From Kiritimatiellia bacterium (GTDB taxonomy: Bacteria; Verrucomicrobiota; Kiritimatiellia; RFP12; DVOR01), in the NCBI GenBank assembly GCA_017558005.1, contig JAFYWN010000009.1, positions 13,072 through 77,071 of the forward strand: a stretch of 64,000 bases of DNA, in the 5' to 3' direction. Made by a program: the position numbers and the translations under genes. This document shows, piece after piece, positions 1 to 64,000 of the stretch. Each line of letters begins with the position of its first letter. Within the stretch, counting starts at the first letter, position 1. Under the pieces are notes generated by a model. The model worked only from the letters and a program-made list of their open reading frames with translations. It made no database searches and was not told the origin of the DNA.

Positions 1-8
1 CCTCTCAA

Positions 9-410
9 ATGTACTTCTTTTGTGAGGTCGTCTATAGGACGGAGTTGGATAAAACACTCTATCGTGTTTTTGTCTTTAGATGCGAGAAAACGCTCTTGTT
101 AGAACGACAGACTGAAAAAAAGCCGTATTGGAGAATGGCTGCTATCCCACCATTTCAAAATTGCGTAGATCTGCGTACATGCCCCTTGAAACGCGGTGTT
201 GCACTCTTTGAAAAAACAATACGCGAATGGAATAAAGCCCCAAGTCTCGTTGCAGTTTATGCAATTCCAGAAAAAGATACCATCCGATGGTGTTTTTATG
301 GTGGAATGGTATGGGCAGAAGCGGCTAAAGAGATGGGATTAGGTGGCGATTACAACATTTTTTTGGATAAGCCGATGCGATGTGTGGTTCAGTTTCTGGG
401 TGGGAAGTAA
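9..410 (+). CDS. hypothetical protein (133-aa ORF; real start may be an internal Met)
   Basis: Only sizeable ORF at the left edge; followed by hairpin plus T-run at 478-505; no motif recognised. Confidence 0.3.
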   Translation: MYFFCEVVYRTELDKTLYRVFVFRCEKTLLLERQTEKKPYWRMAAIPPFQNCVDLRTCPLKRGVALFEKTIREWNKAPSLVAVYAIPEKDTIRWCFYGGMVWAEAAKEMGLGGDYNIFLDKPMRCVVQFLGGK

Positions 411-477
411 GGGATAGGCTTTAGTTTTAGGATTGCGCAGGGCCTTTCTGTACGTTGTTTAGGTGGGGGTTTGCATT

Positions 478-505
478 AGAAGTCGGCTAAGCCTCGGCTT
501 CTTTT
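478..505 (+). terminator. candidate intrinsic terminator
   Basis: agaagtcgg...cctcggcttct imperfect 9-bp stem (two G-U pairs) followed by tttt. Confidence 0.35.
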
Positions 506-601
506 GACAAGGCGGGGTGGTTATGAGAGAATAGACCCCGTATTTCTCTTTGGATGCCTTGGAATGAGGCTGGAATTGTTCGTAGGTGATGTGCGAACAC
601 A

Positions 602-1591
602 ATGGGTGGATTGATGGGTATGATGACCTTTCTCAAACGGGCTGCAACATTTTTGACGACGTATACGTCTGCAATCATTATTTTGGTTTCGGTGGTGACC
701 TTTTGCCAACCCCAACTCTTCATGTGGGTGAAGGGGGATTGGCAGACGGTGGTTTTGGGTATTATCATGCTTACGATGGGCATGACGTTGAAGCCGCAAG
801 ATTTTGCAGTATTGGTTCAGCGGCCTGTAGATTTATTAATCGGTGCGTGTGCTCAGTTTACTTTGATGCCTTTGCTCGCGTTTGGCTTGGTTCATCTCTT
901 CCAATTGCCAACGGGAATCGCGGTGGGGCTTGTCTTGGTGGGGTGTTCGCCAGGGGGTGTTTCTTCGAATTTGATTACTTTTTTGAGTAAGGGCGATATC
1001 GCATTTTCGGTGGGGATGACCACGGTTTCAACGTTGCTTTCGCCGATTTTGACACCGTTATTGATGGTGCTTCTCATTGGTAATCGCGTGGATATTCACG
1101 CGATGGCGCTCTTTAAATCAATCCTAATTGTCACCCTTTTACCGATTGGCTTGGGATTAGGGGCGAATCTCTTATGGGGGAAGTCGAGCCGTTATCAGGC
1201 GATTTGTGGCGTTATGCCTGGGGTGTCGGTGCTGGCCTTTGCCTGTATTGTGGGCGGAGTCGTGGCGTATAACGGCGCACGTTTCTTTGATTCGGGCCTG
1301 CTCATTTTTGTGGGTGTCTTTTTACACAATCTCTTGGGGTATGGCACTGGTTATTTGGCTGCCTTGGCGGCGCGAATGCCATTGGCCAAACGTCGCACGG
1401 TGGCCATTGAGGTGGGGATTCAGAATGCGGGTTTAGCCACGAATTTGGCCACGAATCACTTCGCATTTCACCCTGAGGCGGCAATTGCGGCGGCGGTGAG
1501 TTGCGTTTGGCACTCCATCTCTGGAACGCTAATCGCGGCCTTCTTCCAATTGATTGACGCGCGCAAACAGAAGCATGCGCCCCGTGCGTGA
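602..1591 (+). CDS. bile acid:sodium symporter (BASS/SBF) family transporter
   Basis: 329 aa, polytopic; LGIIMLTMGMTLKPQDF, LVGCSPGGVSSN and EVGIQNAGLA blocks typical of the BASS family. Confidence 0.85.
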   Translation: MGGLMGMMTFLKRAATFLTTYTSAIIILVSVVTFCQPQLFMWVKGDWQTVVLGIIMLTMGMTLKPQDFAVLVQRPVDLLIGACAQFTLMPLLAFGLVHLFQLPTGIAVGLVLVGCSPGGVSSNLITFLSKGDIAFSVGMTTVSTLLSPILTPLLMVLLIGNRVDIHAMALFKSILIVTLLPIGLGLGANLLWGKSSRYQAICGVMPGVSVLAFACIVGGVVAYNGARFFDSGLLIFVGVFLHNLLGYGTGYLAALAARMPLAKRRTVAIEVGIQNAGLATNLATNHFAFHPEAAIAAAVSCVWHSISGTLIAAFFQLIDARKQKHAPRA

Positions 1592-1604
1592 GGGGACTCA
1601 CGCA
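1585..1604. terminator. hairpin between convergent genes (possible bidirectional terminator)
   Basis: tgcgtgag-ggga-ctcacgca, perfect 8-bp stem with 4-nt loop, overlapping the transporter stop codon; no T-run. Confidence 0.25.
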
Positions 1605-1620
1605 GTGCGTGGGCTAGGCA

Positions 1621-3231
1621 TTAGGAGAGCAGGGAGCGGAATTTGAGGTTGAATTTCGCGAGGTATTTTGAGAGTCGGTCAGTGTGATTGGCCGACTTTT
1701 TTGCGCGCATGGAGACGGCATAGAGTTTACGGGCGGCATCTGCCATGGAGTCTGAGGTGCGGCAGACGCGAATGACGTGGGCGAGCTGCACGAGGTCAAA
1801 GGCGTCGTAGTGTTCGGCATAGTCTGCGCCGAGGTGGGTGGCGAGGAGGTTTTGCGTCTCGGCATCGTCGGATGCTTGGTCTGCGGGGGTGGGGGTGACG
1901 CGCGCAATTTCTTCTTCTACGAGGTCTAAGGTGATACGACCGCCATCGGCGAGGGTTCCCATGCGAGTGACCATGGCATTGAGATCACGGAAGTTGCCCT
2001 CCCATTGGGTGGTGGGATGAAGGGCGTAGTCTAAAAAGCGTTCGCGCGCCTGTTTGTTAAAGGAGATGAATTTTCCAGTGCGGGAGGCGTAACGATTGAG
2101 TTCGTACTCAAGGTTGGGGGCGATGTCTTCGCGGCGTGCGGCCAACCCCGGGAGGCAGAAGCTCCAGAGATTGATACGCGCCAAGAGGTCGCGACGGAAT
2201 TTGTTATTACGCACTTCGGCTTCAAGGTCACGATTGGTGCCGCAGATGAGTTGGAAATCACTCGTCTCATCGGCGGTGGCCCCGAGGGGACGGAAGGTTT
2301 TTTCTTCGATTGCCTTAAGGAGAAGGGTCTGCGCTTCTAAGGGGAGTTCGCCGATTTCATCCAAGAAGATAATGCCGCCATCGGCCTCTTTTAGGAATCC
2401 AGTGTGGTCGGTGCCCGCGCCAGAGAAGGCTCCCTTTTTATGACCAAAGAGGGCAGATTTCGCCAAGTCGCCGCCAAGGGTGGCGCAGTTGACAGCAACG
2501 AAGCGGCCCTTGACTTTACCCGTTTGCTTCTTGAGGAGATAGATTTGCTTGGCGAGTTGGGTCTTGCCGGCACCCGTGGGACCGCTAAGGAGAATGGGGT
2601 CAATCGAACGCACAGCGACGCGTTCAATCGTTTCAATCAACCTATTGAAGGCGGGGCTTTTGGTATCAATGCCCTGCTTTAGGAAGGTGAGGTCGTCTTG
2701 ACGTTCGGATTCAAAGCGTGTGGCGAGTTTGTCATAACGCGACAGGTCGAGGTCAATAATCGTGTGGGTGCCTTTGGGGTCTTTGGAGTGGCGGACGTGC
2801 CCCTCTTTTGGGGTGGTCTGAATGAGTTTGGCAGGGAAGTGCCTGGATTCTGCTAAGAGGAAGAGGCAGATCTGCTCCACGTGTGAACCCGTGGTCATAT
2901 GGATGTAATAATCAGTCTTTTCCTCGTGGAAACAGGGGCTTTTGGAGTAGTCATAGAATTTTTCATAGACCTCTTCAAAGTCCCATGGGTTCTGAAGCTC
3001 AATATTGTCAAAGATGACTTCCGTTTCGGGGGAGACGGAGGCGATGTCTTCTTTAATGCGGTTGGCAAGCGGTAGAAATTCACGATTGAAGATGAGGTGC
3101 AACTCATCAATGGGCAGGGTGTCTTGTTGGACAAGGCCAATGGTGGGGCGCCAAGTATCCCAACGGGTGGGGCCGTAGCCGCCATGTGCGTCTTTTTGTG
3201 TGCCAAGCACAGAGATAACGGTAGTCTTCAT
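1621..3231 (-). CDS. rtcR: RtcR, sigma-54-dependent activator with N-terminal CARF-like sensor domain
   Basis: 536 aa. N-terminus (VLGTQKD...RWDTWRPT...SVSPETEV...NPWDFEEVY...HMTTGSHVEQICLFLL) matches the RtcR-specific domain of E. coli RtcR as I recall it. AAA+ core has GPTGAGKT, GAFSGA loop and FLDEIGEL. Divergent from a sigma-54 promoter and rtcA/rtcB. Confidence 0.9.
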   Translation of the reverse strand: MKTTVISVLGTQKDAHGGYGPTRWDTWRPTIGLVQQDTLPIDELHLIFNREFLPLANRIKEDIASVSPETEVIFDNIELQNPWDFEEVYEKFYDYSKSPCFHEEKTDYYIHMTTGSHVEQICLFLLAESRHFPAKLIQTTPKEGHVRHSKDPKGTHTIIDLDLSRYDKLATRFESERQDDLTFLKQGIDTKSPAFNRLIETIERVAVRSIDPILLSGPTGAGKTQLAKQIYLLKKQTGKVKGRFVAVNCATLGGDLAKSALFGHKKGAFSGAGTDHTGFLKEADGGIIFLDEIGELPLEAQTLLLKAIEEKTFRPLGATADETSDFQLICGTNRDLEAEVRNNKFRRDLLARINLWSFCLPGLAARREDIAPNLEYELNRYASRTGKFISFNKQARERFLDYALHPTTQWEGNFRDLNAMVTRMGTLADGGRITLDLVEEEIARVTPTPADQASDDAETQNLLATHLGADYAEHYDAFDLVQLAHVIRVCRTSDSMADAARKLYAVSMRAKKSANHTDRLSKYLAKFNLKFRSLLS

Positions 3232-3251
3232 GAGGATAAGTTAACATAAAA

Positions 3252-3295
3252 CTGGATAGTTTGTCTATTTTTTTGGATAGTTTTTGTGGATAATT
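3252..3295. promoter_or_regulatory. three direct repeats TGGATA(G/A)TT, candidate RtcR upstream activating sites
   Basis: TGGATAGTTT at 3252-3261 and 3273-3282 (21-nt spacing, two helical turns) and TGGATAATTG at 3286-3295. They sit ~140-180 nt upstream of the sigma-54 promoter, with long A/T tracts between. Confidence 0.35.
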
Positions 3296-3433
3296 GTTAT
3301 TTTGTTGAAGGGGATGTTTGGAAGTTAGCCTTCATTGCCCGCACGCGTATTCTTTTACTATGGTAAGGGCGTGGGGGTGTTTTCATGTTTTTTTGATGAA
3401 AAAAAGATTTTTTGTTTTTTTTATTTCGGCATT

Positions 3434-3449
3434 TGGCACGGCAGGTGCA
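3434..3449 (+). promoter_or_regulatory. sigma-54 (-24/-12) promoter of the Rtc operon
   Basis: TGGCACGGCAGGTGCA versus consensus TGGCACG-N4-TTGCW. GG (3435-36) and GC (3447-48) are exactly 12 nt apart, with one mismatch. About 60 nt upstream of the ATG at 3511 and opposite rtcR. Confidence 0.65.
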
Positions 3450-3510
3450 ATGAAGACAGTGCTGGTTTGTCAATAAAGGTTTTGGCACGCAAGAAGAAAG
3501 GAATTTAAAA

Positions 3511-3972
3511 ATGAAAAAGAACGTATCGATTGCGCGAGCATTGAAGGAAAAGAATCGTATCGCAGGTCGGTTGCGACAGGCCTTGGAGGAAGTGGGAAAG
3601 GAAAACTCTCAAGATGTGCGTATTCCGCGTGGGGTTGATGTCTTGGAGATGTACGAACAAGCCAAGCAATTACGGGCACGATTGTTGGCTACGAAGCGTG
3701 CGATTGCGGAAGCCAACCATGCGATCGTCGGGAAGATTCTGGAGTTGGATGAGGTTAAGGCACAGATTGCCTTCTTGAATGGTCTGAATGTGAAGGAGGG
3801 GCGGTTTGTGACGACACGTTATTCGGAGACGATTGAAACGGAGGTGACGGCCGTAATTCAGAAGGCGCAAGTCTTGAAAGAAGTGGAGGTACTTCAAAAA
3901 CAAGCGGATGCGCTTCAAGATGAGTTGGATAACTTTAATGCAACAACGTTTGTGGAGATTGAAGTGGACTGA
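3511..3972 (+). CDS. hypothetical 153-aa all-helical/coiled-coil protein, first gene of the Rtc operon
   Basis: RBS aaagga 8 nt upstream of the ATG. Heptad-like charged sequence; the ends (SIARALKEKNRIAGRL... and ...LQDELDNFNATTFVEIEV) resemble, from memory only, the ~150-aa DIP1984/septicolysin-like family. Confidence 0.7.
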   Translation: MKKNVSIARALKEKNRIAGRLRQALEEVGKENSQDVRIPRGVDVLEMYEQAKQLRARLLATKRAIAEANHAIVGKILELDEVKAQIAFLNGLNVKEGRFVTTRYSETIETEVTAVIQKAQVLKEVEVLQKQADALQDELDNFNATTFVEIEVD

Positions 3973-3984
3973 GTAGGATTTAAA

Positions 3985-4146
3985 AAAGTCACACCGCTAC
4001 ATCTTCTGCAGGCTTATACCTGCATGACAATTAACGGGATTGAAACGCCCTCGCATGAGGTTTAAACCTTAAAGGGTAAGTGCTTAATCCGTAAATTGAA
4101 AAACTTAAATCGTAAACCTTATTTTTAGATGGAGTGATGTGACTTT
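3985..4146 (+). ncRNA. candidate structured RNA (long terminal stem plus nested internal helices)
   Basis: 3985-4004 pairs with 4127-4146: 18 of 20 positions (17 Watson-Crick, 1 G-U, 2 mismatches). Internal perfect hairpin tgcagg-cttata-cctgca (4007-4024). Nested helices 4034-4041/4086-4092, 4048-4051/4073-4076 and 4058-4061/4066-4069. No credible ORF in the 291-nt gap. Confidence 0.35.
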
Positions 4147-4205
4147 CTCTCAAGGGAATTAGGGTGAAAACGTTATGAACCTTGGGAGTTTTCTTTTTGA
4201 TTTTT
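4147..4205 (+). terminator. terminator-like or attenuator hairpin inside the operon
   Basis: ctctcaagg (4147-4155) pairs with ccttgggag (4180-4188): 9 bp with one G-U and a 24-nt loop, followed by ttttctttttgattttt. Confidence 0.45.
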
Positions 4206-4263
4206 GGATGAACAGCATGAGTGATGAGTAATTTCACTAAAAACTTGAACAAGGAGGTGACAG

Positions 4264-5424
4264 ATGAACATTATTAAGACTGGTGAATATTATCGTATTT
4301 TTGGCAATGGCGTTCAGGTTGGGAAGGTTCTATCCCCAGCGATGTATGAAGTCGTCTTTGTAAAGAATGATGGGTTTTATTTGCGTGCAACACCGAATCC
4401 AGTGGTACAAATTGGGAAGGTGTATGGTCGCATGACCGAACGGATTGAGAAGGTGCTAAAGAGTTATGCGCTTTCACAACGTAATTTAGGTGTGATTCTT
4501 TCTGGTGCGAAGGGCATTGGGAAGTCGCTCTTTGCAAAGTTAATTTCGTTACGGGCGATTGACGAGGGGCTACCTGTTATTATGGTAAACCAATACTATG
4601 AGGGTCTTCCACAATTCCTGGCGTCAATTGAACAACGGTGCATGGTGTTGTTTGATGAGTTTGATAAGAACTTCTTTGACCCTTCACGTGAAACAGAAGA
4701 TCATACTGCTGTACAAGATTCGTTTTTAACCTTGTTCGATGGAGTGTATGCGTCAAATAAGTTGTTTGTGATTACGGCGAATTCTTTGGGTAGACTCTCG
4801 GAATTCTTAATTAATCGTCCAGGACGTTTCCGTTATCACTTACGCTTTACTTATCCCGATGAGGCAGAGATTCGCCAATTTTTAAAGGATCAATTAGGCG
4901 AGGCTGCAAATCCAGAAGAGGTTGATAATGTGGTTAAGTTTTCCACGATGGTCCCATTATCGTATGACTGTCTTACTGCGATTGCTTCAGAATTGGTTTT
5001 AGGAGAGAGTTTTGATGCGTGCCTTGAAGTGCTCAATATCTTGAATGTGACGGGTTATCACTACTACAGTGCACGGGTGCGCTTTGCAAGTGGTGAAGAA
5101 TTGCAACAGCGTTGGGTTGGGCAGCATAACTTCTTTGATAAGTCGCGCGATGCGATGTATCTGAATATTGATCTTGAAGGCATTTCAGGCACTCAGGAGG
5201 TGGAACTTGGCACACTATTAATGAAATGTGGTGATGTTCGAAAGTGTGGCACGTTTTTGCAGGATGGTAGTATTGTTATTCCATACGAAAACGGTCGTAA
5301 CTTTCGTTGGGTACAAAAGAGCTCAAAGGGTCGCCAATTGGATGAGCGCTACAAGGCACCAATAGAATTGATCTTAGAGTCTGGGGCTGGGCACCGTCAA
5401 GTTTCATTTAAGGATTTGTTTTAA
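4264..5424 (+). CDS. classical-clade AAA+ ATPase with unique N- and C-terminal domains
   Basis: RBS aggagg. Walker A GAKGIGKS (nt 4504-4527), Walker B MVLFDEFD, sensor-1 VITAN, second region of homology RPGRFRYHLRFTYPD. The ~75-aa N-terminal and ~130-aa C-terminal regions are unrecognised. Confidence 0.85.
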   Translation: MNIIKTGEYYRIFGNGVQVGKVLSPAMYEVVFVKNDGFYLRATPNPVVQIGKVYGRMTERIEKVLKSYALSQRNLGVILSGAKGIGKSLFAKLISLRAIDEGLPVIMVNQYYEGLPQFLASIEQRCMVLFDEFDKNFFDPSRETEDHTAVQDSFLTLFDGVYASNKLFVITANSLGRLSEFLINRPGRFRYHLRFTYPDEAEIRQFLKDQLGEAANPEEVDNVVKFSTMVPLSYDCLTAIASELVLGESFDACLEVLNILNVTGYHYYSARVRFASGEELQQRWVGQHNFFDKSRDAMYLNIDLEGISGTQEVELGTLLMKCGDVRKCGTFLQDGSIVIPYENGRNFRWVQKSSKGRQLDERYKAPIELILESGAGHRQVSFKDLF

Positions 5425-5453
5425 GGTCTAATCGCATAAGAAAGAGGTGTAAG

Positions 5454-6365
5454 ATGAACGAACAAACACGTAAATTTGATATCTATCAAGGGCATGGTGA
5501 TCACAATGAATGCGTGAATGGCTATGAGAATGAGGCGGAGTTTTTTGGCGAGTGGTTGCCTCGTGCGTGCCAAGAGGGGACTGTTCTGGCTGCTACAAAT
5601 GAAAAGGTGCAATGGTATCGTGAAGCGGATGAAGACGTTAAAGACGGATTGAAAACGCTTGAAGAAGGGCATGTAGTATTGCTTGGAGATGGCTCCGGTC
5701 CTGTACGTTTGGCAGTTTTGTTGGTAGGGGATAAGGAAGAGAAAAAGTTTGAACTCGCCTCTTTCTATCCCGAATGCGATGGTGTCGCGGTTCGTATCCG
5801 TTTGACGGAGATTCATGAATGGGCTGCAGGGTTAGAGGCGACGTTAGAAGGTGAACTGGTTGACTGTGAAGATCGGCAAGTGGCTTTTTTTGACACGCGT
5901 TATGTCTTCAACAAAGATCAGTATAAGGTCGGTGAAATTTATACGTTTAATTTGGCGGCGCTTGCCAATACTGCGGAAGTTTTGCCAGAGGAGAGTCGTG
6001 AGATTCGCATTGAAGGTGAACGTGCGGTGGAACACTATCGGATGAGAGGTGAAGAAATTTCCTATGATGAATCGGGTAATGTGAAGCCGATAATCTTTCG
6101 ATTGGATGAGCTGGTGGCCTTGTTTCAATTGGATGCAGCTTATCCAGATGATGCGGAGTTTCAGTCTCCAGTAATTGATGATGTTGAAACATTTGAGAAA
6201 TTCAATACATCGTTTTACCAATTCAAGATTGGTATTGCGCGAGGGTGTGAAGAATCGGTTGAGATTCCCTTGATTGCAAAACAGGCACTGTTTAACGAAG
6301 TGCCAACCGTTGGTGAGCCTGTTCGTGGACATCTGTGGTTACATGGGCATTTGGTTTTAGGCTAA
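5454..6365 (+). CDS. hypothetical acidic protein (303 aa)
   Basis: RBS agaggt, 29 nt after the AAA+ gene and 23 nt before rtcA. By my count ~61 Asp+Glu versus ~29 Lys+Arg; no recognised motif. Confidence 0.7.
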   Translation: MNEQTRKFDIYQGHGDHNECVNGYENEAEFFGEWLPRACQEGTVLAATNEKVQWYREADEDVKDGLKTLEEGHVVLLGDGSGPVRLAVLLVGDKEEKKFELASFYPECDGVAVRIRLTEIHEWAAGLEATLEGELVDCEDRQVAFFDTRYVFNKDQYKVGEIYTFNLAALANTAEVLPEESREIRIEGERAVEHYRMRGEEISYDESGNVKPIIFRLDELVALFQLDAAYPDDAEFQSPVIDDVETFEKFNTSFYQFKIGIARGCEESVEIPLIAKQALFNEVPTVGEPVRGHLWLHGHLVLG

Positions 6366-6388
6366 AAAAAGTAGAAAGGATTTGAGAG

Positions 6389-7486
6389 ATGAGTGATGAA
6401 ATGATTGTGATTGATGGTGCCATGGGTGAAGGTGGTGGACAGATGCTGCGCACGGCGTTAACGATGAGTGCGGTAACTGGAAAGCCCTTTGAGATGGTGA
6501 ATATTCGTGCGAAGCGCGAGGTGCCAGGATTGCGGCGCCAACACTTGACGGGATTGCGCGCTGCTGCAGAGATCTGCGGAGCGGAGGTGACGGGGGATGA
6601 GGTTAAGTCGATGCGCGTGACCTTCCGTCCGGGCGCAATTAAGGCGGGCGACTACCGTTTTAGTATCGGGACGGCAGGGAGTGTGACCTTGGTGGCGCAG
6701 ACCGTGGTGCCGATTCTCTTGTGCGCAGATGCTCCTTCGAAGGTGGTCATCACGGGTGGAACACATGTATCAATGGCTCCTACGTGGGAATTCTTTGAGA
6801 AGACCTACGTGCCACAGTTGCAGGCAATGGGAGCAGAGGTCAAGGCAAAGCTGCGTCACTATGGCTTCTATCCTGCTGGCGGCGGTGAGGTGGTTTTGGA
6901 AATCCAACCTTGGAAGGTGGCAAAGCCTTTGGAACTGCTTACGCGTGGGCCGAAGGTGGAAACTTGGATTACGGCAAAGGTGGCGCATCTCTCGTTAGGG
7001 ATTGCTTCGACAGAGGCGAAGATTGTGTATGATCAATTGCCTGGGCGTGAGATGCGCATGCAAGTGGAGGAAGTCGGTTCGCATGGAACGGGCAACTACT
7101 GTTTGTTCGTGAAAAAGTGTCAAAACATCACGGCGGTCTTCTCGGAGATTGGAACGTATGGGAAGTCGCGTAAGGCGGTGGCGAATAGCGTGGCGCAGCA
7201 AGCGAAGGCCTACTTACGGGCAAGTTTCGTGGCGGATACGCACTTGAGTAATCAATTGTTGCTGCCCATCGTGCTCGCAGCCGATCGCGTGCCCGCAGAG
7301 AGTCTCTATTGGGGGAAGTTCTCAATGCCCCGAAAACATTCGCAACATTTTGATACGAATTGGGAGATCTTAAAATTGTTCCGCGAAGACTGCGCAATGG
7401 TAGAGGTGCCATCGAAACGATGCAAGTATACGACGAAGGTTTATATTGGTAAGAAAGGATTTGAAAATGAAGTGGCAGAAGCTTGA
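6389..7486 (+). CDS. rtcA: RNA 3'-terminal phosphate cyclase
   Basis: GEGGGQMLRTAL, PGLRRQHLT, GDYRFSIGTAGSVTL, HYGFYPAGGGEV, and C-terminal SQHFDTN carrying the candidate adenylylated His. Confidence 0.92.
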   Translation: MSDEMIVIDGAMGEGGGQMLRTALTMSAVTGKPFEMVNIRAKREVPGLRRQHLTGLRAAAEICGAEVTGDEVKSMRVTFRPGAIKAGDYRFSIGTAGSVTLVAQTVVPILLCADAPSKVVITGGTHVSMAPTWEFFEKTYVPQLQAMGAEVKAKLRHYGFYPAGGGEVVLEIQPWKVAKPLELLTRGPKVETWITAKVAHLSLGIASTEAKIVYDQLPGREMRMQVEEVGSHGTGNYCLFVKKCQNITAVFSEIGTYGKSRKAVANSVAQQAKAYLRASFVADTHLSNQLLLPIVLAADRVPAESLYWGKFSMPRKHSQHFDTNWEILKLFREDCAMVEVPSKRCKYTTKVYIGKKGFENEVAEA

Positions 7487-8702
7487 GGAAGGATTTCGCA
7501 TCCCGGTGAAGAGTTGGTGCGAAAATTGCGAAGAGGGGGCCGTCCAGCAGGCTGCGAATTTGGCAAAGCATCCGGTGCTCTTTAGTCATGTGGCATTGAT
7601 GCCGGACGCTCACCAAGGGTATGGAATGCCGATCGGTGGTGTGGTTGCCGCGGAACAGGCTGTGATTCCGGCGGCGGTCGGGGTGGATATCGGGTGCGGT
7701 ATGATTGCCGTTGAGACGGATATCCCGGCAGAACGTTTCGCAGAGATGTCTTTTCGGCGTGCCTTCCAGGAACGGTTGAAGGAGCGCATTCCTGTTGGGG
7801 ATGGGGTTTCTCATCAGACGACCCAAGATTGGGAAGGCTTTGAGGCGTATACGGCCAATAATTCCATGCGTGCAGATCTCTGGCCATTGAAGTTGGACCG
7901 TAAGAACTTAGGAACGCTCGGGGGTGGCAACCACTTCATTGAGTTGCAGAAGACCACGGCCTTAGATGGACAGGGAGAACCTGAAGGTGGAAGCAAGATT
8001 TGGTTGATGATTCACTCGGGATCACGCAACTTAGGAAAGCGGATTGAGGAACACTATCACCGCATTGCCAAGCGACTGTGCACGCGCTTCCATGTGCCGT
8101 TGGCAGATCCTGATTTGGCATTCTTGCCGATTGAGGAGGCAGAGGGACACCGTTACTTTACGGATATGCTCTTTGCGCTGCGTTACGCGAAGGAAAATCG
8201 TCGTCGCATGATGGAGGTGATGAAGGAAACGTTGGCCGAATTTGTGCCAGAGGTGAATTTCATCCAAACGATTGATATCCATCATAACTATGCAGCCTTC
8301 GAAGAACATTTCGGGAAGAAGGTTTGCGTGCACCGCAAGGGGGCTACCTCGGCGAAGCTCGATGAGATTGGTATCATTCCTGGATCTATGGGAGCCGCCT
8401 CCTATATTGTGCGAGGATTAGGAAATCCGCAGTCCTTCATGTCTTGCTCCCATGGTGCAGGACGAAAGATGAGTCGAATCTCGGCCTCCCGAAACCTCAC
8501 GGTAGAGGAGTGCGATAAGGCCATGGAAGGGATCGTGTGCGAACGCTGGCATGCGTATAAGGGTTATGGAAAGGCGAAGGGATGCCTCGACCTTTCGGAA
8601 GCGCCACAGGCCTATAAGGATATTGAAGAGGTCATTTCTGCTGAGACCGACTTGGTAGAACCTCTCGTACGCCTGGTGCCCTTGGCCTCTCTCAAGGGGT
8701 AA
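7467..8702 (+). CDS. rtcB: RNA-splicing ligase RtcB
   Basis: MPDAHQGYGMPIGG, GVDIGCGM, GGGNHFIE, HSGSRNLG, HHNY, HRKGA, SCSHGAGR. I prefer the ATG at 7467 (RBS aaagga) over the TTG at 7446; it overlaps the rtcA end by 20 nt. Confidence 0.93.
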   Translation: MKWQKLEEGFRIPVKSWCENCEEGAVQQAANLAKHPVLFSHVALMPDAHQGYGMPIGGVVAAEQAVIPAAVGVDIGCGMIAVETDIPAERFAEMSFRRAFQERLKERIPVGDGVSHQTTQDWEGFEAYTANNSMRADLWPLKLDRKNLGTLGGGNHFIELQKTTALDGQGEPEGGSKIWLMIHSGSRNLGKRIEEHYHRIAKRLCTRFHVPLADPDLAFLPIEEAEGHRYFTDMLFALRYAKENRRRMMEVMKETLAEFVPEVNFIQTIDIHHNYAAFEEHFGKKVCVHRKGATSAKLDEIGIIPGSMGAASYIVRGLGNPQSFMSCSHGAGRKMSRISASRNLTVEECDKAMEGIVCERWHAYKGYGKAKGCLDLSEAPQAYKDIEEVISAETDLVEPLVRLVPLASLKG

Positions 8703-8797
8703 GCCTGCGTCGTCTTCCCTCGGGGTGCGGTGGTGTGTCACAGGCAGTGGGGCGTGTGATCTGTCGGAGAAATTGAAAATGTAGGGGGCCATTGGGT

Positions 8798-8837
8798 ATG
8801 AAGCAAGACGCGTAGGGGCGTCTTGCTTCATTTTTTT
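8798..8837 (+). terminator. intrinsic terminator ending the Rtc operon
   Basis: Perfect 14-bp stem atgaagcaagacgc / gcgtcttgcttcat, 6-nt loop, then seven T. Confidence 0.8.
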
Positions 8838-9055
8838 ATGTGGGAGTGCTGAGGGGTGTGGTGCAGAGGTCGGGGGCTTTGGATGAAATGGAGGTTAAAA
8901 ATGCAACGTCGGGGGTGCTTTTTGTAGTTTTTAGTGTGAAAGGGTGAATTTTCAAGGTTTACATTACATTTGGAGTTGTGATATCATAGCCACATCTCTG
9001 ATGTAAGATGTAGACGGATAACTCCGTATTTTCTTGTTTCTCCCAATTTGTATTT

Positions 9056-9658
9056 ATGTCATTAGCATTTGCGTTGACCGGTGGTATAGCATGCGGCAAA
9101 AGTATGGCTGAGGCCTGTTTTGCGGCGTGTGGGTGTCGCGTTTTGGACGCAGATCAGGTGGTGCGTGATTTGGAATCTGCCGGTGGGGCGGCGGTGGCAC
9201 CGATTGTGGCACGATTTGGAGAAGGGGTGTTGGCTGCGGATGGCGGCATAGATCGTCAGGCGCTCGCATCAGAAGTCTTTAGCAATCCTGCGGCACGAAG
9301 GGAATTGGAACACATTGTTCATCCACTCGTGCGACGTGCAACAGAAGTGTGGTTGGGTCAAGCGGGGGCAGGGGAGATTTCGGTCTTCTCGGCAGCGCTA
9401 TTGTATGAGTGTGGGTGGGAAAAAACCTGGCAGGGCGTGGTGTGTGTGAAGGCTTCGCGTGAAACGCAAGTGCGCCGGATGTGTCAGGCGCGCGGAATGA
9501 CAGAGGCCGCCGCCGAAGCGCGCTTGAATGCGCAAATGCCCTTGGCGGAAAAGGTGAAACGTTCGGATTGGATTTTAGAGAATGATCATGACGATCCAGA
9601 GGCATTGAAACGCCAAGTCGAAGCATTGGTCGCCTCCTGGAAACGTAATCTCGATTGA
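9056..9658 (+). CDS. coaE: dephospho-CoA kinase
   Basis: 200 aa; P-loop LTGGIACGKS at the N-terminus; length and layout typical of CoaE. Confidence 0.85.
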   Translation: MSLAFALTGGIACGKSMAEACFAACGCRVLDADQVVRDLESAGGAAVAPIVARFGEGVLAADGGIDRQALASEVFSNPAARRELEHIVHPLVRRATEVWLGQAGAGEISVFSAALLYECGWEKTWQGVVCVKASRETQVRRMCQARGMTEAAAEARLNAQMPLAEKVKRSDWILENDHDDPEALKRQVEALVASWKRNLD

Positions 9659-9673
9659 AAGTAAGCAGAAATT

Positions 9674-11434
9674 ATGGAAGAAGAAGCTCAAAAGTTACAA
9701 GGACCTGCAAGTCGAGCCCGTCGCGTCGCAAGACCCAAAACGTTAGGTGAAAATACGCATCCGCGCGCTACACGGCCAATTGCAAAACCAAGAGCACCTG
9801 CAAAAACGAAAAGTGTCCCTGTGCCTGAGCCAGACTTCCCCGCACCTGAAAAGGTCATTTCTGGAGAACAATTTCCCTCAATGTTGCCCACTGAGCAGAC
9901 CATCGCCGAGTGCACCTCGCATGAGGTGGAGGGTGAGGTTGGGGGGCAACCCGATTTGATGGTGGAACCCACCCCCGCACCTGTGGTGGAACAACCCGAA
10001 GTGGTGATGCCGGAAGACCAAGGCACCCCAGAGCAGGGGGGCGAGGGCGGCCAACAGCAACGTTGGGAAGCGCGTAAAAATAAGTGGGATCGAAACGATA
10101 AGCGCAATAAGCAACAACGTCAAGGTGGGGACCGTCAACCGCCCGCACCGCAATATGAACCGCTCCCAGAAGATGCGCCGCCGCTTTACCTTAAGAAGTT
10201 GGATAAGGTCCCCTTTGAAGAATTAGTGGCGATGTTACCACCAGATCGTGCAGAAGATGCGATTAATTTGCGTCGTCACGAAGTGATTATGGAGTTGATT
10301 CGTACGTATCTGCGCCGTAAGGGGACGGTGATTGCTACGGGGACGTTGGAGACGTTAAATGAGGGCTTTGGCTTCTTGCGTTCGGCGGCAAACAACTATT
10401 TGCAGTGCCCGGAAGATGTCTATGTGAGCCAACAGCAGATTCGTCGTCATGGCTTGCGCACGGGTGATTTGATTGAAGGGCCTTTGCGTGAACCGCGTGA
10501 TCGCGACCGCTTCTTCGCATTGTCGAGCGTTTCCTTAATTAATGAGCTCCCCGTGGAGCAGGCGAAGCGTATCGCACACTTTGAATATTTGACGCCTGTC
10601 TTCCCGAATCGTCGCATCTTGTTGGAAACCGAACACGCCGAGTATTCCACTCGTGTGATGGATCTCTTTACGCCGGTGGGCTTTGGCCAACGTGGTTTGA
10701 TTGTGGCGCCGCCGCGCACGGGTAAGACGGTTTTATTGCAGAAGATTGCTAATGCAATCAGCAAAAACTATCCTGACGTGGAGCTGATCGTTTTGCTCAT
10801 TGATGAACGTCCGGAAGAAGTGACCGATATGCAGCGCAATACGAAGGCGCAGGTCTTCTCGTCGACCTTTGATGAAGAACCGCAACGTCACTGTGCGGTC
10901 TCCGAAATGGTGATTGAAGTGGCGAAGCGTAAGGTGGAGAGTGGCAAGGATGTGGTGATTCTCTTGGACTCTATCACCCGTTTGGCGCGTGCTTACAATA
11001 CCGCTGCGCCGCACTCCGGAAAAATCCTTTCGGGTGGTTTGGATGCCAATGCGATGCACAAGCCGAAACGTTTCTTCGGTGCAGCGCGCAACATCGAAAA
11101 TGGCGGTTCGTTGACCATTTTGGCCACGGCTTTGATTGAAACTGGCAGTAAGATGGATGATGTGATCTTTGAAGAATTCAAAGGCACGGGCAACATGGAA
11201 CTGAAGTTGGATCGCGGTCTTTCGGATCGTCGTATCTTCCCTGCAATTAATATCGAACTCTCGGGTACGCGTAAGGAAGATTTGCTGTTGCATCCCGATG
11301 AACTGTCACGTATTTGGTCGATGCGTAAGGTGCTCACGCCTGTTGGGCCCAATGAGGCAATGGATATCTTGTTGAAGCGCTTGCGCTTGACGGAAAACAA
11401 TATTGAATTCTTGATGAGCATCAAGGAAAACTGA
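9674..11434 (+). CDS. rho: transcription termination factor Rho with ~170-aa low-complexity N-terminal extension
   Basis: GFGFLR, QRGLIVAPPRTGKT, LLIDERPEEVTDM, ALIETGSKMDDVIFEEFKGTGNMEL. The extension is rich in P/E/Q/K/R. Confidence 0.93.
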   Translation: MEEEAQKLQGPASRARRVARPKTLGENTHPRATRPIAKPRAPAKTKSVPVPEPDFPAPEKVISGEQFPSMLPTEQTIAECTSHEVEGEVGGQPDLMVEPTPAPVVEQPEVVMPEDQGTPEQGGEGGQQQRWEARKNKWDRNDKRNKQQRQGGDRQPPAPQYEPLPEDAPPLYLKKLDKVPFEELVAMLPPDRAEDAINLRRHEVIMELIRTYLRRKGTVIATGTLETLNEGFGFLRSAANNYLQCPEDVYVSQQQIRRHGLRTGDLIEGPLREPRDRDRFFALSSVSLINELPVEQAKRIAHFEYLTPVFPNRRILLETEHAEYSTRVMDLFTPVGFGQRGLIVAPPRTGKTVLLQKIANAISKNYPDVELIVLLIDERPEEVTDMQRNTKAQVFSSTFDEEPQRHCAVSEMVIEVAKRKVESGKDVVILLDSITRLARAYNTAAPHSGKILSGGLDANAMHKPKRFFGAARNIENGGSLTILATALIETGSKMDDVIFEEFKGTGNMELKLDRGLSDRRIFPAINIELSGTRKEDLLLHPDELSRIWSMRKVLTPVGPNEAMDILLKRLRLTENNIEFLMSIKEN

Positions 11435-11438
11435 GGCG

Positions 11439-12494
11439 ATGGGCACGTATCAACGCAATAATGGCTCCTATGGTCGCGTTTACCACCGCAGTGCGAAACC
11501 TCGCAAGGGGGTGGCGCGTACCTTTGGCGAGAGTGCCGATTGGTCAGATCATCAAGGGTGTGAAGCGCTTTACACCAATAAACTGAGTGACTTAATCAAG
11601 TGTCTACGCCCAGGGCAGTGGATTAAAAATAGCCTCTTGTTGGCGGCGCCATTCTTTGCGTTCTTTGATCGTTCACAGGCAGAGGGGGCCTTTGCGAAGG
11701 CTATGAAGGCAGACCCCGTAGCGGTCTTGTTGACGATTGGAGCGTCGATTCTCGCCTTTATTTTGATTTCTGCTGCGACGTATGTGGTGAATGACCTGCG
11801 TGATGTCGCCACCGATGGTAAGCACCCCGTGAAGCAACACCGTCCAATTGTGGCACGAAAGGTCTCCTTGGGCGCCGCGATTCCTTTGGCGGTGCTCTGT
11901 TGTGGCAGTGGCCTTTCTTTGGCTGCTTGGGTCGGGTTGCGCAGTGGTCAGATGGACTTTTTCTTCGTCTGCGTGGGCTATGGAGTGTTGCAACTCATCT
12001 ATACGTTCCTTGCGAAGCGCATAAAGGACCTCGGCGTGCTCGTGCTTGCGACAGGATTTCTTTTGCGTGCACTTGCAGGTGCGGTGGTGGTGCAAGTGCA
12101 TCTCTCGGCGTGGTTAATCCTCTGCGTCTTTATGGGGGCCCTCTTTGTGGCGTTATGCAAACGTAGAAGTGCATGCTTTGTGAAAGGGCAGGAGTCCCCC
12201 TCTGCGCAAGAGACGCGCATTTTGGATTTTGAAATTCTGATTGCAGCGGCGGTCACGGTGGCATGCTATGCACTCTATACACTCGCTCCGAACACTGTGG
12301 CGCACTTCGGAACAGAGGCTCTGATCTATACCTTGCCTCTTGTGGTGCTGGGAATTTTCCGTTATCTGCGCTTAACGTACCAAGAGCAACGCGCCAGTGT
12401 TCCTGAAATCTTATTTTTGAAAGATCCCGTATTGATTTTGTCTGGTATAGCTTGGGTCGTTTCATGCGGTCTAATTTTGGGATTTGCGGCCTAA
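11439..12494 (+). CDS. UbiA-family prenyltransferase (decaprenyl-phosphate phosphoribosyltransferase-like)
   Basis: Polytopic. RPGQWIKN, then YVVNDLRDVATDGKHPVKQHRP (NDxxDxxxD motif). The real start may be downstream of 11439. Confidence 0.75.
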   Translation: MGTYQRNNGSYGRVYHRSAKPRKGVARTFGESADWSDHQGCEALYTNKLSDLIKCLRPGQWIKNSLLLAAPFFAFFDRSQAEGAFAKAMKADPVAVLLTIGASILAFILISAATYVVNDLRDVATDGKHPVKQHRPIVARKVSLGAAIPLAVLCCGSGLSLAAWVGLRSGQMDFFFVCVGYGVLQLIYTFLAKRIKDLGVLVLATGFLLRALAGAVVVQVHLSAWLILCVFMGALFVALCKRRSACFVKGQESPSAQETRILDFEILIAAAVTVACYALYTLAPNTVAHFGTEALIYTLPLVVLGIFRYLRLTYQEQRASVPEILFLKDPVLILSGIAWVVSCGLILGFAA

Positions 12495-12538
12495 AGGTGT
12501 TAAATTGTGCTATACTGAAAGGGAACTTGGAGAGTGGC

Positions 12539-12997
12539 ATGCACACTGCGGCAGAAAAACCTTTTGAACTGACTGCGAGCCTCGAAGACTATCTTGAGGC
12601 AATTAAAGAGTTGATTGATGAAAATGTGCATGGTCATGCGCATACGAGTGAAATCGCGCGTCGCCTTAAAGTGAAGATGCCTTCTGTGACGAATGCGTTG
12701 GGAATTTTGCGCCGTCACGGATATATCAATTACGACTCAAGTTATCCAGTTACTTTGACTGAAGCGGGCGTTGTCGCCGCCGAACGCGTGATTAATCGTC
12801 ACCGCGTCTTAAAAACCTTTTTGCAGGATGTCTTGTGTTTGCCCGAAGAAGAGGCCAGTGCGGCAGCTTGTCGGATGGAACACATTATGGACGATCGCTT
12901 AATCGTTCGCCTCAATGCACTGATTGATGTGCTTGCGGATGATGCGTCTGGCGCAGCGGTGCGCCAACGCATTGCACAACGTTTAGAGAATGAATGA
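12539..12997 (+). CDS. DtxR/MntR-family metal-dependent transcriptional regulator
   Basis: LEDYLEAIKELI...TSEIARRLKVKMPSVTNALGILRRHGYINYD wHTH plus dimerisation helix. ATG at 12539 is preferred over the extended ORF at 12452, which overlaps the upstream gene. Confidence 0.8.
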   Translation: MHTAAEKPFELTASLEDYLEAIKELIDENVHGHAHTSEIARRLKVKMPSVTNALGILRRHGYINYDSSYPVTLTEAGVVAAERVINRHRVLKTFLQDVLCLPEEEASAAACRMEHIMDDRLIVRLNALIDVLADDASGAAVRQRIAQRLENE

Positions 12998-13029
12998 TTG
13001 AGTAGAATGCTTTTTCTGGAGGTCTTACC

Positions 13030-14013
13030 ATGACACATGATGAAATGTTGGCTCGTGCCCATGAAGTGATTGCGGTTGAAATTGAAGGTTTGCGTAAAAC
13101 CAATGCCGCTCTGGATGAAACGTTTTGCCAGATTACCGAGGCAATCCTCTCTGCATTGGAGCAGGGCGGAAAGATGGTGGTGACTGGCGTTGGCAAAAAC
13201 ATCCATGTGGGTGAAAAGATTGCTGCAACGATGGCTAGTACTGGCACGACATCGGTATTGCTGAATCCTGTGCAGGCAATGCACGGCGATTTGGGTATGG
13301 TGACCGAAAAGGATATCGTTTTGGCAATCAGCTTCTCTGGTGAATCGGACGAAGTGATTCGCCTGTTGCCGTCGTTGCGTCGTATTGGCGTGAAGATTAT
13401 CGGTATGACGGGCAATAAAGAATCGTCGCTTGCGAAGGATTCTGACTGGGTGTATCACATTGATTGCGGTCCAGAAGCTTGCCCGTTCAATATGGCACCG
13501 ACCACCTCGACCACCGCCACACTTGCTTTGGGTGATGCCTTGGCAATGGTGCTCTTGGAAGCACGTGGCTTTAAGAAGGAAAACTTCGCCCTTTATCATC
13601 CGGCGGGTGCAATCGGTCGTGCATTACTCTTCCGCGTGAAGGATATCATGCGTTCTGGCGAACGTTTGGTATCGTTGCCCGAGACGGCTTCGGTGAAGGA
13701 TGCCGTGGTGGCGATGACCTCTGCGAAGGCAGGGTGCGCCTGCGTGGTGGATGCAGATGGCAAATTGCTCGGCATCTTCACCGATGGTGACTTGCGCCGC
13801 CTCTTCTCGGATGTGGATGGTGACCCGATGGCTCGTAAGATTACCGATGTGATGATTCATAATCCCATCAGTGTCTCGTTGGGCGCATTGGCCGTGGAAG
13901 TGCTGCACATCTTCGAACATCACAAGGTGGATGACCTCCCTGTGGTGGATGAGGCAGGACGTTTGGTCGGCACGATCGATATCCAGGATCTGCCGCGCAT
14001 GAAGATCCTCTAA
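13030..14013 (+). CDS. kdsD: arabinose-5-phosphate isomerase (KpsF/GutQ/KdsD family; SIS plus two CBS domains)
   Basis: SIS motif GKMVVTGVGKNIHVGEKIAATMASTG and a C-terminal CBS pair. Confidence 0.88.
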   Translation: MTHDEMLARAHEVIAVEIEGLRKTNAALDETFCQITEAILSALEQGGKMVVTGVGKNIHVGEKIAATMASTGTTSVLLNPVQAMHGDLGMVTEKDIVLAISFSGESDEVIRLLPSLRRIGVKIIGMTGNKESSLAKDSDWVYHIDCGPEACPFNMAPTTSTTATLALGDALAMVLLEARGFKKENFALYHPAGAIGRALLFRVKDIMRSGERLVSLPETASVKDAVVAMTSAKAGCACVVDADGKLLGIFTDGDLRRLFSDVDGDPMARKITDVMIHNPISVSLGALAVEVLHIFEHHKVDDLPVVDEAGRLVGTIDIQDLPRMKIL

Positions 14014-14028
14014 GGATAGACAGAAAAA

Positions 14029-14064
14029 GACGGTGCGCGTTCAACAGAACCGTGCCGTCTTTTT
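14029..14064 (+). terminator. intrinsic terminator
   Basis: gacggtgcg / cgtgccgtc 9-bp stem (two G-U pairs) followed by tttttgt. Confidence 0.55.
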
Positions 14065-14082
14065 GTATAAGGGTGACGTGAC

Positions 14083-15156
14083 GTGATCTATCTTTTTGCC
14101 GGGCCAGATGAATACCTGAAGACCGAGGGAGCGAAACGTATTATCGACCAACTCGTTCCCGCGACTGAGCGGGATTTTGGGTTGGAGACGATTGATGCGC
14201 GGTGCGATAAGTGCGAAGAGGTGCTCAGTGTGCTGAATCGCGCGGAGGAAGCCCTGTTTACAGATAGTTTCTTTGGGGGCGGTAAGGTGGTCTGGTTGCG
14301 TGATGTGAACTTTCTGCCTGGCGTGAAGAGTCGGGCAGTGGAGGCACAGGCGGCGAAGGATGCCGTGGCAGCATTTTGTGAAAATCTGCAAGCACACCCT
14401 CTCCCAGAAGGGCACCACTTGGTGATGACTGCGGAGAGTTGCCCGCAGACCACGCGTTTTGGTAAATGGGTGAAGTCGGCGGGCCGCTTTGAAGTGTGTG
14501 GCGTTGAGGTCCGTTCGTTCAATTTAGAGAAGATTGCCTTAGAGAATCTCGCGCCCTTATTGGAGGCAAAGCAACTCAAAATGGCGGCACCGATCCGCTC
14601 TGCTTTTGTCCAACAGGTCGGTGCCGATACACGTACGCTTCATTCTGAACTTGAAAAGTTGAAGACCTACATCGGCCCCGAGCGGGATGTGGTGACCGCA
14701 GAAGATCTTGAGGCGGTGACCTCTTCTTCGGCGGGCGGCGAACCTTTGGATTTGGCTACCGCGCTCCAACAGCGCTCCCCGTCTCAGGTTACTCGCGTGA
14801 TTGAAAAACTTCGCATGGATAAGAATGCCGCCTTTGCCGCGGCCGCCGTGCTTATCAATACGTTAAACGATCTTTGTGCGCTCGCAGATGCACTTGAACA
14901 TCAATGGATTTCGGGTGGGCAGTGGCACTTGCCGGCGGATCACTTGCCGCAACGCTTAGCGCGATTGCAGGGGTGGGGCTTCTCAAAACTGTTGGATGCC
15001 GCTAAGCGTTATACGTTGAATGAACTTCGTGCCGCGCGACACTATGCCATTGAGATGCGCTTTAAGTTGGTGGACTCCACCGAACAAGATCCCTGGGCAA
15101 TCGTTGAGCCCGTCCTCTTACGTATTGTGGCGCGTCGTCCTGTGCGCCAACGCTAA
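14083..15156 (+). CDS. holA: DNA polymerase III delta subunit
   Basis: 357 aa; N-terminus IYLFAGPDEYL and overall length/helical C-terminus typical of HolA. Confidence 0.75.
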   Translation: MIYLFAGPDEYLKTEGAKRIIDQLVPATERDFGLETIDARCDKCEEVLSVLNRAEEALFTDSFFGGGKVVWLRDVNFLPGVKSRAVEAQAAKDAVAAFCENLQAHPLPEGHHLVMTAESCPQTTRFGKWVKSAGRFEVCGVEVRSFNLEKIALENLAPLLEAKQLKMAAPIRSAFVQQVGADTRTLHSELEKLKTYIGPERDVVTAEDLEAVTSSSAGGEPLDLATALQQRSPSQVTRVIEKLRMDKNAAFAAAAVLINTLNDLCALADALEHQWISGGQWHLPADHLPQRLARLQGWGFSKLLDAAKRYTLNELRAARHYAIEMRFKLVDSTEQDPWAIVEPVLLRIVARRPVRQR

Positions 15157-15294
15157 TGCGCACTTTTCGCCATTGTGCCATTGAGCACACAGCAGAAAAT
15201 GAACGTAAGTTCTCCACCTCTTCCGCTTCAGTTTGGGGTATACTTTAGGCATTCGAGTAGTTTGTCACGGTAAGTATGTTTTTAAGGAAATAAA

Positions 15295-16422
15295 ATGCAA
15301 GCGGACATCGTCTCCAATGCGAATACTCAAGCGCCCACCACTTCTCGCGTTCATATGTTAGACGTGGTGCGTGGTTGGAGCATGTTCTTCATCGCGGGGG
15401 GCGATGCGCTTTTGTTGGCCGTGTGTCTTGCATTTCCCAACCTGCCTGGTGCCGCGTGGATGCGTTTTCACCTCGGCCATATGCAGTGGGAGGGCTTTAC
15501 CTTTTACGATGCGCTCTTTCCCACGTTTCTACTGATTTCTGGTGCATCGTTTACCTATTCGTGGCAACGTCAATGTGCCCAGGGCCTTTCCTTTACTTAT
15601 CGGTGGGGGCGCCTACTACTTCGCACGCTGCTCTTCATTGTGTTAGGGGTGCTTTATAATGGTGCGCTCTCGGCCTCATCATTTGCAGAGATTCGCTATG
15701 CGAGTGTGTTAGGACGCATCGGCCTGGGCGTCTTGCTTGCGGCGATTGCCTATGTCAATTTGCCCGAACGGTGGCGATGGGTCTTCTTCCCCGTGGGCCT
15801 TTTGGCCTATGCGGGGCTCTTTGAGCTCTGTGGTGGGGATGCGCCCTATGCGATGAATCACAATTGGGCTGCGAGCATTGATCGTCACTTCTTGCCGGGG
15901 CGGATTGATGCGAGTGGGATTGATGGGCTTGATCCTGAGGGGCTAGTCTCTACGCTTGGGGCGCTCTTCACAGCGTACTTGGGCATGTTACTCGCGGATT
16001 TCTTACGGAAAAAGGTGCCGCTAAAGGCGTTGTGGATTGCGCTTACGGGGGCGGGCTTATTGGCCTTTGGCTTTGGGGGTGCTCCGTGGGTGCCGATTGT
16101 TAAGAAGTTATGGACTTCGACCTATGTCTGTGTGGCGGGGGGATGGACGTTACTCTTCTGCGCAGGCATCTATCTGCTGACGGATGTCTTCCACCTTAAA
16201 CGGTGTTTTGCGCCGATTACCTTCTTTGGCACTGCTGCTCTTTGGTTTTACCTACTCCCTAAACTCTTTGACTTCCGTTCGGCAGCGTGGAAACTGCTCA
16301 GCGGGGTGACCACTGCGTGGACAACGAATCAAGCTATTCATGCGCTCGTTTGTTCGCTTGGGTCAATTATTTTATTGTGGATTACCGTTTGTCTTTTGCG
16401 AAAAGGGGTGCAAAAGTCCTAA
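15295..16422 (+). CDS. integral membrane acyltransferase-like protein (HGSNAT/DUF5009-like)
   Basis: 375 aa, ~10 TM segments; the N-terminal LDVVRGWSMFFI motif is typical of this family. Confidence 0.6.
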   Translation: MQADIVSNANTQAPTTSRVHMLDVVRGWSMFFIAGGDALLLAVCLAFPNLPGAAWMRFHLGHMQWEGFTFYDALFPTFLLISGASFTYSWQRQCAQGLSFTYRWGRLLLRTLLFIVLGVLYNGALSASSFAEIRYASVLGRIGLGVLLAAIAYVNLPERWRWVFFPVGLLAYAGLFELCGGDAPYAMNHNWAASIDRHFLPGRIDASGIDGLDPEGLVSTLGALFTAYLGMLLADFLRKKVPLKALWIALTGAGLLAFGFGGAPWVPIVKKLWTSTYVCVAGGWTLLFCAGIYLLTDVFHLKRCFAPITFFGTAALWFYLLPKLFDFRSAAWKLLSGVTTAWTTNQAIHALVCSLGSIILLWITVCLLRKGVQKS

Positions 16423-16481
16423 GCGAAAAAGCTCGCATGAGGGGTTGGCAAAAGACACGTCGTGCGTTTTAAATTGGAGTT

Positions 16482-17960
16482 TTGAAGATGTCACAAGTTA
16501 CACGAAGGGATTGGTTGCGCATGTTGGTGGCGGCTGGGGTACTTCCCGCAGTCCCCCAAGTGCTTCGTGCCGCCGCTCAGGAGACATACACGTGCACAGA
16601 TGTCCGTGTGCCGATTTCCTCCAAGAATCCCGCGATTATCTTTGATGAGGCGAAGTGCATCTACTGTGGCGCGTGCAAACGTGTCTGCCATCGCACGATG
16701 TCGGTGGAGGGTTATTTTGATTTGAAAAAGAATGGGAATAAGCCCATTTGCATCCATTGCGGGCAGTGTTCTACGGTCTGTGAAGGCGAGGCGATTCTCA
16801 TGCGTCCTGAGTGGCAGGCGGTGAAGGCTGCGAAAGCTGCGGGAAAGACGATTGTTGTGTCGCTCTCTCCAGCAGTCCGCGTGAGTGTCTCTGAAGCGTT
16901 TGGCAAACCCGCAGGGGCGTTTTGCGAGGGGGAAGTGATTGCCGCCTTGCGTGCTTTAGGGGCGGATTATGTGTTGGATACGTGCTTTGGTGCCGATTTA
17001 ACGATTGTGGAGGAGGCAAAGGAATTGATCGAACGCCTCAAAAACCGCACCGCACCTTTGCCGCAGTTTACGAGTTGCTGCCCCGCATGGGTGGAGTTTT
17101 GCGAAACGTATTTCCCAAATGAACTTCCTCATCTCTCTACGGCAAAGAGCCCCATCGCCTTGCAGGGTGAAGCGATTAAGACCTTTTTCGCCAAGCAGAA
17201 GGGGATTGACCCCAAAAACATCTTTAATGTTGCCTTGACGCCTTGCCCTGCGAAGAAGTTTGAAATTCGTCGCCCTGAGTTTGAGGTCGATGGTATGCGT
17301 GGCATGGATGCCGTCGTCACGGTGCGCGAACTCGCTGAATGGATTGTGGCAGAGGGCGTGGATTATCAATCGCTCCAACCTTCCGCATACGATTCTTTGT
17401 TGGGCACGGCAAGTGGCGCGGGGATTATTTTTGGCAATACGGGCGGCGTAGCAGAGGCCATTTTGCGTTCGGCATATGCATTTTATACGGGTGAAAATCC
17501 GCCAGAAGATTTTCTGCAATTTGCCCCTGTGCGTGGCTTATTGGGCACCGAAAGTCCGCGTCCTGGTGCCTTGAAACGCGCCAGAGTCGCCTTTTCGGGG
17601 ACGTGCGTCGTAGAGGTGCTTGTCGTGCAGGGATGCGCTAACGCACGAACGGTATTGGAGCAACTCCGTAAGGGCGACTTAAAGGCGGACCTGATTGAGG
17701 TGATGGCCTGTGAGGGTGGGTGCATCGGTGGAGCAGGCTTGCCCCGTGCACAAACGGTACCTTACCTAACACGTGCTATGCGAAACGCACGGATTGATGC
17801 GCTCTATGCGTGTGATGCAGATAAAAAAGTTCGCTTGGCGCATGAGAATCCAGTCGTGAAGCAATTTTATGCCGAGACGGTCGGGGAGATTGGGTCGCCT
17901 GCCGCAAAGGCGAGACTTCACACGTCCTACCTCTCTCGCGCCGCAGATTTAGGCGAATAA
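16482..17960 (+). CDS. [FeFe]-hydrogenase catalytic subunit with twin-arginine signal peptide
   Basis: TRRDWLRMLVAAGVL Tat motif; two CxxCxxCxxxC ferredoxin motifs; H-cluster motifs FTSCCPAW, TPCPAKKFE, EVMACEGGCIGG. Confidence 0.85.
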   Translation: MKMSQVTRRDWLRMLVAAGVLPAVPQVLRAAAQETYTCTDVRVPISSKNPAIIFDEAKCIYCGACKRVCHRTMSVEGYFDLKKNGNKPICIHCGQCSTVCEGEAILMRPEWQAVKAAKAAGKTIVVSLSPAVRVSVSEAFGKPAGAFCEGEVIAALRALGADYVLDTCFGADLTIVEEAKELIERLKNRTAPLPQFTSCCPAWVEFCETYFPNELPHLSTAKSPIALQGEAIKTFFAKQKGIDPKNIFNVALTPCPAKKFEIRRPEFEVDGMRGMDAVVTVRELAEWIVAEGVDYQSLQPSAYDSLLGTASGAGIIFGNTGGVAEAILRSAYAFYTGENPPEDFLQFAPVRGLLGTESPRPGALKRARVAFSGTCVVEVLVVQGCANARTVLEQLRKGDLKADLIEVMACEGGCIGGAGLPRAQTVPYLTRAMRNARIDALYACDADKKVRLAHENPVVKQFYAETVGEIGSPAAKARLHTSYLSRAADLGE

Positions 17961-17982
17961 GGCGGGTAGGCACAAGTTCAAA

Positions 17983-18021
17983 AGCGGCGACAGGGGATTC
18001 TGTCGCCGCTTTGCTTTTTTT
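17983..18021. terminator. bidirectional intrinsic terminator between convergent genes
   Basis: agcggcgacag-gggatt-ctgtcgccgct perfect 11-bp stem, A-run upstream, ttgcttttttt downstream. Confidence 0.7.
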
Positions 18022-18027
18022 GCAATG

Positions 18028-18792
18028 TTAGGGATTTAGAGGACGGGCAAGGGCGAGGACATAGACCGCTTTTGCGCCAGCCGATCGGAGGAGGGTGGCG
18101 CAGGCATTACAGGTCGCGCCCGTGGTTACTACGTCGTCCACCAAAAGAACCGTTTTCCCTTCCAAATGGGCATGGCGCGTCAAGCGATAGGCGCGTTTAG
18201 CATTTTGGAGTCGTTCGCCTCGGCGGAGACGTGTTTGGGAGAGGGTGTCGGTGCGGACGCGCTTCAAATCATGTTTGTGAACGGGTAGATTGAGATGACG
18301 CGCGAGGTAGGCAGTGAGGAGTTCGGTTTGGTTGTACCCGCGCTTCCGGAGCTTGGCGGGTTGGCTCGGCACGGGGATGAGGAGGTCAACGTGGGTGCCA
18401 TTGCCTTGGATGCGTTCAAGGTACGTCGCTAAGAGGTAGCGCCCTAAGTCTTCGGTTAACCAAAGTCCTTTGCGATATTTGAAGGTGTGAATCAAATCTC
18501 GAAAGGCATTTTCGTAGCGGGCCACGATAAAGGTGCGTTCAATCGGTGGGGGATGGCGGAGGCATTCGGAACAGGTAAAGTCAGCCCCTTCACGGAGTGT
18601 AGACTCCATGCCGCAACGGATGCAGGAGGGATTGCGATGGAGGGAGAGGCGTTCAAGGCAGGATTGGCAGATGTGCCCCTCGTCCCCAGCATCCTTTCGG
18701 CAGAAGTAGCAGTCGCGTGGATAGCACAGATCCAAGAGGGTCTGGTAGCACGCCTTTAGAAAATGACAACTCTTTAGAAGGAGAGCCCGCAT
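18028..18792 (-). CDS. comF: ComF-family phosphoribosyltransferase
   Basis: N-terminal Cys-rich zinc-finger region and PRTase motif VLLVDDVVTTGAT. Confidence 0.8.
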   Translation of the reverse strand: MRALLLKSCHFLKACYQTLLDLCYPRDCYFCRKDAGDEGHICQSCLERLSLHRNPSCIRCGMESTLREGADFTCSECLRHPPPIERTFIVARYENAFRDLIHTFKYRKGLWLTEDLGRYLLATYLERIQGNGTHVDLLIPVPSQPAKLRKRGYNQTELLTAYLARHLNLPVHKHDLKRVRTDTLSQTRLRRGERLQNAKRAYRLTRHAHLEGKTVLLVDDVVTTGATCNACATLLRSAGAKAVYVLALARPLNP

Positions 18793-19328
18793 AGTTGCAA
18801 TGCCACCCCCGCGGCGGCTCCACAGAGAATCAACGTAATGGCACCGAGTTTAAAGACGCGTACGAGCGTAAATAACCCTGCCGCTAAAAGGAGTGCCGTG
18901 AGATTGAGCTCGCCTTCTCCTTTGAAAAAGGCGTGCCCCGCCAAGGAAAAGGCTGCCACTGCGAGCAGACCCACTACAGCAGGTTTTGCTCCTTGGAGTG
19001 CAGATTTGGTAGACCAGTGGTTGAGTACGCGATTGGCCATGCTGGCAATGAGGAGAATGATGATGACCGAGGGGAGAACGACTCCCGCAGTGGCGCAGAG
19101 GCTCCCCAAAAAGCCCGCCGTGGTTACCCCGCAGAAGGTGGAGATGTTGACTGCGAAGGGCCCCGGAGTGCTTTCGGCGATGCCAACAAATTCCGCGAAT
19201 TGTTCAAGCGTCATCCATCCGTGGCGGTCAATCACTTCTGCTTGAATCAGGGGAATCATGGCATAACCCCCGCCTAAGGTGAAGAGCCCGATTTTAAAGA
19301 AGGTCAAGAAGAGTGTGAGGTAAATCAT
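18774..19328 (-). CDS. chromate transporter family protein (short-chain CHR, second half of pair)
   Basis: FKIGLFTLGGGYAMIPLIQAEV...GIAESTPGPFAVN. The ATG at 19328 overlaps the upstream stop (ATGA); the longer 275-aa ORF is an artefact. Confidence 0.8.
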   Translation of the reverse strand: MIYLTLFLTFFKIGLFTLGGGYAMIPLIQAEVIDRHGWMTLEQFAEFVGIAESTPGPFAVNISTFCGVTTAGFLGSLCATAGVVLPSVIIILLIASMANRVLNHWSTKSALQGAKPAVVGLLAVAAFSLAGHAFFKGEGELNLTALLLAAGLFTLVRVFKLGAITLILCGAAAGVALQLCGLSF

Positions 19329-19945
19329 GGTTGCTCCTCCTGATTCTTGAGGAGAAACCGGGGCCGAATCCCATGCCAGAGCAACCCAATGAGCAGCGCT
19401 CCCATAATGACATAAAATGCACTCACAGAGGGAAACGCCACCAAGTAGAAGGAGGCGGTGAGCATGATTCCGTTGAACCAATTGCGCTTCAACTTCATTC
19501 CCATGCGTAAACAGGCCTGGATAATGAGCACAATTGCCGCCACGCGGATGCCGCCTAATGCCGCCGCCACCCAAGGATTGTCGCGGAGGGTGAGGTAACA
19601 CCCACTAATCGCAAAGATGACCGCCCACGCTGGAAGCACTAAAGCTAAAACGGAGACGATGCTTCCAATTATCCCTGCGAGCTTGTACCCGACGAAGGTC
19701 GCCGTATTCACGGCAATCGGTCCAGGCGTACTCTCACCGATGGCAATTAAGTCCATCAGTTCGTCGGTCGTCATCCAACGCCGCCGATGGACAATCTCAT
19801 CTTCCATCAGGGCAATAATGGCATAGCCACCGCCAAAGGTCAATGCACCAAACTTGCCGAAGACAAGCATTAATGCAAATAATCTGCGGAAAAGGGTTGG
19901 CTTTTCCGCAGATTCTTGAAGGGGGGATTCTGTTTTGTTACTCAC
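19325..19945 (-). CDS. chromate transporter family protein (short-chain CHR, first half of pair)
   Basis: FGKFGALTFGGGYAIIALMEDEIV...GESTPGPIAVN. Confidence 0.8.
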   Translation of the reverse strand: MSNKTESPLQESAEKPTLFRRLFALMLVFGKFGALTFGGGYAIIALMEDEIVHRRRWMTTDELMDLIAIGESTPGPIAVNTATFVGYKLAGIIGSIVSVLALVLPAWAVIFAISGCYLTLRDNPWVAAALGGIRVAAIVLIIQACLRMGMKLKRNWFNGIMLTASFYLVAFPSVSAFYVIMGALLIGLLWHGIRPRFLLKNQEEQP

Positions 19946-19966
19946 GGGAGAATCCGTAAGGCGTGC

Positions 19967-21256
19967 TTAGAAACCCGCATCGAGGCGTTGCTTGAGCGTC
20001 GCGAGGTCGGTGTCCGCAGGGGCGGCGCCAGACTTCACTGCCGCTTCTGCCACGGCATAGGAGACCACGCTGTATAGACGACGGTCAAAGGCCTTGGGGA
20101 TGATGTACTGCGTGCCGAATTCAAGCTGTTCGCCAGGATAGACGGCCTGCACATCTGCCGGCACAGGTTCACGGGCCAACATGGCCAATGCCGTGGAGGC
20201 AGCCACCTTCATTTCGGTATTGATTGTGCGTGCCTTCACGTCCAACGCGCCACGGAAGAGGAAGGGGAAGCCGAGCACGTTGTTGATCTGGTTCGGATAG
20301 TCCGAACGACCCGTTGCCATGATGTAGGGCTTATCGCCCATCGCTTCTGCCACCACCGCAGGTTCAATTTCGGGGTCGGGGTTTGCCATTGCGAAGATGG
20401 CAGGGAAGTCTGCCATCGTCTTCACATCATCACCAGAGAGCACGTTCGCCGCCGACACGCCGATGAAGACGTGAGCACCTGCGATGGCATCCTTGAGCGT
20501 GCGCTTATCGGTTGCCACGGCGTGGCGACGCTTGTGAGAGGTCAAATCATCGCGATCTTCACGGATGATGCCCTTCGAGTCACACATGGTAAGATGCTTT
20601 ACGCCTGCCGCCTTGCACATATCGGCGATACGAATGCCTGCCGCACCTGCGCCATTGACCACCACATTCAGGTCGCCCAAATCGCGCTTGCTGATGTAAG
20701 CATAGTTAATCACACCTGCCACCGTAATCACGGCCGTTCCCCACTGGTCATCGTGGAAAACAGGAATGTCCAATTCGGCATCAAGAGTGTCTTCGATTTC
20801 AAAGCATGCCGGCGCGGCGATGTCTTCCAAGTTGATGCCGCCATACATCGGTGCCAATGCACGCACTGCTTCAATCACGCGCTGCGGATCAGTCTTGCCC
20901 GTGTCCTTGCCATCCTTACGGCAGCAACCCAACGGCACCGGCCACGCATCCACATTAGCAAAGGTCTTAAAGAGCGCAGCCTTACCTTCCATCACAGGAA
21001 TCGAAGCCGCTGCACCCAAATCACCTAAACCCAAAATGGCCGTGCCATCAGAGACCACTGCCACCAAGTTCTTCTTGCTTGTAAGATTGTAAACCGTTTC
21101 AGGCTTTGCGGCGATTTCCTTTACTGCCTGCGCCACACCGGGCGTATAAGCAAGACAGAGATCCTTCTGTGTGGCCAGAGGCTTCGAGAGCGCCACGCGC
21201 ACCTTGCCACCATCATGAAATTCGAACACTTCTTCCTTCGTAATCTGAATCGCCAT
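19967..21256 (-). CDS. NAD(P)-dependent malic enzyme (no PTA domain)
   Basis: LCLAYTPGVA, VVSDGTAILGLGDLGAAASIPVMEGKAALFK, NGAGAAG. ATG at 21256 with a gagg RBS is preferred over the TTG at 21268. Confidence 0.9.
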   Translation of the reverse strand: MAIQITKEEVFEFHDGGKVRVALSKPLATQKDLCLAYTPGVAQAVKEIAAKPETVYNLTSKKNLVAVVSDGTAILGLGDLGAAASIPVMEGKAALFKTFANVDAWPVPLGCCRKDGKDTGKTDPQRVIEAVRALAPMYGGINLEDIAAPACFEIEDTLDAELDIPVFHDDQWGTAVITVAGVINYAYISKRDLGDLNVVVNGAGAAGIRIADMCKAAGVKHLTMCDSKGIIREDRDDLTSHKRRHAVATDKRTLKDAIAGAHVFIGVSAANVLSGDDVKTMADFPAIFAMANPDPEIEPAVVAEAMGDKPYIMATGRSDYPNQINNVLGFPFLFRGALDVKARTINTEMKVAASTALAMLAREPVPADVQAVYPGEQLEFGTQYIIPKAFDRRLYSVVSYAVAEAAVKSGAAPADTDLATLKQRLDAGF

Positions 21257-21450
21257 CTTAAACCTCAAACGTTAAGCTGAAATAATGAAAAATAAACGTA
21301 GACAGTATACCATAATTAATAACCCCCTCGCATCTGAAAAAACGCCACATAAAACCGAAATCACCCTTGGCCCCTACATCCCCTTTTAAGTCCCCATACC
21401 ATCCTCGCCTCACCTCAGCGGCCTTTCCCCAGCCACTCGCAGTCCCGAGA

Positions 21451-21654
21451 GGTACCAAACGACGGGGACGCTGCGCTCCCCGAACCCCTCGCATTCTTGC
21501 CTGCCGTCTTCTAACCAGCCGCGATCCAGTGCGGTACCAAAGGACGGGGATGCTGCGCTCCTCGAGCCCCTCGCACCCTCGCCTTTCTTCCTCTCTTTTC
21601 TCCTTGTGAGCACCAGTAAAAGCATCCGTCAGGATGCGTAGCATGCAGGACTCA
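21451..21654. repeat. dispersed hairpin-rich element: truncated copy (21451-21510) plus full 129-nt copy (21526-21654)
   Basis: The full copy aligns without gaps to 51274-51402, with 111 of 129 positions identical by hand alignment. Contains hairpins acgggga...tcccc and gcatcc-gtca-ggatgc. Confidence 0.75.
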
Positions 21655-21659
21655 CCACG

Positions 21660-21719
21660 GCCGCGGTGGGCCGTGGCCACGATAAACTACGCTGCCGCGG
21701 TGGGCCGTGGCCACGATAA
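21660..21719. repeat. exact 26-nt direct duplication (period 34)
   Basis: gccgcggtgggccgtggccacgataa occurs at 21660-21685 and 21694-21719, inside a 166-nt segment absent from the 51-kb copy. Confidence 0.8.
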
Positions 21720-22013
21720 GGGAGGAGCTTCGCAGTGGGTAGGATCTGCGAGATTCTTTTCTTCGCCGCCTTTGAAAGGCGAGTCCGCAGGACGAGCACG
21801 GGGTAGAGCGCCCTGCGCTCTCGCAGGGGTGTGGGGGTCATGATATCATCTCGGAGATTCACTTCTGCTTCTGTGACAGTCGCACCCACGGTGGTGAGGA
21901 CTGCAGGCGGCTTTCAAGTCGAGTCCCTCCGTGCTCCCTAAAAAGCTCTTTAGCCTCATTGCGCCCCATTATCTCAGCCCATAAAGTCCTAAAACCAGAG
22001 AAAAAGGGCGAAG

Positions 22014-22087
22014 CTGGATTTGAGTTTGTAACAAACTGGACTTGAGTTTGTAACAAACTAGATTTGAGTTTGTAACAAACTGGATTT
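22014..22087. repeat. 3.4 tandem copies of a 22-bp unit, each containing a perfect 7-1-7 inverted repeat
   Basis: Units ctggatttgagtttgtaacaaa / ctggacttgagtttgtaacaaa / ctagatttgagtttgtaacaaa / ctggattt. The palindrome is AGTTTGT-A-ACAAACT. Confidence 0.85.
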
Positions 22088-22176
22088 TCATTTCGCCCTT
22101 TTTGCTCAAGAATTTCTCCTCTATGGAAGTGATAAGTGGCTAATCCATCGCTAAACATCGCCACGACATAGACAAT

Positions 22177-22359
22177 TAACTATCCTTAACCTGTCCATAA
22201 TCTATTCATGACCATCCATAACCTATCCTCAATCAGGCCTTAACCTATCCTTATTCACGTAAGGACGGGCGATTTGGTGACGTGTTTAGCCTGCGCCGCG
22301 GACAGTAACCTATCCCTAATCTATTTGAGCGACGGGCGGTTGCTCGTCTCATCTATCTT
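22177..22359. repeat. AACCTATCC-motif array plus conserved 53-nt block shared with 52143-52195
   Basis: Four TAACCT(A/G)TCC-like motifs. The block 22307-22359 matches 52143-52195 at 50 of 53 positions and includes the hairpin gacggg-cggttg-ctcgtc. Confidence 0.75.
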
Positions 22360-22676
22360 CATGCTTATGATTGAATTGTATTCTTAGAAAACTATTGGCA
22401 TGAAGTGGATGACAAATAAAATCACGGGAGTAGGGCGGTGTCTCCTGCTGACCTTGTGGGAGAGCGCTTCTATTGGGAAGGACGGTTCTTTCCACTGTGG
22501 TATCAGTAGGCTTGGTTCGCTTGTTTCTATTCGTTTAATATCCCGTAAAAGTGGCCTTTGTAGTGGGGCTACTTGCGTTTGGGAAAAGGGTTTGGTATTA
22601 TTTATGGGTTTTTCAACGAGATTTCAACGACAGAAATCTGCGGTTGATTGTTTAATGAGTTTTGATTGTTTTAAGG

Positions 22677-24842
22677 ATGAAAACAATGGATAAAGCTGAA
22701 TTTGAAAAGCAGATGCAGGAATTGTTGCAGGGTGAGACGTTGGATCTCGCTGCAATTACCGCCTTGATTCACGCGCGTTTAAATGAGGATGCGAAGGGTG
22801 CAATTCGTGCATTTGCCGTTTTGACTGAGGCTGTGGTAAACCGCAAGTCGCTCGCAGATGCGATTGCGTGTGTGAAGTTTTATGGTGAACACGCGGAGCA
22901 GTTGCGTGATATTACGTTGGCTCAGATGCGTGAAGTGGTGCGTCGTTGCGCAACGACGGCTGATGAGAAGTTGATGGTGGACTCGATTGGTTTGAATACG
23001 GCGATTGCTGCTGCAATCGTGCGTCGCCTCTCGGTTTTGCTCGCACTGAAGCCTGGCGTGTATGTGAATAGCCAGTCTTGGGGCTTTGGCTTGGTCAAGA
23101 GCATTGACGCCTTCTATGGTAAGGTGATTATTGATTTTGATAGCAAGAAGGATCACGCCATGAGTCTCTCTGTGGCGGGTCAGAACTTGTCCATCGCAGA
23201 TGACAATCACTTGATGACGCGCTACATGAAGGATCCGGAATCGATTAAGTCGATGGCTGAAAAGCATCCGGGCGAATTGGTGCGTTTGGCGCTCCAGAGC
23301 TACGGTGAGATGTCGGTGGTGCGTTTGGCGGATCGTTTGGCTGAAACGCGCCTCGTGCCGCAGGAAAACTGGAAGAAGTTCTGGGAAGCGGCGCGTCGTA
23401 GCTTGAAGGCTGATAAGGCTCGCCCGGTGGAAATCCCGACGAAGCGCACGGATCCGATTCGCTTGTTGGAAGCGGAAGAAGATTTCGGCGACAAGTGGTT
23501 GGCCCGTTTCTCCAAGCAGAAGGATATCAAGTCGATTTACGATGGCGTTTTGGCGCTCTTGGCCGCGAAGAAGAACGCCATCCCTGATGGCTATCGCAAG
23601 ACGGTTACGGAACGTTTGCAGTTTGCTCTTAAGGGTGCGGAACGTACGGATTTCCCGCGTTATGCTCAGGTGGCGGTCTTGTTGCGTGATTTGAACCTCT
23701 CTGAACCTGAAGCTCAGGTCGCTCAGGCGGATGTGTTGCTTGAAAATGATGAAGCAAATCATTTGTTGTTGGCAATGCGTGGCCTTCCTGCTCGTGATGT
23801 GATGGCGTTGACGTCGTTCCTCTTGGCTGTGAAGCCTGAGAGCAAGGGCATCTTGTTGAACAACCTCCCGCAGTACAACAGTGTTTCGTTGGGCGCGGTG
23901 TTGAGCGTGTTGTCGAATGATGATGTCACGGGCTTGGCAGTGCGTTCGTTGCTCGCACGCAGTGCAAATCCTGTGCCGACGATGGTGGTGTGGGCATTGC
24001 GTAATCTTTCGGCAAATCCTGCATGGGAATTGCCCTCTTTGAATGACCTCGTGACGCAGGCAATCCACATTGTGGAACAGCGTTTGACGGGCGAAGCACT
24101 CAAGATGCGTAATGCGCTTCAGGCTTTCTTTGATAATGCACGTTGGTTGGAAGATCTTTGCAACAACTTGTCTGCATTTGATCGTCAGGTCTTGTTTGAA
24201 CGCATCCAGGCTTCGACGGCTTGGGATACGGCTTCCCAGCGTACGATTCTCGTGCGTATGACGCGCTTTGACGAGGCTTTGACGAAGTATCGTCGCCAGG
24301 TGAAGGCGCAGGTGGAGCAGGAGCACATCACCTCGCATCGTTCGCTCACGGCGCTCAAGTTGGCTTACGATTATTTGATCAACACGGAAATCCCTGCCAA
24401 TGCGCGTGATATTGCTACGGCTCGTAGCTATGGCGACTTGCGCGAAAACGCAGAATATCAGTTCGCGAAGGATCAGCAGCGTGTGTTGCTTTCTCGTCAG
24501 GATGAGATGGCTCGCCGCTTGAAGATGCTCAAGGAAACGGACTTCGCTGATGTCACCACCGACAAGGTTGTGCCTGGTACGCGTGTGACGTTGGAAACGT
24601 CGACGGGCGTGTTGACCTACACGATTTTGGGTGAACTTGATAGCGATGAAACCCTGAACATCATCTCTTGCCGTACGCGTTTGGCCGCAGCATTGCTCGG
24701 CCGTAGCATGGGTGATCAGGTGGAATTGCCCGCAGAGAAGGGCGTGATTGTCGCCACCGTGGCAGCAATCAGCGTGATGGATGATGCGGTGCGTGCGTGG
24801 TTGGCGGAAATTCCCACCGCCCATGTGGTTGCTAATGCCTAA
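22677..24842 (+). CDS. greA: long-form transcription elongation factor GreA (large N-terminal extension)
   Basis: The C-terminal ~160 aa is GreA-like (YGDLRENAEYQFAKDQQ...VVPGTRVTLE...ISCRTRLAAALLGRSMGDQVEL). Size class matches the ~715-aa chlamydial GreA. Start at 22677 or 22686 rather than 22662. Confidence 0.85.
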   Translation: MKTMDKAEFEKQMQELLQGETLDLAAITALIHARLNEDAKGAIRAFAVLTEAVVNRKSLADAIACVKFYGEHAEQLRDITLAQMREVVRRCATTADEKLMVDSIGLNTAIAAAIVRRLSVLLALKPGVYVNSQSWGFGLVKSIDAFYGKVIIDFDSKKDHAMSLSVAGQNLSIADDNHLMTRYMKDPESIKSMAEKHPGELVRLALQSYGEMSVVRLADRLAETRLVPQENWKKFWEAARRSLKADKARPVEIPTKRTDPIRLLEAEEDFGDKWLARFSKQKDIKSIYDGVLALLAAKKNAIPDGYRKTVTERLQFALKGAERTDFPRYAQVAVLLRDLNLSEPEAQVAQADVLLENDEANHLLLAMRGLPARDVMALTSFLLAVKPESKGILLNNLPQYNSVSLGAVLSVLSNDDVTGLAVRSLLARSANPVPTMVVWALRNLSANPAWELPSLNDLVTQAIHIVEQRLTGEALKMRNALQAFFDNARWLEDLCNNLSAFDRQVLFERIQASTAWDTASQRTILVRMTRFDEALTKYRRQVKAQVEQEHITSHRSLTALKLAYDYLINTEIPANARDIATARSYGDLRENAEYQFAKDQQRVLLSRQDEMARRLKMLKETDFADVTTDKVVPGTRVTLETSTGVLTYTILGELDSDETLNIISCRTRLAAALLGRSMGDQVELPAEKGVIVATVAAISVMDDAVRAWLAEIPTAHVVANA

Positions 24843-24854
24843 TAAGGGACTGAT

Positions 24855-24889
24855 GTCCGGTTCGCATGAAATGGGTCTGCGAACCGGAC
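24855..24889 (+). terminator. hairpin after greA (weak terminator candidate)
   Basis: gtccggttcgc / gcgaaccggac perfect 11-bp stem with 13-nt loop; poor T-run. Confidence 0.4.
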
Positions 24890-24899
24890 AAACCTCTTT

Positions 24900-25922
24900 A
24901 TGACAGCTTTTTCTGCTCATCAAAGCCGAGGGTCTGCGAAGCGTGTATTGGATGCGCTTCGTCCATTTAAACGCATTTTGATTACTGCGCATACGCGTCC
25001 AGATGGGGATGCGGTGGGCAGTTGTGTGGCGATGGCGCGCTTATTGAAGGCGAACGATTGGGAGCCGACGGTGGCGCTTTCTCCCGTGGGTATGGGGCCG
25101 CCGAAGTTCCTTTTGGAGTATGCTGAGGCAATTGCGCCAACCAATGTCCGCGCTCGTGACTACGATTGTGCGTTGGTTTTGGACTGTGGCGGTTTGGATC
25201 GTTTACCGGAAGGCCCGCTGCGCGATGCCGTGGCGCGCCTGCCGATTGTGAATATTGATCACCATGCTACGTCGCGCAAGCCCTTTGGGATTGCACGGTG
25301 GGTCGTGCCAGATGCGAGCAGCACGGGCGAACTGGTCTATCGCTTCGCCAAACGCTTTAAGTGGTCGCTTGATTGTTACACTGCAGAAGCCCTGTGGGTG
25401 GCATTGGTCACGGATACAGGACGCTTCGCTTACTCCTGCACGCAACCCGCCACGATGAAGGCGGCGGCAGAATTGTTGGAGTGCGGCGTAGATTCCTCTG
25501 CGATTAATGATCGCCTCTATCTGTACACCTCTGAAGGTGCCATGCTCTTGAAGCGTAAGGCGTATGATTCACTTACGACTTGCTTGCGAGGGCGTGTGGC
25601 TTACATTTGCTTGACGGCGCGCGATTTTCGTCGTGCGGGTGTGCCGAAGAGTGAAATTGAAGATGTGATTGATATCCCGCGTTCAATTCCAACAGCACAG
25701 GTCTCGCTTTTCTTCTACGAGACGAAGGATAAGCCTGGGCTGACGCGTCTAAGCATTCGCACGCGTGGGGATAATGAATCCTTTTCTGCGGCATCGATTG
25801 CGGCGCATTTCGGTGGCGGAGGGCATCTCCGTGCTGCAGGGTGCGACATTAAGTCTTCGCCCAAGGCGGCAATCGAAACGGTCAAAGCCTATTTGGCTTC
25901 ATTGTTTGAAGAAGAGAACTAA
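24900..25922 (+). CDS. nrnA: DHH/DHHA1 phosphoesterase (NrnA-type oligoribonuclease/pAp phosphatase)
   Basis: ITAHTRPDGDAVGS, NIDHHATS, C-terminal GGGGHLRAAG. Confidence 0.8.
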   Translation: MTAFSAHQSRGSAKRVLDALRPFKRILITAHTRPDGDAVGSCVAMARLLKANDWEPTVALSPVGMGPPKFLLEYAEAIAPTNVRARDYDCALVLDCGGLDRLPEGPLRDAVARLPIVNIDHHATSRKPFGIARWVVPDASSTGELVYRFAKRFKWSLDCYTAEALWVALVTDTGRFAYSCTQPATMKAAAELLECGVDSSAINDRLYLYTSEGAMLLKRKAYDSLTTCLRGRVAYICLTARDFRRAGVPKSEIEDVIDIPRSIPTAQVSLFFYETKDKPGLTRLSIRTRGDNESFSAASIAAHFGGGGHLRAAGCDIKSSPKAAIETVKAYLASLFEEEN

Positions 25923-25948
25923 TCGCTTACCTTTAAACGATGTGATTG

Positions 25949-25980
25949 AAGCGGACGTCTATAGGCGTCCGCTTTTCATT
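25949..25980 (+). terminator. intrinsic terminator
   Basis: aagcggacg / cgtccgctt 9-bp stem, 8-nt loop, ttttcatt. Confidence 0.65.
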
Positions 25981-26387
25981 TGGAGGCACTTCTGCTTCTG
26001 CTTGAGCGCAGAGGGCGGGGGCGTGTGGAAGTGTGGCCAATATTAATTGACGTGCTTCGGCAGTGCGCGTAGGAATCTTAGGAATGTGGACGTGTGGACT
26101 ATTGCCAATGCCAATCGTTAATCCCAATGATTGCCTATGCATTATTTGTAGGTGCGAACCTTGGCGTGGCAGGGTGGAGTAAAAGGGGACGAAGGGGTAG
26201 GGGCGGTACGCAGATTTGGACTGTTTCGGTGCGCAGATTGTGCGCGAAATTGACAAAATGAGGGGTACGCTACGATTTGAAAATACGATAAAAACGGATT
26301 TTTTCAACACTTTGAAGATTAATGCTTGCAATTTTACTTGCAAAAGCGCATACTTTAAATGGTTAAAGTCATCATAGAGAGACTCGG

Positions 26388-26828
26388 ATGAGAAAATTAG
26401 CATTGCTGATTTTGGCGTTTTTAACGTTCGGAGGCCTATTTGCTGCCTCCGAGATTGCGGATTTTGCCGCGCAGCAAGAGAAGGCGATTTTAGCACGTCT
26501 CGCACAAGAAAAAGTGCCCCTTCGCCGTCAACAGACAGAATTTCTTTGCCGTAAGAGCTACGCAAATGGTTTACTGCGTAAGCGTGACGTATTAATACGT
26601 AGCGGTCGGCTCACCACAGAAAAAGTGAAGGCGCTTCGTGAAGAGCGTCGTCGCATGGTAGAGCAATTAGAAGCCCTTGACAAAAAGATTGCCGAAGCTT
26701 CAATGGAAGCGCCGGAAATCGTCGAACTTCAGGCCATTATTGAGGCCAACAACAATCGCATCGAAGAACTGCATCAGAGCATTGCTCCGAATGAAGCAAA
26801 GCCTGCGCAGCCCGACGCCAAACCTTAA
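26388..26828 (+). CDS. hypothetical secreted coiled-coil protein
   Basis: Signal peptide MRKLALLILAFLTFGGLFA; charged helical remainder; 20 nt upstream of glgA. Confidence 0.55.
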   Translation: MRKLALLILAFLTFGGLFAASEIADFAAQQEKAILARLAQEKVPLRRQQTEFLCRKSYANGLLRKRDVLIRSGRLTTEKVKALREERRRMVEQLEALDKKIAEASMEAPEIVELQAIIEANNNRIEELHQSIAPNEAKPAQPDAKP

Positions 26829-26848
26829 AACCACCAGGAGAAATCATC

Positions 26849-28420
26849 ATGTCTCAGACAAAGAAAGTTGAGAAACGCAAACCGCGCATCCTAATCGTTA
26901 CACCAGAAATCACCTACTTGCCTGCCGGTATGGGCAATATGGCTGATAAGTTGAGTGCAAAGGCCGGCGGTTTGGCAGACGTCTCCGCAAGCTTGGTGGC
27001 ACGTTTGTTCCAGTTGGGCGCGGATGTCCATGTGGCATTGCCACACTATCGTCGCATGTTCCATGTGGACGTGGGTCGACTCATTGCAGATGAATTGCGT
27101 ACGTATCAGGCACACTTGCCGGATTCGCGTATTCACTTGGCTGAAGACCGTTGCTTCTACTATCGTGACACGGTGTACTCGCAGGGTGATGAAAACCCGC
27201 ACCTCGCACTCGCATTCCAGCGCGAAGTGATTAACAACATCATCCCGACCGTGCAGCCCGACCTCATCCACTGTAATGACTGGATGACCGGTTTGATCCC
27301 TGCTGCGGCACGTCGCCTTGGAATTCCCTGTCTCTTTACGATTCACAACATCCACACGGTGCACCGTTGCCTCGGCGAAATTGAATACGCAGGTATTGAC
27401 GCTGCAGAATTCTGGAAGAACCTCTTCTACTCGCGTCCTCCCTATGATTACTTTGAGAGCCGCGACACGAACCCCGTGGACTTCTTGACCTCTGGTGTCT
27501 TCGCCTCCCACTTCATCAACTCCGTGTCGCCGACCTTCCTTGAAGAAATCGTGCGCGGTTGGTTCGACTTCATCCCGGGGCAGTTCCGCAATGAAGTGAT
27601 TGCGAAGTACAACGCAGGCTGCGCTCGCGGTATCTTGAATGCTCCGGATGATAGCTACAATCCTGAAACGGACGCAAACTTGAAGGTGAACTACACCGCA
27701 CAGACCCACCATGCGGCAAAGATTTCCAACAAGATGCAGTTCCAGGAAAAGGTCGGTCTCTTCAAGAACCCCGACGCTCCGCTCTTCTTCTGGCCCAGCC
27801 GCCTTGACCCTGTGCAGAAGGGCCCGCAGCTCCTCACGGACATTCTCTACAAGGTGCTTGAAAAGTATCGCGACGACAATATTCAGTTCGCCGTGGTTGC
27901 TAACGGTCCTTATCAGCAGGCCTTCCGCGATATTCTCGGTTTCCACAATCTCTATGGCCGCTTGGCAGTGGTGGACTTCGACGAACACATCTCGCGCTTG
28001 GGCTATGCCTCTTCCGACTTCACCCTCATGCCCTCGCTCTTCGAACCTTGCGGTCTGCCGCAGATGGTCGCACCGATTTACGGCTCGCTCACCATTGCGC
28101 ATGATACCGGAGGTCTCCATGACACGGTTGAAATGCTGGATGTTGAAAACAACACCGGTAATGGCTTCCCCTTCAAGTTCTACGGCAGCGAAGGTTTGGA
28201 ATGGGCAATCGATCGCGCGATGGACTTCTATCGTCTGCCCACCGATGTCCGCGAAGCACAGATCTCTCGTATCATGGTCGATGCAAAGCAGCGCTTCAAC
28301 CACGAAGCCTGCGCAGCAGAGTACATCAAGATCTACGAAGAAATGCTCCAGCGTCCGTTGACCGAACTCTTTGACGGCGGCAACGAAAACCAGAACCCTT
28401 ACACGAACGGGGGAATGTAA
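26849..28420 (+). CDS. glgA: glycogen/starch synthase (GT5)
   Basis: RILIVTPE...KAGGLADV (KxGGL motif), HCNDWMTGL, and a C-terminal SLFEPCGLPQM block. Confidence 0.88.
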   Translation: MSQTKKVEKRKPRILIVTPEITYLPAGMGNMADKLSAKAGGLADVSASLVARLFQLGADVHVALPHYRRMFHVDVGRLIADELRTYQAHLPDSRIHLAEDRCFYYRDTVYSQGDENPHLALAFQREVINNIIPTVQPDLIHCNDWMTGLIPAAARRLGIPCLFTIHNIHTVHRCLGEIEYAGIDAAEFWKNLFYSRPPYDYFESRDTNPVDFLTSGVFASHFINSVSPTFLEEIVRGWFDFIPGQFRNEVIAKYNAGCARGILNAPDDSYNPETDANLKVNYTAQTHHAAKISNKMQFQEKVGLFKNPDAPLFFWPSRLDPVQKGPQLLTDILYKVLEKYRDDNIQFAVVANGPYQQAFRDILGFHNLYGRLAVVDFDEHISRLGYASSDFTLMPSLFEPCGLPQMVAPIYGSLTIAHDTGGLHDTVEMLDVENNTGNGFPFKFYGSEGLEWAIDRAMDFYRLPTDVREAQISRIMVDAKQRFNHEACAAEYIKIYEEMLQRPLTELFDGGNENQNPYTNGGM

Positions 28421-28421
28421 G

Positions 28422-30476
28422 ATGCCTTCTCCGCGTATGCGCCTTTTAGACGATCCGTGGCTTGCGCCCTATGCCGATGTCATTGAGCGTCGGGCGCAAC
28501 GCGCACAAGACACCGTAAAGCGTTTGACTGGCGGTCGGGACGACCCACAAGCATTGGTCGCGTTCGCAAGTGCACACGAGTATTACGGTCTCCACCGTAC
28601 AAAAGACGGATGGATCTTCCGTGAGTGGGCTCCGAACGCAACGCAAATCTGGTTGGTCGGTGATTTCTCTAATTGGGAAGTCCGTCCTGAATTCCAGGCT
28701 GTGCGTATTCCTGGGCGTGATGTCTTTGAGTGGCGAGGCTCCGAAGAGGCGCTTTGCCACGGTCAATTCTATCGCTTAGAAGTCTTGTGGAATGGTGGCC
28801 GCGGGGAACGTATCCCCGCGTATGCCCGTCGTGTGGTGCAGGATCCAGAGTCTGGATTGTTCGCTGCACAGGTTTGGCAGCCGCGTCCGTACCACTGGAA
28901 GAATGCCTTCACGCGTCCTGCTGTAGCGCCCGTGATTTACGAAGCGCACATCGGCATGGCGCAGGAAAAAGAAGGTGTCGGCACTTACACTGAATTTGCA
29001 GACGAAATCTTGCCACGCATTAAGGCGGCAGGGTACAACACGCTCCAGATTATGGGCATCATGGAGCATCCTTATTACGGTAGCTTCGGTTATCACGTCT
29101 CCAGTTTCTTTGCGGCCAGCTCGCGCTTTGGCACCCCTGAAGAACTGAAGGCTTTGATTGACAAGGCTCACGGGATGGGGATCGCGGTCATCATGGATAT
29201 CGTCCATTCGCATGCAGTGAAGAACGAGCGCGATGGTCTTTCTCGTTTTGATGGCACCGCCTATCAGTACTTCCATGACGGCTCGCGCGGTTGGCACGAT
29301 GCATGGGATTCGCGTTGCTTTGACTATGGCAAAACGGATGTCTTGCACTTCTTGCTTTCCAACTGCCGTTTCTGGTTGGACGAATTCCACTTTGATGGTT
29401 ATCGCTTTGACGGCGTGACTTCGATGCTCTATCTGCATCATGGTCTTGGCGTGGACTTCTCAAACTACGGTATGTACTTTGATTCCACCGTGGATGAAGA
29501 TGCGTGTGCGTACTTGACGCTCGCGAATGAAGTCATTCACACGGTGCGTCCGGATGCCTTGACCGTCGCAGAAGATGTCAGTGGTATGCCTGGTATTGGC
29601 GCACCGCTTGAAGAGTGTGGTATCGGCTTTGACTATCGCATGGCGATGGGTGTGCCGGAATGTTGGTTCAAGCTCGTCCGTGATATCCGCGATGAAGATT
29701 GGTCGGTGAGCTTCTTGTGGCATGAATTGACGAATCGTCGCGCAGATGAACGCACGGTGAATTACGTTGAATCCCATGACCAAGCACTCGTCGGCGGTAA
29801 GAGTTTCATCTTCCAGATGATTGATAAGGAGATGTATGAAGCCATGCATAAGGGCTCGCAGAATCTCCTCATTGATCGTGGCTTGGCCTTGCACAAAATG
29901 GCCCGTTTGGCAACACTTGGGTGTTGCTGTGCCTATTTGAACTTCATGGGTAATGAGTTTGGCCATCCGGAATGGATTGACTTCCCGCGTGAAGGCAACA
30001 ACAATAGCTATCACTACGCACGCCGTCAGTGGTCGCTCCGTGATAGTGATGAACTGCGCTTCAAGGGGCTTGGCGACTTTGATGAAGCGATGATGAAGCT
30101 TGTGGTCAATGGGCGTAAGGCGTTGGAAGGGACCTATCCGCGTCGCATTTACGCCAATGATGAAGACAAGATTCTCGCCTTCATGCGCGGTGAATTGCTC
30201 TTCATCTTTAACTTCCACTCTGAACAGTCTCTCGTAGATTACCCGTTGATTGTCCCGCCAGGTGTTTACCAGCACGCATTGGATACCGATGCCGAAGCAT
30301 TCGGTGGATTCAATCGCGTGATTCCTGGTCAGGAATTCCCGTTGACGACAATTGATCGTGAAAATGAACGTTGCTTTGCAATCCGTCTTTATCTTCCTGC
30401 ACGTACCGCATTGGTGATTGAGCGCATTCCGCCGCAGGTCGCCCGTGCGAGCCGTCCGAAGAAAAAGAAGGCGTAA
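28422..30476 (+). CDS. glgB: 1,4-alpha-glucan branching enzyme, eukaryote-like GH13_8 type
   Basis: WIFREWAPNATQIWLVGDFSNW, VIMDIVHSH, FDGYRFDGVTSMLYLHHG, GNEFGHPEW. These closely parallel the human GBE1 blocks as I recall them. ATG at 28422 is right after the glgA stop. Confidence 0.9.
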   Translation: MPSPRMRLLDDPWLAPYADVIERRAQRAQDTVKRLTGGRDDPQALVAFASAHEYYGLHRTKDGWIFREWAPNATQIWLVGDFSNWEVRPEFQAVRIPGRDVFEWRGSEEALCHGQFYRLEVLWNGGRGERIPAYARRVVQDPESGLFAAQVWQPRPYHWKNAFTRPAVAPVIYEAHIGMAQEKEGVGTYTEFADEILPRIKAAGYNTLQIMGIMEHPYYGSFGYHVSSFFAASSRFGTPEELKALIDKAHGMGIAVIMDIVHSHAVKNERDGLSRFDGTAYQYFHDGSRGWHDAWDSRCFDYGKTDVLHFLLSNCRFWLDEFHFDGYRFDGVTSMLYLHHGLGVDFSNYGMYFDSTVDEDACAYLTLANEVIHTVRPDALTVAEDVSGMPGIGAPLEECGIGFDYRMAMGVPECWFKLVRDIRDEDWSVSFLWHELTNRRADERTVNYVESHDQALVGGKSFIFQMIDKEMYEAMHKGSQNLLIDRGLALHKMARLATLGCCCAYLNFMGNEFGHPEWIDFPREGNNNSYHYARRQWSLRDSDELRFKGLGDFDEAMMKLVVNGRKALEGTYPRRIYANDEDKILAFMRGELLFIFNFHSEQSLVDYPLIVPPGVYQHALDTDAEAFGGFNRVIPGQEFPLTTIDRENERCFAIRLYLPARTALVIERIPPQVARASRPKKKKA

Positions 30477-30515
30477 TACGATTTTAACCAATCTGTATTG
30501 ATTGAGGAGTCTGTT

Positions 30516-31205
30516 ATGGTCACAGCGATTATTTTAGCTTCTGGTAGAGGCACCCGTATGGGAGCCGGGATGGATAAATGTTTCCTCTCTCTTGGGCCGC
30601 GCCCAGTAGTTGCTTGGTCGCTGCTTGCATTTGAAAGTTGCAAAGAGGTTGACCACATCATCTTGGTTGTTCGCAAGGAGCAAGTCGTTGCGGCGCGCGG
30701 ACTCCAGATGATGTTTGGCATCCGAAAGCTACAGAAGATTGTTGTTGGCGGCACGCGTCGCCAAGACTCTGTACAGGCTGCGTTAAAGGAAATTGACCCC
30801 TTTGAAACGCAATACGTGACCATTCACGATGCGGCACGCCCGTGTGTTTCCGCGGATTTAATCAGCGAAACCTTAAAGGCCGCACGTCGGTATGGAAGTG
30901 GCGTCGCAGCACATGCAATGACCGATACCATAAAGGTGGCTGGCAAGAATCTTGTGGTAGAATCAACCCCAGATCGCGCCACACTTTGGGCTGTTCAAAC
31001 TCCGCAAAGCTTCGCAACAGATAAACTTCTGCCTGCTTACGAGAAATTGGTCGCGCCGCGTTGTCCAATTGAATACACGGATGATGCGGCCGTCCTTGAA
31101 GCGAATGGCGGAACGGTTAAGCTCGTGAAGTGGGACGCTCCGAATATCAAAATTACTACGCCGATCGATTTGACGATTGCTGCGGCGTTGTTGCGACTGA
31201 GTTAA
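30516..31205 (+). CDS. ispD: 2-C-methyl-D-erythritol 4-phosphate cytidylyltransferase
   Basis: AIILASGRGTRMG, GGTRRQDSV, IHDAARP. ATG at 30516 with a gaggag RBS. Confidence 0.88.
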   Translation: MVTAIILASGRGTRMGAGMDKCFLSLGPRPVVAWSLLAFESCKEVDHIILVVRKEQVVAARGLQMMFGIRKLQKIVVGGTRRQDSVQAALKEIDPFETQYVTIHDAARPCVSADLISETLKAARRYGSGVAAHAMTDTIKVAGKNLVVESTPDRATLWAVQTPQSFATDKLLPAYEKLVAPRCPIEYTDDAAVLEANGGTVKLVKWDAPNIKITTPIDLTIAAALLRLS

Positions 31206-31211
31206 TTTTTT

Positions 31212-31961
31212 ATGGCAAAGCCAAAACGCTACGCAATTATTAGTGACATTCATTCCAACATTGAAGCCCTCGATGCCGTGATTGAAGATGCACGGCAGCA
31301 GGGGGTGACCGATTTCGTTTGTTTAGGAGATGTCGTCGGTTATAATGCCGCCCCACGTGAGTGCATTCAGCGTATTCGCGAATTAGGGTGTAAAGTCGTC
31401 AAAGGCAATCACGATCACTACTGTTCGGATCCGTTGGTTGACTTGGATGACTTCCAACCGAATGCAGCCAGTGTGATTGAGTGGACGCGTCGTAATATCT
31501 CGGAAGAGGATATGCAGTGGTTGCACAACTTGCCACTCTCTGCTGTCATCATGGGTTTCACGATTGTTCACTCCACACTTGATAGCCCTGAACACTTTCG
31601 TTATGCCTTTGATAAGCAGGACGCCGAAGATAGCTTCAATTACCAACGTACACGTGTTTGTTTCCATGGGCACACCCATGTGCCGTGCATCTTCAAACGA
31701 AGCACCTCGCATGGCATTGTCAAACTCGGTGCGGCGGATGGTTTGTTGGAGCAGGGGAATTACTTCATCAATGTCGGCTCCGTGGGGCAACCGCGTGACG
31801 GCATTCCTCAGGCGTGCTACCTCATCTTTACAACTGAAGGTCTCGCCAAACTTTCAATTGAGTTTCGTCGCGTAGACTATGATGTTGAATCTGCCGTCCA
31901 ACGTATCAAGGACGCAGGCCTGCCAGAGCGATTAATTAATCGTCTCTATACTGGGCAATAA
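31212..31961 (+). CDS. calcineurin-like metallophosphoesterase
   Basis: ISDIHSN, LGDVVGY, GNHD, HGHTH motifs. Confidence 0.8.
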   Translation: MAKPKRYAIISDIHSNIEALDAVIEDARQQGVTDFVCLGDVVGYNAAPRECIQRIRELGCKVVKGNHDHYCSDPLVDLDDFQPNAASVIEWTRRNISEEDMQWLHNLPLSAVIMGFTIVHSTLDSPEHFRYAFDKQDAEDSFNYQRTRVCFHGHTHVPCIFKRSTSHGIVKLGAADGLLEQGNYFINVGSVGQPRDGIPQACYLIFTTEGLAKLSIEFRRVDYDVESAVQRIKDAGLPERLINRLYTGQ

Positions 31962-32004
31962 TCTTTCTACCTCCGTTGATTCCTCGGAAAGGGCGCTCGG
32001 CCCA

Positions 32005-32511
32005 ATGCGTTTCGCATGCTCAGATTGTAAGAACCGAATTTCAACCGCGCGGTCTACCACTCGTGGGCAAGCGCTTGCGGAATTGGTCATTACATTGGTC
32101 GTCTTGGTGACGTTAGTTATTGGGGTGGCTACCTTGGCCCAGGTGTGTCTTCGTCAACAATTTTTACATCGAGACGTCCGCCTCAAAGCGGGTGAGAGCG
32201 CGCTAGCACGTAAAACCACTGGGTGGGTGGATCCCGTGCTCGGCGCAGAGAATCGCTCGGATACCGTCCATCGCATTAATGCTTATACCCATTTGGAACA
32301 ATACACTCCGGCCCTCACTTCTCGACTGCCGATGAGTCAGTACACCCTTTTTTCACGCGTTGTTTCGGATGGCGATCTCGGGTTAGAAGAGACCAAGATC
32401 GAGCAAACCTATCTTTTGGATGAGGCATTCATCCGTTTAATCTACGGTAAGGGCTCCATAATCCTTCGGGAAAGCCTTACCTTTCCCTCAACTTCTGGTA
32501 TTTGGGAGTGA
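32005..32511 (+). CDS. hypothetical protein with TadE-like N-terminal segment
   Basis: RGQALAELVITLVVLVTLVIG resembles the TadE/pseudopilin-like N-terminal hydrophobic helix; the rest is unrecognised. Confidence 0.4.
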   Translation: MRFACSDCKNRISTARSTTRGQALAELVITLVVLVTLVIGVATLAQVCLRQQFLHRDVRLKAGESALARKTTGWVDPVLGAENRSDTVHRINAYTHLEQYTPALTSRLPMSQYTLFSRVVSDGDLGLEETKIEQTYLLDEAFIRLIYGKGSIILRESLTFPSTSGIWE

Positions 32512-32874
32512 CGTTCACGCTTTATCCGTGCGTCATAATCGCTTCGTAGATTACGGCTAAAGAGCTGTAAACAGCGAAGTTTGCACGTGCTATTTTCCCT
32601 TTTGAACCCGATAATTCCTCGCAGTTTGGGAAACTGCAAGGAGGGGATGGAGTCGCTACGTCTTATGGTTGAGTCGGGAGTGGGGTGGGTGATGCCTTTG
32701 AGGTTAATGAGAAAGGGGCGTGAGAGAGGTGGACTGAGCGGAGATTTCTTTTATTAATGGGGAGATTAGCATTGAGTTGAGGAGGGGAGATATGCTATTA
32801 TTATTAGTAATCTGATAAGTGGCGATTTCGCCTGTTGGCGAGCCCTAAAATTTCGGAAAATAAGGAGTATCCTC

Positions 32875-35499
32875 ATGGGATGTAAGAAGATGCTGATGGT
32901 AGCTGCGACAGTCGTAGCTTCTCTGTTATGTGCAGCTCCATTAAAGATGGACTGGAAGGCAACGGCAACAGCGCCCGAAGCAGTGGCGCGTCCTTTCGCT
33001 GGTCTGCTGAATAAGACGATGGTGGTTGCAGGCGGTTCGACGTATGAGGGGGCGAAGGCTTATTCCACGACGATTGCCACCTATGATCCTGCGACTGACG
33101 TTTGGACGAAGGTGGGCACGTTGCCGCAGGGAATCGCTGAGGGTGCTACGGTCGCAGTGAATGTGGGCACGTCTGTTTCTCCGGATTGGCGTTTGCTCTG
33201 CGTGGGCGGCATGACGGCAAATGGCGCCACGGCTCAGGCCTTTTTGTTGAGCGCAGATGGCAAGACTGAAGCGCTTCCTCCGTGCCCATATGGTACGCTC
33301 TCGATGACGGCGGCCGCAGCATGGGATGGCGGCGCCGTGTTTGCTTGCGGTCTTTTGGATGGCGCACTCACGAATCGCGTCTTCACCTTGAAGCGTGTGA
33401 ATGGCGAATGGACATGGGGCGAATTGCTTGCGTTGCCGGGTCCTGCACGTGCTCAGGCTGTGGCTGCAGTGCAGAATGGTGACCAGAAGTCCTTGGTGCT
33501 CGCCGTGTATGGTGGCGCCATTATGGCCGAAGATGGCAAGTCTATGGCCGACGTGAAGGGCTGGGGTTACACGAAGAATTTCGATGGAGAGTGGACTTGG
33601 AAGGCTCTTGAGGATGCACCAGTGTCCACAATTGGCGCCACTTTCCAGGCAATTGGCGACCAGCACGTGTTGCTCATTGGTGGTTATGACCGCCAGATGT
33701 GGGATCGTGCGAATCGTATGCTGGCCGCAGATTGGCAGCGTATGTTGACGGAACCGCCCGCTGCTTTCAATTGGAATCGCAAAGTTTGGGCATACTGCGC
33801 AGTGACAGGCAAGTGGGCCGAGTACGGCGAATTGCCGGAAGAGGTGCAGGCTCGCTGTGGCGCGGCAACGGTTTTGTTGCCTGCCGAAGGCAAGGTGATG
33901 CCGAAGTTGGTCATCGCTGGTGGTGAAGTCAAGCCTGCACAGCGCACGAATGTTGCTCATGTGGTGAGCTTCGCACGTCAGGGCTGGGCCTTCTCTTGGG
34001 TCAGTTGGGTCGTGATTGGCATCTACTTCTTGGCAATGGTTGGCATGGCCATGATCTTCGTCTTGCGTCAGAAGACGGCAGATAGCTACTTCCGTGGCGG
34101 AAAGAGCATCCCGTGGTTCGTGGCAGGCATGAGTATCTTTGCAACCATGTTGAGCTCGATTACCTTCATTTCGATTCCCACGATGACCTACATCGGCGAC
34201 TGGCGTTACTTCCCGATGGTGCTTTGCATCTTGGCAATGGCACCGATCGCAATTTACTTCTACTTGCCGTTCTTCTGCCGTTTGAACATCACTTCGGCAT
34301 ATGAATATCTCGAAAAGCGTTTCAATTTGGCTATTCGCCTCTTCGGTTCTGCGGTGTTTAACATCTTCATGGTGTGCCGCGTGGCCGTAGTGACCTTGCT
34401 CCCTGCGCTTGCGTTGGACGCAGTGACGGGTATTGGCGTGGAAAACTGCATTCTCATTTGCGGTGTGGCAACGATTCTCTATTGCTGCGTCGGCGGTTTG
34501 GATGCGGTGATTTGGAGTGACTTCGTGCAGGGCATCGTCTTGCTCGGTGGCGCAGTGACAGTGTTGGTGTTGCTCATCATGAATACCTCGGGCGGCTTCG
34601 GTGGCTTCGTGGATATCGCGCAGGAACACGAAAAGCTCCGTTTGTTGGACTTCCGTTTCCTCTTGACGGAACCTGTCTTCTGGGTGGTCGTGATCCAGGG
34701 CTTGGTGAGTAACCTCTCCAGCTACACCTCCGACCAGTGCGTGGTGCAGCGTTATATCGCCTGCACAAACGAAAAGAAGGCTGCCAACTCCATTTGGTTC
34801 AACGGCGTCCTTTCTGTGATTGCTTCCGTGATCTTCTACGCCATCGGTACGGCGCTTTACACGCACTACTTCAGCAATCCTGGCTTGATGGACGTGACGA
34901 TGCCGAAGAGCGACTCGGTCTTCCCGATCTTCATGGCGATGGAATTGCATCCTGTGATTGCAGGCTTGGTGATTGCCGCTATCTTTGCAGCGACGATTTC
35001 CACCCTCTCTGCAAACCTCACCTCCGCTTCGACTGCAATCACGACGGACTTCGTCTTGCGCTTCAAGCCCTCCTTGACGGGGCCTCAACAGGTGAAGTGC
35101 GGTCGTATCTGCGTGATTGTGATTGGTATCTTGGGCGTCGGTGCAGCATTGACCTTGGCACAGTTGCCCACGCGTTCGCTCTTCGATGAGTTCCAGAAGT
35201 TCATCGCAATGTTGACCGCAGGTCTCACGGCGCTCTTCTTCATGGGCATCTTCATGCCGCGCGTCGGCGGTATCCCTGCTGTGATTGGCCTCTTGGCAAA
35301 CTACTTCGTGTGCTATGGTTTGGACTTGATTCCCGCAGGTAGCGCACTTTCGATTATCAAGCCTCACCCGTTCGTTTACGGTGGCATCGGCTTGGTGGTT
35401 TGCGTGGTGATCGCTTGGGTGCTCTCGATCTTCTTCCCGAACACCAGTGAAACCAAGGGCTTGACGCACTTCTCCCGTCCTGAAAAGGAAGAAGCCTAA
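32875..35499 (+). CDS. fusion protein: NanM-like Kelch sialic-acid mutarotase domain plus sodium:solute symporter (SSS)
   Basis: Signal peptide. ~365-aa Kelch propeller ending in IAGGEVKPAQRTN (compare E. coli NanM INGEAKPGLRTD). Followed by ~500 aa with ~13 TM segments and SSS-type blocks (YFRGGKSIPWFV...). Confidence 0.8.
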   Translation: MGCKKMLMVAATVVASLLCAAPLKMDWKATATAPEAVARPFAGLLNKTMVVAGGSTYEGAKAYSTTIATYDPATDVWTKVGTLPQGIAEGATVAVNVGTSVSPDWRLLCVGGMTANGATAQAFLLSADGKTEALPPCPYGTLSMTAAAAWDGGAVFACGLLDGALTNRVFTLKRVNGEWTWGELLALPGPARAQAVAAVQNGDQKSLVLAVYGGAIMAEDGKSMADVKGWGYTKNFDGEWTWKALEDAPVSTIGATFQAIGDQHVLLIGGYDRQMWDRANRMLAADWQRMLTEPPAAFNWNRKVWAYCAVTGKWAEYGELPEEVQARCGAATVLLPAEGKVMPKLVIAGGEVKPAQRTNVAHVVSFARQGWAFSWVSWVVIGIYFLAMVGMAMIFVLRQKTADSYFRGGKSIPWFVAGMSIFATMLSSITFISIPTMTYIGDWRYFPMVLCILAMAPIAIYFYLPFFCRLNITSAYEYLEKRFNLAIRLFGSAVFNIFMVCRVAVVTLLPALALDAVTGIGVENCILICGVATILYCCVGGLDAVIWSDFVQGIVLLGGAVTVLVLLIMNTSGGFGGFVDIAQEHEKLRLLDFRFLLTEPVFWVVVIQGLVSNLSSYTSDQCVVQRYIACTNEKKAANSIWFNGVLSVIASVIFYAIGTALYTHYFSNPGLMDVTMPKSDSVFPIFMAMELHPVIAGLVIAAIFAATISTLSANLTSASTAITTDFVLRFKPSLTGPQQVKCGRICVIVIGILGVGAALTLAQLPTRSLFDEFQKFIAMLTAGLTALFFMGIFMPRVGGIPAVIGLLANYFVCYGLDLIPAGSALSIIKPHPFVYGGIGLVVCVVIAWVLSIFFPNTSETKGLTHFSRPEKEEA

Positions 35500-35502
35500 G
35501 TC

Positions 35503-36351
35503 ATGCGGTTGCTGACGACTGTTCTCTTTTGTCTTGGTTCGGCGGTACTTTTTGCCGCCGGACCACAACAACTTCGCCCCGTGTCGGTGGGCATGCGCTT
35601 TGAAGCCTTGAGTTACGTCTTGGATGAAGAAATCCCAGTGCAACTTTGGGTACGAAACAATACCGCAAGCACATTGACCTTAGGCAAGGGCTCCCTTCCT
35701 GCAGGTGTCTTGGATGTCTATCGCGTGGGGGACCCACAGAAGCGTTCGCTCTCGCTTGACCGTGGGGGCTGTTTGCCTCGCCCGTTACAATTGAAGCCCG
35801 GCGAAGAACGCACCTTCCGCGTGGACCTTTCCAAGGCGGCCGATGTCTCTTCTGAAGGGAAGTATTTTGTAACGTTTGGCGTCGTGGTTCGTGATACACG
35901 TTATGAAACCGAGATTAAGGTGTTGGAAATTGTTCCTGGCAGTTTAATCTCTGAAGGCGTGCAGATCTTCGCAGGAAAGGGTTATCAACAGCGCAACTTC
36001 AAGTTGGTGCGTTGGCCGCGTGACCATGTGGATCGTATCTTCTTGCGTATTGAAGACACTCCCTCTGGTGTGGTTTTCCCAACGGTGATGTTGGGCGCGT
36101 ACTTGCCGCTCTCCAAACCCCGCATGAACATTGCTCCTTCGGGTGAAATTACGATTTTGCATCGTGCGACTCCAGAGTACTATGTGCGCAATGTCTTTTG
36201 GTCGTTGGAGGAGGAGTTTGTACGACGCTCCACGCAGAATTTGTTGGATCCGGCCACGGCTGACACGGCACGTTTGAATGGTATGAAAGCAGACTTGGAA
36301 GAGGTGATTGATAAGAATGATCGCCTGAAAGAGTCGCTTCGTTTACGTTAA
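35503..36351 (+). CDS. hypothetical secreted protein
   Basis: Signal peptide MRLLTTVLFCLGSAVLFAA; starts 4 nt after the transporter stop; no motif recognised. Confidence 0.6.
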   Translation: MRLLTTVLFCLGSAVLFAAGPQQLRPVSVGMRFEALSYVLDEEIPVQLWVRNNTASTLTLGKGSLPAGVLDVYRVGDPQKRSLSLDRGGCLPRPLQLKPGEERTFRVDLSKAADVSSEGKYFVTFGVVVRDTRYETEIKVLEIVPGSLISEGVQIFAGKGYQQRNFKLVRWPRDHVDRIFLRIEDTPSGVVFPTVMLGAYLPLSKPRMNIAPSGEITILHRATPEYYVRNVFWSLEEEFVRRSTQNLLDPATADTARLNGMKADLEEVIDKNDRLKESLRLR

Positions 36352-36385
36352 ACGCCTCACTGCATTTGATTGGGGAGGGTAAAGA

Positions 36386-37921
36386 ATGAAAAGTATCCTG
36401 ACATTTTGTTGTGCATTAATCGCCGCGGTCCTTTGTGCAGAGCCGATTAAGGTAGCCTGCATTGGTGACTCAATTACGTTTGGCACGGGGATTAAAAACC
36501 GCGAGACGGATTCCTATCCTGCACAGCTCCAGAAGTTGCTTGGTCCTAACTACGAAGTGCGTAATTTCGGCAATCCAGGCCGTGGTATCTATCTCCACTC
36601 TTGGCGCGGGAAGGAACGTCGTGGCTATCGTTACATGCCTGAACATCAGGCGGCATTGGCGTGGCAACCCGACATTGTAGTTTGCAATCTCGGCATCAAT
36701 GATAATGGTGAATTCATCAAGAAGGACCGTGCAGAACCCGGCACCTTCGCGAAGGATTACCAAACGTTACTCGCCGATTACCAAGCGCTTCCAACCAAGC
36801 CCAAACTCTACATTTGGGGAAAACTTGCTCCGCTTGCGCCTGGTCAGAACTTCTATCGTTCGGCAGAGCCCTTCATGATGCAACCCGAATTGGCGAAAGT
36901 TGCTGCCGCCACGGGTGCACAGTTGATTGACATGCAGGAGCCCTTGCGCCCGGTCTTATTGACGGCATTTCCGGATAAGATTCACCCAACTGCAGAAGGT
37001 GCGAAGATTATCGCTGAAACCGTGCATGCTGCGTTGACCACGCCGCCCGAAGCGCCGGTTGCTTTGCCTGAAGATATCGCAGGGAAGGCAGAGGTGTGGC
37101 TCTGTGCGGGTCAGTCAAACATGTACTGGCCGTTAGGGCGATGCGCGAAGGCAAATGAAGAAGCGGCCGCCACGGCGAATTATGATATTCGCTTGTGGGA
37201 TTTCATGTCTGGCAATTGGATTAAGATCACGCCGCAGAATGCCAAGGATTGGTCGGCGATGGGGGTCTCGTTTGCAATTCGTCGTGCGAAGGCCACGGGT
37301 AAGCCCATTGCAATTCTCTATGTGGCTGCGGGTGGCGCTCCGACGGAAGCCTTCTTAAGCGAAGAGACCATGGCGGCATGGGATGCTCAGGGTAAGCCGA
37401 AGTATCCGAATCTCTTGAAGATTGTGACCAATCGCAAGCAGATTCATGAGAATGAAGACTTCCCTTGTAAGTGGTGTGCGCGCGAATATCCGAAGCGCAA
37501 GAACAACAAGATTGAAGCGTATTGGTGGGCTTTGAACAAACTCTATCGCGAGGGCATCGCCAAGGTGAAGCACTTGCCGATTGACGGCGTGTTGTGGTAC
37601 CAGGGCGAATCCAATGCCACGGTCAACCTCGCGCCGGACAAACCGCTCGCCGATGAGTACATGCTTGAAACCCTGCTTGCCGTCATCGAAGACTTGCGTC
37701 CCAATGAAAAGACACCCTTCTTGATGGTGGGACTCCCCGTGATGAATCGTCCGTGGGAACCCTATCGCGCCGCTCAGCAGAAGGCTTGTCAGCTCACGGG
37801 TGCGACCTATTTGGACACCTTTGGTGCGGGCCTTGGCGAAAAGAATAATGTGCATCCGACGAATAAGATTCCCTTTGTTGAGATGGCCGCCGCTGCGGCT
37901 GCAGCGCAATTGGACAAGTAA
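36386..37921 (+). CDS. two-domain sialate O-acetylesterase (SGNH/GDSL domain plus SASA/DUF303 domain)
   Basis: Signal peptide; VACIGDSITFG GDSL block; second domain WLCAGQSNM and WYQGESN typical of the sialate O-acetylesterase family. Confidence 0.8.
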   Translation: MKSILTFCCALIAAVLCAEPIKVACIGDSITFGTGIKNRETDSYPAQLQKLLGPNYEVRNFGNPGRGIYLHSWRGKERRGYRYMPEHQAALAWQPDIVVCNLGINDNGEFIKKDRAEPGTFAKDYQTLLADYQALPTKPKLYIWGKLAPLAPGQNFYRSAEPFMMQPELAKVAAATGAQLIDMQEPLRPVLLTAFPDKIHPTAEGAKIIAETVHAALTTPPEAPVALPEDIAGKAEVWLCAGQSNMYWPLGRCAKANEEAAATANYDIRLWDFMSGNWIKITPQNAKDWSAMGVSFAIRRAKATGKPIAILYVAAGGAPTEAFLSEETMAAWDAQGKPKYPNLLKIVTNRKQIHENEDFPCKWCAREYPKRKNNKIEAYWWALNKLYREGIAKVKHLPIDGVLWYQGESNATVNLAPDKPLADEYMLETLLAVIEDLRPNEKTPFLMVGLPVMNRPWEPYRAAQQKACQLTGATYLDTFGAGLGEKNNVHPTNKIPFVEMAAAAAAAQLDK

Positions 37922-37950
37922 TCGGGCAGTTTTGTACTGAAAAACACTTG

Positions 37951-37982
37951 CCGCCTCCTGTTTTACAGGGGGCGGTTGTTTT
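37951..37982 (+). terminator. intrinsic terminator
   Basis: ccgcctcctg-tttta-cagggggcgg 10-bp stem (one G-U) followed by ttgtttt. Confidence 0.6.
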
Positions 37983-38055
37983 CAAATGGCCGTATTTTTG
38001 CTAAACTGTCGCACGTTTTTTTATTGATGAAATCCGTTTTACAAATTAAAAGGAA

Positions 38056-38964
38056 ATGAAGGATATGGAAGACAAGATTATCGCAACCGTGAATGGTGAG
38101 CCGATTACCCAGCAGGCTGTGGATTTTGAATTGCAGCGTTTGATTCATCTTTATCAGCAGCAGGGCATGCCCGAACAGCAGTTGCGCTTGCAGTTGGATG
38201 CGATTCGTGCTCGTGCATTGGAACAGGCCATCGGCACAAAGTTGCTTATTGACGAAGCAAAGCGTTTGGATATCCCCGTTTCCGGCGAAGAATTGGATGC
38301 GCAGTTTGATCGTTATGTGATGCAGTTCGGCGGCGATCGTGAAAAGTTTGCCAAGGCTGTGGAAGCACAGGGCATGACGCTTGATAGCTTCAAGCAGGAA
38401 TTGAAGCAGGGTGTGACCATCAATAAGTTGATTGATCAGATTTGCTCTGCCGTGCAGGCCCCGACGGAAGATGAGATTAAGGCTCACTACGAAGCCCATC
38501 AGGCTGAGTATGCCACCGAAGATCGCGTGCTCGCTCAGCATATCTTGATTAAGCCGAATAGCGATTCTGCTGATGATAAGGCCGCCGCGAAGTCGAAGCT
38601 CGAAGCAATTCGCGCTCGTATCGTTTCTGGCGAAAGCACCTTTGAAATGGAAGCAAAGGCTCACTCTGATTGCCCGAGCGGCAAGTCTAATGGTGGCTCC
38701 TTGGGTTGGTTCGGCAAGGGCATGATGGTCAAGCCCTTCGAAGATGTGGCTTTCGCAATTGCTGAAAATGAAATCTCTGAAATCCTCGAGACGCAGTTCG
38801 GTTATCACATTATCGTGAAGACTGGCGAAGAAAAGGGCCACACGCCTGAACTCGAAGAGATTCGCGACAAGGTGGCAGAATTCCTCTTCCACGCCAAGCG
38901 CGGTCAGGCAGTCGCCGACCATGTGGCGGAATTGCGCTCGAAGGCTGATGTGAAGTTGGCCTAA
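38056..38964 (+). CDS. parvulin-type peptidyl-prolyl isomerase (SurA/PrsA-like)
   Basis: N-terminal chaperone-like helices, then a parvulin domain: AQHILI...GGSLGWFGKGMMVKPFEDVAF...FGYHIIV. Confidence 0.8.
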   Translation: MKDMEDKIIATVNGEPITQQAVDFELQRLIHLYQQQGMPEQQLRLQLDAIRARALEQAIGTKLLIDEAKRLDIPVSGEELDAQFDRYVMQFGGDREKFAKAVEAQGMTLDSFKQELKQGVTINKLIDQICSAVQAPTEDEIKAHYEAHQAEYATEDRVLAQHILIKPNSDSADDKAAAKSKLEAIRARIVSGESTFEMEAKAHSDCPSGKSNGGSLGWFGKGMMVKPFEDVAFAIAENEISEILETQFGYHIIVKTGEEKGHTPELEEIRDKVAEFLFHAKRGQAVADHVAELRSKADVKLA

Positions 38965-38979
38965 GGCTCTTCAATTAAG

Positions 38980-39014
38980 AAGCACTGTCCCCAAGAAAGG
39001 ACAGTGCTTTTTTC
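38980..39014 (+). terminator. intrinsic terminator
   Basis: aagcactgtcc / ggacagtgctt stem, 8-nt loop, tttttc. Confidence 0.75.
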
Positions 39015-39109
39015 TTTCATTTTCTTAAAGACTCGTTTGGGGAAAGTGCACAGAGCAGGCTTTCTCTTAACGAATTGGCGCGTAAAGGGTGCCTTACGTC
39101 AGGTGGACT

Positions 39110-41368
39110 ATGGCGGAAGATTTTTTTGCAGATAAGATTGCTTCGGAGTTAAACCTCTCTCCTCGTCAAGTGGCAGCAGTGATTAAGTTGTTTGAAGAGG
39201 GGTGTACAGTCCCCTTCATCGCACGCTATCGTAAAGAGGCCCATGGAAATTTGGACGAGGTGAAGATCGCTTCCATCCAAGAGCGCTTGGGCTACCACCG
39301 CGAACTTGAAGCGCGTCGTGAAGCTATTTTATCTTCCATTATCCAACAAGGTAAGCTCACCGATGGATTGAAGGAGCGCATCCTTGCCTGCGAAAAGCGC
39401 ACGGAATTGGAAGACCTTTACCTGCCGTACCGCCCCAAACGTCGGACGCGCGCCATGGTTGCTCGCGAACGTGGCTTGCAACCGCTCGCAGAGCGCATCT
39501 TGGCGCTTGCGACTTCTGGGGATCCGCTCGTTGAGGCGGAGGCCTTTGTTTCAATTGAGAAGGAAGTCTTTGATGCCAATAGCGCACTAAAGGGCGCGCG
39601 TGACATCGTGGCCGAACAGATCGCCGAACACCCTGAAGTGCGTGGCTTTGCGCGTGATTATTTGGCCGAACATGGCTTGGTACACTCCGAAGTGGTGGAG
39701 CCTGCGCCTGAGACTCCGACGAAGTTTGAACAGTACTATGACTTTGAAGAGGCGGTTGTCGCCATCCCGTCCCATCGTTTTCTCGCAATTAAGCGTGGTG
39801 AAACGGAGGGGATTTTACGCGTTTCGCTCTCGGTGGATTGGGATTCTGTGGTGGCATTCGCCGAGGAGACCTTTGGGTTGCGTCCCTCGCCTTGGGCGGA
39901 ACAGCTCACCCTTGCGGCAAAGGATGCCTGCCGTCGCTTGATTGCCCCCTCGGTCGAACTGGATGTGATGGTGGAATTGAAGCAACAAGCCGACCGCGCT
40001 GCGGTGGAGATTTTTGCTGAGAATTTGCGCCATTTGCTTTTGCAAGCGCCTTTGGGTGAACGTGCCGTTTTGGGCGTTGACCCCGGGATTCGCACGGGAT
40101 GTAAGTGTGTGGCTTTGGATGCGACGGGTAAGTTTCTCAAGAATGTCACCGTCTATCCTGCGCAGAGCCAACAGAAAGATATTGAGGCGGCGGTTGAGTT
40201 GTTGAAGCTGGTGGCTCAGTATGAGCCCAAGGCCATCGCCGTGGGGAATGGTACCGCGGGTCGCGAGACGGAGCGTTTTGTTCGTCAGACCTTGAGTCGG
40301 AGTGGGAAGCAAGACATTATTGTGGTGCCCGTCAATGAGGCAGGGGCTTCGGTCTATTCGGCAAGTAGTGTGGCGCGTGATGAATTCCCAGAGTTGGATT
40401 TAACCGTACGTGGCGCGATTTCAATTGGTCGCCGTTTGCAAGACCCCTTGGCCGAACTTGTGAAGATTGACCCGAAGGCAATTGGCGTGGGCCAATACCA
40501 ACACGACGTGAATCAGACGCTGTTAGCCTCTAAGTTGGACGAGGTGGTGGAACGTTGCGTAAATAGCGTAGGTGTGGAATTGAATACGGCCAGTGTGCCA
40601 CTCTTGACGCGCGTCTCTGGCATTGGGCCCTCGTTAGCAAAGCGCATCGTAGAGTATCGCAATGCCAATGGAGCCTTCCGTTCACGTGGAGAGTTGCTCC
40701 GTGTTTCGGGGCTTGGTGCGAAGACCTTTGAACAGTGCGCGGGCTTCTTGCGTATTCGTGAGAGTGTGAATCCTTTGGACCGTTCGGCGGTCCACCCAGA
40801 ACGGTATGCCTTGGTGGAACAGATGGCCGCAGACATCGGCTCTTCTGTGGAGGCATTGATTGGGAATACGGATGCCGTTGGGAAGATTCAGAAGCAACGT
40901 TACGTTAGTGGCGACGCGGGGCTCTTAACAATTGAAGATATCTTGAACGAATTGCGCAAACCTGGCCGTGACCCGCGTGCAGAGTTTGAACCACCCGCCT
41001 TCCGTGAGGATGTTTGCACGATTGAAGATGTGCGCCCAGGAATGAAATTGGAAGGAATTGTCACCAATGTGACGGCATTTGGCGCATTTGTTGACATCGG
41101 TGTTCACCAAGATGGTCTTGTCCACGTGTCGGAATTGTCCGATCGCTTTATTCGTGATCCGTCTGAAGTGGTGAAGTCGGGCGACAAATTGACCGTGCGT
41201 GTCTTGGATGTTGACCTTGCACGTCGCCGCATTTCGCTTTCGGCACGTTCCGAATCCAAGGGACGCCCCGCCGCAAAGCAAGGCGGTCAACATCGCCATG
41301 CTCCTGGACCGCGTCCGCGCCAACAGGGCTCCTCCACCTTTTCCAATAATCCCTTTGCAGGACTCTAA
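39110..41368 (+). CDS. tex: Tex-like transcription accessory protein (YqgF, HhH, S1 domains)
   Basis: EGCTVPFIARYRKE, GVDPGIRTGCK, HhH region, C-terminal S1 (GIVTNVTAFGAFVDIGVHQDGLVHVSEL). ATG at 39110 with an aggtgga RBS. Confidence 0.9.
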   Translation: MAEDFFADKIASELNLSPRQVAAVIKLFEEGCTVPFIARYRKEAHGNLDEVKIASIQERLGYHRELEARREAILSSIIQQGKLTDGLKERILACEKRTELEDLYLPYRPKRRTRAMVARERGLQPLAERILALATSGDPLVEAEAFVSIEKEVFDANSALKGARDIVAEQIAEHPEVRGFARDYLAEHGLVHSEVVEPAPETPTKFEQYYDFEEAVVAIPSHRFLAIKRGETEGILRVSLSVDWDSVVAFAEETFGLRPSPWAEQLTLAAKDACRRLIAPSVELDVMVELKQQADRAAVEIFAENLRHLLLQAPLGERAVLGVDPGIRTGCKCVALDATGKFLKNVTVYPAQSQQKDIEAAVELLKLVAQYEPKAIAVGNGTAGRETERFVRQTLSRSGKQDIIVVPVNEAGASVYSASSVARDEFPELDLTVRGAISIGRRLQDPLAELVKIDPKAIGVGQYQHDVNQTLLASKLDEVVERCVNSVGVELNTASVPLLTRVSGIGPSLAKRIVEYRNANGAFRSRGELLRVSGLGAKTFEQCAGFLRIRESVNPLDRSAVHPERYALVEQMAADIGSSVEALIGNTDAVGKIQKQRYVSGDAGLLTIEDILNELRKPGRDPRAEFEPPAFREDVCTIEDVRPGMKLEGIVTNVTAFGAFVDIGVHQDGLVHVSELSDRFIRDPSEVVKSGDKLTVRVLDVDLARRRISLSARSESKGRPAAKQGGQHRHAPGPRPRQQGSSTFSNNPFAGL

Positions 41369-41370
41369 CC

Positions 41371-42318
41371 ATGACAAATGCCACCATTTCGCTCGCTCCC
41401 TTACGTGGTGTAACGGGTCTCCGGTTTCGGCAGGCCTTTCAGGCACATATGTCTGGCCTCGATTTGGCAGTGGCACCCTTTATCGCCACTGTGCAAGGCG
41501 ATCGCGTTAAACCCGAAATCTTGCGTGGTATTGAGCCTTCTGTCCAACCCAAAGGCTTGCCCTTAATTCCACAAGTCATTGGGAAAGATGCCCGTCAGTT
41601 GCGTGTGATGTTGCGCGCGATGAAGGAATTGGGTTATACACAGGTCGATTTGAACTCGGGATGTCCGTGGCCCTTCGTGGCAAAGAAGGGGCGTGGCGCG
41701 GGGTTATTGCGCGATGAGGCTAATCTTGCCGCAATGTTAGAGGCGGGATGTGAGGAACTTGGTGAGGGGAATTTCTCCATTAAGGTGCGCTTAGGGATTG
41801 AAGAGAAGACGCTTTTGGCAAAGCGTTTGCCCATCCTTTTGCGTTATCCGCTGCGAGAAATCTGCGTGCATCCTCGCACGGCAAAGCAGATGTATGAGGG
41901 ATCTGTCGATTTGGACGCTTTTGAACGCATTTGTGAAGCATGTACACTTCCGCTCACGTACAATGGCGACATTCGCACGTTGGAAGACTATCAGATGCTC
42001 TCTGCGCGTTTCCCGACGGTGAGCCGTTGGATGATTGGGCGCGGCATCGTTGCCAATCCCTTCCTCGCGGAAAGCATTCGCGCAGGGAAGGATACCCGCG
42101 ATATGGCACGTTTCCAGGCGTGGCATGCAGACATCTTGGCGCGTTATGCAGAGAATGCCCCGGGCGATCATGCCCTCTTGGGACACTTAAAGGAACTCTG
42201 GAGTTACCTCGCGCCTACCTTTAAGCAGGGCGACCAACTCTGGAATAGCCTAAAGATTACACGCACCCGCGATGAATTTGAACGCGTTCTGCGGTTGATT
42301 CCGCTCCAGTGGCGATAA
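41371..42318 (+). CDS. tRNA-dihydrouridine synthase family protein
   Basis: LAPLRGVT, DLNSGCPWPFVAKKGRGAGLL, HPRT; TIM-barrel Dus layout. Confidence 0.8.
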   Translation: MTNATISLAPLRGVTGLRFRQAFQAHMSGLDLAVAPFIATVQGDRVKPEILRGIEPSVQPKGLPLIPQVIGKDARQLRVMLRAMKELGYTQVDLNSGCPWPFVAKKGRGAGLLRDEANLAAMLEAGCEELGEGNFSIKVRLGIEEKTLLAKRLPILLRYPLREICVHPRTAKQMYEGSVDLDAFERICEACTLPLTYNGDIRTLEDYQMLSARFPTVSRWMIGRGIVANPFLAESIRAGKDTRDMARFQAWHADILARYAENAPGDHALLGHLKELWSYLAPTFKQGDQLWNSLKITRTRDEFERVLRLIPLQWR

Positions 42319-42368
42319 CTATTTTCGAGTGTGAAGTCGGAGTTGAAGTGCACCATTGCACAGAAACT

Positions 42369-42434
42369 CTCTTTAATCTTAAGTGTGCACGCTCTTTAAT
42401 CTTTAGTGTGACCATCCTTTAATCTTTCGGACTT
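42369..42434. repeat. three tandem 23-bp repeats in the dus 3' region
   Basis: ctctttaatctt at 42369 and 42392, tcctttaatctt at 42415; period 23. Confidence 0.6.
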
Positions 42435-42451
42435 AACGCCACTGTATCAAT

Positions 42452-42497
42452 AAAAACAAAAGAGACGCTTCCGTGTGGAGGCGTCTCTTTTGTTTGA
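42452..42497. terminator. bidirectional intrinsic terminator between convergent genes
   Basis: aaaaacaaaagagacgc / gcgtctcttttgttt 13-15-bp stem, 12-nt loop, A-run and T-run on either side. Confidence 0.75.
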
Positions 42498-42508
42498 GCA
42501 GGGAGTGC

Positions 42509-45500
42509 TTAGTCTTCCACGACCACGCGGAAGCCCACGTTGTAGGGGCGCTGCCAGGTCGGATAGCCCCAACGCCATGCAGAGGTGGCGCGGTGCTGAC
42601 GCTGGTACCAAGAGCCACCACGGATGACGCGTAGCTCAGGATCAAAGGCTTCGCTTGCCGCGGCATTGGGATAGCCAACGAAGGGCGAGGAGGTCCATTC
42701 GGCGACGTTACCATGCATGTCCTTCAAGCCGAAGGCATTGGCGGCATAGGAGCCAACCTTTGCGAGGTGGAGCACCTGGTCATAGAAACGTGCATCCTTG
42801 AGTTCGTAGTCCCAGAACTTGTCGGGGTTACGAATCGGCTGAGGGTCGATGCCGTGCACGGCGAGACGCTTCATGGTCACGTCAGCGAGGTTGGCATGCT
42901 TGGAGAAGTCGGTGTTGAAGTCGCCGTAGTTCATCGGCGTGCTCGTACCGGCGCGGCAAGCATATTCCCATTCAGCTTCGGTGGGCAGACGCACCTTTTT
43001 GCCCGTCTTCGCAGAGAGCCATTCGCAGAAGGCGACAGCCTTGTCGTAGCTGACGCGGATAGCGGGGAAGGCAGGGTCATTCACGAAGTAACCGCGACGC
43101 ACCTGGTCTTTGTAGTGCATGTCGTAGACACCGTTTTCAAAGGTCGGGTCAAACTGCTGCATCATGCCCATGGTGACTTCGGTGATGCCCATGTAGAAGG
43201 GCTTATCAATGGTCACTGCGTGTGCAGGTGCTTCAGCAGGAGATTCGGCGTTGGAACCCATGACGAAGGAGCCCGCAGGAATCTTGACGAGTTCCATCTT
43301 CTGGTCGCCACCGATATTCAAGGTGATGCATTCACGCTGACCTTGCTTCTGCGCGCCATTGAAGGGCCAACCCGCCACGGTTGCTTCTGCGGCCTTCGGA
43401 GGACGTGCTGCCGGAGGTTCGAAGGCGATTGTGCCGGGCTTGTAAGGATTGATGATTACTTCAGGGTCATAATCCAATGCAGCCAAACGCTTTTCGTATT
43501 CACGACGGCTCTGGATGTAGTGCTGATTTGCACCACGTTCAGTCCAAGTGCCGAAGTAGGGGACGTTGAGGTCAATCCAAGTGTAGAGGCGATCCCATTC
43601 TTCAGCGGAGAGCTTTACGCCGTGGTGGCCCTTCTTCAACATCTGCACGAGTTCAGATGTGGTCACATGGAATTCCAAGGGGGTGAGGACGTGGTAGTCG
43701 CCTTCGGGACCGTTACGACGGACATAGGGGTGAAGTGCGATGTAAGCGCCGCTGAAGCCACTCCAGACGTTCGGACGATAGGAGAAGTCAGGGATCGGCG
43801 TGCCAATCTTGGTGAGCGCCTTGCTCGCGCTATTGTGGCATCCCACGCACTTGCGATCAAGCACCGGCTGAACTTCACGGTCAAAGCCCCAACCGCGACG
43901 TTCGCCGTACCACGGCTTAATCTTTTGCGGAGGCTTACGAGAGGCCACTGTAGAGAGACCCGCAGGAGCGGCGGCATTCTGGCTTTCGTGGCAACCAATG
44001 CAGCTGATGGTTTCACCCGGCATACCCACGAGCCACGAACGCATCATCTGCAGGGCGCGACCATTTTCGTCGAGGGGCTGGACGCTGAGCGGCGTGTTTG
44101 CGGGGAATTCAAACATGCAGGAGCCGTCTTCTTCGACGTCAACCGTACCATGCAGCACGCGGACGTCCCACGGACCTTCCATGCCGATGGCATAGTGACC
44201 ACCTGCGTGACGAGGAGCATATTCATAGTTGAAGACGCGAAGCTTCTTCACCTTGCCCTTCGGCACGCCATCCAGGGTCTTCTGACCGCGGTAGACATTC
44301 GCCATATAAACGTTACACGTCTTCTTGCTAAGGTCCACCATGTCGGGACGATAGGCAGGAAGCGGCTTGGACTTGAGCGGAATCGGCTCATAGTAGTTGG
44401 CATCCGGAGCTTCCCAGAGGGTTAAGACGTTATCATAGATGTCCACGAGCACGATGCGCCACGGTGCAGAACCATCATCCTGCATGGCGGTGAGGATGAG
44501 TTCGTCATTGAGCGGACGGGGGTGGAGGAAGTAGGGCTTGATGTGGTCAACCAATTGGTCCTTGGTGATGTTTTCAATCGGCTTACCACGGAAGGGGAAT
44601 TTTTGGACGGCACCCTGGGTTTCGATACGGCCGCGTGCCACATCAAAGAGGATCAATTCGCCCTTACGCGGCACACCATGGTGACCGGTGACAATGCCGA
44701 CAAACTTCGTCGAGCTGCCAGGAATGTGCTGGTGGTAGAAGATGGCATTGGGCCAATAGCTATTGGAGCCGTAGAATTCCTGCTGGTCAGAGCCGTCGGG
44801 GTTCATCGTCATCAACACGCGAGAGAAGTAGTGTGCAGAGTCGGTGTATTCCCAACGTAAGAAGACGACGCGACCATTCGGATAGACTTCGGGGTTCCAG
44901 TTGATGTCTTGGTCGAAGGTGATACGACGGGCCGTCTTGCGGTCATTTTCAATCAATTGAAGGTTGGCCACATAGTCGCCACCAGAAACGCAAGGCACGC
45001 CATTGAAGCCAATGGTCGCCGTGGTGATGATGCGACCGTCAGGAAGGTAGCATGCGTCATAGTAGTCCACTTCAGGATTGGGGTCTTCGTATGCCTTCTT
45101 CCAGTTGGAGCCGTCGGTATTCATTTCATAGATGCCCCACGGACCGCTCTTTTCGTCGCCAGAGGAGAGGAGAATCTTTTCTGCATTCCAATCAAGGCAG
45201 AGTTCGCCGAGGTAGGCAGAGGACTCGCGGATAACGGTTGGCTTGCCCATTTCTTGGCAGAGGGGCGCACGCAACACTGCATTCTTGTAACCGCGCAGGG
45301 TGGCATTGTTGTCACCATTCCATGCGGTGTTACCCTGATAGTTCTGGAAGAGCCCCTGCTTGGTGCCTTTAGGACGGTTGATGAAGAGAAGCTCATCGAA
45401 GTCAATGGCGGGGTGCTTCAAGAGCACCTTCTTCTGCAATTCACGGAATTCGCGTGCGGTTTCAGCGGTTGCCTTACCTGCGAGAACCGTAGCTTCCAAG

Positions 45501-46162
45501 GCGTCAATTGCCTTCTGTGTTTCGGCTGCATCGGGGTAGGATTCGGGATACTTTTCAGCATAAGCCGAAAGGGCTTCGCGCAGCGAGGTCGTATTGATGC
45601 TTGCCAAGAGGGCACGCATACGCACCTGCGCCTGCTGTTCTGCCAAGGTGGGCAAGGTTTGGCCAACACGTGCGGCACGCCCCGTCTCAGGAACGAAGTA
45701 ATGCGTGCGTTCAGCCTTGCCGACATTGCCCTCCCAGAGGATGGTGCGTGCGTCATCAGAGGCTGTGATGCGGAAACCATTTAAGCGATCGCCGAGGACA
45801 TTACGATTCCAAACGACGATCTTTTCCACGGGGTAGGTTGCGCCGAGGTCAAGCTCCCATGCGGGATGATTGCTCCCTTCGGGGGTGTGCGTGATGGTGT
45901 TTTCTTCCCACACGCCAGAGATGTTGCCATCAATAGCACGCGTAGCGACGCCACCATGTGCCGTATCAGACTGAGTTGCCTTGCCTTTGGGCGCGATGTT
46001 GGTCCCGTTAACAAAAACCTCCACTTCCGCAAGGGAGAGTGTGGCAGATTCACGAGGAAGGTCGATGGTGATGTAGCGAGCATCAACTGCTGCACTAAGG
46101 GGCACCGCTGTAAGTGCCGCTGTGAGCAGAAGCGTCGCAGATAAAGAAGAACATTTTTTCAT
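42509..46162 (-). CDS. giant secreted multidomain protein: discoidin (F5/8 type C), propeller-like middle, two CxxCH motifs, C-terminal FGE/SUMF1-type domain
   Basis: Signal peptide. N-terminal RAIDGN...WELDLGATYPVEKIVVWNR. ISCIGCHES and KCVGCHNS haem-type motifs. C-terminal RVIRGGSW...GFRVV typical of the formylglycine-generating-enzyme fold. Confidence 0.8.
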   Translation of the reverse strand: MKKCSSLSATLLLTAALTAVPLSAAVDARYITIDLPRESATLSLAEVEVFVNGTNIAPKGKATQSDTAHGGVATRAIDGNISGVWEENTITHTPEGSNHPAWELDLGATYPVEKIVVWNRNVLGDRLNGFRITASDDARTILWEGNVGKAERTHYFVPETGRAARVGQTLPTLAEQQAQVRMRALLASINTTSLREALSAYAEKYPESYPDAAETQKAIDALEATVLAGKATAETAREFRELQKKVLLKHPAIDFDELLFINRPKGTKQGLFQNYQGNTAWNGDNNATLRGYKNAVLRAPLCQEMGKPTVIRESSAYLGELCLDWNAEKILLSSGDEKSGPWGIYEMNTDGSNWKKAYEDPNPEVDYYDACYLPDGRIITTATIGFNGVPCVSGGDYVANLQLIENDRKTARRITFDQDINWNPEVYPNGRVVFLRWEYTDSAHYFSRVLMTMNPDGSDQQEFYGSNSYWPNAIFYHQHIPGSSTKFVGIVTGHHGVPRKGELILFDVARGRIETQGAVQKFPFRGKPIENITKDQLVDHIKPYFLHPRPLNDELILTAMQDDGSAPWRIVLVDIYDNVLTLWEAPDANYYEPIPLKSKPLPAYRPDMVDLSKKTCNVYMANVYRGQKTLDGVPKGKVKKLRVFNYEYAPRHAGGHYAIGMEGPWDVRVLHGTVDVEEDGSCMFEFPANTPLSVQPLDENGRALQMMRSWLVGMPGETISCIGCHESQNAAAPAGLSTVASRKPPQKIKPWYGERRGWGFDREVQPVLDRKCVGCHNSASKALTKIGTPIPDFSYRPNVWSGFSGAYIALHPYVRRNGPEGDYHVLTPLEFHVTTSELVQMLKKGHHGVKLSAEEWDRLYTWIDLNVPYFGTWTERGANQHYIQSRREYEKRLAALDYDPEVIINPYKPGTIAFEPPAARPPKAAEATVAGWPFNGAQKQGQRECITLNIGGDQKMELVKIPAGSFVMGSNAESPAEAPAHAVTIDKPFYMGITEVTMGMMQQFDPTFENGVYDMHYKDQVRRGYFVNDPAFPAIRVSYDKAVAFCEWLSAKTGKKVRLPTEAEWEYACRAGTSTPMNYGDFNTDFSKHANLADVTMKRLAVHGIDPQPIRNPDKFWDYELKDARFYDQVLHLAKVGSYAANAFGLKDMHGNVAEWTSSPFVGYPNAAASEAFDPELRVIRGGSWYQRQHRATSAWRWGYPTWQRPYNVGFRVVVED

Positions 46163-46373
46163 AAGGTCTATCCTCTCTGATTGACGATATTCATTCTTAA
46201 TGTATCAAAAATAGGGGAAAAAAGAAAGTCTAAAGTCATGCAAAGGATAACAAAATAAGGTGTTTAAGGGTTGAATTTTTCTATGAAAAAACACCACGGA
46301 GACAAGATAACGCAATGCTTTGAAAGCGCCTCTGTCTTGAGTGAAATAAGTGGGGGATTTGAAGCGAGATGCG

Positions 46374-47060
46374 TTAATCGCAAGTGACGGTGTCGGTAGT
46401 TGCTTTTTGTGCGTCATTTTTCGCCGTGAGATGGCGCATGACGGCTCGAGCGATATACCACTGTGCGACGCAGAAAAGAAGGAAAAAGCCAACGATGATG
46501 GCAATCACCCAATTGGGGTGTTGCGTCCAAAGGTGCTTGAGCCAGGCAATTGCCGGTGCGTAGAGATACGGCATAAAGAAGGTGACAATCAAGCTCTGAA
46601 AGAGACAGGAGAGTGCCGAGTAGAGTGTGTAGGAGCCAAAGTGGACGCGTAACATCCCTGCCGCCAGCAGGGCAGGCGTGCGAATGCCAGGCGTAAAGCG
46701 AATGACGAACATCGTTTTGCCCAGATGTTTGTCAAAGAAGTGGCTGCACAACTCAATCTGATTCTGATGTTTGCGCACCCATCTTAAGCGCGCAACAAAG
46801 TGCATGGCGAAACGGACGGGGAGATACATCAATAAATCGCCGATGAAGACGCCCCAAAAGGTGGCCTGAAGTGCCGTCATCCAATGAAGAATGCCTTCGG
46901 AGATTAAGGGCGGCACAATGGTCCAACAAACAACATTTTCAAAGAAAAAGGTGGAGACAGAAGTAAACCACCCTTGAATCCAAGGAAAGTCGCCAGAGCT
47001 TCGAATCGCTTCAATCAGCGAATTCAAATCAATGCCAGCGAAAGCCACATAAGTGATCAT
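46374..47060 (-). CDS. DedA/VTT-family membrane protein
   Basis: FFEN...PPL...G and RFTPGIRTPALLAAG DedA-type motifs. The ATG at 47060 overlaps the ftsI stop (TAATG). Confidence 0.7.
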   Translation of the reverse strand: MITYVAFAGIDLNSLIEAIRSSGDFPWIQGWFTSVSTFFFENVVCWTIVPPLISEGILHWMTALQATFWGVFIGDLLMYLPVRFAMHFVARLRWVRKHQNQIELCSHFFDKHLGKTMFVIRFTPGIRTPALLAAGMLRVHFGSYTLYSALSCLFQSLIVTFFMPYLYAPAIAWLKHLWTQHPNWVIAIIVGFFLLFCVAQWYIARAVMRHLTAKNDAQKATTDTVTCD

Positions 47061-48865
47061 TACTTTCCTTGTTCTTTCGGAAGTTTGTCCGCGGGGATGC
47101 CCCAATAGTGTCCAATCTCTTCCGCAACCGCCGCAAAGGTGGGTGCGGCCACGCCACCACCTGAACGCACGCTTCCGCGCGGTTTTTCAATCGTGACGAG
47201 GATGGCAAGTTCTGGTCGCGTCGCGGGATAGATGCCGATGAAGGAAACATTATAATCGCTGTGATTATAGTGCCCATTCACGGGAATTTGCCCGGTGCCC
47301 GTCTTTCCCGCCACTGTATAACTGGGCAAATTTGCTCGCCATCCAGTGCCACGCGGAGACTTACCTGTTACTGATTGTAACATATCTAACATTTTATTGC
47401 AGACATTTTCTGAAAGTGGACGCCCTAAAACTTTGGGTTGGTTCACCCGAACGACTTCCCCTTCATGGGAGCGCACTTCTTTAAGGATGGTGGGCTTCAT
47501 CAGTGCCCCACCATTGGCAATGGTAGAGTAGGCGTTGACCAATTGCAGTGCTGTGACCGAAATACTCTGCCCTAAAGGAATACGGGTCGGGGAGAGTTTA
47601 TTCCACATAGCCTTGTTTTTGTAATTCCAGAAGATGCCGTTTTCTTCACCGATGAGTTCAATGCCTGTCTTTTTGCCTAATCCCATCGCATTGAAGGAAC
47701 GCCAAAGGAGTTCATTTTGTGCAGGCATGCCCTTTTCGGGTGCGGGCTGAGCCATGAGCAAACCAATCTGTGCAGTGCCGATATTGGAGGACTGCATGAG
47801 CAGTTCACGTGCGCGAATTTTGCCATACACTCGGTCACGTAAGGGTTTCCCTGCGTAGTACCACACCCCAGAGGTGCCGACATCAAAGACGGTGTGCTCG
47901 GTGATGATCCCCATCTGTAGGGCCATTGCCACGGTGATGGCTTTCATGACCGAGCCTGGTTCATAACACCTTGAGATGGCGATATTCTTCCACTCATCTT
48001 GGAAGTGCTTATTGAACTCTTGGGGTTTGAAACTGGGAAGGGTCGCCATACCGAGAATTTCACCCGTCTTCACTTGTTGAACGATGATGGTGCCAGACTC
48101 TGCTTGGAAGTTAGTGAGCGCATTGGAGAGGGCGGTCTCAATGATGTACTGAATGTTGTTGTCAATGGTTAGGTAGATGTCATTACCATGCGTGGGCTTC
48201 ACCTCATCAATGCGACGGGTGCGAATTTCACGACGGCGACCATCATAGATGGCGTGGACCATGCCATTGGTGCCAGAGAGTTCTTTGTCAAAGCGTTGCT
48301 CAATGCCATACACGCCATCCCCGTCATGGTTGACGAAGCCCAAAACATGACAGAGGCGCGCGCCATTGGGGTAGGAGCGCACAGAACGTACCGTGGCGAT
48401 GCTCACCCCTGCGATGCGATTGGTGGTGTTGGAGGGATCCTTGCGCTGTTGGAGTTCTTTAATCAAGGCATCATCGGTGATAATGCCAATCTTCGTGTAG
48501 CGGCGTCCACTCGCGAAGGTTTCAATCATCTTCTCTTGGTTGACCCCCAGCAATTCTGCGAGTTCCACTGGCAGCGTATCGCGATTCACTTTTGGGTGAT
48601 CTAAGGCAGGGTCTTGCGCATCAATTGCTACCTCTCGCCCCGAGACGCTTTCGGCCAACACCACCCCATTACGGTCAAGGATGCGTCCGCGGAGACCGAG
48701 GACTTCGTAAGTGTTGTCATACTTCCGTTCGCGATAGTCAGGGGAGTTCGGAATGAAGATGTGGAGGTCAATTAATTCCCACAGCACGCGTAAAAAAATG
48801 ACGATAACGCCCATTAAAATGAGCGCCATCCAACGGTGTGTGACCTGATGCGGGTGATGTGCCAT
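47060..48865 (-). CDS. ftsI: penicillin-binding protein 3-type peptidoglycan transpeptidase
   Basis: N-terminal TM anchor, SVMK (SxxK), SSN and KTGTG motifs; located after ftsL. Confidence 0.88.
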   Translation of the reverse strand: MAHHPHQVTHRWMALILMGVIVIFLRVLWELIDLHIFIPNSPDYRERKYDNTYEVLGLRGRILDRNGVVLAESVSGREVAIDAQDPALDHPKVNRDTLPVELAELLGVNQEKMIETFASGRRYTKIGIITDDALIKELQQRKDPSNTTNRIAGVSIATVRSVRSYPNGARLCHVLGFVNHDGDGVYGIEQRFDKELSGTNGMVHAIYDGRRREIRTRRIDEVKPTHGNDIYLTIDNNIQYIIETALSNALTNFQAESGTIIVQQVKTGEILGMATLPSFKPQEFNKHFQDEWKNIAISRCYEPGSVMKAITVAMALQMGIITEHTVFDVGTSGVWYYAGKPLRDRVYGKIRARELLMQSSNIGTAQIGLLMAQPAPEKGMPAQNELLWRSFNAMGLGKKTGIELIGEENGIFWNYKNKAMWNKLSPTRIPLGQSISVTALQLVNAYSTIANGGALMKPTILKEVRSHEGEVVRVNQPKVLGRPLSENVCNKMLDMLQSVTGKSPRGTGWRANLPSYTVAGKTGTGQIPVNGHYNHSDYNVSFIGIYPATRPELAILVTIEKPRGSVRSGGGVAAPTFAAVAEEIGHYWGIPADKLPKEQGK

Positions 48866-48905
48866 GCGTTTCCGTCAGGTGTTTTAAAATGAGAAGTGGT
48901 GTAAT

Positions 48906-49349
48906 TTAACGACGACGGCGGGTGGTTCGTTGACGTGTGCTCGAGGTGGCTGCGACCTTTTTGGGCTTAGCCTGCTCAGTCTTGGCAATCTGTGCCCCTT
49001 GCAAGGAGTTGTGTAAGGCGGCCGGAATTTCCAAGCGCCCATCCTTACGCACAATGATGCTACGTTCTGGCGGTGCGTAGGTGAGGTTCATGCCATTCTG
49101 ACGAACGGCTTCATCCAGACGCTTGGGCTCAATTAAGTGATTCCAATCCGCCTTCTGACGACGCAAAGAGGCTTCCAAAGAGCGCTTTTCGTACTCAAGT
49201 TGTTTTACTTGAGTGCCGACTTGTTCTGCGCTCAAATCAATAAAGACCGGGCCAGCCCATGGGAGAATCATCAGTGCGCAGAGCACGATGCCGCCCAGAT
49301 GCGCTAACTTCAGATGGTAGGTCTTCCGTCTCCGGTTGTGCTTCTTCAT
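48906..49349 (-). CDS. ftsL: FtsL-like bitopic cell-division protein
   Basis: 147 aa, single TM (GGIVLCALMILPWAGPVF) then coiled coil; sits between rsmH and ftsI. Confidence 0.55.
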   Translation of the reverse strand: MKKHNRRRKTYHLKLAHLGGIVLCALMILPWAGPVFIDLSAEQVGTQVKQLEYEKRSLEASLRRQKADWNHLIEPKRLDEAVRQNGMNLTYAPPERSIIVRKDGRLEIPAALHNSLQGAQIAKTEQAKPKKVAATSSTRQRTTRRRR

Positions 49350-49354
49350 AATTC

Positions 49355-50290
49355 TCAGTCCTCCACGCGCCGCACGGCTCGGAGTTTTGCGCTCCTCGCC
49401 CGTGGATTGCTTTCAAGTTCTTCTTGCTGCCCACTGACAGCCTTTTTCAAAATCAGTTCAGTCTTGGGTAGGGTGCCGCGCCACTCACTTCCCCCCTGCA
49501 TGAGGGAAACTTCCTGCCCGCAGTGTGCCTTAAAGGTCTGCTTGACCACGCGGTCGGTCAAACTTTCAAAGGTCAGAATCGCCATTCTGCCGCCGGGCTT
49601 CAAGAGTTCAATGCCCGCCTCGAGCGCCTTGCGTAAATCGCCCATTTCATCATTGACCGCCATGCGCAATGCCTGAAAGACGCGCGTGGCAGGATGACGA
49701 CCCTTTGTGTGCGCCGTTCCGACTGCCTTCGCCACGCAATCAGCCAACTGTAAGGTGCGCGTGAAAGGTGCCTTGCGGCGATCACGATCAATTGCCTTGG
49801 CAATGGCAAATGCGCGCTTTTCTTCGCCCAATTCGCGGAAGAGGTCGGTCATCTCTTGCACGCTTAAACGAGCCACCAAGTCCGCCGCAGTTTCACCTGC
49901 ATCGTTGCGCATGCGCATATCCAAAGGGCCATCCTGACGAAAACTGAAGCCACGTTCTGGCGTGTCCAATTGGTCGCTGCTCACCCCGAGGTCCAACAAG
50001 ATGGCGTCCACTTGTTCAAACCCATTTGCCCGCGCAATCGCACCGATGTCGCCATGCGCACCATGGACTAAGGTATGCGTTCCGGGGATTTGGTCACGCA
50101 AAAGGTTGTTTTTGGCGCGTTCAAGTGCTTCGCCATCGCGGTCAATGCCCAAAAGGCGACCTTGTGCGCCCGCTAAGCGCATCACCGCAGAGGCATGCCC
50201 CGCCTGACCTAAGGTGCCGTCAATGTAGACGCAGCCAGGTTGCGGGTTCAATGCCGCGACGGTTTCTTCAAGCAGGACCGGAATGTGCAT
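49355..50290 (-). CDS. rsmH: 16S rRNA (cytosine1402-N4)-methyltransferase
   Basis: HIPVLLEE, YIDGTLGQAGH, LLDLGVSS, FQALRMAVNDE. Confidence 0.92.
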   Translation of the reverse strand: MHIPVLLEETVAALNPQPGCVYIDGTLGQAGHASAVMRLAGAQGRLLGIDRDGEALERAKNNLLRDQIPGTHTLVHGAHGDIGAIARANGFEQVDAILLDLGVSSDQLDTPERGFSFRQDGPLDMRMRNDAGETAADLVARLSVQEMTDLFRELGEEKRAFAIAKAIDRDRRKAPFTRTLQLADCVAKAVGTAHTKGRHPATRVFQALRMAVNDEMGDLRKALEAGIELLKPGGRMAILTFESLTDRVVKQTFKAHCGQEVSLMQGGSEWRGTLPKTELILKKAVSGQQEELESNPRARSAKLRAVRRVED

Positions 50291-50300
50291 AACACCTCAA

Positions 50301-50747
50301 TTAGAAATCAAGTGCTGCCAAAGCCTCGCCGAGAGCCGCCTGATCAACGGTTGTTTCGGGTTCACGGTTTTCAGCCGCCCAAATCTCACCGTAGGTCACC
50401 GCGCCAACAAACGCAATCTTTCCTTTAATACCCGCGAACTCCAAGAGGCGATCGCTGATACGAATGCGTCCCTGAACGTCCAACGGAAGCTGTTCGGTAT
50501 TTGCACCAATAATGCGCAACTTCTGAGCCACCGTAGGATCTGCAAAACGCTTTGCGAGCAATTTTGCCTGAATGCCCTGCATGCGTTCATTGGTCAATAA
50601 GCGCAGACACTTCTCATGCGGGTCTGCCATGACAAAGACATACGCAGGCTTACCCATCGCATCGCGCCATCCCGAAGGGATCGTCACGCGGCGCTTGGGG
50701 TCCAATGCATGCATAGCGCTGCCTGAAAAAACAGCGTCTCCTTGCAT
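50301..50747 (-). CDS. mraZ: transcriptional regulator MraZ
   Basis: Two SpoVT/AbrB-like repeats (LDPKRRVTIP and DVQGRIRI). ATG at 50747 with a gagg RBS; the longer ORF would run through the promoter. Confidence 0.88.
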   Translation of the reverse strand: MQGDAVFSGSAMHALDPKRRVTIPSGWRDAMGKPAYVFVMADPHEKCLRLLTNERMQGIQAKLLAKRFADPTVAQKLRIIGANTEQLPLDVQGRIRISDRLLEFAGIKGKIAFVGAVTYGEIWAAENREPETTVDQAALGEALAALDF

Positions 50748-50772
50748 TGTTTTAACCTCTGTGTCTTTTGTG

Positions 50773-50828
50773 TCCACTATTTGACCTTTTCTGACACTAT
50801 TAAACACTTTCCCCCACTTCGCCGTCAA
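50773..50828 (-). promoter_or_regulatory. candidate Pmra promoter with MraZ-box array
   Basis: Minus strand: TTGACG (50828-50823), 18-nt spacer, TTTAAT (50804-50799). GTG(G/T)N boxes at 50817-13, 50807-03 and 50797-93 with exact 10-nt spacing, plus GTGGA at 50777-73. Confidence 0.45.
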
Positions 50829-51133
50829 GTGAAAAGAAAATAATTTTTTCTCGGCCCGTAAAAAAGACCTTTTTACACCCTTTTCGGGTGGTTTTTATGC
50901 AAAAATCGGGCCTTTTTTAGTTGAAGACTCCATGCCGTTCATCCGCCACACGTTGACCTGCGTCAGAATTGATTCGTTAATGAATGTGAAAAATTTGACA
51001 CCACCTCCCACCATCTGAGGCGAAACTGAATGTCGCCCAGGCCCTCCAGACCGTCCAGGTATTCCAGTCTCTCGACTTTTTCAGGTGTGCCTATCTCTTC
51101 AGCTTCTTCGGTCTTTTTGGAGCACCTAGATAG

Positions 51134-51268
51134 TTCGGATTCTCCGGTTCCCTGAATCATCTGAGTCTTCGGTTTATCCGGATCATCGAGTCTAGTCACT
51201 CGGCTTATCCGGATGATTAAGTCTCTTTTATCCTCTCGGTTTTCCTGGATTAGTTGCTCTCTCTAGCC
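51134..51268. repeat. four degenerate 32-36-nt tandem units with ATCCGGAT core
   Basis: ttcggattctccgg..., ttcggtttatccggatcatc..., tcggcttatccggatgatt..., tcggttttcctggattag... Confidence 0.5.
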
Positions 51269-51273
51269 GCTAT

Positions 51274-51450
51274 CCAGTGTGGTACCAAACGACGGGGACG
51301 CAACGCTCCCCGTACCCCTCGCATCCTTGCCTTTCGTTCTTTCCTTTCTTCTTGTGAGCACCAGTAAAAGCATCCGCTAGGATGCGTAGCGTGCAGGACT
51401 CAGTCCTGTCGCAGGGGTGTGGGGGCGGCGCCGCCCCCACATCATCCCTT
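51274..51450. repeat. third copy of the hairpin-rich dispersed element, ending in a perfect 22-nt GC palindrome
   Basis: 51274-51402 aligns to 21526-21654. Hairpins gcatcc-gcta-ggatgc and caggact-c-agtcctg. The palindrome gtgggggcggcgccgcccccac is at 51419-51440. Confidence 0.75.
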
Positions 51451-51797
51451 TTATCCCTTTTCTTCCTTCAAAAATTCCTTTAAAATCCCGTGCGCGAAAA
51501 GTTCACTTTTTCCATTTTTTCATTGATTTTTCGGCTGTTGAAAACTTTTTTGAGTTATCAACAAGTTATCAACAATGCACCTTTTTCGACGCAGTTTTTT
51601 GAAAAATTTTCGACGGATCGGCAGTTTTTCGGTACTTTTGTTCAATTTTGCTAAAACTGCATAAATCCTTGAGAAATAAAGAGATAAGGTGAAAATAGGG
51701 TAAAATCAACTCCGCTACAGCGGCTTCCTTGCGAATTTTTGGACTCAGATATCAACAAGTAGCAGCTTTTTTGGGGAAAGCTAAAGCAATTTCGGGT

Positions 51798-51886
51798 CAA
51801 TATCAGCGAAATTGGCGAGCAATATCAGCGAAATTCCTGAGCAAAGTCAGCGATTTTGGGTGACCAAAGTCAGCGATTTTCAAGCG
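51798..51886. repeat. four tandem 22/23-bp repeats (two sequence subtypes)
   Basis: caatatcagcgaaatt+6 nt (x2), then caaagtcagcgatttt+6-7 nt (x2). Related cgcgaaatttt / gaaatttcgc motifs continue to ~51920. Confidence 0.8.
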
Positions 51887-52126
51887 GAAATTTCGCCTAC
51901 TTATCGCGAAATTTTCGCTTACCTGGGTCGGTAGAGTTGACTACTTGGCTCCAGTTTGCTACACTTTTAGTGTGCGTAGAGAAGAGTTCTGAGAAGAGGT
52001 TTGTGAGAGCGGCTTCACTGTAGGATAGACGTTCGCTATGCTTACTTCAGTGGAGGAGAAGAGGCTTTTAAGTGTGGAAGCTCCCGATGTAGTCTGCAGG
52101 CAATTTTCTTTTGTTGTCAACAAAAA

Positions 52127-52195
52127 CAATTAATCTATCCTTAACCTATCCCTAATCTATTTGAGCGACGGGCGGTTACCCGTCTAATCTATCTT
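52127..52195. repeat. second copy of the AACCTATCC / 53-nt conserved block
   Basis: 52143-52195 matches 22307-22359 (50/53). The hairpin gacggg-cggtta-cccgtc is perfect here. Confidence 0.75.
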
Positions 52196-52355
52196 TAGAG
52201 TCTCCTCCCTTAAGGAAATAAGTTTTCAAGGTTAAAAGTGCTTTTGGGGTTGTCTTTTTATCTAAAAAGGTGTAGAGTGTGGGGATATGGTTCAAGGTTC
52301 GTCGGCATCGTTGTGTCACGGGTTGAATCGTTTTCCTACATTACGAGGAAAAAAC

Positions 52356-55109
52356 ATGAAAAAATTACTACTCATGCTTTGTCTGCTCATGGGGTATGTT
52401 ACCCTCCACGCAGCGACTGCCACAGTTAATGGTATTACTTGGAACTACAGTGTTTCAAATGGTGAAGTGACAATTGGGAGCGGTGATTGGAGTTCTCCTG
52501 CAATCCCATCATCAACAAGTGGAGCGATTACCATTCCCTCCACCCTTGGTGGGTGCCCTGTGACCTCAATTGGGGATTCTGCGTTTTTTGGTTGCTCAAG
52601 TTTGACCTCGGTAACGATTCCCGAAGGAGTGACCAAAATTGGGGATAGTGCGTTTGTATTGTGTATTAATTTGACCTCTGTGACAATTCCTTCAAGTGTG
52701 ACATCATTTGGCGAGGGGGCATTTGTAGACTGTTTTAGTTTGACTTCTATAACAATTCCCAAAGGTGTAGTGGACGAGTTTTCTATTTTTGCAGATACGT
52801 TTTCTGATTGTCGTAGTTTACAAGCATTTAATGTGGCCCCTGAAAATGCGGCTTTTGCATCATTGAATGGATTGCTTTTGAGTAAGGATGGGAAAACACT
52901 ACTCAAGTGCCCCCAAGGTTTAACTTCAGTAACAATCCCTCAAAGTGTAACCAAAATTGATGATTATGCGTTTGGGAGGTGTTTTAATCTAACTTCAGTA
53001 ACAATCCCCTCAAGTGTTACCTCCATCGGTGATGAGGCATTTTCAGCGTGCCATGCTTTAACCTCTGTGACAATTCCTTCAAGTGTGAAAACGATTGGAT
53101 TTTTGGCATTTAGGCGTTGTATTAATTTGCGATCTGTAACAATTCCATCGAGCGTGACCTCAATGGGTTGGGGAGCATTTAGCACTTGTGCCAATTTGAC
53201 TTCGGTAATCTTCAAAGGTAGGCCACCAGAAGTAGACTTTGATGATTACAATTATTATGGTGTTGATGAAGACCAGGTGTTTGACGGTGTTTTTACTGCG
53301 ACAGGTTATTATTTACCTGAATATGCGGCAGACTGGGAATCTGAGCTTTGGAATGAGGAATTGGAAATTCAGGAAGTTTTCTGGGAAGGTATACGGATGT
53401 GTTTGATGAAAACGCGTCCGTCACCCTCTCCTTCGTCACTATCATCTTCTTCCTATCAAATCCCCCTCCCTTATCCTGCGGCAAGTTTTACCGCGACGCC
53501 TGTCGGCATGGAGCAAGTGACCTTGAAGGTGGCGGCAGCGAAGGGTTATGTCTTTGCTGGTTGGCATAAGGATAACGCATTTACTGAAGCTTGTGATTCC
53601 ACCTTGGCGGATTATCGTAATCCGACGTATACTTACAATGTTGGCGCTGAGAATGTGAATTTCAATGCACACTTTGTGACGGTTGAAGAGGATACGAAGT
53701 TAGATTTGGTTGAAACAAAAGCGATTACTCCGAAAGGAAATGATCAGCGTGCGATTCAATTGGTGATTGACTCGTATTCGCTCCCGAAGGTTTCTGTGAA
53801 GGAACTTCCTGCTGGCATGAAGTTTACTGCGAAGCCGGTGATGAAGAAGGGCTCCAAGACCGAGGTGGAATATCCTGCAAATACCATTTATGGTACGCCG
53901 ACGAAGCCAGGCATTTATACCGTGACTGTGTCGCTCACGAATACGACTGTGAAAAAGGCGGTTACGAAGACCTTTAACATTGAAGTCCCGAATTTGAAGG
54001 CAGCGAATGATTACTTTGAATCTGGACTCGAAAATGGCGAAGGTGAATCATACAAAGTTACCACGGGTGTTGGTGATTTGAGTGATTTGCCATCGCTTCG
54101 TTTAAAGAATTCAAACAATAAGCTTGCAGTGAGTGGTTTGCCCGCAGGCTTGAAGTATGATGCAAAAACCGGTCAGATTATTGGTGTGCCCACAAAGGCG
54201 GGGGATTATGCGGTGACACTGACTGTGACCGAGGGTAAAATTAAGTCTATCTCAACCATCACAGTTGAAGTTGAACCCTTGCCCGAATGGGTGCAGACCA
54301 CCTTTGAAGGTGATTGGTATGAGTACGGTTGGTACGATTGGTATTTTTATAGTAACGATTACTCACCCAACTATGAACAACTCGGTCGTTTTACAATGAC
54401 TGTTTCGAATACAGGCAAGGCCTCCGTAAAGATGACTTTGGCCGATACGTCTGACTCAGTGTCGGTTACTGATCAATTCGTCGTTGAAAAGGTGAACGAA
54501 GATACGTATAGGTTTACTGGCGAGTCTAAGGTGATAGACTATAAAGGGGAGATTACCTTCACGATTGAACGGAGTGAATATGATGGAACATCGCGCGGTG
54601 TGATAACGGATTTCGTGCTTGATGGTCTGAATCCCAAAAATGAGATGCCGTTTGTTATCGAAGCAGAAGCTTGGGAAGATGTGTGGTCAAACACTTCGGT
54701 CTCCTTGCCAACGATTGAAAAAACAGAGATGTTTACCTGCTACTTTGAAGAATATGAAGGTGAGATTTACGGCGATCTTACCTTAGAATTTAAGGCCAAT
54801 AGTAATACGGTGACATCTTCCTTTATTTTTGACGTAGAAATAGAGGATTACGACGGAGAGCCTCTCTATGCTCCCTCTGACAATAGAACAATGACAAAAT
54901 GTACTTCTCAAATCGTAATCACCGATTATGATGCTGAGCAGGGACTCTATTCTGCCATCGTCCCGCTTTACATGAAGCATAAAGAGGATGGAGACTGGTA
55001 TGACCTTGGTTTCATTGTGCCGTTAACCATTAACGAGGATGGTGACGTGAAGATTGATTGGGATTCCGTTATCTCTACACATGACGACTGGGGTTTCGGC
55101 TACTGGTAA
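52356..55109 (+). CDS. surface protein with BspA-type leucine-rich repeats and putative Ig-like (He_PIG-type) domains
   Basis: Signal peptide MKKLLLMLCLLMGYVTLHA. ~10 repeats of the IP.SVT.IG..AF..C..LTSVTIP type. Later LPAGMKF...GTPTKPGIYTV and LPAGLKYDAKTGQIIGVPTKAGDYAV. Confidence 0.8.
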   Translation: MKKLLLMLCLLMGYVTLHAATATVNGITWNYSVSNGEVTIGSGDWSSPAIPSSTSGAITIPSTLGGCPVTSIGDSAFFGCSSLTSVTIPEGVTKIGDSAFVLCINLTSVTIPSSVTSFGEGAFVDCFSLTSITIPKGVVDEFSIFADTFSDCRSLQAFNVAPENAAFASLNGLLLSKDGKTLLKCPQGLTSVTIPQSVTKIDDYAFGRCFNLTSVTIPSSVTSIGDEAFSACHALTSVTIPSSVKTIGFLAFRRCINLRSVTIPSSVTSMGWGAFSTCANLTSVIFKGRPPEVDFDDYNYYGVDEDQVFDGVFTATGYYLPEYAADWESELWNEELEIQEVFWEGIRMCLMKTRPSPSPSSLSSSSYQIPLPYPAASFTATPVGMEQVTLKVAAAKGYVFAGWHKDNAFTEACDSTLADYRNPTYTYNVGAENVNFNAHFVTVEEDTKLDLVETKAITPKGNDQRAIQLVIDSYSLPKVSVKELPAGMKFTAKPVMKKGSKTEVEYPANTIYGTPTKPGIYTVTVSLTNTTVKKAVTKTFNIEVPNLKAANDYFESGLENGEGESYKVTTGVGDLSDLPSLRLKNSNNKLAVSGLPAGLKYDAKTGQIIGVPTKAGDYAVTLTVTEGKIKSISTITVEVEPLPEWVQTTFEGDWYEYGWYDWYFYSNDYSPNYEQLGRFTMTVSNTGKASVKMTLADTSDSVSVTDQFVVEKVNEDTYRFTGESKVIDYKGEITFTIERSEYDGTSRGVITDFVLDGLNPKNEMPFVIEAEAWEDVWSNTSVSLPTIEKTEMFTCYFEEYEGEIYGDLTLEFKANSNTVTSSFIFDVEIEDYDGEPLYAPSDNRTMTKCTSQIVITDYDAEQGLYSAIVPLYMKHKEDGDWYDLGFIVPLTINEDGDVKIDWDSVISTHDDWGFGYW

Positions 55110-55136
55110 GTATCTTTGAGCTGAGTCAATTCAGAT

Positions 55137-55174
55137 GGAAAGCGCATCTTCAAAAGGTGCGCTTTCTGTTTGTT
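55137..55174 (+). terminator. intrinsic terminator
   Basis: ggaaagcgca / tgcgctttct stem, 11-nt loop, tgtttgtt. Confidence 0.65.
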
Positions 55175-55347
55175 AAGAGGGATGCCACAGGGACTATGTT
55201 TGCTCATTTTAAACGTATGATTGTTGATTGAAAAAGCAAGTGGACAGGCAATTCTGTTCCACCTACCCACGTACTTTTTCAATCAACAAGTCTGTGTTTG
55301 ATTGTGGGGGTAGTGGTGTGGAGAAAATGTGATATAATTGAAGTATT

Positions 55348-56385
55348 ATGGAACTGTATTTGCCAAAATCATTAGTGGAATCGCCGTGGGCTATCTATTT
55401 AGCAGATAAGGCGATTAAGAAGGCGCGACTGTGCGTCGGGCGTCCAGATCGTGTAATCTTGCCGCAGGGATGTCTTGATCAACAGATGTATTACCGCTTA
55501 ATGAATGAGGCGGCATTAAATGGGTTGCGGTGTGAGGTTCGCGCAACTGTGCCCGAGGCGACGACTGCCTTTATGGCATTCGCTGATGCGGAACCGCTCG
55601 AATTGCAGTTGCCTCCTGGTTTATGTGATTGCCATGCGCACACGCAGTTTGCTTATTGTGGGCGTGGTATTGATTTGCTGGATGCTGCTGCATTGTCGCA
55701 GGCTGTGGGGGTGCAGACGCAGTGTTTTACTGAACACGCCTTCGCACTTTACTTTGGTTCGGATGCTTTAAAGTTTAAGTGGCAGAATGATGAGGCGGAG
55801 GTCGCTCGCGCTTGGGCAGATCCGAATCATGTCCGCATGAAGCCTTATCGCGAGTTGATTGCCGCGGTGCGTCCGCTTTTGGGGGATCGTGTTCGCTTTG
55901 GGCTTGAGGTGGATCTCTTGAAGGATGGCAAGTTCTGTTTAGCCCCTGAGGATTATGAGGGTTGGGATTATCTGATTGGTGCGGTGCACGAGATTGCAGA
56001 TGTGGACATTAAGACCATCTCTGATGCCGAACTTGAAAAGAAGTGGTTGCGCGATGTTGAGACGCTCTTGGCGCAGCCGATTCGCATCTTGGCGCATCCT
56101 TTCCGTTACTTCCCTTGGTACAAACGTCCAGTGCCGCGCCACTTGTACAAGCCTGTGGCGAAATTGCTCAAGCAGGCAGGGGTGGCCGCGGAGATTAACC
56201 ATCATAAGAATGCGTTTGAATTAGACTTTTTTGTGGAGTGCCTCTCGGAAGGGGTGCAGTTGTCGTTGGGTACGGATGCGCATGTGACGCGTCAAGCTGG
56301 CGATCTTTGGCCGCACTTACAGACGCTTGAGGCGCTGGGTTTGGATACTGCAGAAAAACGTGCGGCACATGTGTTGTCGCTCTAA
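55348..56385 (+). CDS. PHP-domain phosphoesterase (histidinol-phosphatase family)
   Basis: CDCHAHTQF, GAVHE, LAHPFRY, LGTDAH metal-ligand blocks. Confidence 0.7.
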   Translation: MELYLPKSLVESPWAIYLADKAIKKARLCVGRPDRVILPQGCLDQQMYYRLMNEAALNGLRCEVRATVPEATTAFMAFADAEPLELQLPPGLCDCHAHTQFAYCGRGIDLLDAAALSQAVGVQTQCFTEHAFALYFGSDALKFKWQNDEAEVARAWADPNHVRMKPYRELIAAVRPLLGDRVRFGLEVDLLKDGKFCLAPEDYEGWDYLIGAVHEIADVDIKTISDAELEKKWLRDVETLLAQPIRILAHPFRYFPWYKRPVPRHLYKPVAKLLKQAGVAAEINHHKNAFELDFFVECLSEGVQLSLGTDAHVTRQAGDLWPHLQTLEALGLDTAEKRAAHVLSL

Positions 56386-56398
56386 ACGGAGGACTGGA

Positions 56399-57193
56399 AT
56401 GAAGTTGTGTTTATTGGGTGCTTTATGGGGTGATATCTGCGGGGTGCCGTATGAGTTTTGCCCCGAACGGAATACTGCGAAGATTAATTTGAATCATCCG
56501 TTCCGTATGATTTCGGACGATTCAATTTTGACCTTGGCCGTGGCGAAGGCAATCTTGGAGCAACGTCCCTACCGCGATGTGATTTTCGAAATGGCCCAAC
56601 AGTATCCCGACGCAGGGTGGGGGGGCATGTTCTATCGCGAATGGGTGCAGAAGAAGAACCCGATTCCTTACAATAGTTTTGGCAATGGTGCCGCGATGCG
56701 TGTGTCGCCTGTGGCATGGGCATTTAACACGGTAGAAGACGTCCTGCGTGAAGCGGCGGCAACCGCCGCCTGCTCGCACAATCATCCCAAGGGAATTGAG
56801 TGTGCGCAAGCGACTGCTCTCGCCATCTTCCTGGCACGTAAGGGACAGGATAAGGCGGATATTTGCGCAGAGATTACGGAACGCTTTGGGTATGAACTGA
56901 CCAATGATTTGGAACAGTTGCGTTATGAGGCCGAAGCGGTGGGCTTTGATGAAACATGGGTCTCCGTGCCACAAGCGATTAGCGCCTTCTTGTCGACGAA
57001 TTCCTTTGAGGAATGTTTGCTTGAAACAATTGCCCTGGGCTGCGATGCAGATACGCAGGCGGCCATCTCGTGCGCAATTGCTGAAGCGTACTATGGCGTA
57101 GATGAAGCCCTTGCCAATAAGGTGACCTTCTTCTTAAATCCGCAACTGAAAAAGATCTGGAGCGCCTTCTCTACGCGTTACGGAGTGGAATAA
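56399..57193 (+). CDS. ADP-ribosylglycohydrolase family protein
   Basis: LGALWGDICGVPYEF, ISDDSILT, GNGAAMRVSP, GCDADTQAAISCAIAEAYYG. ATG at 56399 with a ggagg RBS. Confidence 0.8.
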   Translation: MKLCLLGALWGDICGVPYEFCPERNTAKINLNHPFRMISDDSILTLAVAKAILEQRPYRDVIFEMAQQYPDAGWGGMFYREWVQKKNPIPYNSFGNGAAMRVSPVAWAFNTVEDVLREAAATAACSHNHPKGIECAQATALAIFLARKGQDKADICAEITERFGYELTNDLEQLRYEAEAVGFDETWVSVPQAISAFLSTNSFEECLLETIALGCDADTQAAISCAIAEAYYGVDEALANKVTFFLNPQLKKIWSAFSTRYGVE

Positions 57194-57963
57194 TGTACCG
57201 ACAGCAAGTTTCTACGGAAGCGATCCAACAGGATATTTTGGTCTTAGAGGGTGAACTCGCCCATCATTTACTGCATGTGCTACGTGCGACTGAAGGCACG
57301 GAAGTGGGTGCATTTGATGGGGCGGGGCAGACGCGTCTCTACCATGTGGTCGCCCGAAACACCACCTCGCTCACGTTGGAAGCGAAACAACCCGTCTTTT
57401 CTGCCACGGAAGCGCCCGTAGAGACTGTGCTGTTTGCCTGCATCCCGAAGGGGGATCGCATGGAGTGGTTGCTTGAAAAGGCAACCGAACTGGGCGTTTC
57501 GAAGATCGTTCCCGTGATGAGTGCACGCACGGTGGTGCGGTTGGATAAACGTCAAGCCGAGGCCAAACGGGCACGTTGGCAACGCATTGTGGAGGCGGCT
57601 TCCCGTCAGTGCGGCGCCGCCTTTGTGCCCGAAGTCCTTGAACCGCAACCCTTCTCGGCGACCCTCCCCCTGATGAAGGCGTGCACCACCTTAATTGTTG
57701 CCGCATTAATCCCCGAAGCCCAACCCTTAAAGCCGGTTTTGGACACCTTAAATCCTCTGCAAAAGGGTCAAGTATGGGGGTGGTGGTGTGGCCCAGAGGG
57801 CGATTTTACGAAGGAAGAGATGCAGATCATTTTGGACTGTGGCGCACTCCCGGTCACCTTAGGTCCGCTCATTCTTCGTGCGGAAACGGCGGCAATTTAT
57901 GGGTTGGCGAACTTAGGTTGCGCGCGCAATAATACCGCTTTTGGCGAAGGTGAGTGCTTATGA
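57193..57963 (+). CDS. rsmE: 16S rRNA (uracil1498-N3)-methyltransferase
   Basis: HHLLHVLR PUA-like N-terminus, KGDRMEWLLEKATELGV, GPEGDFT, LGPLILRAETA. Confidence 0.85.
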   Translation: MYRQQVSTEAIQQDILVLEGELAHHLLHVLRATEGTEVGAFDGAGQTRLYHVVARNTTSLTLEAKQPVFSATEAPVETVLFACIPKGDRMEWLLEKATELGVSKIVPVMSARTVVRLDKRQAEAKRARWQRIVEAASRQCGAAFVPEVLEPQPFSATLPLMKACTTLIVAALIPEAQPLKPVLDTLNPLQKGQVWGWWCGPEGDFTKEEMQIILDCGALPVTLGPLILRAETAAIYGLANLGCARNNTAFGEGECL

Positions 57964-58793
57964 ATGGTGAACTCTTTAATGCCGTCGGCATCGTTGGGAT
58001 TGGCTTAATTGGCGGCTCCTTAGCAAAGGATATTCGCACCTTTGGTTTGGCGCGACGCATTCTCGGGTGGAATCGTACTCGCGCCCATGCCGAACGTGCA
58101 CTGGAATTAGGCTTAGTGGATGAGGTCGCCGACGAGATTGAGGCCGTGCTTGAACAATGTGACCTCGTGGTCCTCGCGATGCCTGTGAATGTCTTGGCAG
58201 AACGTTTACCGCGCTTCTTAGATAAAGCACGTCTCGGTCAGATCTTTATTGACGTGGGCTCCACGAAGCAGGCGCTCGTGGATGCTGTGAAGGATCACCC
58301 CAATCGTGCGGCATTCGTCGCCTGTCACCCGATGGCGGGCACCGAACGTAGCGGCCCCGATGCGGCCATTGATAATCTCTTCAGAAATCGCTTTACTCTC
58401 TTGATTGATCCGCAACAGAGCGCACCTGAGGCGGTGGATAAGGTGAGCAAGCTTTGGAAGTCGGTCGGTGCGGTGTTGGCTACGATGACCGCCGAAGAGC
58501 ATGACCGCACGGCCGCCTTGCTCTCGCACATGCCACACGTCCTTGCTTATGCATTGGCACGCACCATTAAGGAGGCCGAACGCAACCAAGCCTTGAATGC
58601 GCGTTTTGCTGGGGGGGGCTTAGCCTCAATGACCCGCATCGCCCATTCGCCGATTTCGATGTGGCAACCCATCTTTAAGCAAAACAAGGCCTATCTGCTC
58701 TCGGCAATTGATGTCTTTGAAAAGCATTTGCAAGCTTTTCGTAAGGCGATTGCCGAAGAGGATGACACGCTTTTAAATGATCTCATGAAGTGA
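57960..58793 (+). CDS. tyrA: prephenate dehydrogenase
   Basis: VGIVGIGLIGGSLA Rossmann motif, DVGSTK, HPMAGTERSG. The start overlaps the rsmE stop (ATGA). Confidence 0.85.
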   Translation: MNGELFNAVGIVGIGLIGGSLAKDIRTFGLARRILGWNRTRAHAERALELGLVDEVADEIEAVLEQCDLVVLAMPVNVLAERLPRFLDKARLGQIFIDVGSTKQALVDAVKDHPNRAAFVACHPMAGTERSGPDAAIDNLFRNRFTLLIDPQQSAPEAVDKVSKLWKSVGAVLATMTAEEHDRTAALLSHMPHVLAYALARTIKEAERNQALNARFAGGGLASMTRIAHSPISMWQPIFKQNKAYLLSAIDVFEKHLQAFRKAIAEEDDTLLNDLMK

Positions 58794-58804
58794 GGGAGGA
58801 CGAT

Positions 58805-59071
58805 ATGGCGAAAGAAGTTTTAATGATGGTAATGGCGGGGTGCCCGCACTGTCAGCGTGCACGCCAAATGATGGATGAACTCTTTGCAGCGCATCCAGAA
58901 TACAAGCAAGTTCCCCTCAAATGCGTGGATGAAACGGTGGAGAAGGAATTTGCAGCGTCATTGGATTACTACTATGTGCCCACCTTCTTTGTGGCGGGTC
59001 AAAAATTACACGAAGGCCGCCCAACCCTTGAAGCGATTGAACGCGTCTTTCAAGCGGCCTTGATGCCTTAA
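58805..59071 (+). CDS. small thioredoxin-fold (glutaredoxin-like) protein
   Basis: 88 aa with a CPHC active-site motif near the N-terminus; RBS gagggagga. Confidence 0.65.
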   Translation: MAKEVLMMVMAGCPHCQRARQMMDELFAAHPEYKQVPLKCVDETVEKEFAASLDYYYVPTFFVAGQKLHEGRPTLEAIERVFQAALMP

Positions 59072-59108
59072 CGCATTTCTCGCGAATATTCCCGCGATGC
59101 ACTTTAAA

Positions 59109-59142
59109 GGCGACCTCATCTGCGGATGGGGTCGTCTTTTTT
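59109..59142 (+). terminator. intrinsic terminator
   Basis: ggcgacctcatc-tgcg-gatggggtcgtc stem followed by tttttt. Confidence 0.65.
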
Positions 59143-59300
59143 GCTCACGCGCAGGTTGAGACTAAATCATGATGTGAAATTATGTTGAGTGGATGTTAGG
59201 GGCGCGAGATGATGACGGGCACAAGAAAGGCGTGGACGTGTGCTTGGAGACACGGGGCGCGAGGATACACGCACTTCTTGATGGAGTAGTTCCCGCCTAA

Positions 59301-60230
59301 TTAGGCGCGAGGGAAGAAGTTTTTAAAGGTCTTTTTGAGCTTCGCGTCGGAGACGTGGGTATAGATTTGGGTTGTTGCGACGGAGGCGTGGCCGAGAAGG
59401 TCGCGGATGTCTAAAAGCGGAGCATCGTGGTCGAGAAGGTGGGTGGCGAAGGCATGCCGAAGGACGTGCGGTGTGACGTGGGAGGCATCGCCAGGAAGGT
59501 TTTGGCGAATGCGGTCGCGCACAATTTTGGAGAGGATGTCTCGACGTAAGGGTTTGCCACGCGGGGAGAGAAAGAAGGGCGCCACAGGGGAGAGGAGTTG
59601 GCGGGCACGCTTGCCTTTATCAACACTTTCCGCGTAGTGGGTGCGCCATGTGAGGTATTTGAGGAGGGCCTCCTTGGCAGGTTTTCCAAAGGGGACGACG
59701 CGTTCTTTATTGCCCTTTCCGCAGACGCGCAGACGTTGTTGGGTGAAATCAACGTCATGCAGGGAGAGTCCGCAGAGTTCGGAGCAACGCAATCCGCACC
59801 CGTAAAGCACCTCCAAAACTGCCCGATCGCGTAAATCAAGCGGCCCCTCTTCGGTCAGATTATCGATGAGCTTGCCCAAGGTCTCTTCTGCAATGGTGCG
59901 TGGCAACTCTTGCGGACGCTTGCTGGAGGGGAAGATATCGGTGGGATTTACAGGGATGCGCTCTTCTTCCAATAACCACGTAAAGAAGGATTTGAGGGAG
60001 GCAGTATTGCGCAGGAGGGAGCGATCGGCAAATCCACGTTGGCGCAAATGGGAGAGATAGTCGATAAGGTCTTTCGAGTTGACTTCTGTCAATGTCGTTA
60101 GGTTGCGCTTGGCAAGGAATGCTAAACAGCCCATGAGGTCGGACCGATAGGCATAAAGCGTTGCCGGCGCAAGGCCGCGACTGTAGCGCATGGCATCTAA
60201 AAAGTCATTGAGCGCTGTGACCATGTCCAC
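59301..60230 (-). CDS. tyrosine recombinase, XerC/XerD family
   Basis: N-terminal SAM-like domain (LAPATLYAYRSDL), C-terminal HVLRHAFATHLL and GHASVATTQIYTHV. Confidence 0.88.
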   Translation of the reverse strand: MDMVTALNDFLDAMRYSRGLAPATLYAYRSDLMGCLAFLAKRNLTTLTEVNSKDLIDYLSHLRQRGFADRSLLRNTASLKSFFTWLLEEERIPVNPTDIFPSSKRPQELPRTIAEETLGKLIDNLTEEGPLDLRDRAVLEVLYGCGLRCSELCGLSLHDVDFTQQRLRVCGKGNKERVVPFGKPAKEALLKYLTWRTHYAESVDKGKRARQLLSPVAPFFLSPRGKPLRRDILSKIVRDRIRQNLPGDASHVTPHVLRHAFATHLLDHDAPLLDIRDLLGHASVATTQIYTHVSDAKLKKTFKNFFPRA

Positions 60231-60245
60231 GTCCGATAGGGAAAC

Positions 60246-61241
60246 TTACCCTTGTTGTTGACACAAACCGAGTTCGTTAAAGGTCGCCTTGAGTGCATCC
60301 AAACTGTCGGCCTGCGGTGCGACAACGCAGATCTTCCCTGGATAAATTTGATACCCTTCGCGATAAAAGGCAGGGGTGAGATTGGGCATAAAGACGTTGG
60401 CGCCAGAGGTGAGCCCAAGGGTGCGCCCATTGAGCGGGTCAAGGGTGGAGAGCGCCGTGGTCGAAGGAATGTTGGCATTCGGTAAAAGCAACCGCGTCAG
60501 CGCGTAACACCGACAGGTAAAGTCCGCCGAAACGGGCACCTCGGAGGTCTGATCACTCTGCCCCAAGGGTGTCTCTGGGTGCTTGAGGTAGGGGCCGAGT
60601 CCAACCATGTCCAACTTCAATTCTGCAAAGGTGAGCAAATCCTCCACGACAGAATCAAGCGTTTGCCCAGGAATACCCAACATCACCCCACTGCCGATTT
60701 CGTACCCTTGCGCCTTCATTCGTTTGAGTTGGGCGATGCGTGGGTGCTCCTCTGTCTGCGGACTGCCAGGGTGAATCCGATTGAAGAGGGAGCGGTCCGT
60801 GGTTTCAAAGCGTAAGAGATAACGGTCTGCACCTGCCGCCTTCCATGCCGCCGTGTCGGCTTCGCTCCGTTCGCCGAGGGAGAGGGTAATCTTTTGTCCT
60901 GTCTCTGCCTTAATGCGACGAATCAATTGCGAGATGCGCGCTTGCGTCCAGAGGCGTTCACATTCACCCGCTTGCAATACCACCGTGCCGAAATTGAGCT
61001 CTGCCGCCAAAGCCGCACACGCCACGATTTCGTCGTCTTGCATGGCATAACGGCGTACGTTGGGATTCTCATGGCGCATCCCACAGTAGAGACAATTGCG
61101 GTCGCAGATACTGGAAAGTTCAATGAGCCCACGCAAAAAGACCCCATTGCCTTTGGTCGCATGGCGTACGCGACGTGCTTCCGCGAATAAGGCGTCGGCA
61201 GTGGGAGCGGTGAGATAACTTAAAATGGCTTCGCGTGTCAT
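60246..61241 (-). CDS. hydE: [FeFe]-hydrogenase maturase HydE (radical SAM)
   Basis: CDRNCLYCGM (Cx3Cx2C), GADRYLLRFET, NIPSTTA, GANVFMPNLTP...YQIYPGK. These track Thermotoga HydE blocks as I recall them. ATG at 61241 preferred. Confidence 0.8.
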   Translation of the reverse strand: MTREAILSYLTAPTADALFAEARRVRHATKGNGVFLRGLIELSSICDRNCLYCGMRHENPNVRRYAMQDDEIVACAALAAELNFGTVVLQAGECERLWTQARISQLIRRIKAETGQKITLSLGERSEADTAAWKAAGADRYLLRFETTDRSLFNRIHPGSPQTEEHPRIAQLKRMKAQGYEIGSGVMLGIPGQTLDSVVEDLLTFAELKLDMVGLGPYLKHPETPLGQSDQTSEVPVSADFTCRCYALTRLLLPNANIPSTTALSTLDPLNGRTLGLTSGANVFMPNLTPAFYREGYQIYPGKICVVAPQADSLDALKATFNELGLCQQQG

Positions 61242-61279
61242 GGAAAGCGCGGGAGAAGGGTGGAGTGCAGCGGGGTGCC

Positions 61280-62614
61280 TCAAGCAAGGGGTGCGTGGGC
61301 TTCCACGCAGGCCTTAAAGTGTTCGCCACGCTTGGCCATGCCGTCATACTGGTCAAAGCTTGCACATCCAGGGGAGAGCAGGAGAATATCACCCTCCACC
61401 GCATTTGCAAGGGCGTGGTCTACGGCGGTCTTCATGTCTCCGCATTGTTCGCAATCGCAGAGATCTTCCCACGCTTCATACAAAGCCGGCGCTGCCTCAC
61501 CGATGAGGTAGGCCTTCTTCACACTCTTGGAGAGTTCGAGGTCGAGGAAGTCCAAATCGTCTTCCTTTAATTGACCGCCTGCGATGAGGTGAGCCTTGGC
61601 AGGGGCAATCATCTTTAACGCAGCCTGCGTAGCCGTAAGCGAGGTGGCCTTGGAGTCATCAATGACCGTTACACCCTTGATTGCGCCGAGACGTTGCATG
61701 CGGTGTGGTAAGGGCTTGAATTCGGCAAAGCCCTTTGCAATTATCTCTGGCGCCACGCCCAAATGGGTGAGCATTGCAGTAATTAATGCGGCGGCAGGCC
61801 CCAAGACTTTGTTGTTGAAGAAGCCAACCACTGGGATGGAGACCTCGCCATGGATGACGTTTTGTTCGTGATAACGCCAAGTATCCCACGGCTTGGTGCC
61901 GAAGGTTTCCACAGGCACTCCTTGCGGAACGCCCAAAATAGAGATTTCCTTCGGCAGGAACGCCGTGGCTTTCCCTGCGACTTGCGCCTGGAAAATACGA
62001 CGCTTTAAGGTGGAGTAAGCTTCTAGTGTCTCGTGACGATCCAAGTGGTCTGCCTGAATATTTAGGATTGCCGCGAGGGTGGGGGCGAAGGTGCGCGTGT
62101 GTTCTAATTGGAAGGAGGAAACTTCAGTCACCGCCATCACGCCAGCACCTGCATTTTCACATTCAAGGACGCGTGCACACAATGGAATGCCATAATTGCC
62201 CGCCGTGACCGCAGGAATCCCTGCGAGGTTCAACGTATCAGTCAGGCACTTGATGACCGAACTCTTTCCTTTACTCCCAGTGACGGCAATTGCTTCGCCT
62301 TTCCAGTAGTTTGCACCCAATTCGAGTTCGGAAATCATCGCCAAACCGCGTTGGCGGGCGATGGTAATCCACGGGTGGGTCAACGGGATGGAGGGCGAGA
62401 CGACCACTAAGTCATAAGCCCCATCGGGCAAGTGGTCATGGTCTGCTGAGAGGCAACTGATCCCTTCGGTAGAGAACTCAGCCAAGGATGAACCTGGCCA
62501 ATTTTCATCAACGACCGCCACGCGGCCACCGCGTTCCAACAACAATCTTGCCGCAGCCAGTCCGCTACGTCCTGCGCCGAGGATGAGAGAATTGCGATTG
62601 TCATAACGAGCCAT
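61280..62614 (-). CDS. murD: UDP-N-acetylmuramoylalanine--D-glutamate ligase
   Basis: ILGAGRSGLAAARLL, VTGSKGKSS, NIQADHLDRH, DDSKATS. Confidence 0.9.
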   Translation of the reverse strand: MARYDNRNSLILGAGRSGLAAARLLLERGGRVAVVDENWPGSSLAEFSTEGISCLSADHDHLPDGAYDLVVVSPSIPLTHPWITIARQRGLAMISELELGANYWKGEAIAVTGSKGKSSVIKCLTDTLNLAGIPAVTAGNYGIPLCARVLECENAGAGVMAVTEVSSFQLEHTRTFAPTLAAILNIQADHLDRHETLEAYSTLKRRIFQAQVAGKATAFLPKEISILGVPQGVPVETFGTKPWDTWRYHEQNVIHGEVSIPVVGFFNNKVLGPAAALITAMLTHLGVAPEIIAKGFAEFKPLPHRMQRLGAIKGVTVIDDSKATSLTATQAALKMIAPAKAHLIAGGQLKEDDLDFLDLELSKSVKKAYLIGEAAPALYEAWEDLCDCEQCGDMKTAVDHALANAVEGDILLLSPGCASFDQYDGMAKRGEHFKACVEAHAPLA

Positions 62615-62643
62615 AAGGGACCTCCACCGAGAGGGACTGTGGG

Positions 62644-63942
62644 TTAGTTTAGATTGACCTTTACTGCAAGGGCGTCAAATTCAGCTTTTGCGTTCTTGTC
62701 AAGCGAGTCGTACTGTCCGCGAGCCGCGGCCAAATCTACACGCGCCAAGTCGGGGTGGCCTTCCTTTTCGTGGAGACGAGCGCGGGTGATAAGGAGACGG
62801 GGGTCGGGCTGTTGGCCGGGGCGAAGTTGCGCTTCTAATGCAAACGCCTCTGCGAGGTAGTTGTGTGCCTCGGCATAACGGCCCAATTCCAAGAGTGCCG
62901 CTGCTGCAGTTTCGCGGGCAATGGCGAGTTTCGGCGAGAGTTTGCAGGCGTGTTCGGCGGCGGCAAGTGCGGCCGACCAATCGCCCAATTGGCGATGGGC
63001 TTCGGCGAGGTCATTGAAGGCTTCGGGCAAGGGCGGATTCACGTCGGGCGCGGTCGCCTGAGAGAGATAGGAGAGGGCACGCTTGGCATTGCCTTCGCCT
63101 AACGCCAAAGAACCCATGATGTAGTTGGCCAAGGGAAGTTTGCGGTCTTGATAGAGATATTCCTTGGCGTGTTGTGCCGCCGCAGCCTTATCATTAAGGC
63201 GAATGTCCAGGGTCAAGATGGTATTACGCAAGGCATGCACCTCGGGTTTGAGGGCGAGGGCGCGCAGGTAGGCAGTGCGTGCTTTGACTAAGGCATTGTT
63301 CTTTTCCGCAAGTTGAGCGGTGATAATCTGAACAAAATAGTTATCCTCGGTGCCCGCCGCCGTCTTCAACTTGGGCAGGGTGGAGGAGGTTAGCGCCGCC
63401 AATTCCCCTGCTTGCAGTTGGAGCGTGGCCAACATTGCCAGCGCTTCAGTATGACGCGGGTCAACCTCTAAGCAACGTTCCAATTCGGTTCGTGCGCGTT
63501 CTTCTTGCCCCGCAGAGGCAAACCATAACGCACGTTCATAGGCCAAATCGGGGGAGTCGCCCGTCGGGTCGAGTTGTTCAAGGGCCGCCTTCGCCGCAGC
63601 GAGGTCGCCTTCAAGGATGTTCATGCGTACCAATTCGCGCACGTACACCAAACTCTGGCGACGGTCGGTCGCATTATTTAAGAGGTCACGATACTTAGCA
63701 ATTGCTTCCCCACGACGGGAGGGGTCGGCCTTGTAGAGGTCGGCAATGACCTGATTGAAGGCCACGCGCTTGCCGTCTTCCAACATGGCCAACGCCAAAT
63801 CCAAGCCGCTTAAGGCGGCCCCTGTCTGGCCACTCATGGCCCATGCGCCGACAAACATACTGATAAGCTGGGGAGAGCGAATGTAACCATACGTACGAGC
63901 AAGTGCCCAAAGTTGGTAACGGCGTCCCTTCAGACGGCGCAC
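62644..63942 (-). CDS. TPR-repeat protein (N-terminus may extend toward or beyond the window edge)
   Basis: Successive 34-aa A/L/Y-rich TPR-like repeats along 432 aa. Confidence 0.65.
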   Translation of the reverse strand: MRRLKGRRYQLWALARTYGYIRSPQLISMFVGAWAMSGQTGAALSGLDLALAMLEDGKRVAFNQVIADLYKADPSRRGEAIAKYRDLLNNATDRRQSLVYVRELVRMNILEGDLAAAKAALEQLDPTGDSPDLAYERALWFASAGQEERARTELERCLEVDPRHTEALAMLATLQLQAGELAALTSSTLPKLKTAAGTEDNYFVQIITAQLAEKNNALVKARTAYLRALALKPEVHALRNTILTLDIRLNDKAAAAQHAKEYLYQDRKLPLANYIMGSLALGEGNAKRALSYLSQATAPDVNPPLPEAFNDLAEAHRQLGDWSAALAAAEHACKLSPKLAIARETAAAALLELGRYAEAHNYLAEAFALEAQLRPGQQPDPRLLITRARLHEKEGHPDLARVDLAAARGQYDSLDKNAKAEFDALAVKVNLN

Positions 63943-64000
63943 ACGTTCATTGAGTTCTTGCTCACACCACGTGCGATCTTCGGGGTGAAGGCCGCCATTG

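Follow-up and report, generated by a model that had tools for sequence, protein, structure and literature searches.

The locus described here, carried on a 64,000-nt stretch of DNA of a gut Kiritimatiellia bacterium that we call the window, comprises rtcR and, divergent from it, a predicted sigma-54 promoter followed by ORF153, a structured RNA, an AAA+ ATPase gene, ORF303, rtcA, and rtcB, with an intrinsic terminator closing the block (Table 1). We confirmed the coordinates that the first-pass annotation had given for all six genes, for the gaps and the overlap between them, for the sigma-54 site, and for the final terminator.

Table 1. Features of the locus, with positions in the window
Feature	Position	Strand	Basis or description
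rtcR	1621–3231	-	CARF-like sensor domain, sigma-54 AAA+ activator domain, HTH
Predicted sigma-54 (-24/-12) promoter, TGGCACGGCAGGTGCA	3434–3449	+	Divergent from rtcR; consensus match
ORF153 (153 aa), small helical protein with basic N-terminus	3511–3972	+	ORF
Non-coding gap (291 nt), ORF153 to AAA+ gene	3973–4263		
Predicted structured non-coding RNA (~168 nt)	3979–4146	+	Covariance model R1
Terminator-like hairpin and U-tract at the RNA 3' end	4147–4205	+	9-bp stem at 4147–4188, then UUUUCUUUUUGAUUUUU
AAA+ ATPase gene (386 aa), classical clade, PHROG 2376	4264–5424	+	Profile matches
ORF303 (303 aa), acidic, all-beta	5454–6365	+	ORF, AF2 model
rtcA, RNA 3'-terminal phosphate cyclase	6389–7486	+	Pfam RTC, 1e-70; TIGR03399, 317 bits (cut-off 250)
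rtcB, 3'-phosphate/5'-OH RNA ligase	7467–8702	+	Pfam RtcB, 3.7e-108
Strong intrinsic terminator closing the block	8798–8837	+	14-bp stem at 8798–8831, 7 GC pairs, 6-nt loop, then TTTTTTATGT

The regulator and the repair enzymes

The rtcR product scores 702 bits against the NCBIfam RNA_repair_RtcR equivalog (cut-off 650) and carries the Pfam domains RtcR (3.6e-71), Sigma54_activat (7.7e-50), and AAA_lid_14, while the promoter facing it, TGGCACGGCAGGTGCA, is the sole exact match to TGGCAC-N5-KTGCW in the window. The downstream genes are tightly packed, with 29 nt between the AAA+ gene and ORF303 and 23 nt between ORF303 and rtcA; the rtcB frame opens with a TTG at 7446, and it is the ATG at 7467 that gives the 20-nt overlap with rtcA. 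The AAA+ gene has a strong ribosome-binding site of its own, GGAGG at 4253–4257, as read off the sequence.

It had been claimed that both repair enzymes keep their catalytic signatures intact, and for RtcB this is upheld by an alignment to P. horikoshii RtcB, in which the metal-binding and nucleophile residues are kept in the motifs DIGCG, GNHF, HSGSR, HRKGAT, and HGAGR. These comprise the Cys of the active site, the His residues, and, in HGAGR, the nucleophile. RtcA could be aligned to its E. coli counterpart over residues 3–298 only, and the nucleophile His was placed by eye, presumably within SQHFDTN, which we set against SCH309LLTN of the E. coli sequence. A Pfam scan of all six products found no TROVE, archease, PrfH, MoxR, or vWA domain, in agreement with the first reading of the locus, and so none of the archease, PrfH, or MoxR-vWA accessories of RtcB.

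E. coli rtcR/rtcBA shares with this locus the CARF-like and sigma-54 activator domains of RtcR, the RtcA and RtcB enzymes, and the -24/-12 promoter, whereas here three extra genes and a putative RNA gene stand between the promoter and the enzymes, and the enzyme genes are in the opposite order. This inversion had been pointed out earlier and is real, but rtcA-rtcB is the usual arrangement in this clade.

ORF153 and the RNA that follows it

The gap behind ORF153 had been described as RNA-sized, and a structured RNA does appear to occupy it, with a terminal stem (P1), a variable hairpin (P2), a stem (P3) enclosing the hairpins P3a and P3b, and an A-rich single strand carrying GUAA repeats. Our covariance model, R1, finds this RNA with 113 bits (E = 4e-22), its only match in the window, and it matches 27 loci altogether, in each of which the RNA lies directly 3' of an ORF153 homologue on the same strand, with a spacing of ~7 nt (7 nt past the ORF153 stop codon in the window). 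Across 24 distinct sequences, 87.7% of the pairing cells pair in the model as against at most 43% with slid partners, and 23 of the 41 pairs show compensatory change versus 11.8 ± 2.1 in shuffled alignments, a value reached by 0 of 500 shuffles, keeping in mind that all the sequences come from gut and rumen MAGs of one clade, whose relatedness inflates some of the counts given in this analysis. The terminal stem alone shows compensatory change in 14 of its 21 pairs, and RNAalifold, run independently, recovers P1 and P3a; P3 and P3b covary less, and RNAalifold favours another small hairpin there. The folding z-score of the whole gap is -3.35. In divergent ORF153 loci, too, the gene is followed by an RNA whose terminal stem has the form GAAAC.../...GUUUC, and one of these loci (L125) scores 41 bits.

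Among the 4227 covariance models of Rfam, searched at E ≤ 10 over 3200–9100, the only match was the final terminator and none fell on the RNA; scans of eight sister loci at the Rfam gathering thresholds returned only tRNA and rRNA, and ARAGORN found no tRNA-like element in the window. On this comparative evidence, the predicted element is a conserved structured RNA of ~168 nt that was previously undescribed.

The protein encoded just upstream belongs to a set of 161 homologues with the invariant motifs ARALKEKNR.AGRL and LQ..AD.LQD.LD.FN, and its AF2 model (pLDDT 85, pTM 0.73) consists of four helices and a small sheet. Its residues 1–25 carry a net charge of +7, the whole protein being near neutral (pI 6.0), and no recognised RNA-binding domain was found in the libraries searched. 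We also considered the DIP1984 family (NF038048), which is of similar size and gives weak HMM and fold matches, and rejected it: the score is 15.7 bits against a cut-off of 70 (E = 0.013), and the alignment, of residues 11–71 to profile positions 85–146, is not colinear. The fold match is to PDB 3kdq (probability 0.87, TM 0.40), a C. diphtheriae protein of unknown function which we take to be DIP1984. Membership would in any case explain little, because no function is known for this family.

ORF153 and the RNA are found together in 10 of the 12 distinct rtc loci, which makes them the commonest Rtc accessory in the clade, and they occur whether or not AAA+/ORF303 is present and whether or not rtc genes lie alongside; RlaP adjoins them in two loci that lack rtc genes. 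Most sister loci have a site of the form TGGCAY-N5-KTGC upstream of the ORF153 homologue, among them loci with no rtc gene alongside. Given that the RNA directly follows ORF153 in 27 loci, nearly all of them with a consensus sigma-54 promoter, we conclude that ORF153 and its predicted RNA are one self-contained module, driven by a predicted sigma-54 promoter. It is this linkage that suggests that ORF153 may bind the RNA.

Immediately behind the RNA, a hairpin followed by UUUUCUUUUUGAUUUUU looks like an intrinsic terminator, and it is a candidate for separating ORF153 from the AAA+ gene. Its folding energy is -17.3 kcal/mol, which is weak (z = -1.43), and a simple terminator scan missed it because its loop is long; at the corresponding position in sister loci, the hairpins are stronger, GC-rich, and accompanied by T-runs. 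With such a hairpin inside the gap, a single uninterrupted transcript is not guaranteed, and therefore, of the co-transcription proposed for the whole block, the tight packing of the downstream genes stands, while a transcript of the full block would need read-through.

The same hairpin raises the possibility that the RNA works in cis, as a leader, attenuator, or riboswitch-like element whose terminator gates read-through into the AAA+ gene, ORF303, rtcA, and rtcB, perhaps triggered by ORF153 or by a damaged-RNA signal, and not as a trans-acting ribonucleoprotein. Both in the window and in sister loci, the structured domain passes directly into the hairpin and U-tract; in rtc loci, the promoter-proximal ORF153 is invariably on one side of the RNA and the repair genes are on the other; and an exact-consensus scan of the window showed no second sigma-54 site after the RNA. 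A leader is nevertheless unlikely in our view, since the constant neighbour of the RNA is the upstream ORF153, at ~7 nt, and not any downstream gene: the next gene is convergent in one locus (L018) and unrelated or of unknown function in three others (L021, L015, and L013). A terminal stem joining the 5' and 3' ends is, moreover, typical of stable RNAs.

Type III toxin–antitoxin loci likewise couple a protein tightly to an RNA with a terminator, but in the known systems of that type the RNA precedes the toxin gene and is made of tandem repeats, whereas here it follows the gene and has one complex predicted fold. If the pair were nevertheless of this kind, the RNA would neutralise ORF153, or would act as bait for a ribonuclease, its cleavage feeding the RtcR signal, instead of being a repair cofactor; the GUAA motifs repeated in the single-stranded stretch, the tRNA or tRNA-like genes that share the transcript in sister loci, and the sensing of cleaved tRNA by RtcR (PMC7790460) would fit such a pair. 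We hold this to be very improbable, given that ORF153 resembles no known toxin, with only noise-level coiled-coil matches in PADLOC, and that sigma-54/RtcR control suits an induced response and not a constitutive addiction module.

The AAA+ ATPase and ORF303

The AAA+ protein, which had not been assigned to any known RNA-repair accessory, is no orphan: it is a member of the large phage family PHROG 2376 (E = 4.3e-91, residues 1–299 aligned to profile positions 1–293 of 363), with homologues in 376 phage records. Its placement in the classical clade is borne out by the Pfam AAA domain (PF00004; 4.4e-9, 37.3 bits, cut-off 21.2), by invariant motifs (GxKGIGKS, FDEFDK, and NRPGRFRYH, with the cores GKS, DEFD, and NRPGRF, as well as T.N), and by the nearest solved relatives, VAT, Cdc48/p97, Afg2, NSF, Msp1, and Mpa. 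The Cdc48/p97/VAT unfoldases are the best solved-structure matches over the ATPase core (E = 2.5e-12 to 1e-9), but the locus protein has a single AAA+ module in its 386 aa, and its N- and C-terminal domains are unrelated to theirs. The phage members, such as ORF215 of Enterococcus phage EF24C and orf101 of Lactococcus phage phiL47, resemble it in the N-terminal domain, the Walker A and Walker B motifs, and the NRPGRF arginine-finger region, and differ in the C-terminal domain of ~90 residues. We know of no reported function for the PHROG 2376 family.

ORF303 is as acidic as had been noted, with a pI of 4.5 and a net charge of -32, and this strong acidity argues against plain RNA binding. It has no match in Pfam, NCBIfam, PHROGs, or PADLOC, although a profile search gathers 995 clusters at E ≤ 0.001, a large family. 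Its confident all-beta AF2 model (pLDDT 88.8, pTM 0.85) gave no global fold match, only weak partial ones to OB-like or Mop-like barrels: ModG (1h9k; probability 1.0, TM 0.26 by query and 0.48 by target), Lef-3 (probability 0.87, TM 0.19), Rpb8, and Teb1.

ORF303 directly follows the AAA+ gene in each of the five distinct rtc loci that carry one, and it also occurs without AAA+ and in unrelated contexts. The two genes together have a GC content of 0.44, against 0.53–0.54 for rtcR and rtcAB, and no relatives of ORF303 were found within 5 kb of the phage AAA+ copies or in viral contigs. By its composition and distribution, AAA+/ORF303 is a separate, lower-GC cassette whose phage-type AAA+ was apparently acquired.

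These features could also belong to a mobile conflict cassette, for defence or counter-defence, that merely uses the stress-inducible rtc promoter and has no part in RNA repair. Besides the low GC and the mainly phage distribution of the AAA+ family, such a reading can draw on weak PADLOC matches of the AAA+ to the anti-phage ATPase IetA (E = 9e-5, 20 bits), on an ORF303 homologue lying between cas4 and cas1 in one type I-C CRISPR-Cas locus, and on the differing positions of the cassette within rtc loci. PADLOC gave no significant match to a known anti-phage defence protein for the AAA+, ORF303, or ORF153. It is difficult to account for independent insertions next to rtcA or rtcB, in at least four different arrangements (L001, L008, L010, and the window), if no functional link exists. 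Two RlaP genes and tRNA genes accompany the cassette in L010; the AAA+ copy of another Kiritimatiellia locus (L012) also adjoins tRNA genes; and phage homologues stand beside tRNA arrays in phiL47 and EF24C, no more than 1 kb from a tRNA in 21 of 80 IMG/VR loci, and, in one case, near an RNA ligase. Neighbours such as rtc, RlaP, tRNA, and RNA ligase genes point to RNA and tRNA biology, and a pure conflict cassette has, in our estimation, a rather small chance of being correct.

Proposed roles and comparison with known Rtc systems

The link between the three extra genes and rtc, which the first-pass annotation had proposed, holds in other genomes, where their homologues co-localise with rtcR, rtcA, or rtcB in several gene orders, and searches of Pfam, NCBIfam, PHROGs, and PADLOC leave the three proteins outside the characterised Rtc-accessory families, as had also been suspected. 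Their treatment as one unit does not survive, given that they fall into two modules, ORF153-RNA and AAA+/ORF303.

The reading that we favour, and to which we would give about an even chance, is that of an RNA-damage response locus under RtcR and sigma-54 with three parts, the core, the ORF153-RNA module, and the AAA+/ORF303 cassette. In the core, RtcA would heal RNA ends and RtcB would seal them, by homology. ORF153 and the RNA would be transcribed from the sigma-54 promoter, with the hairpin and U-tract of the RNA ending the transcript or being partly read through, and the four downstream genes would be served by the RtcR promoter only via such read-through. ORF153 would bind the RNA through its basic N-terminal helices, and the resulting ribonucleoprotein may assist RtcA and RtcB in finding damaged tRNA or rRNA, holding it, or protecting it. 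ORF303, for its part, may be an adaptor or substrate receptor for the AAA+, which would pull apart protein–RNA complexes, such as a ribonuclease toxin or a stalled complex on a cleaved tRNA or ribosome, and clearing these complexes would keep repair from being futile.

In the rsr-yrlBA-rtcBA locus of Salmonella, Ro and Y RNA are thought to help the repair enzymes at damaged RNA. Both loci have rtcR divergent from a sigma-54 promoter, and non-coding RNA together with a non-enzymatic protein ahead of the ligase and cyclase genes, and both the Y RNA and the predicted RNA described here pair their 5' and 3' ends in a long terminal stem. The present locus differs in lacking a TROVE/Ro protein among its six products (by Pfam), ORF153 being a helical protein of 153 aa and not a Ro-type ring, as well as in its rtcA-rtcB order and in the terminator-like hairpin after the RNA. 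Given that this RNA matches nothing in Rfam and shows neither a tRNA-like domain nor a Ro-binding motif, the analogy to Y RNA is positional only. A genuine Ro60 (Rsr)/Y RNA module was rejected: the terminal stem is present, but TROVE is absent, Rfam gave no match for the RNA, and ARAGORN no tRNA-like element. The AAA+ and its partners had been proposed to replace the Ro/Y-RNA function; if anything occupies that place, it would be ORF153 with its RNA rather than the AAA+. With the RNA and ORF153, the apparently acquired phage-type AAA+, and ORF303, the locus suggests that bacterial RNA repair has a second set of accessories alongside Ro and Y RNA.

The rtc core and its surroundings

The core of the locus is an ordinary Rtc system. 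Our ORF list reproduced exactly the gene map of the first-pass annotation, with the same coordinates, gaps and rtcA/rtcB overlap, and its statement that both enzymes keep their catalytic signatures also holds: the window RtcB, aligned with that of P. horikoshii, keeps the metal-ligand Cys/His residues and the nucleophile motif HGAGR, and RtcA aligns with the E. coli enzyme across residues 3-298, with the His of SQHFDTN, matched by eye to the E. coli nucleophile, being what we take to be its nucleophile. The near-consensus -24/-12 promoter and the strong terminator proposed to end the block were both borne out, the former as the single exact TGGCAC-N5-KTGCW match in 64 kb, and a Pfam scan of the six locus products agreed that Ro, archease, PrfH, MoxR and vWA domains are absent.

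Coordinates of features in the window and in related loci
Feature	Location	Strand	Remarks
rtcR	1621-3231	-	NCBIfam equivalog, 702 bits vs. cut-off 650
Sigma-54 site	3434-3449		TGGCACGGCAGGTGCA; exact TGGCAC-N5-KTGCW
ORF153	3511-3972		then 291-nt gap
Structured RNA	3979-4146		R1 match
Hairpin	4147-4205
AAA+ (386 aa)	4264-5424		then 29-nt gap
ORF303 (303 aa)	5454-6365		then 23-nt gap
rtcA	6389-7486		Pfam family match 1e-70
rtcB	7467-8702 from ATG		ORF opens TTG 7446; 20-nt overlap with rtcA; Pfam 4e-108
Final terminator	8798-8837		14-bp stem
Rho-like gene	9674-11434		586-aa product
Sister tRNA/tRNA-like genes	L012 7902-7973, 8706-8780; L014 7897-7967; L016 873-944; L029 1551-1622; L024 7897-7968; L010 7004-7155
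RlaP	L013 725-1795; L029 534-1358
HIRAN-domain protein	L013 5928-8162		744 aa
ORF303 homologue	L003 8001-8906
ORF153 homologue	L228 6001-6459
23S rRNA gene	L006 11454-11828

An NCBI protein named from a Kiritimatiellae MAG is identical to ORF303, the same locus, at 97-99% protein identity, is carried by a contig that GTDB labels Candidatus Spyradenecus sp., and all relatives come from MAGs of the rumen or gut with the labels Kiritimatiellae, Lentisphaerae or “Verrucomicrobia”. Elsewhere in the window, the Rho-like product, seen from translation only, is extended at its N-terminus by ~190 residues of low complexity with abundant P, E and Q; a 200-aa ORF resembling dephospho-CoA kinase precedes its gene. 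In one sister genome (L006), a 23S rRNA gene starts ~250 nt past rtcB.

A structured RNA directly after ORF153

The first-pass annotation had also pointed to an RNA-sized gap, and a covariance model together with covariation now place a structured RNA there. The gap folds better than its shuffles (z -3.35), and the RNA has a GC content of 0.37 vs. 0.52 for the window, which would agree with horizontal acquisition. When the 450 nt past the end of the ORF153-homologue reading frame (from the stop codon on) were aligned across 22 loci, a non-coding element emerged that is conserved and marked by the three motifs TAACGATGTTGAGACC, GGTTAAGGGCTTA and TAAAACTTAT; every copy is terminated by a hairpin and a T-run. 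At this terminal hairpin one rival explanation has to be considered, namely that the RNA is a cis-acting attenuator and not the partner of ORF153 in an RNP.

The separate MFE folds of 14 members were concordant, showing a 5'-3' terminal stem, a variable hairpin and a second stem with two hairpins, and on this agreed structure the covariance model R1 was built (186 positions, 41 pairs). R1 matched the window once (113 bits, E 4e-22) and each of 15 sister loci once, on the ORF153 strand and directly after ORF153, and 11 further matches were obtained from JGI metagenomes by a motif scan followed by R1, each directly 3' of an ORF153 homologue. Among 24 distinct sequences, standard pairs fill 87.7% of the pair cells vs. 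at most 43% when partners are slid by 1-3 columns, and compensatory changes occur in 23 of the 41 pairs vs. 11.8 ± 2.1 in shuffles (0/500), with 14 of these 23 located in the 21-bp terminal stem. RNAalifold recovered the terminal stem and P3a, one of the two hairpins enclosed by the second stem, independently, but since its choice for the centre is another small hairpin, the helices there are less certain.

No Rfam 15 family covers the gap RNA (E-value scan of 3200-9100; gathering scans of eight sister loci), and ARAGORN found no tRNA or tRNA-like element in the window. On divergent ORF153 loci, R1 with filters off gave sub-threshold matches only, two of them correctly placed (L025 and L030), and therefore we keep those RNAs outside the family and report just the architecture that they share: the downstream RNAs of distant ORF153 homologues fold with a GAAAC.../...GUUUC terminal stem. 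A likeness of an A-rich stretch in some sister RNAs (UCGUAACA...AAGGUAA) to the 16S rRNA 3' end was dropped because the window copy and other members are without that stretch. On a 167-kb IMG/VR contig (L228), a distant ORF153 homologue (32% identity) with no rtc genes within 6 kb is followed by ~250 nt of non-coding DNA ending in a hairpin and T-run, where R1 finds no match.

The accessory proteins and their modularity

The AAA+ ATPase falls into PHROG 2376 (4e-91), an established phage family for which we know of no reported function. The protein collection contains 2369 homologues, and 376 phage records also gave matches; the Walker A, Walker B and NRPGRF motifs are invariant, and the closest solved relatives of the ATPase are VAT, Cdc48/p97, Afg2, NSF, Msp1 and Mpa. 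In phages phiL47 (L134; homologue at 6001-7077, tRNAs from 7106) and EF24C (L136; tRNAs at 2058-4630, homologue at 5001-6092) the gene abuts a tRNA array, and in Lactobacillus phage Iacchus it is 3.4 kb from an RNA ligase. Of 80 IMG/VR loci (examples: L188-L215), 21 have a tRNA at a distance of 1 kb or less, often 28-97 nt, and in some up to 22 tRNAs lie within 5 kb. The remaining IMG/VR loci have no tRNA within 5 kb, nor is one annotated near the homologue of E. coli phage alia; the proximity is recurrent, not universal.

ORF303 belongs to a family without annotation in the libraries searched: Pfam, NCBIfam, PADLOC and PHROGs gave noise-level matches at most and no family name, and PDB sequence profiles nothing credible. 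It is very acidic (pI 4.5), has the conserved motifs FDxxQGHGDH, YPECDG, HEWAAGxEATLEG, AFFDTRY and YPDDAEFQSP, and is confidently modelled as all-beta (pLDDT 88.8, pTM 0.85), with no global match by Foldseek in PDB and BFVD, where the top matches have TM < 0.2 except for a partial likeness to OB-like or Mop-like barrels. When a profile was run against 1.84 billion representatives, relatives (P0325-P0467 among them) fell into 995 clusters at 50% identity, 640 of them at E <= 1e-10. Many are fusions, 500-1000 aa long, and their remaining regions have no match in Pfam, NCBIfam or PADLOC save one N-terminal ASCH domain and, in another homologue, Sel1 repeats; with one case each, these were too uninformative to assign a function. 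Neighbours of distant homologues are unrelated genes, and no ORF303 relative was found beside phage AAA+ genes or among viral contigs. Without AAA+, the family is also found in a type I-C CRISPR-Cas locus, flanked by cas4 and cas1 (L003, also L004 and L005); the L003 homologue is full-length at 42% identity, and cas4 is closely preceded by a Fic-domain gene.

ORF153 has 161 homologues with invariant blocks, a confident model (pLDDT 85) of four helices and a three-stranded sheet, and a basic N-terminus (+7 across 25 residues). PADLOC, NCBIfam, Pfam and PHROGs gave noise-level matches only and PDB sequence profiles nothing credible; a sub-threshold DIP1984 match and a weak fold match to 3kdq are family leads, neither of which gives a function, and a connexin likeness from Foldseek was rejected as topology alone.

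Gene arrangements among the twelve distinct rtc loci compared (R, A, B: rtcR, rtcA, rtcB)
Loci	Arrangement
Window, L011, L110	R / 153-RNA-AAA-303-A-B
L012, L041	window arrangement + inserted tRNA-Arg, tRNA-Asn
L001	R / AAA-303-A-B
L006	R / 153-RNA-303-A-B
L008	153-RNA'-A-EEP-x-B-AAA-303
L010	tRNA-tRNA-AAA-303-RlaP-RlaP-A-B
L017, L019, L020, L022, L026, L028	153-RNA-A-(...)-B

ORF153 with its RNA is carried by 10 of the 12 distinct loci, ORF303 by six and AAA+ by five, and in all five of the latter ORF303 directly follows AAA+. This cassette (4264-6365) has a GC content of 0.44 vs. 0.53-0.54 for rtcR/rtcAB and 0.52 for the window, which fits a later, horizontal acquisition, and here the rival to a repair role is that AAA+/ORF303 is a hitch-hiking conflict cassette. 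In L008, L026 and L028, an Exo_endo_phos phosphatase and a 149-aa ORF lie between rtcA and rtcB.

Sigma-54 sites, tRNA genes and a proposed RNA-repair pathway

In most loci examined, among them loci without an rtc gene within reach, ORF153 is preceded by a TGGCAY-N5-KTGC site, at 41-77 nt from the start codon in window-like loci and at 126-156 nt where an extra leader intervenes. In most loci of the latter kind this leader is a tRNA or tRNA-like gene of 71-72 nt, and such genes in sister operons stand just after the promoter, ~30 nt before ORF153, or just upstream of AAA+. ARAGORN called them Trp, Arg, Asn and a 72-nt “Leu”, a length too short for a real tRNA-Leu, and their position suggests either an RtcR-driven tRNA supply or tRNA-like sensors or decoys. 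In the divergent loci L008 (about 1710-1866), L026 and L028, the site is ~155 nt upstream of the start codon and the leader is very GC-rich and self-complementary (GGGACCCCGGGCGGCGGGCGCGCCCGCCGCCCGGGG), and may be another structured element.

In two loci without rtc genes (L013 and L029), RlaP, an RNA-ligase-associated nucleotidyltransferase (PMC12776372), is encoded just upstream of ORF153-RNA. Downstream of it in L013 are unannotated ORFs and a HIRAN-domain protein. A further rival to the RNP is that ORF153 and its RNA form a toxin-antitoxin or decoy pair.

In Salmonella, the tRNA halves to which RtcR binds have a cyclic phosphate at their end (PMC7790460), and in the pathway that we propose, damaged tRNA would make RtcR switch on the promoter, ORF153 and its RNA would be produced first and form an RNP, and read-through of the hairpin that follows would lead to expression of AAA+, ORF303, RtcA and RtcB. 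The RNP might help to present broken RNA or to protect it, the Cdc48-like ATPase, for which ORF303 is the putative adaptor, might strip a bound nuclease or stalled complex, and RtcA and RtcB would finally heal and seal.

Building on what is demonstrated (the parts and how they are conserved, the fold of the RNA, the sigma-54 sites and the patterns of linkage), we put forward, as a possible but still tentative joint reading, a previously unrecognised RNP of the RtcR/sigma-54 regulon, wherever in the genome it lies, as a Ro-independent platform to which AAA+/ORF303 would add a remodelling step. The RNP would be co-transcribed with tRNA or tRNA-like genes in sister genomes, the platform would sense or repair cleaved tRNA and rRNA, and the phage-derived AAA+ with ORF303 would clear away the nuclease at fault or a stalled complex, after which RtcA and RtcB would act. 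ORF153-RNA is like Ro/Y RNA in operon position but lacks both defining features of that system. Burroughs and Aravind 2016 (NAR) is reportedly the main survey of RNA-repair neighbourhoods; our literature search, whose scope leaves out that survey, gave no report of ORF153-RNA, AAA+ or ORF303 as Rtc accessories.

To our knowledge, the in vivo targets of RtcA and RtcB, and the reason why some operons carry a Ro/Y RNA RNP, are still unsettled. If a second module of protein and RNA, unrelated to the first, occupies this place in the operon, the pathway would seem to need an RNA cofactor generally, which would then be no mere Salmonella or Deinococcus oddity. A 153-aa protein with a 168-nt RNA of defined fold is a directly testable experimental handle. 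The locus would also give a first functional context to PHROG 2376, found in hundreds of large phages and often by tRNA arrays, and to the ORF303 family with its about 1000 clusters at 50% identity, while the tRNA genes directly behind RtcR-type promoters hint at tRNA replacement besides repair.

What the first reader, a model, noticed from the sequence alone, without database searches (positions are those of the whole stretch)
3985..4205. Structured-RNA candidate embedded in the Rtc operon at the position Y-like RNAs occupy in Salmonella, but without Ro
Seen in sequence: the 291-nt gap between the first and second operon genes has no credible ORF. Positions 3985-4004 pair with 4127-4146 at 18 of 20 positions, closing a ~160-nt domain. 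Inside it are a perfect 6-bp hairpin (4007-4024) and three nested helices (4034-4041/4086-4092, 4048-4051/4073-4076, 4058-4061/4066-4069). An A/U-rich single-stranded stretch spans 4093-4126. Immediately 3' lies a 9-bp stem (4147-4155/4180-4188) followed by a 17-nt T-rich tract, so it is either the RNA's terminator or an intra-operon attenuator. Established knowledge: bacterial Y-like RNAs (YrlA/YrlB) sit inside the rsr-rtcBA operon and are defined by a long stem formed by the 5' and 3' ends. Inference: this is an operon-encoded RNA that scaffolds or regulates the neighbouring proteins, or a cis-acting attenuator gating expression of the AAA+ gene through rtcB. The fold was derived by hand; no energy calculation was possible.
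Basis: partly seen in the sequence, partly recalled or inferred. Interest (0 to 1): 0.7.

Follow-up and report, generated by a model that had tools for sequence, protein, structure and literature searches.

The report
Conserved RNA trailing a DIP1984-like gene
The gap holds a real, strongly conserved folded RNA of about 230 nt that matches no described RNA family and always follows one small protein gene of unknown function, here at the head of an RNA-repair operon and elsewhere in phages.

Summary
Window 3978-4205 (+) folds as described: an 18/20 closing stem, a 6-bp hairpin, an A-rich stretch, and a 9-bp stem followed by a U tract (MFE -68.4 kcal/mol, z -5.4).

It belongs to a conserved RNA family. 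A covariance model finds it full-length in 34 related loci, and the closing stem keeps 18-27 bp with unrelated sequences. On a 28-sequence alignment, 83% of cells pair against 29-42% for slid controls, and 48 of 54 pairs show two-sided changes.

The "single-stranded" stretch is an array of nine YAA motifs spaced 7 nt apart, marked by invariant A's.

The RNA is not a Y RNA. There is no Ro gene in the operon, no Rfam match and no tRNA-like arms.

Its constant neighbour is the upstream 153-aa gene, a divergent DIP1984/DUF6847-like protein (Foldseek hit to 3KDQ). The same gene-then-RNA pair occurs outside Rtc operons: in 7 of 7 distant bacterial loci sampled, 34 unique phage contigs and two huge phages.

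Best reading: an undescribed protein-RNA module recruited to an RtcR/sigma-54 Rtc operon, whose terminator also attenuates read-through. Its function is untested.

The parts
1621..3231 (-). rtcR, the divergently transcribed activator (RtcR CARF-type domain + sigma-54 interaction AAA+ domain)
   Evidence: Pfam RtcR 3.6e-71 and Sigma54_activat 7.7e-50
3434..3449 (+). sigma-54-type promoter-like element TGGCACGGCAGGTGCA, 62 nt upstream of the 153-aa gene
   Evidence: Pattern match with 1 mismatch. An equivalent GG-N10-GC element lies 57-165 nt upstream of the homologous gene in most related loci. By itself this is a consensus match only.
3511..3972 (+). 153-aa gene ('cc153'), a divergent DIP1984/DUF6847-like protein and the RNA's constant upstream neighbour
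   Evidence: No Pfam or PDB sequence hit. AF2 model pLDDT 92. Foldseek top hit 3KDQ, prob 1.0, TM 0.51. The profile reaches 1549 cluster representatives, whose intermediates match NCBIfam DIP1984_fam.
3978..4205 (+). The whole RNA element: structured domain plus terminator hairpin and U tract
   Evidence: MFE -68.4, z -5.4. CM R1 scores 102 bits, E 5e-26, over 3978-4152.
3985..4004 (+). P1, 5' strand of the long closing stem (the base extends to the AAA at 3985-3987)
   Evidence: 18/20 pairing with 4127-4146. P1 helices are 91-92% paired, and 20 of 21 pairs show two-sided changes in 28 sequences. 18-27 bp are kept in 16/17 clade representatives with unrelated sequences.
4007..4024 (+). P2 hairpin (variable in sequence and number among homologues)
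   Evidence: Perfect 6 bp here. 89% paired, and 7 of 8 pairs show two-sided changes.
4028..4098 (+). Core domain. Irregular stem Ha0 (4028-4032/4094-4098), Ha (4034-4041/4086-4092) and Hb/Hc (4042-4047/4081-4085), capped by P3 (4049-4052/4057-4060) and P4 (4066-4070/4073-4077). Contains the conserved GAUnUUGA motif.
   Evidence: Paired fraction: Hb/Hc 89%, P4 85%, Ha 70% (with AU/GC and CG/AU exchanges), Ha0 50%. The alignment was fitted to the model.
4061..4126 (+). Array of nine YAA motifs with a ~7-nt period (A's at 4064, 4071, 4078, 4086, 4093, 4100, 4107, 4114, 4121), ending in CGUAAACCUUAU
   Evidence: Eight of the nine periodic A's are invariant columns in a 26-sequence MAFFT alignment. 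Fourier power peaks at period 7.25, with 0/1000 shuffles as high for the window. The length of this segment is indel-free in the family.
4127..4146 (+). P1, 3' strand
   Evidence: As for the 5' strand
4147..4205 (+). Terminator-type hairpin (9-bp stem 4147-4155/4180-4188 with an inner mini-hairpin) and 17-nt U-rich tract
   Evidence: -17.3 kcal/mol. Of the other 19 representatives, at least 16 show a stable hairpin (-28 to -50 kcal/mol) followed by a clear U tract. In L133 and some phage copies P1 itself abuts the U tract.
4264..5424 (+). AAA+ ATPase of a phage-associated family (downstream gene, not linked to the RNA)
   Evidence: Pfam AAA 4.4e-09. phrog_2376 4.3e-91. Homologues in Firmicutes have no Rtc genes nearby.
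5454..6365 (+). 303-aa clade-restricted protein, predicted all-beta tandem barrels
   Evidence: 84 homologues only. AF2 pLDDT 90. Weak Foldseek matches to ModG/Mop, Rpb8 and Teb1 OB-like barrels.
6389..8702 (+). rtcA (6389-7486) and rtcB (7446-8702)
   Evidence: Pfam RTC 1e-70 and RtcB 3.7e-108

Best explanation
Window 3978-4205 (+) is one member of an undescribed class of structured RNAs. Each member is transcribed as the immediate 3' extension of a ~150-aa DIP1984/DUF6847-like gene.

In this window the gene-RNA pair is the first unit of an Rtc RNA-repair operon. It is driven by a sigma-54-type promoter next to a divergent rtcR.

The RNA has five parts:
1. A 20-28-bp closing stem (P1) that starts a few nucleotides after the stop codon.
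2. One or two variable hairpins.
3. A conserved core with a three-way junction.
4. An indel-free array of nine YAA motifs spaced 7 nt apart.
5. An intrinsic-terminator hairpin.

I propose that the RNA and the protein work as a pair. The protein, probably as an oligomer, binds the periodic YAA array. P1 and the terminator hairpin protect the ends. The terminator makes the pair more abundant than the downstream AAA, 303-aa, RtcA and RtcB proteins, which are reached only by read-through.

Shown: the structure, its conservation and covariation, the periodic array, the strict gene-RNA linkage across contexts, and the terminator.

Inferred: co-transcription, protein binding, RNP formation, and any role in handling damaged RNA.
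For: Structure
- The fold is far better than shuffles.
- The 11-sequence seed is 86% paired against 34-44% when partners are slid. 20 pairs show two-sided changes.
- The 28-sequence CM alignment is 83% paired against 29-42% slid. 48 of 54 pairs show two-sided changes, and 0/500 shuffles reach the observed values.
- P1 is kept at 18-27 bp in 16/17 clade representatives with unrelated sequences.
- The strand is clear: 189 bits on + against 13 bits on - for L090.

Periodic array
- Invariant A's spaced 7,7,8,7,7,7,7.
- Significant ~7.25-nt periodicity in nearly all members.
- Explicit tandem heptamers in distant members.

Linkage to the upstream gene
- The RNA is found downstream of the homologous gene in 34 loci at E<1e-6.
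- It is recognisable by eye or by folding in every evaluable more distant locus except L123.
- It is absent where the gene is absent (L002), and its presence is independent of which genes follow.

Same pair outside Rtc operons
- 7 of 7 distant homologues sampled show a P1 of 20-28 bp starting 1-8 nt after the stop codon. 6 of 7 have a periodic tail.
- All 34 unique IMG/VR phage loci have a strong P1 (median -29 kcal/mol against -17 in 102 control windows). 53% pass the periodicity test at p<=0.01 against 0% of controls.
- Two huge phages carry the pair.

Terminator
-.

Protein
- Confident model with a basic N-terminal half (+7) and an acidic C-terminal half (-8).
- Weak (E>0.1, prob <=0.38) matches to prefoldin subunits; oligomerisation is suggested only.
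Against: - No expression, 3'-end or binding data exist. Co-transcription and protein binding are inferences from position and co-occurrence.
- The protein is near-neutral overall (pI ~6) and has no recognisable RNA-binding domain.
- Part of the YAA array forms the 3' strands of helices Ha, Hb and P4. It therefore cannot be both fully paired and fully protein-bound.
- One homologue (L123) lacks the RNA.
- The covariation counts on A6 come from an alignment fitted to the model, and the sequences are phylogenetically related.
- The detection of phage copies uses my own energy and periodicity criteria, not a calibrated model.
Confidence: 0.55

Rival explanations
1. Protein-dependent antitermination or attenuation module, working like HutP on the hut terminator (or like lambda N with nut). 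The first gene encodes an RNA-binding regulator. That regulator binds the 7-nt-spaced triplet array in the nascent RNA just downstream of its own gene. Binding overrides the terminator and so times or gates expression of AAA through rtcB.
For: - The layout is the same as in hut: a regulator gene, then RNA carrying triplets at a 7-nt period, then a terminator, then the structural genes. HutP binds XAG triplets with 4-nt spacers, and in-line cleavages fall at U498, U505 and U512 (PMC2425495).
- In the window and in L096-L099 no promoter lies between the terminator and the next gene, so read-through is required.
- In L133 and 7 of 36 non-Rtc copies, P1 itself abuts the U tract. Binding next to its 3' strand could therefore block terminator formation.
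Against: - In L164 and L172 the next gene is on the opposite strand, so there is nothing downstream to gate.
- L103 and L104 have their own sigma-54-type promoter after the terminator.
- About 14 of 36 non-Rtc copies show no terminator by my criteria.
- I found no alternative antiterminator pairing in the window by inspection.
- A 20-28-bp P1 with conserved internal domains is far more elaborate than known antiterminator targets.
- HutP does not appear among the Foldseek hits.
Confidence: 0.18
2. Purely cis-acting 3'-UTR element of the 153-aa gene's mRNA. It would be a stabiliser against 3' exonucleases, an RNase III processing stem, or an autoregulatory site. It would have no function once separated from the mRNA.
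For: - P1 starts 1-9 nt after the stop codon in every lineage.
- The element ends at a terminator in most copies.
- The strict linkage to one gene family is what a cis element would show.
- A 20-28-bp duplex is a plausible RNase III substrate (established knowledge).
Against: Simple stabilisers or processing stems do not need a conserved three-way junction, invariant nucleotides and an indel-free nine-unit periodic array maintained from PVC bacteria to phages.
Confidence: 0.15
3. Y-RNA-like scaffold of the Rtc system. The long terminal stem would bind a Ro-like partner, and the internal domain would tether RNA-repair or decay enzymes.
For: - The position within an RtcR-controlled operon matches rsr-yrlBA-rtcBA.
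- A long stem is formed by the 5' and 3' ends.
- Related loci carry tRNA-like elements in the same operons.
Against: - No Ro/TROVE gene in the operon.
- No match to any Rfam model in the window (even at E<=10), nor in 20 homologous loci at gathering thresholds or E<=0.1.
- No D- or T-arm.
- 175-230 nt against 80-130 nt for Y RNAs (PMC4201824).
- The RNA family occurs mostly outside Rtc operons.
Confidence: 0.05
4. Decoy or sentinel for RNA-cleaving toxins. The nine 7-nt units, the size of an anticodon loop, would mimic anticodon loops. Examples are CUCAAG (as in tRNA-Leu CAA) and nGUAAAA (as in tRNA-Tyr GUA). They would absorb anticodon nucleases, or yield 2',3'-cyclic-phosphate fragments that feed RtcR.
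For: - The unit length is 7 nt, with YAA at a fixed position.
- The operon is RtcR-controlled, and RtcR is reported to respond to cleaved tRNAs (abstract of PMC10159003, listed; paper not read).
- tRNA-like leaders and tRNA(-like) genes flank the module in many PVC loci, and a bona fide tRNA-Ile flanks it in L167.
- The module occurs in phages and next to restriction-modification genes.
Against: - This rests entirely on resemblance.
- The units are not presented on stems.
- U33 is not conserved in the GUAA-type units.
- Only 5 of 51 phage loci have a tRNA within 1.5 kb, and none has one directly upstream.
- No nuclease partner has been identified.
Confidence: 0.06

Closest known systems
Bacterial Y RNAs (YrlA/YrlB) with Ro60/Rsr in the Salmonella rsr-yrlBA-rtcBA operon
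   Same: - A non-coding RNA encoded inside an RtcR/sigma-54-controlled rtcBA operon, next to a protein gene.
- A long stem formed by the 5' and 3' ends.
- tRNA mimicry occurs in the same operons of related loci.
   Different: - No Ro60 gene, no Rfam Y-RNA match, and no D- or T-arm module.
- About twice the size.
- The partner is a DIP1984-like protein.
- The family is found mainly outside Rtc operons, including in phages.
HutP and the hut terminator RNA of Bacillus subtilis (also TRAP and the trp leader)
   Same: - A small first-gene product.
- RNA immediately downstream of that gene carrying a triplet motif repeated with a 7-nt period (XAG + 4-nt spacer for HutP; PMC2425495).
- A terminator, then the operon's enzymes.
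   Different: - The motif is YAA repeated nine times, not XAG in two sets of three.
- The RNA has a 20-28-bp closing stem and a conserved junction.
- The protein fold is unrelated to HutP by Foldseek.
- Some copies have no co-directional downstream gene.
3'-UTR-derived small RNAs that share the mRNA's terminator (for example CpxQ and SroC; from my own knowledge)
   Same: The RNA begins right after a stop codon, ends at the mRNA's intrinsic terminator, and has no promoter of its own detectable.
   Different: It is much larger and more structured. It is conserved together with the upstream gene across phyla and in phages. There is no evidence for base-pairing targets.
Multi-site protein-binding RNAs (CsrB/RsmZ with GGA motifs; from my own knowledge)
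   Same: Many copies of a short motif in one RNA, suggesting binding of several protomers.
   Different: Here the motifs are strictly phased (7 nt) in a segment of fixed length rather than displayed in hairpin loops. The partner is unknown and untested.
DIP1984 / DUF6847 ('septicolysin'-annotated) protein family, PDB 3KDQ
   Same: - The upstream 153-aa protein has the same length.
- It has the same predicted fold (Foldseek prob 1.0, TM 0.51).
- It is linked to the family through intermediate sequences.
   Different: It falls below the NCBIfam and Pfam cut-offs. The family has no established function, and no associated RNA has been described in the papers searched.

Membership tests
Y RNA / YrlA | Encoded next to a Ro60 (Rsr, TROVE) gene | tested here: not met
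   All genes from rtcR to rtcB were scanned with Pfam and none has a TROVE domain. The rest of the genome was not examined.
Y RNA / YrlA | Long stem formed by the 5' and 3' ends | tested here: met
   P1 is 18/20 here and covaries in the family.
Y RNA / YrlA | Sequence and structure match to the curated Y-RNA models, including the Ro-binding helix | tested here: not met
   No Rfam 15 match at gathering score or at E<=10 in the window. None in 20 homologous loci.
Y RNA / YrlA | tRNA-like module (D- and T-arm-like stem-loops) and a size of 80-130 nt (PMC4201824) | tested here: not met
   ARAGORN finds nothing in 3800-4400. The Rfam tRNA model hits only the separate tRNA(-like) genes of related loci. 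The domain is 175 nt, or 228 nt with the terminator.
Intrinsic (Rho-independent) terminator / intra-operon attenuator | Stable G+C-containing hairpin immediately followed by a U tract, on the transcribed strand | tested here: met
   4147-4188 plus the 17-nt U-rich tract gives -17.3 kcal/mol. Most of the other 19 representatives show an equivalent, stronger hairpin with a U tract. The actual termination efficiency cannot be tested here.
Riboswitch-type or HutP/TRAP-type regulated terminator | Mutually exclusive antiterminator/terminator pairing, or a binding site overlapping the terminator, with a co-directional regulated gene downstream | tested here: inconclusive
   No alternative pairing was seen by inspection in the window. 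In L133 and 7 of 36 other copies P1 itself abuts the U tract. L164 and L172 have no co-directional downstream gene, and L103/L104 have a separate promoter.
tRNA / tmRNA | Cloverleaf or tmRNA architecture | tested here: not met
   ARAGORN finds none.
Type III toxin-antitoxin antitoxin RNA (ToxI-like) | Tandem repeats of ~34-45 nt upstream of an endoribonuclease toxin gene (from my own knowledge) | tested here: not met
   The repeat unit is 7 nt. The RNA lies downstream of its partner gene. PADLOC gives only weak, non-specific hits.
Small protein-coding gene | An ORF conserved in frame across homologues | tested here: not met
   Stop-free stretches are at most 28 codons on + in the window. Between-locus similarity appears on both strands and in several frames. 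Substitutions are compensatory in stems.
DIP1984 / DUF6847 protein family (for the upstream partner gene) | Score above the curated NCBIfam or Pfam threshold | tested here: not met
   NF038048 scores 15.7 bits against a cut-off of 70. PF20935 E=0.031 in one of 21 members.
DIP1984 / DUF6847 protein family (for the upstream partner gene) | Same fold and length, and linkage through intermediate sequences | tested here: met
   Foldseek 3KDQ prob 1.0, TM 0.51, full length. Intermediates hit DIP1984_fam full-length at E 1e-5 to 3e-11. The gene in L162 carries a precomputed PF20935 hit.

The most novel reading that the evidence does not exclude
A widespread, undescribed protein-RNA module of phages and bacteria. 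It consists of a DIP1984-like protein and a ~170-230-nt RNA.

The RNA carries nine phased 7-nt units, each the size of an anticodon loop. These would act as an array of anticodon-loop mimics that decoys or senses tRNA-targeting nucleases.

In PVC bacteria the module has been wired, together with sigma-54-driven tRNA-like leaders, into the RtcR/RtcAB system that responds to cleaved tRNAs.
Probability: 0.1. Interest if true: 0.92.

Novelty: new variant of a known kind. Interest (0 to 1): 0.8.

Why it matters
If the RNA is real in vivo, three things follow.

1. It gives the uncharacterised DIP1984/DUF6847 ("septicolysin"-annotated) protein family its first functional handle: a dedicated structured RNA partner conserved from PVC bacteria to huge phages.
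2. It shows that Rtc RNA-repair operons can carry a non-coding RNA module unrelated to Ro and Y RNA, accompanied in related loci by tRNA-like leaders transcribed from the RtcR-dependent promoter. That makes two questions directly testable in a new lineage: what Rtc systems actually repair, and how RtcR is triggered.
3. It adds a large RNA class to the catalogue. The class has an unusual, strictly phased heptanucleotide array, and the alignments and the covariance model built here allow it to be searched for and curated.

Tried and rejected
- Rfam: gathering thresholds on the whole window, and E<=10 on 3900-4300, gave only noise such as CRISPR-DR8/DR10 and SIB at E>3. Homologous loci gave only tRNAs and one SAM-I/IV riboswitch elsewhere.
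- ARAGORN on the region found nothing.
- blastn of the gap against 80 loci collected through the AAA+ protein matched only the near-identical L001. The AAA+ route was a dead end because that family is mostly in Firmicutes and phage contexts without Rtc genes.
- A DNA pattern scan of IMG/VR with the PVC-type core motif gave 16 hits, none confirmed by the covariance model, so they are chance matches.
- blastn of the RNA against INPHARED phages and PLSDB plasmids gave no match. tblastn of a DUF6847-type homologue against plasmids gave no match.
- A second, broader covariance model could not be built because the calibration forecast exceeded the limit.
- The Burroughs and Aravind RNA-repair survey could not be retrieved.
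- Literature searches for an Rtc-associated RNA motif or a DIP1984-associated RNA found nothing relevant.
- The six-frame ORF comparison is uninformative by itself, because nucleotide conservation produces similarity in all frames.
- I considered a resemblance of the GUAA-type units to the 16S rRNA 3' region (UCGUAACAAGGUAACC). I dropped it as not colinear, absent from the CUCAA-type clades and untested.
- I looked by eye for an antiterminator pairing between P1 and the terminator and found none.
Full report
**Context.** The window is from a PVC-group gut bacterium. L001, "Candidatus Spyradenecus sp." (Lentisphaerota), is 98-99% identical across the locus. An identical 303-aa protein is labelled "Kiritimatiellae bacterium" at NCBI.

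The gene order is as follows:
- rtcR on the minus strand (1621-3231)
- a sigma-54-type promoter-like element (3434-3449)
- a 153-aa ORF (3511-3972)
- the 291-nt gap
- an AAA+ ATPase (4264-5424)
- a 303-aa ORF (5454-6365)
- rtcA (6389-7486)
- rtcB (7446-8702)

**Checking the observation.** RNAfold recovers all of them.
- For 3978-4205 the MFE is -68.4 kcal/mol, against -45.5 +/- 4.2 for dinucleotide shuffles (z -5.4). The minus strand gives -56.7.
- The 3' hairpin plus U tract folds at -17.3 kcal/mol.
- Rfam gives nothing at gathering thresholds, and only noise at E<=10.
- ARAGORN finds no tRNA or tmRNA.

**Homologues.**
- Loci collected through the AAA+ protein were mostly Firmicutes and phage-type contexts without Rtc genes.
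- One syntenic locus (L003, proteins 65-84% identical) showed a visibly homologous gap with different sequence.
- Collecting loci through the 153-aa protein was productive. That search gave 161 proteins, mostly Kiritimatiellae MAGs, and 61 metagenome loci.
- In these loci the gene is followed within a few nucleotides by the same architecture.
- The gene sits downstream of a divergent rtcR and upstream of rtcA/rtcB, with or without the AAA+ and 303-aa genes.
- L002 has AAA directly behind the promoter, with neither the 153-aa gene nor the RNA. The RNA therefore travels with the upstream gene, not with AAA or rtcB.

**Structure and covariation.** On an 11-sequence MAFFT seed (A4), a structure taken from one member's MFE fold, keeping the helices that recurred in the others, is 86% paired. 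With partners slid by 1-3 columns the figure is 34-44%. Twenty pairs change on both sides.

A covariance model built from this seed (R1) finds full-length matches at E from 1e-50 to 8e-07 in 34 loci plus the window. The opposite strand scores 13 bits against 189 for L090.

On the 28-sequence model-fitted alignment (A6):
- 83% of cells pair, against 29-42% when slid.
- 48 of 54 pairs show two-sided changes.
- None of 500 column shuffles reaches the observed values.
- By helix: P1 is 91-92% paired, P2 89%, the junction-closing helices 89%, P4 85%, Ha 70% and Ha0 50%.

These counts lean towards the model because the alignment was fitted to it. As an alignment-free check, duplex folding of the 40 nt after the stop codon against the 40 nt after the A-rich segment gives 18-27 bp in 16 of 17 clade representatives. 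The z-scores run from -2 to -5.6, and the strand sequences are unrelated between clades.

The family instead conserves hairpins P3 and P4 on a three-way junction.

**The periodic array.** The supposedly single-stranded stretch has a regular pattern.
- In a 26-sequence MAFFT alignment, the invariant columns include A's at window positions 4064, 4071, 4078, 4086, 4093, 4100, 4107 and 4114. Their spacing is 7,7,8,7,7,7,7.
- The segment from P3 to the 3' strand of P1 has no indels in the family, apart from one 1-nt insertion.
- Fourier analysis of A occurrence peaks at 7.25-7.5 nt. It beats 1000 shuffles at p<=0.02 in nearly all correctly anchored members.
- More distant members show explicit tandem heptamers. 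L121 has UAAGGCG UAAAACG CAAGGAC UCAACCU UCACGCC UCAAUCC..., and L120 has GUUCAAG GUUCAAG....
- The array consists of nine YAA-containing units. The first six overlap the 3' strands of P4, Hb, Ha and Ha0.

**Terminator and promoters.**
- Of the 19 other representatives, at least 16 show a very stable hairpin (-28 to -50 kcal/mol) and a clear U tract after P1.
- In L133, P1 itself is followed by the U tract.
- A GG-N10-GC sigma-54-type element lies 57-165 nt upstream of the 153-aa gene in most PVC loci.
- In the window, and in L096-L099, nothing promoter-like separates the terminator from the next gene, so downstream expression needs read-through.
- L103 and L104 have a second sigma-54-type element after the terminator.

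**The partner protein.**
- The 153-aa protein has no significant Pfam or PDB sequence match.
- Its AlphaFold model is confident (pLDDT 92). The order of elements is strand, three helices, beta-hairpin, helix, strand.
- Its best PDB match is 3KDQ, the C. diphtheriae protein of unknown function (prob 1.0, TM 0.51). Prefoldin subunits are weak runners-up.
- BFVD matches are uncharacterised phage proteins.
- A profile search of 1.84 billion representatives finds 1549 clusters, 1025 of them at E<=1e-10.
- Intermediates match NCBIfam DIP1984_fam over the full length but below its cut-off. One carries a precomputed PF20935/DUF6847 hit.
- The papers searched attach no function to this family beyond the "septicolysin" label.

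**The pair exists outside Rtc operons.** I looked up seven distant homologues. Their contexts were:
- beside an aldehyde dehydrogenase
- next to type III restriction-modification genes
- within runs of small phage-like genes with tRNAs
- among miscellaneous genes

All seven have a 220-510-nt gene-free stretch downstream. Folding shows a 20-28-bp closing stem starting 1-8 nt after the stop codon and enclosing 110-170 nt. Six of the seven have a significantly 7-nt-periodic tail. None matches Rfam.

Two huge-phage genomes (462 and 595 kb) carry the gene and the RNA.

A scan of IMG/VR with a profile of distant homologues returned 51 loci, 34 with unique downstream sequence:
- All 34 have a strong long-range duplex, median -29.2 kcal/mol. 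The median for 102 control windows from the same loci is -17.1.
- 53% pass the periodicity test at p<=0.01, against 0% of controls.

Of 36 non-Rtc copies, 7 have P1 directly followed by a U tract, and 15 have a separate hairpin plus U tract within 95 nt.

**Interpretation.** The data establish a conserved structured RNA physically and evolutionarily coupled to a DIP1984-like gene. They do not establish what it does.

The most economical reading is a protein-RNA pair in which the phased YAA array is a multi-protomer binding platform. In this window the pair is produced from the RtcR-dependent promoter, in excess over the repair enzymes because of the terminator.

The closest mechanistic analogue is HutP with the hut terminator: a small first-gene product, XAG triplets at a 7-nt period, and a terminator before the enzymes (PMC2425495). 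Copies with no co-directional downstream gene (L164, L172), and copies with a separate downstream promoter, argue that gating downstream genes is not the family's general function.

The Y-RNA analogy holds only for position and for the terminal stem. Every defining feature that could be tested failed (PMC4201824).

**Limits.**
- No transcript data are available.
- Protein binding is inferred.
- The phage survey used ad hoc criteria.
- The sequences are related, so shuffle controls overstate significance.
- A broader covariance model could not be calibrated.

Noticed in passing
L085:494-564, L082:392-462, L003:4095-4166, L103:2081-2153, L090:2164-2235, L109:2191-2261 and 5075-5145, L160:4255-4325 (absent from the window): A 71-73-nt cloverleaf sits in many PVC loci. 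ARAGORN and the Rfam tRNA model call it a tRNA. It has a C1-G72 pair, a 4-nt D-loop and no encoded CCA. It starts ~13 nt after the -12 element of the sigma-54-type promoter and ends ~30 nt before the 153-aa gene. The same scaffold carries anticodons CCA, UCA (opal-reading), CAA or UCG. L109 repeats the promoter plus tRNA-like element in front of the AAA gene. These look like RtcR-dependent tRNA-like leaders.
   Followed up: partly
L003:4899-4973, L088:4703-4783, L093:2595-2675, L160:5062-5142: A second tRNA-like element lies directly after the RNA's terminator in some loci. One type is a tRNA-Asn(GUU)-like sequence with a defective acceptor stem. The other is an 81-nt tRNA-Asn-type scaffold with intact acceptor, D and T arms but an aberrant anticodon arm with a 5-nt loop.
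   Followed up: partly
L158:7154-8721 (equivalent to L003:2335-3914): A HipA_C-domain kinase gene, with a 111-aa gene in front of it, is inserted between rtcR and the sigma-54 promoter / tRNA-like leader. It looks like a HipBA-type toxin-antitoxin pair.
   Followed up: no
window 4264-5424; L042, L045, L051: The AAA+ ATPase belongs to the phage family phrog_2376 (E 4e-91). Its Firmicutes homologues lack Rtc neighbours. Several lie beside dense tRNA arrays of 15-18 tRNAs in ~10 kb, typical of phage tRNA clusters.
   Followed up: partly
window 5454-6365: The 303-aa gene just upstream of rtcA belongs to a small clade-restricted family of 84 proteins. It is confidently predicted (pLDDT 90) as tandem beta-barrels, with weak Foldseek similarity to OB-like folds (ModG Mop, Rpb8, Teb1). 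It may be a single-stranded nucleic-acid binder.
   Followed up: partly
L138:3996-4240, L139, L140, L141: Four contigs carry a deletion derivative. Codon ~36 of the 153-aa gene is fused directly to the P3 / heptad / P1-3' part of the RNA, followed by the terminator. These are presumably decayed copies.
   Followed up: no
L123:2923-3369: This is the only evaluable homologue of the 153-aa gene (45% identity) with no recognisable RNA downstream. Another ORF follows directly.
   Followed up: no
L167:4908-4982 (also L168, L169): In a phage-like, non-Rtc context, a high-scoring tRNA-Ile(GAU) ends 19 nt before the DIP1984-like gene. This echoes the order seen in PVC loci: tRNA(-like), then gene, then RNA. 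Among 51 IMG/VR loci, however, only 5 have any tRNA within 1.5 kb and none has one directly upstream.
   Followed up: partly
window 4036-4046: GGAUUGAAAC resembles the 3' end of some CRISPR repeats and produced weak CRISPR-DR8/DR10 Rfam hits (E 3.5-4.4). This is judged to be chance. The motif is the conserved GAUnUUGA core of the RNA family.
   Followed up: yes
L121:801-923: A SAM-I/IV riboswitch match scores just above the gathering score (41.4 against 41.1 bits) about 3 kb upstream of the module. It is unrelated to the finding.
   Followed up: no
window 3994 and 3998, compared with L081: In the 99%-identical relative L081, C3994 is U, which repairs the C/A mismatch in P1. U3998 is C, which breaks a U-A pair. 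These are micro-variations within the stem.
   Followed up: no
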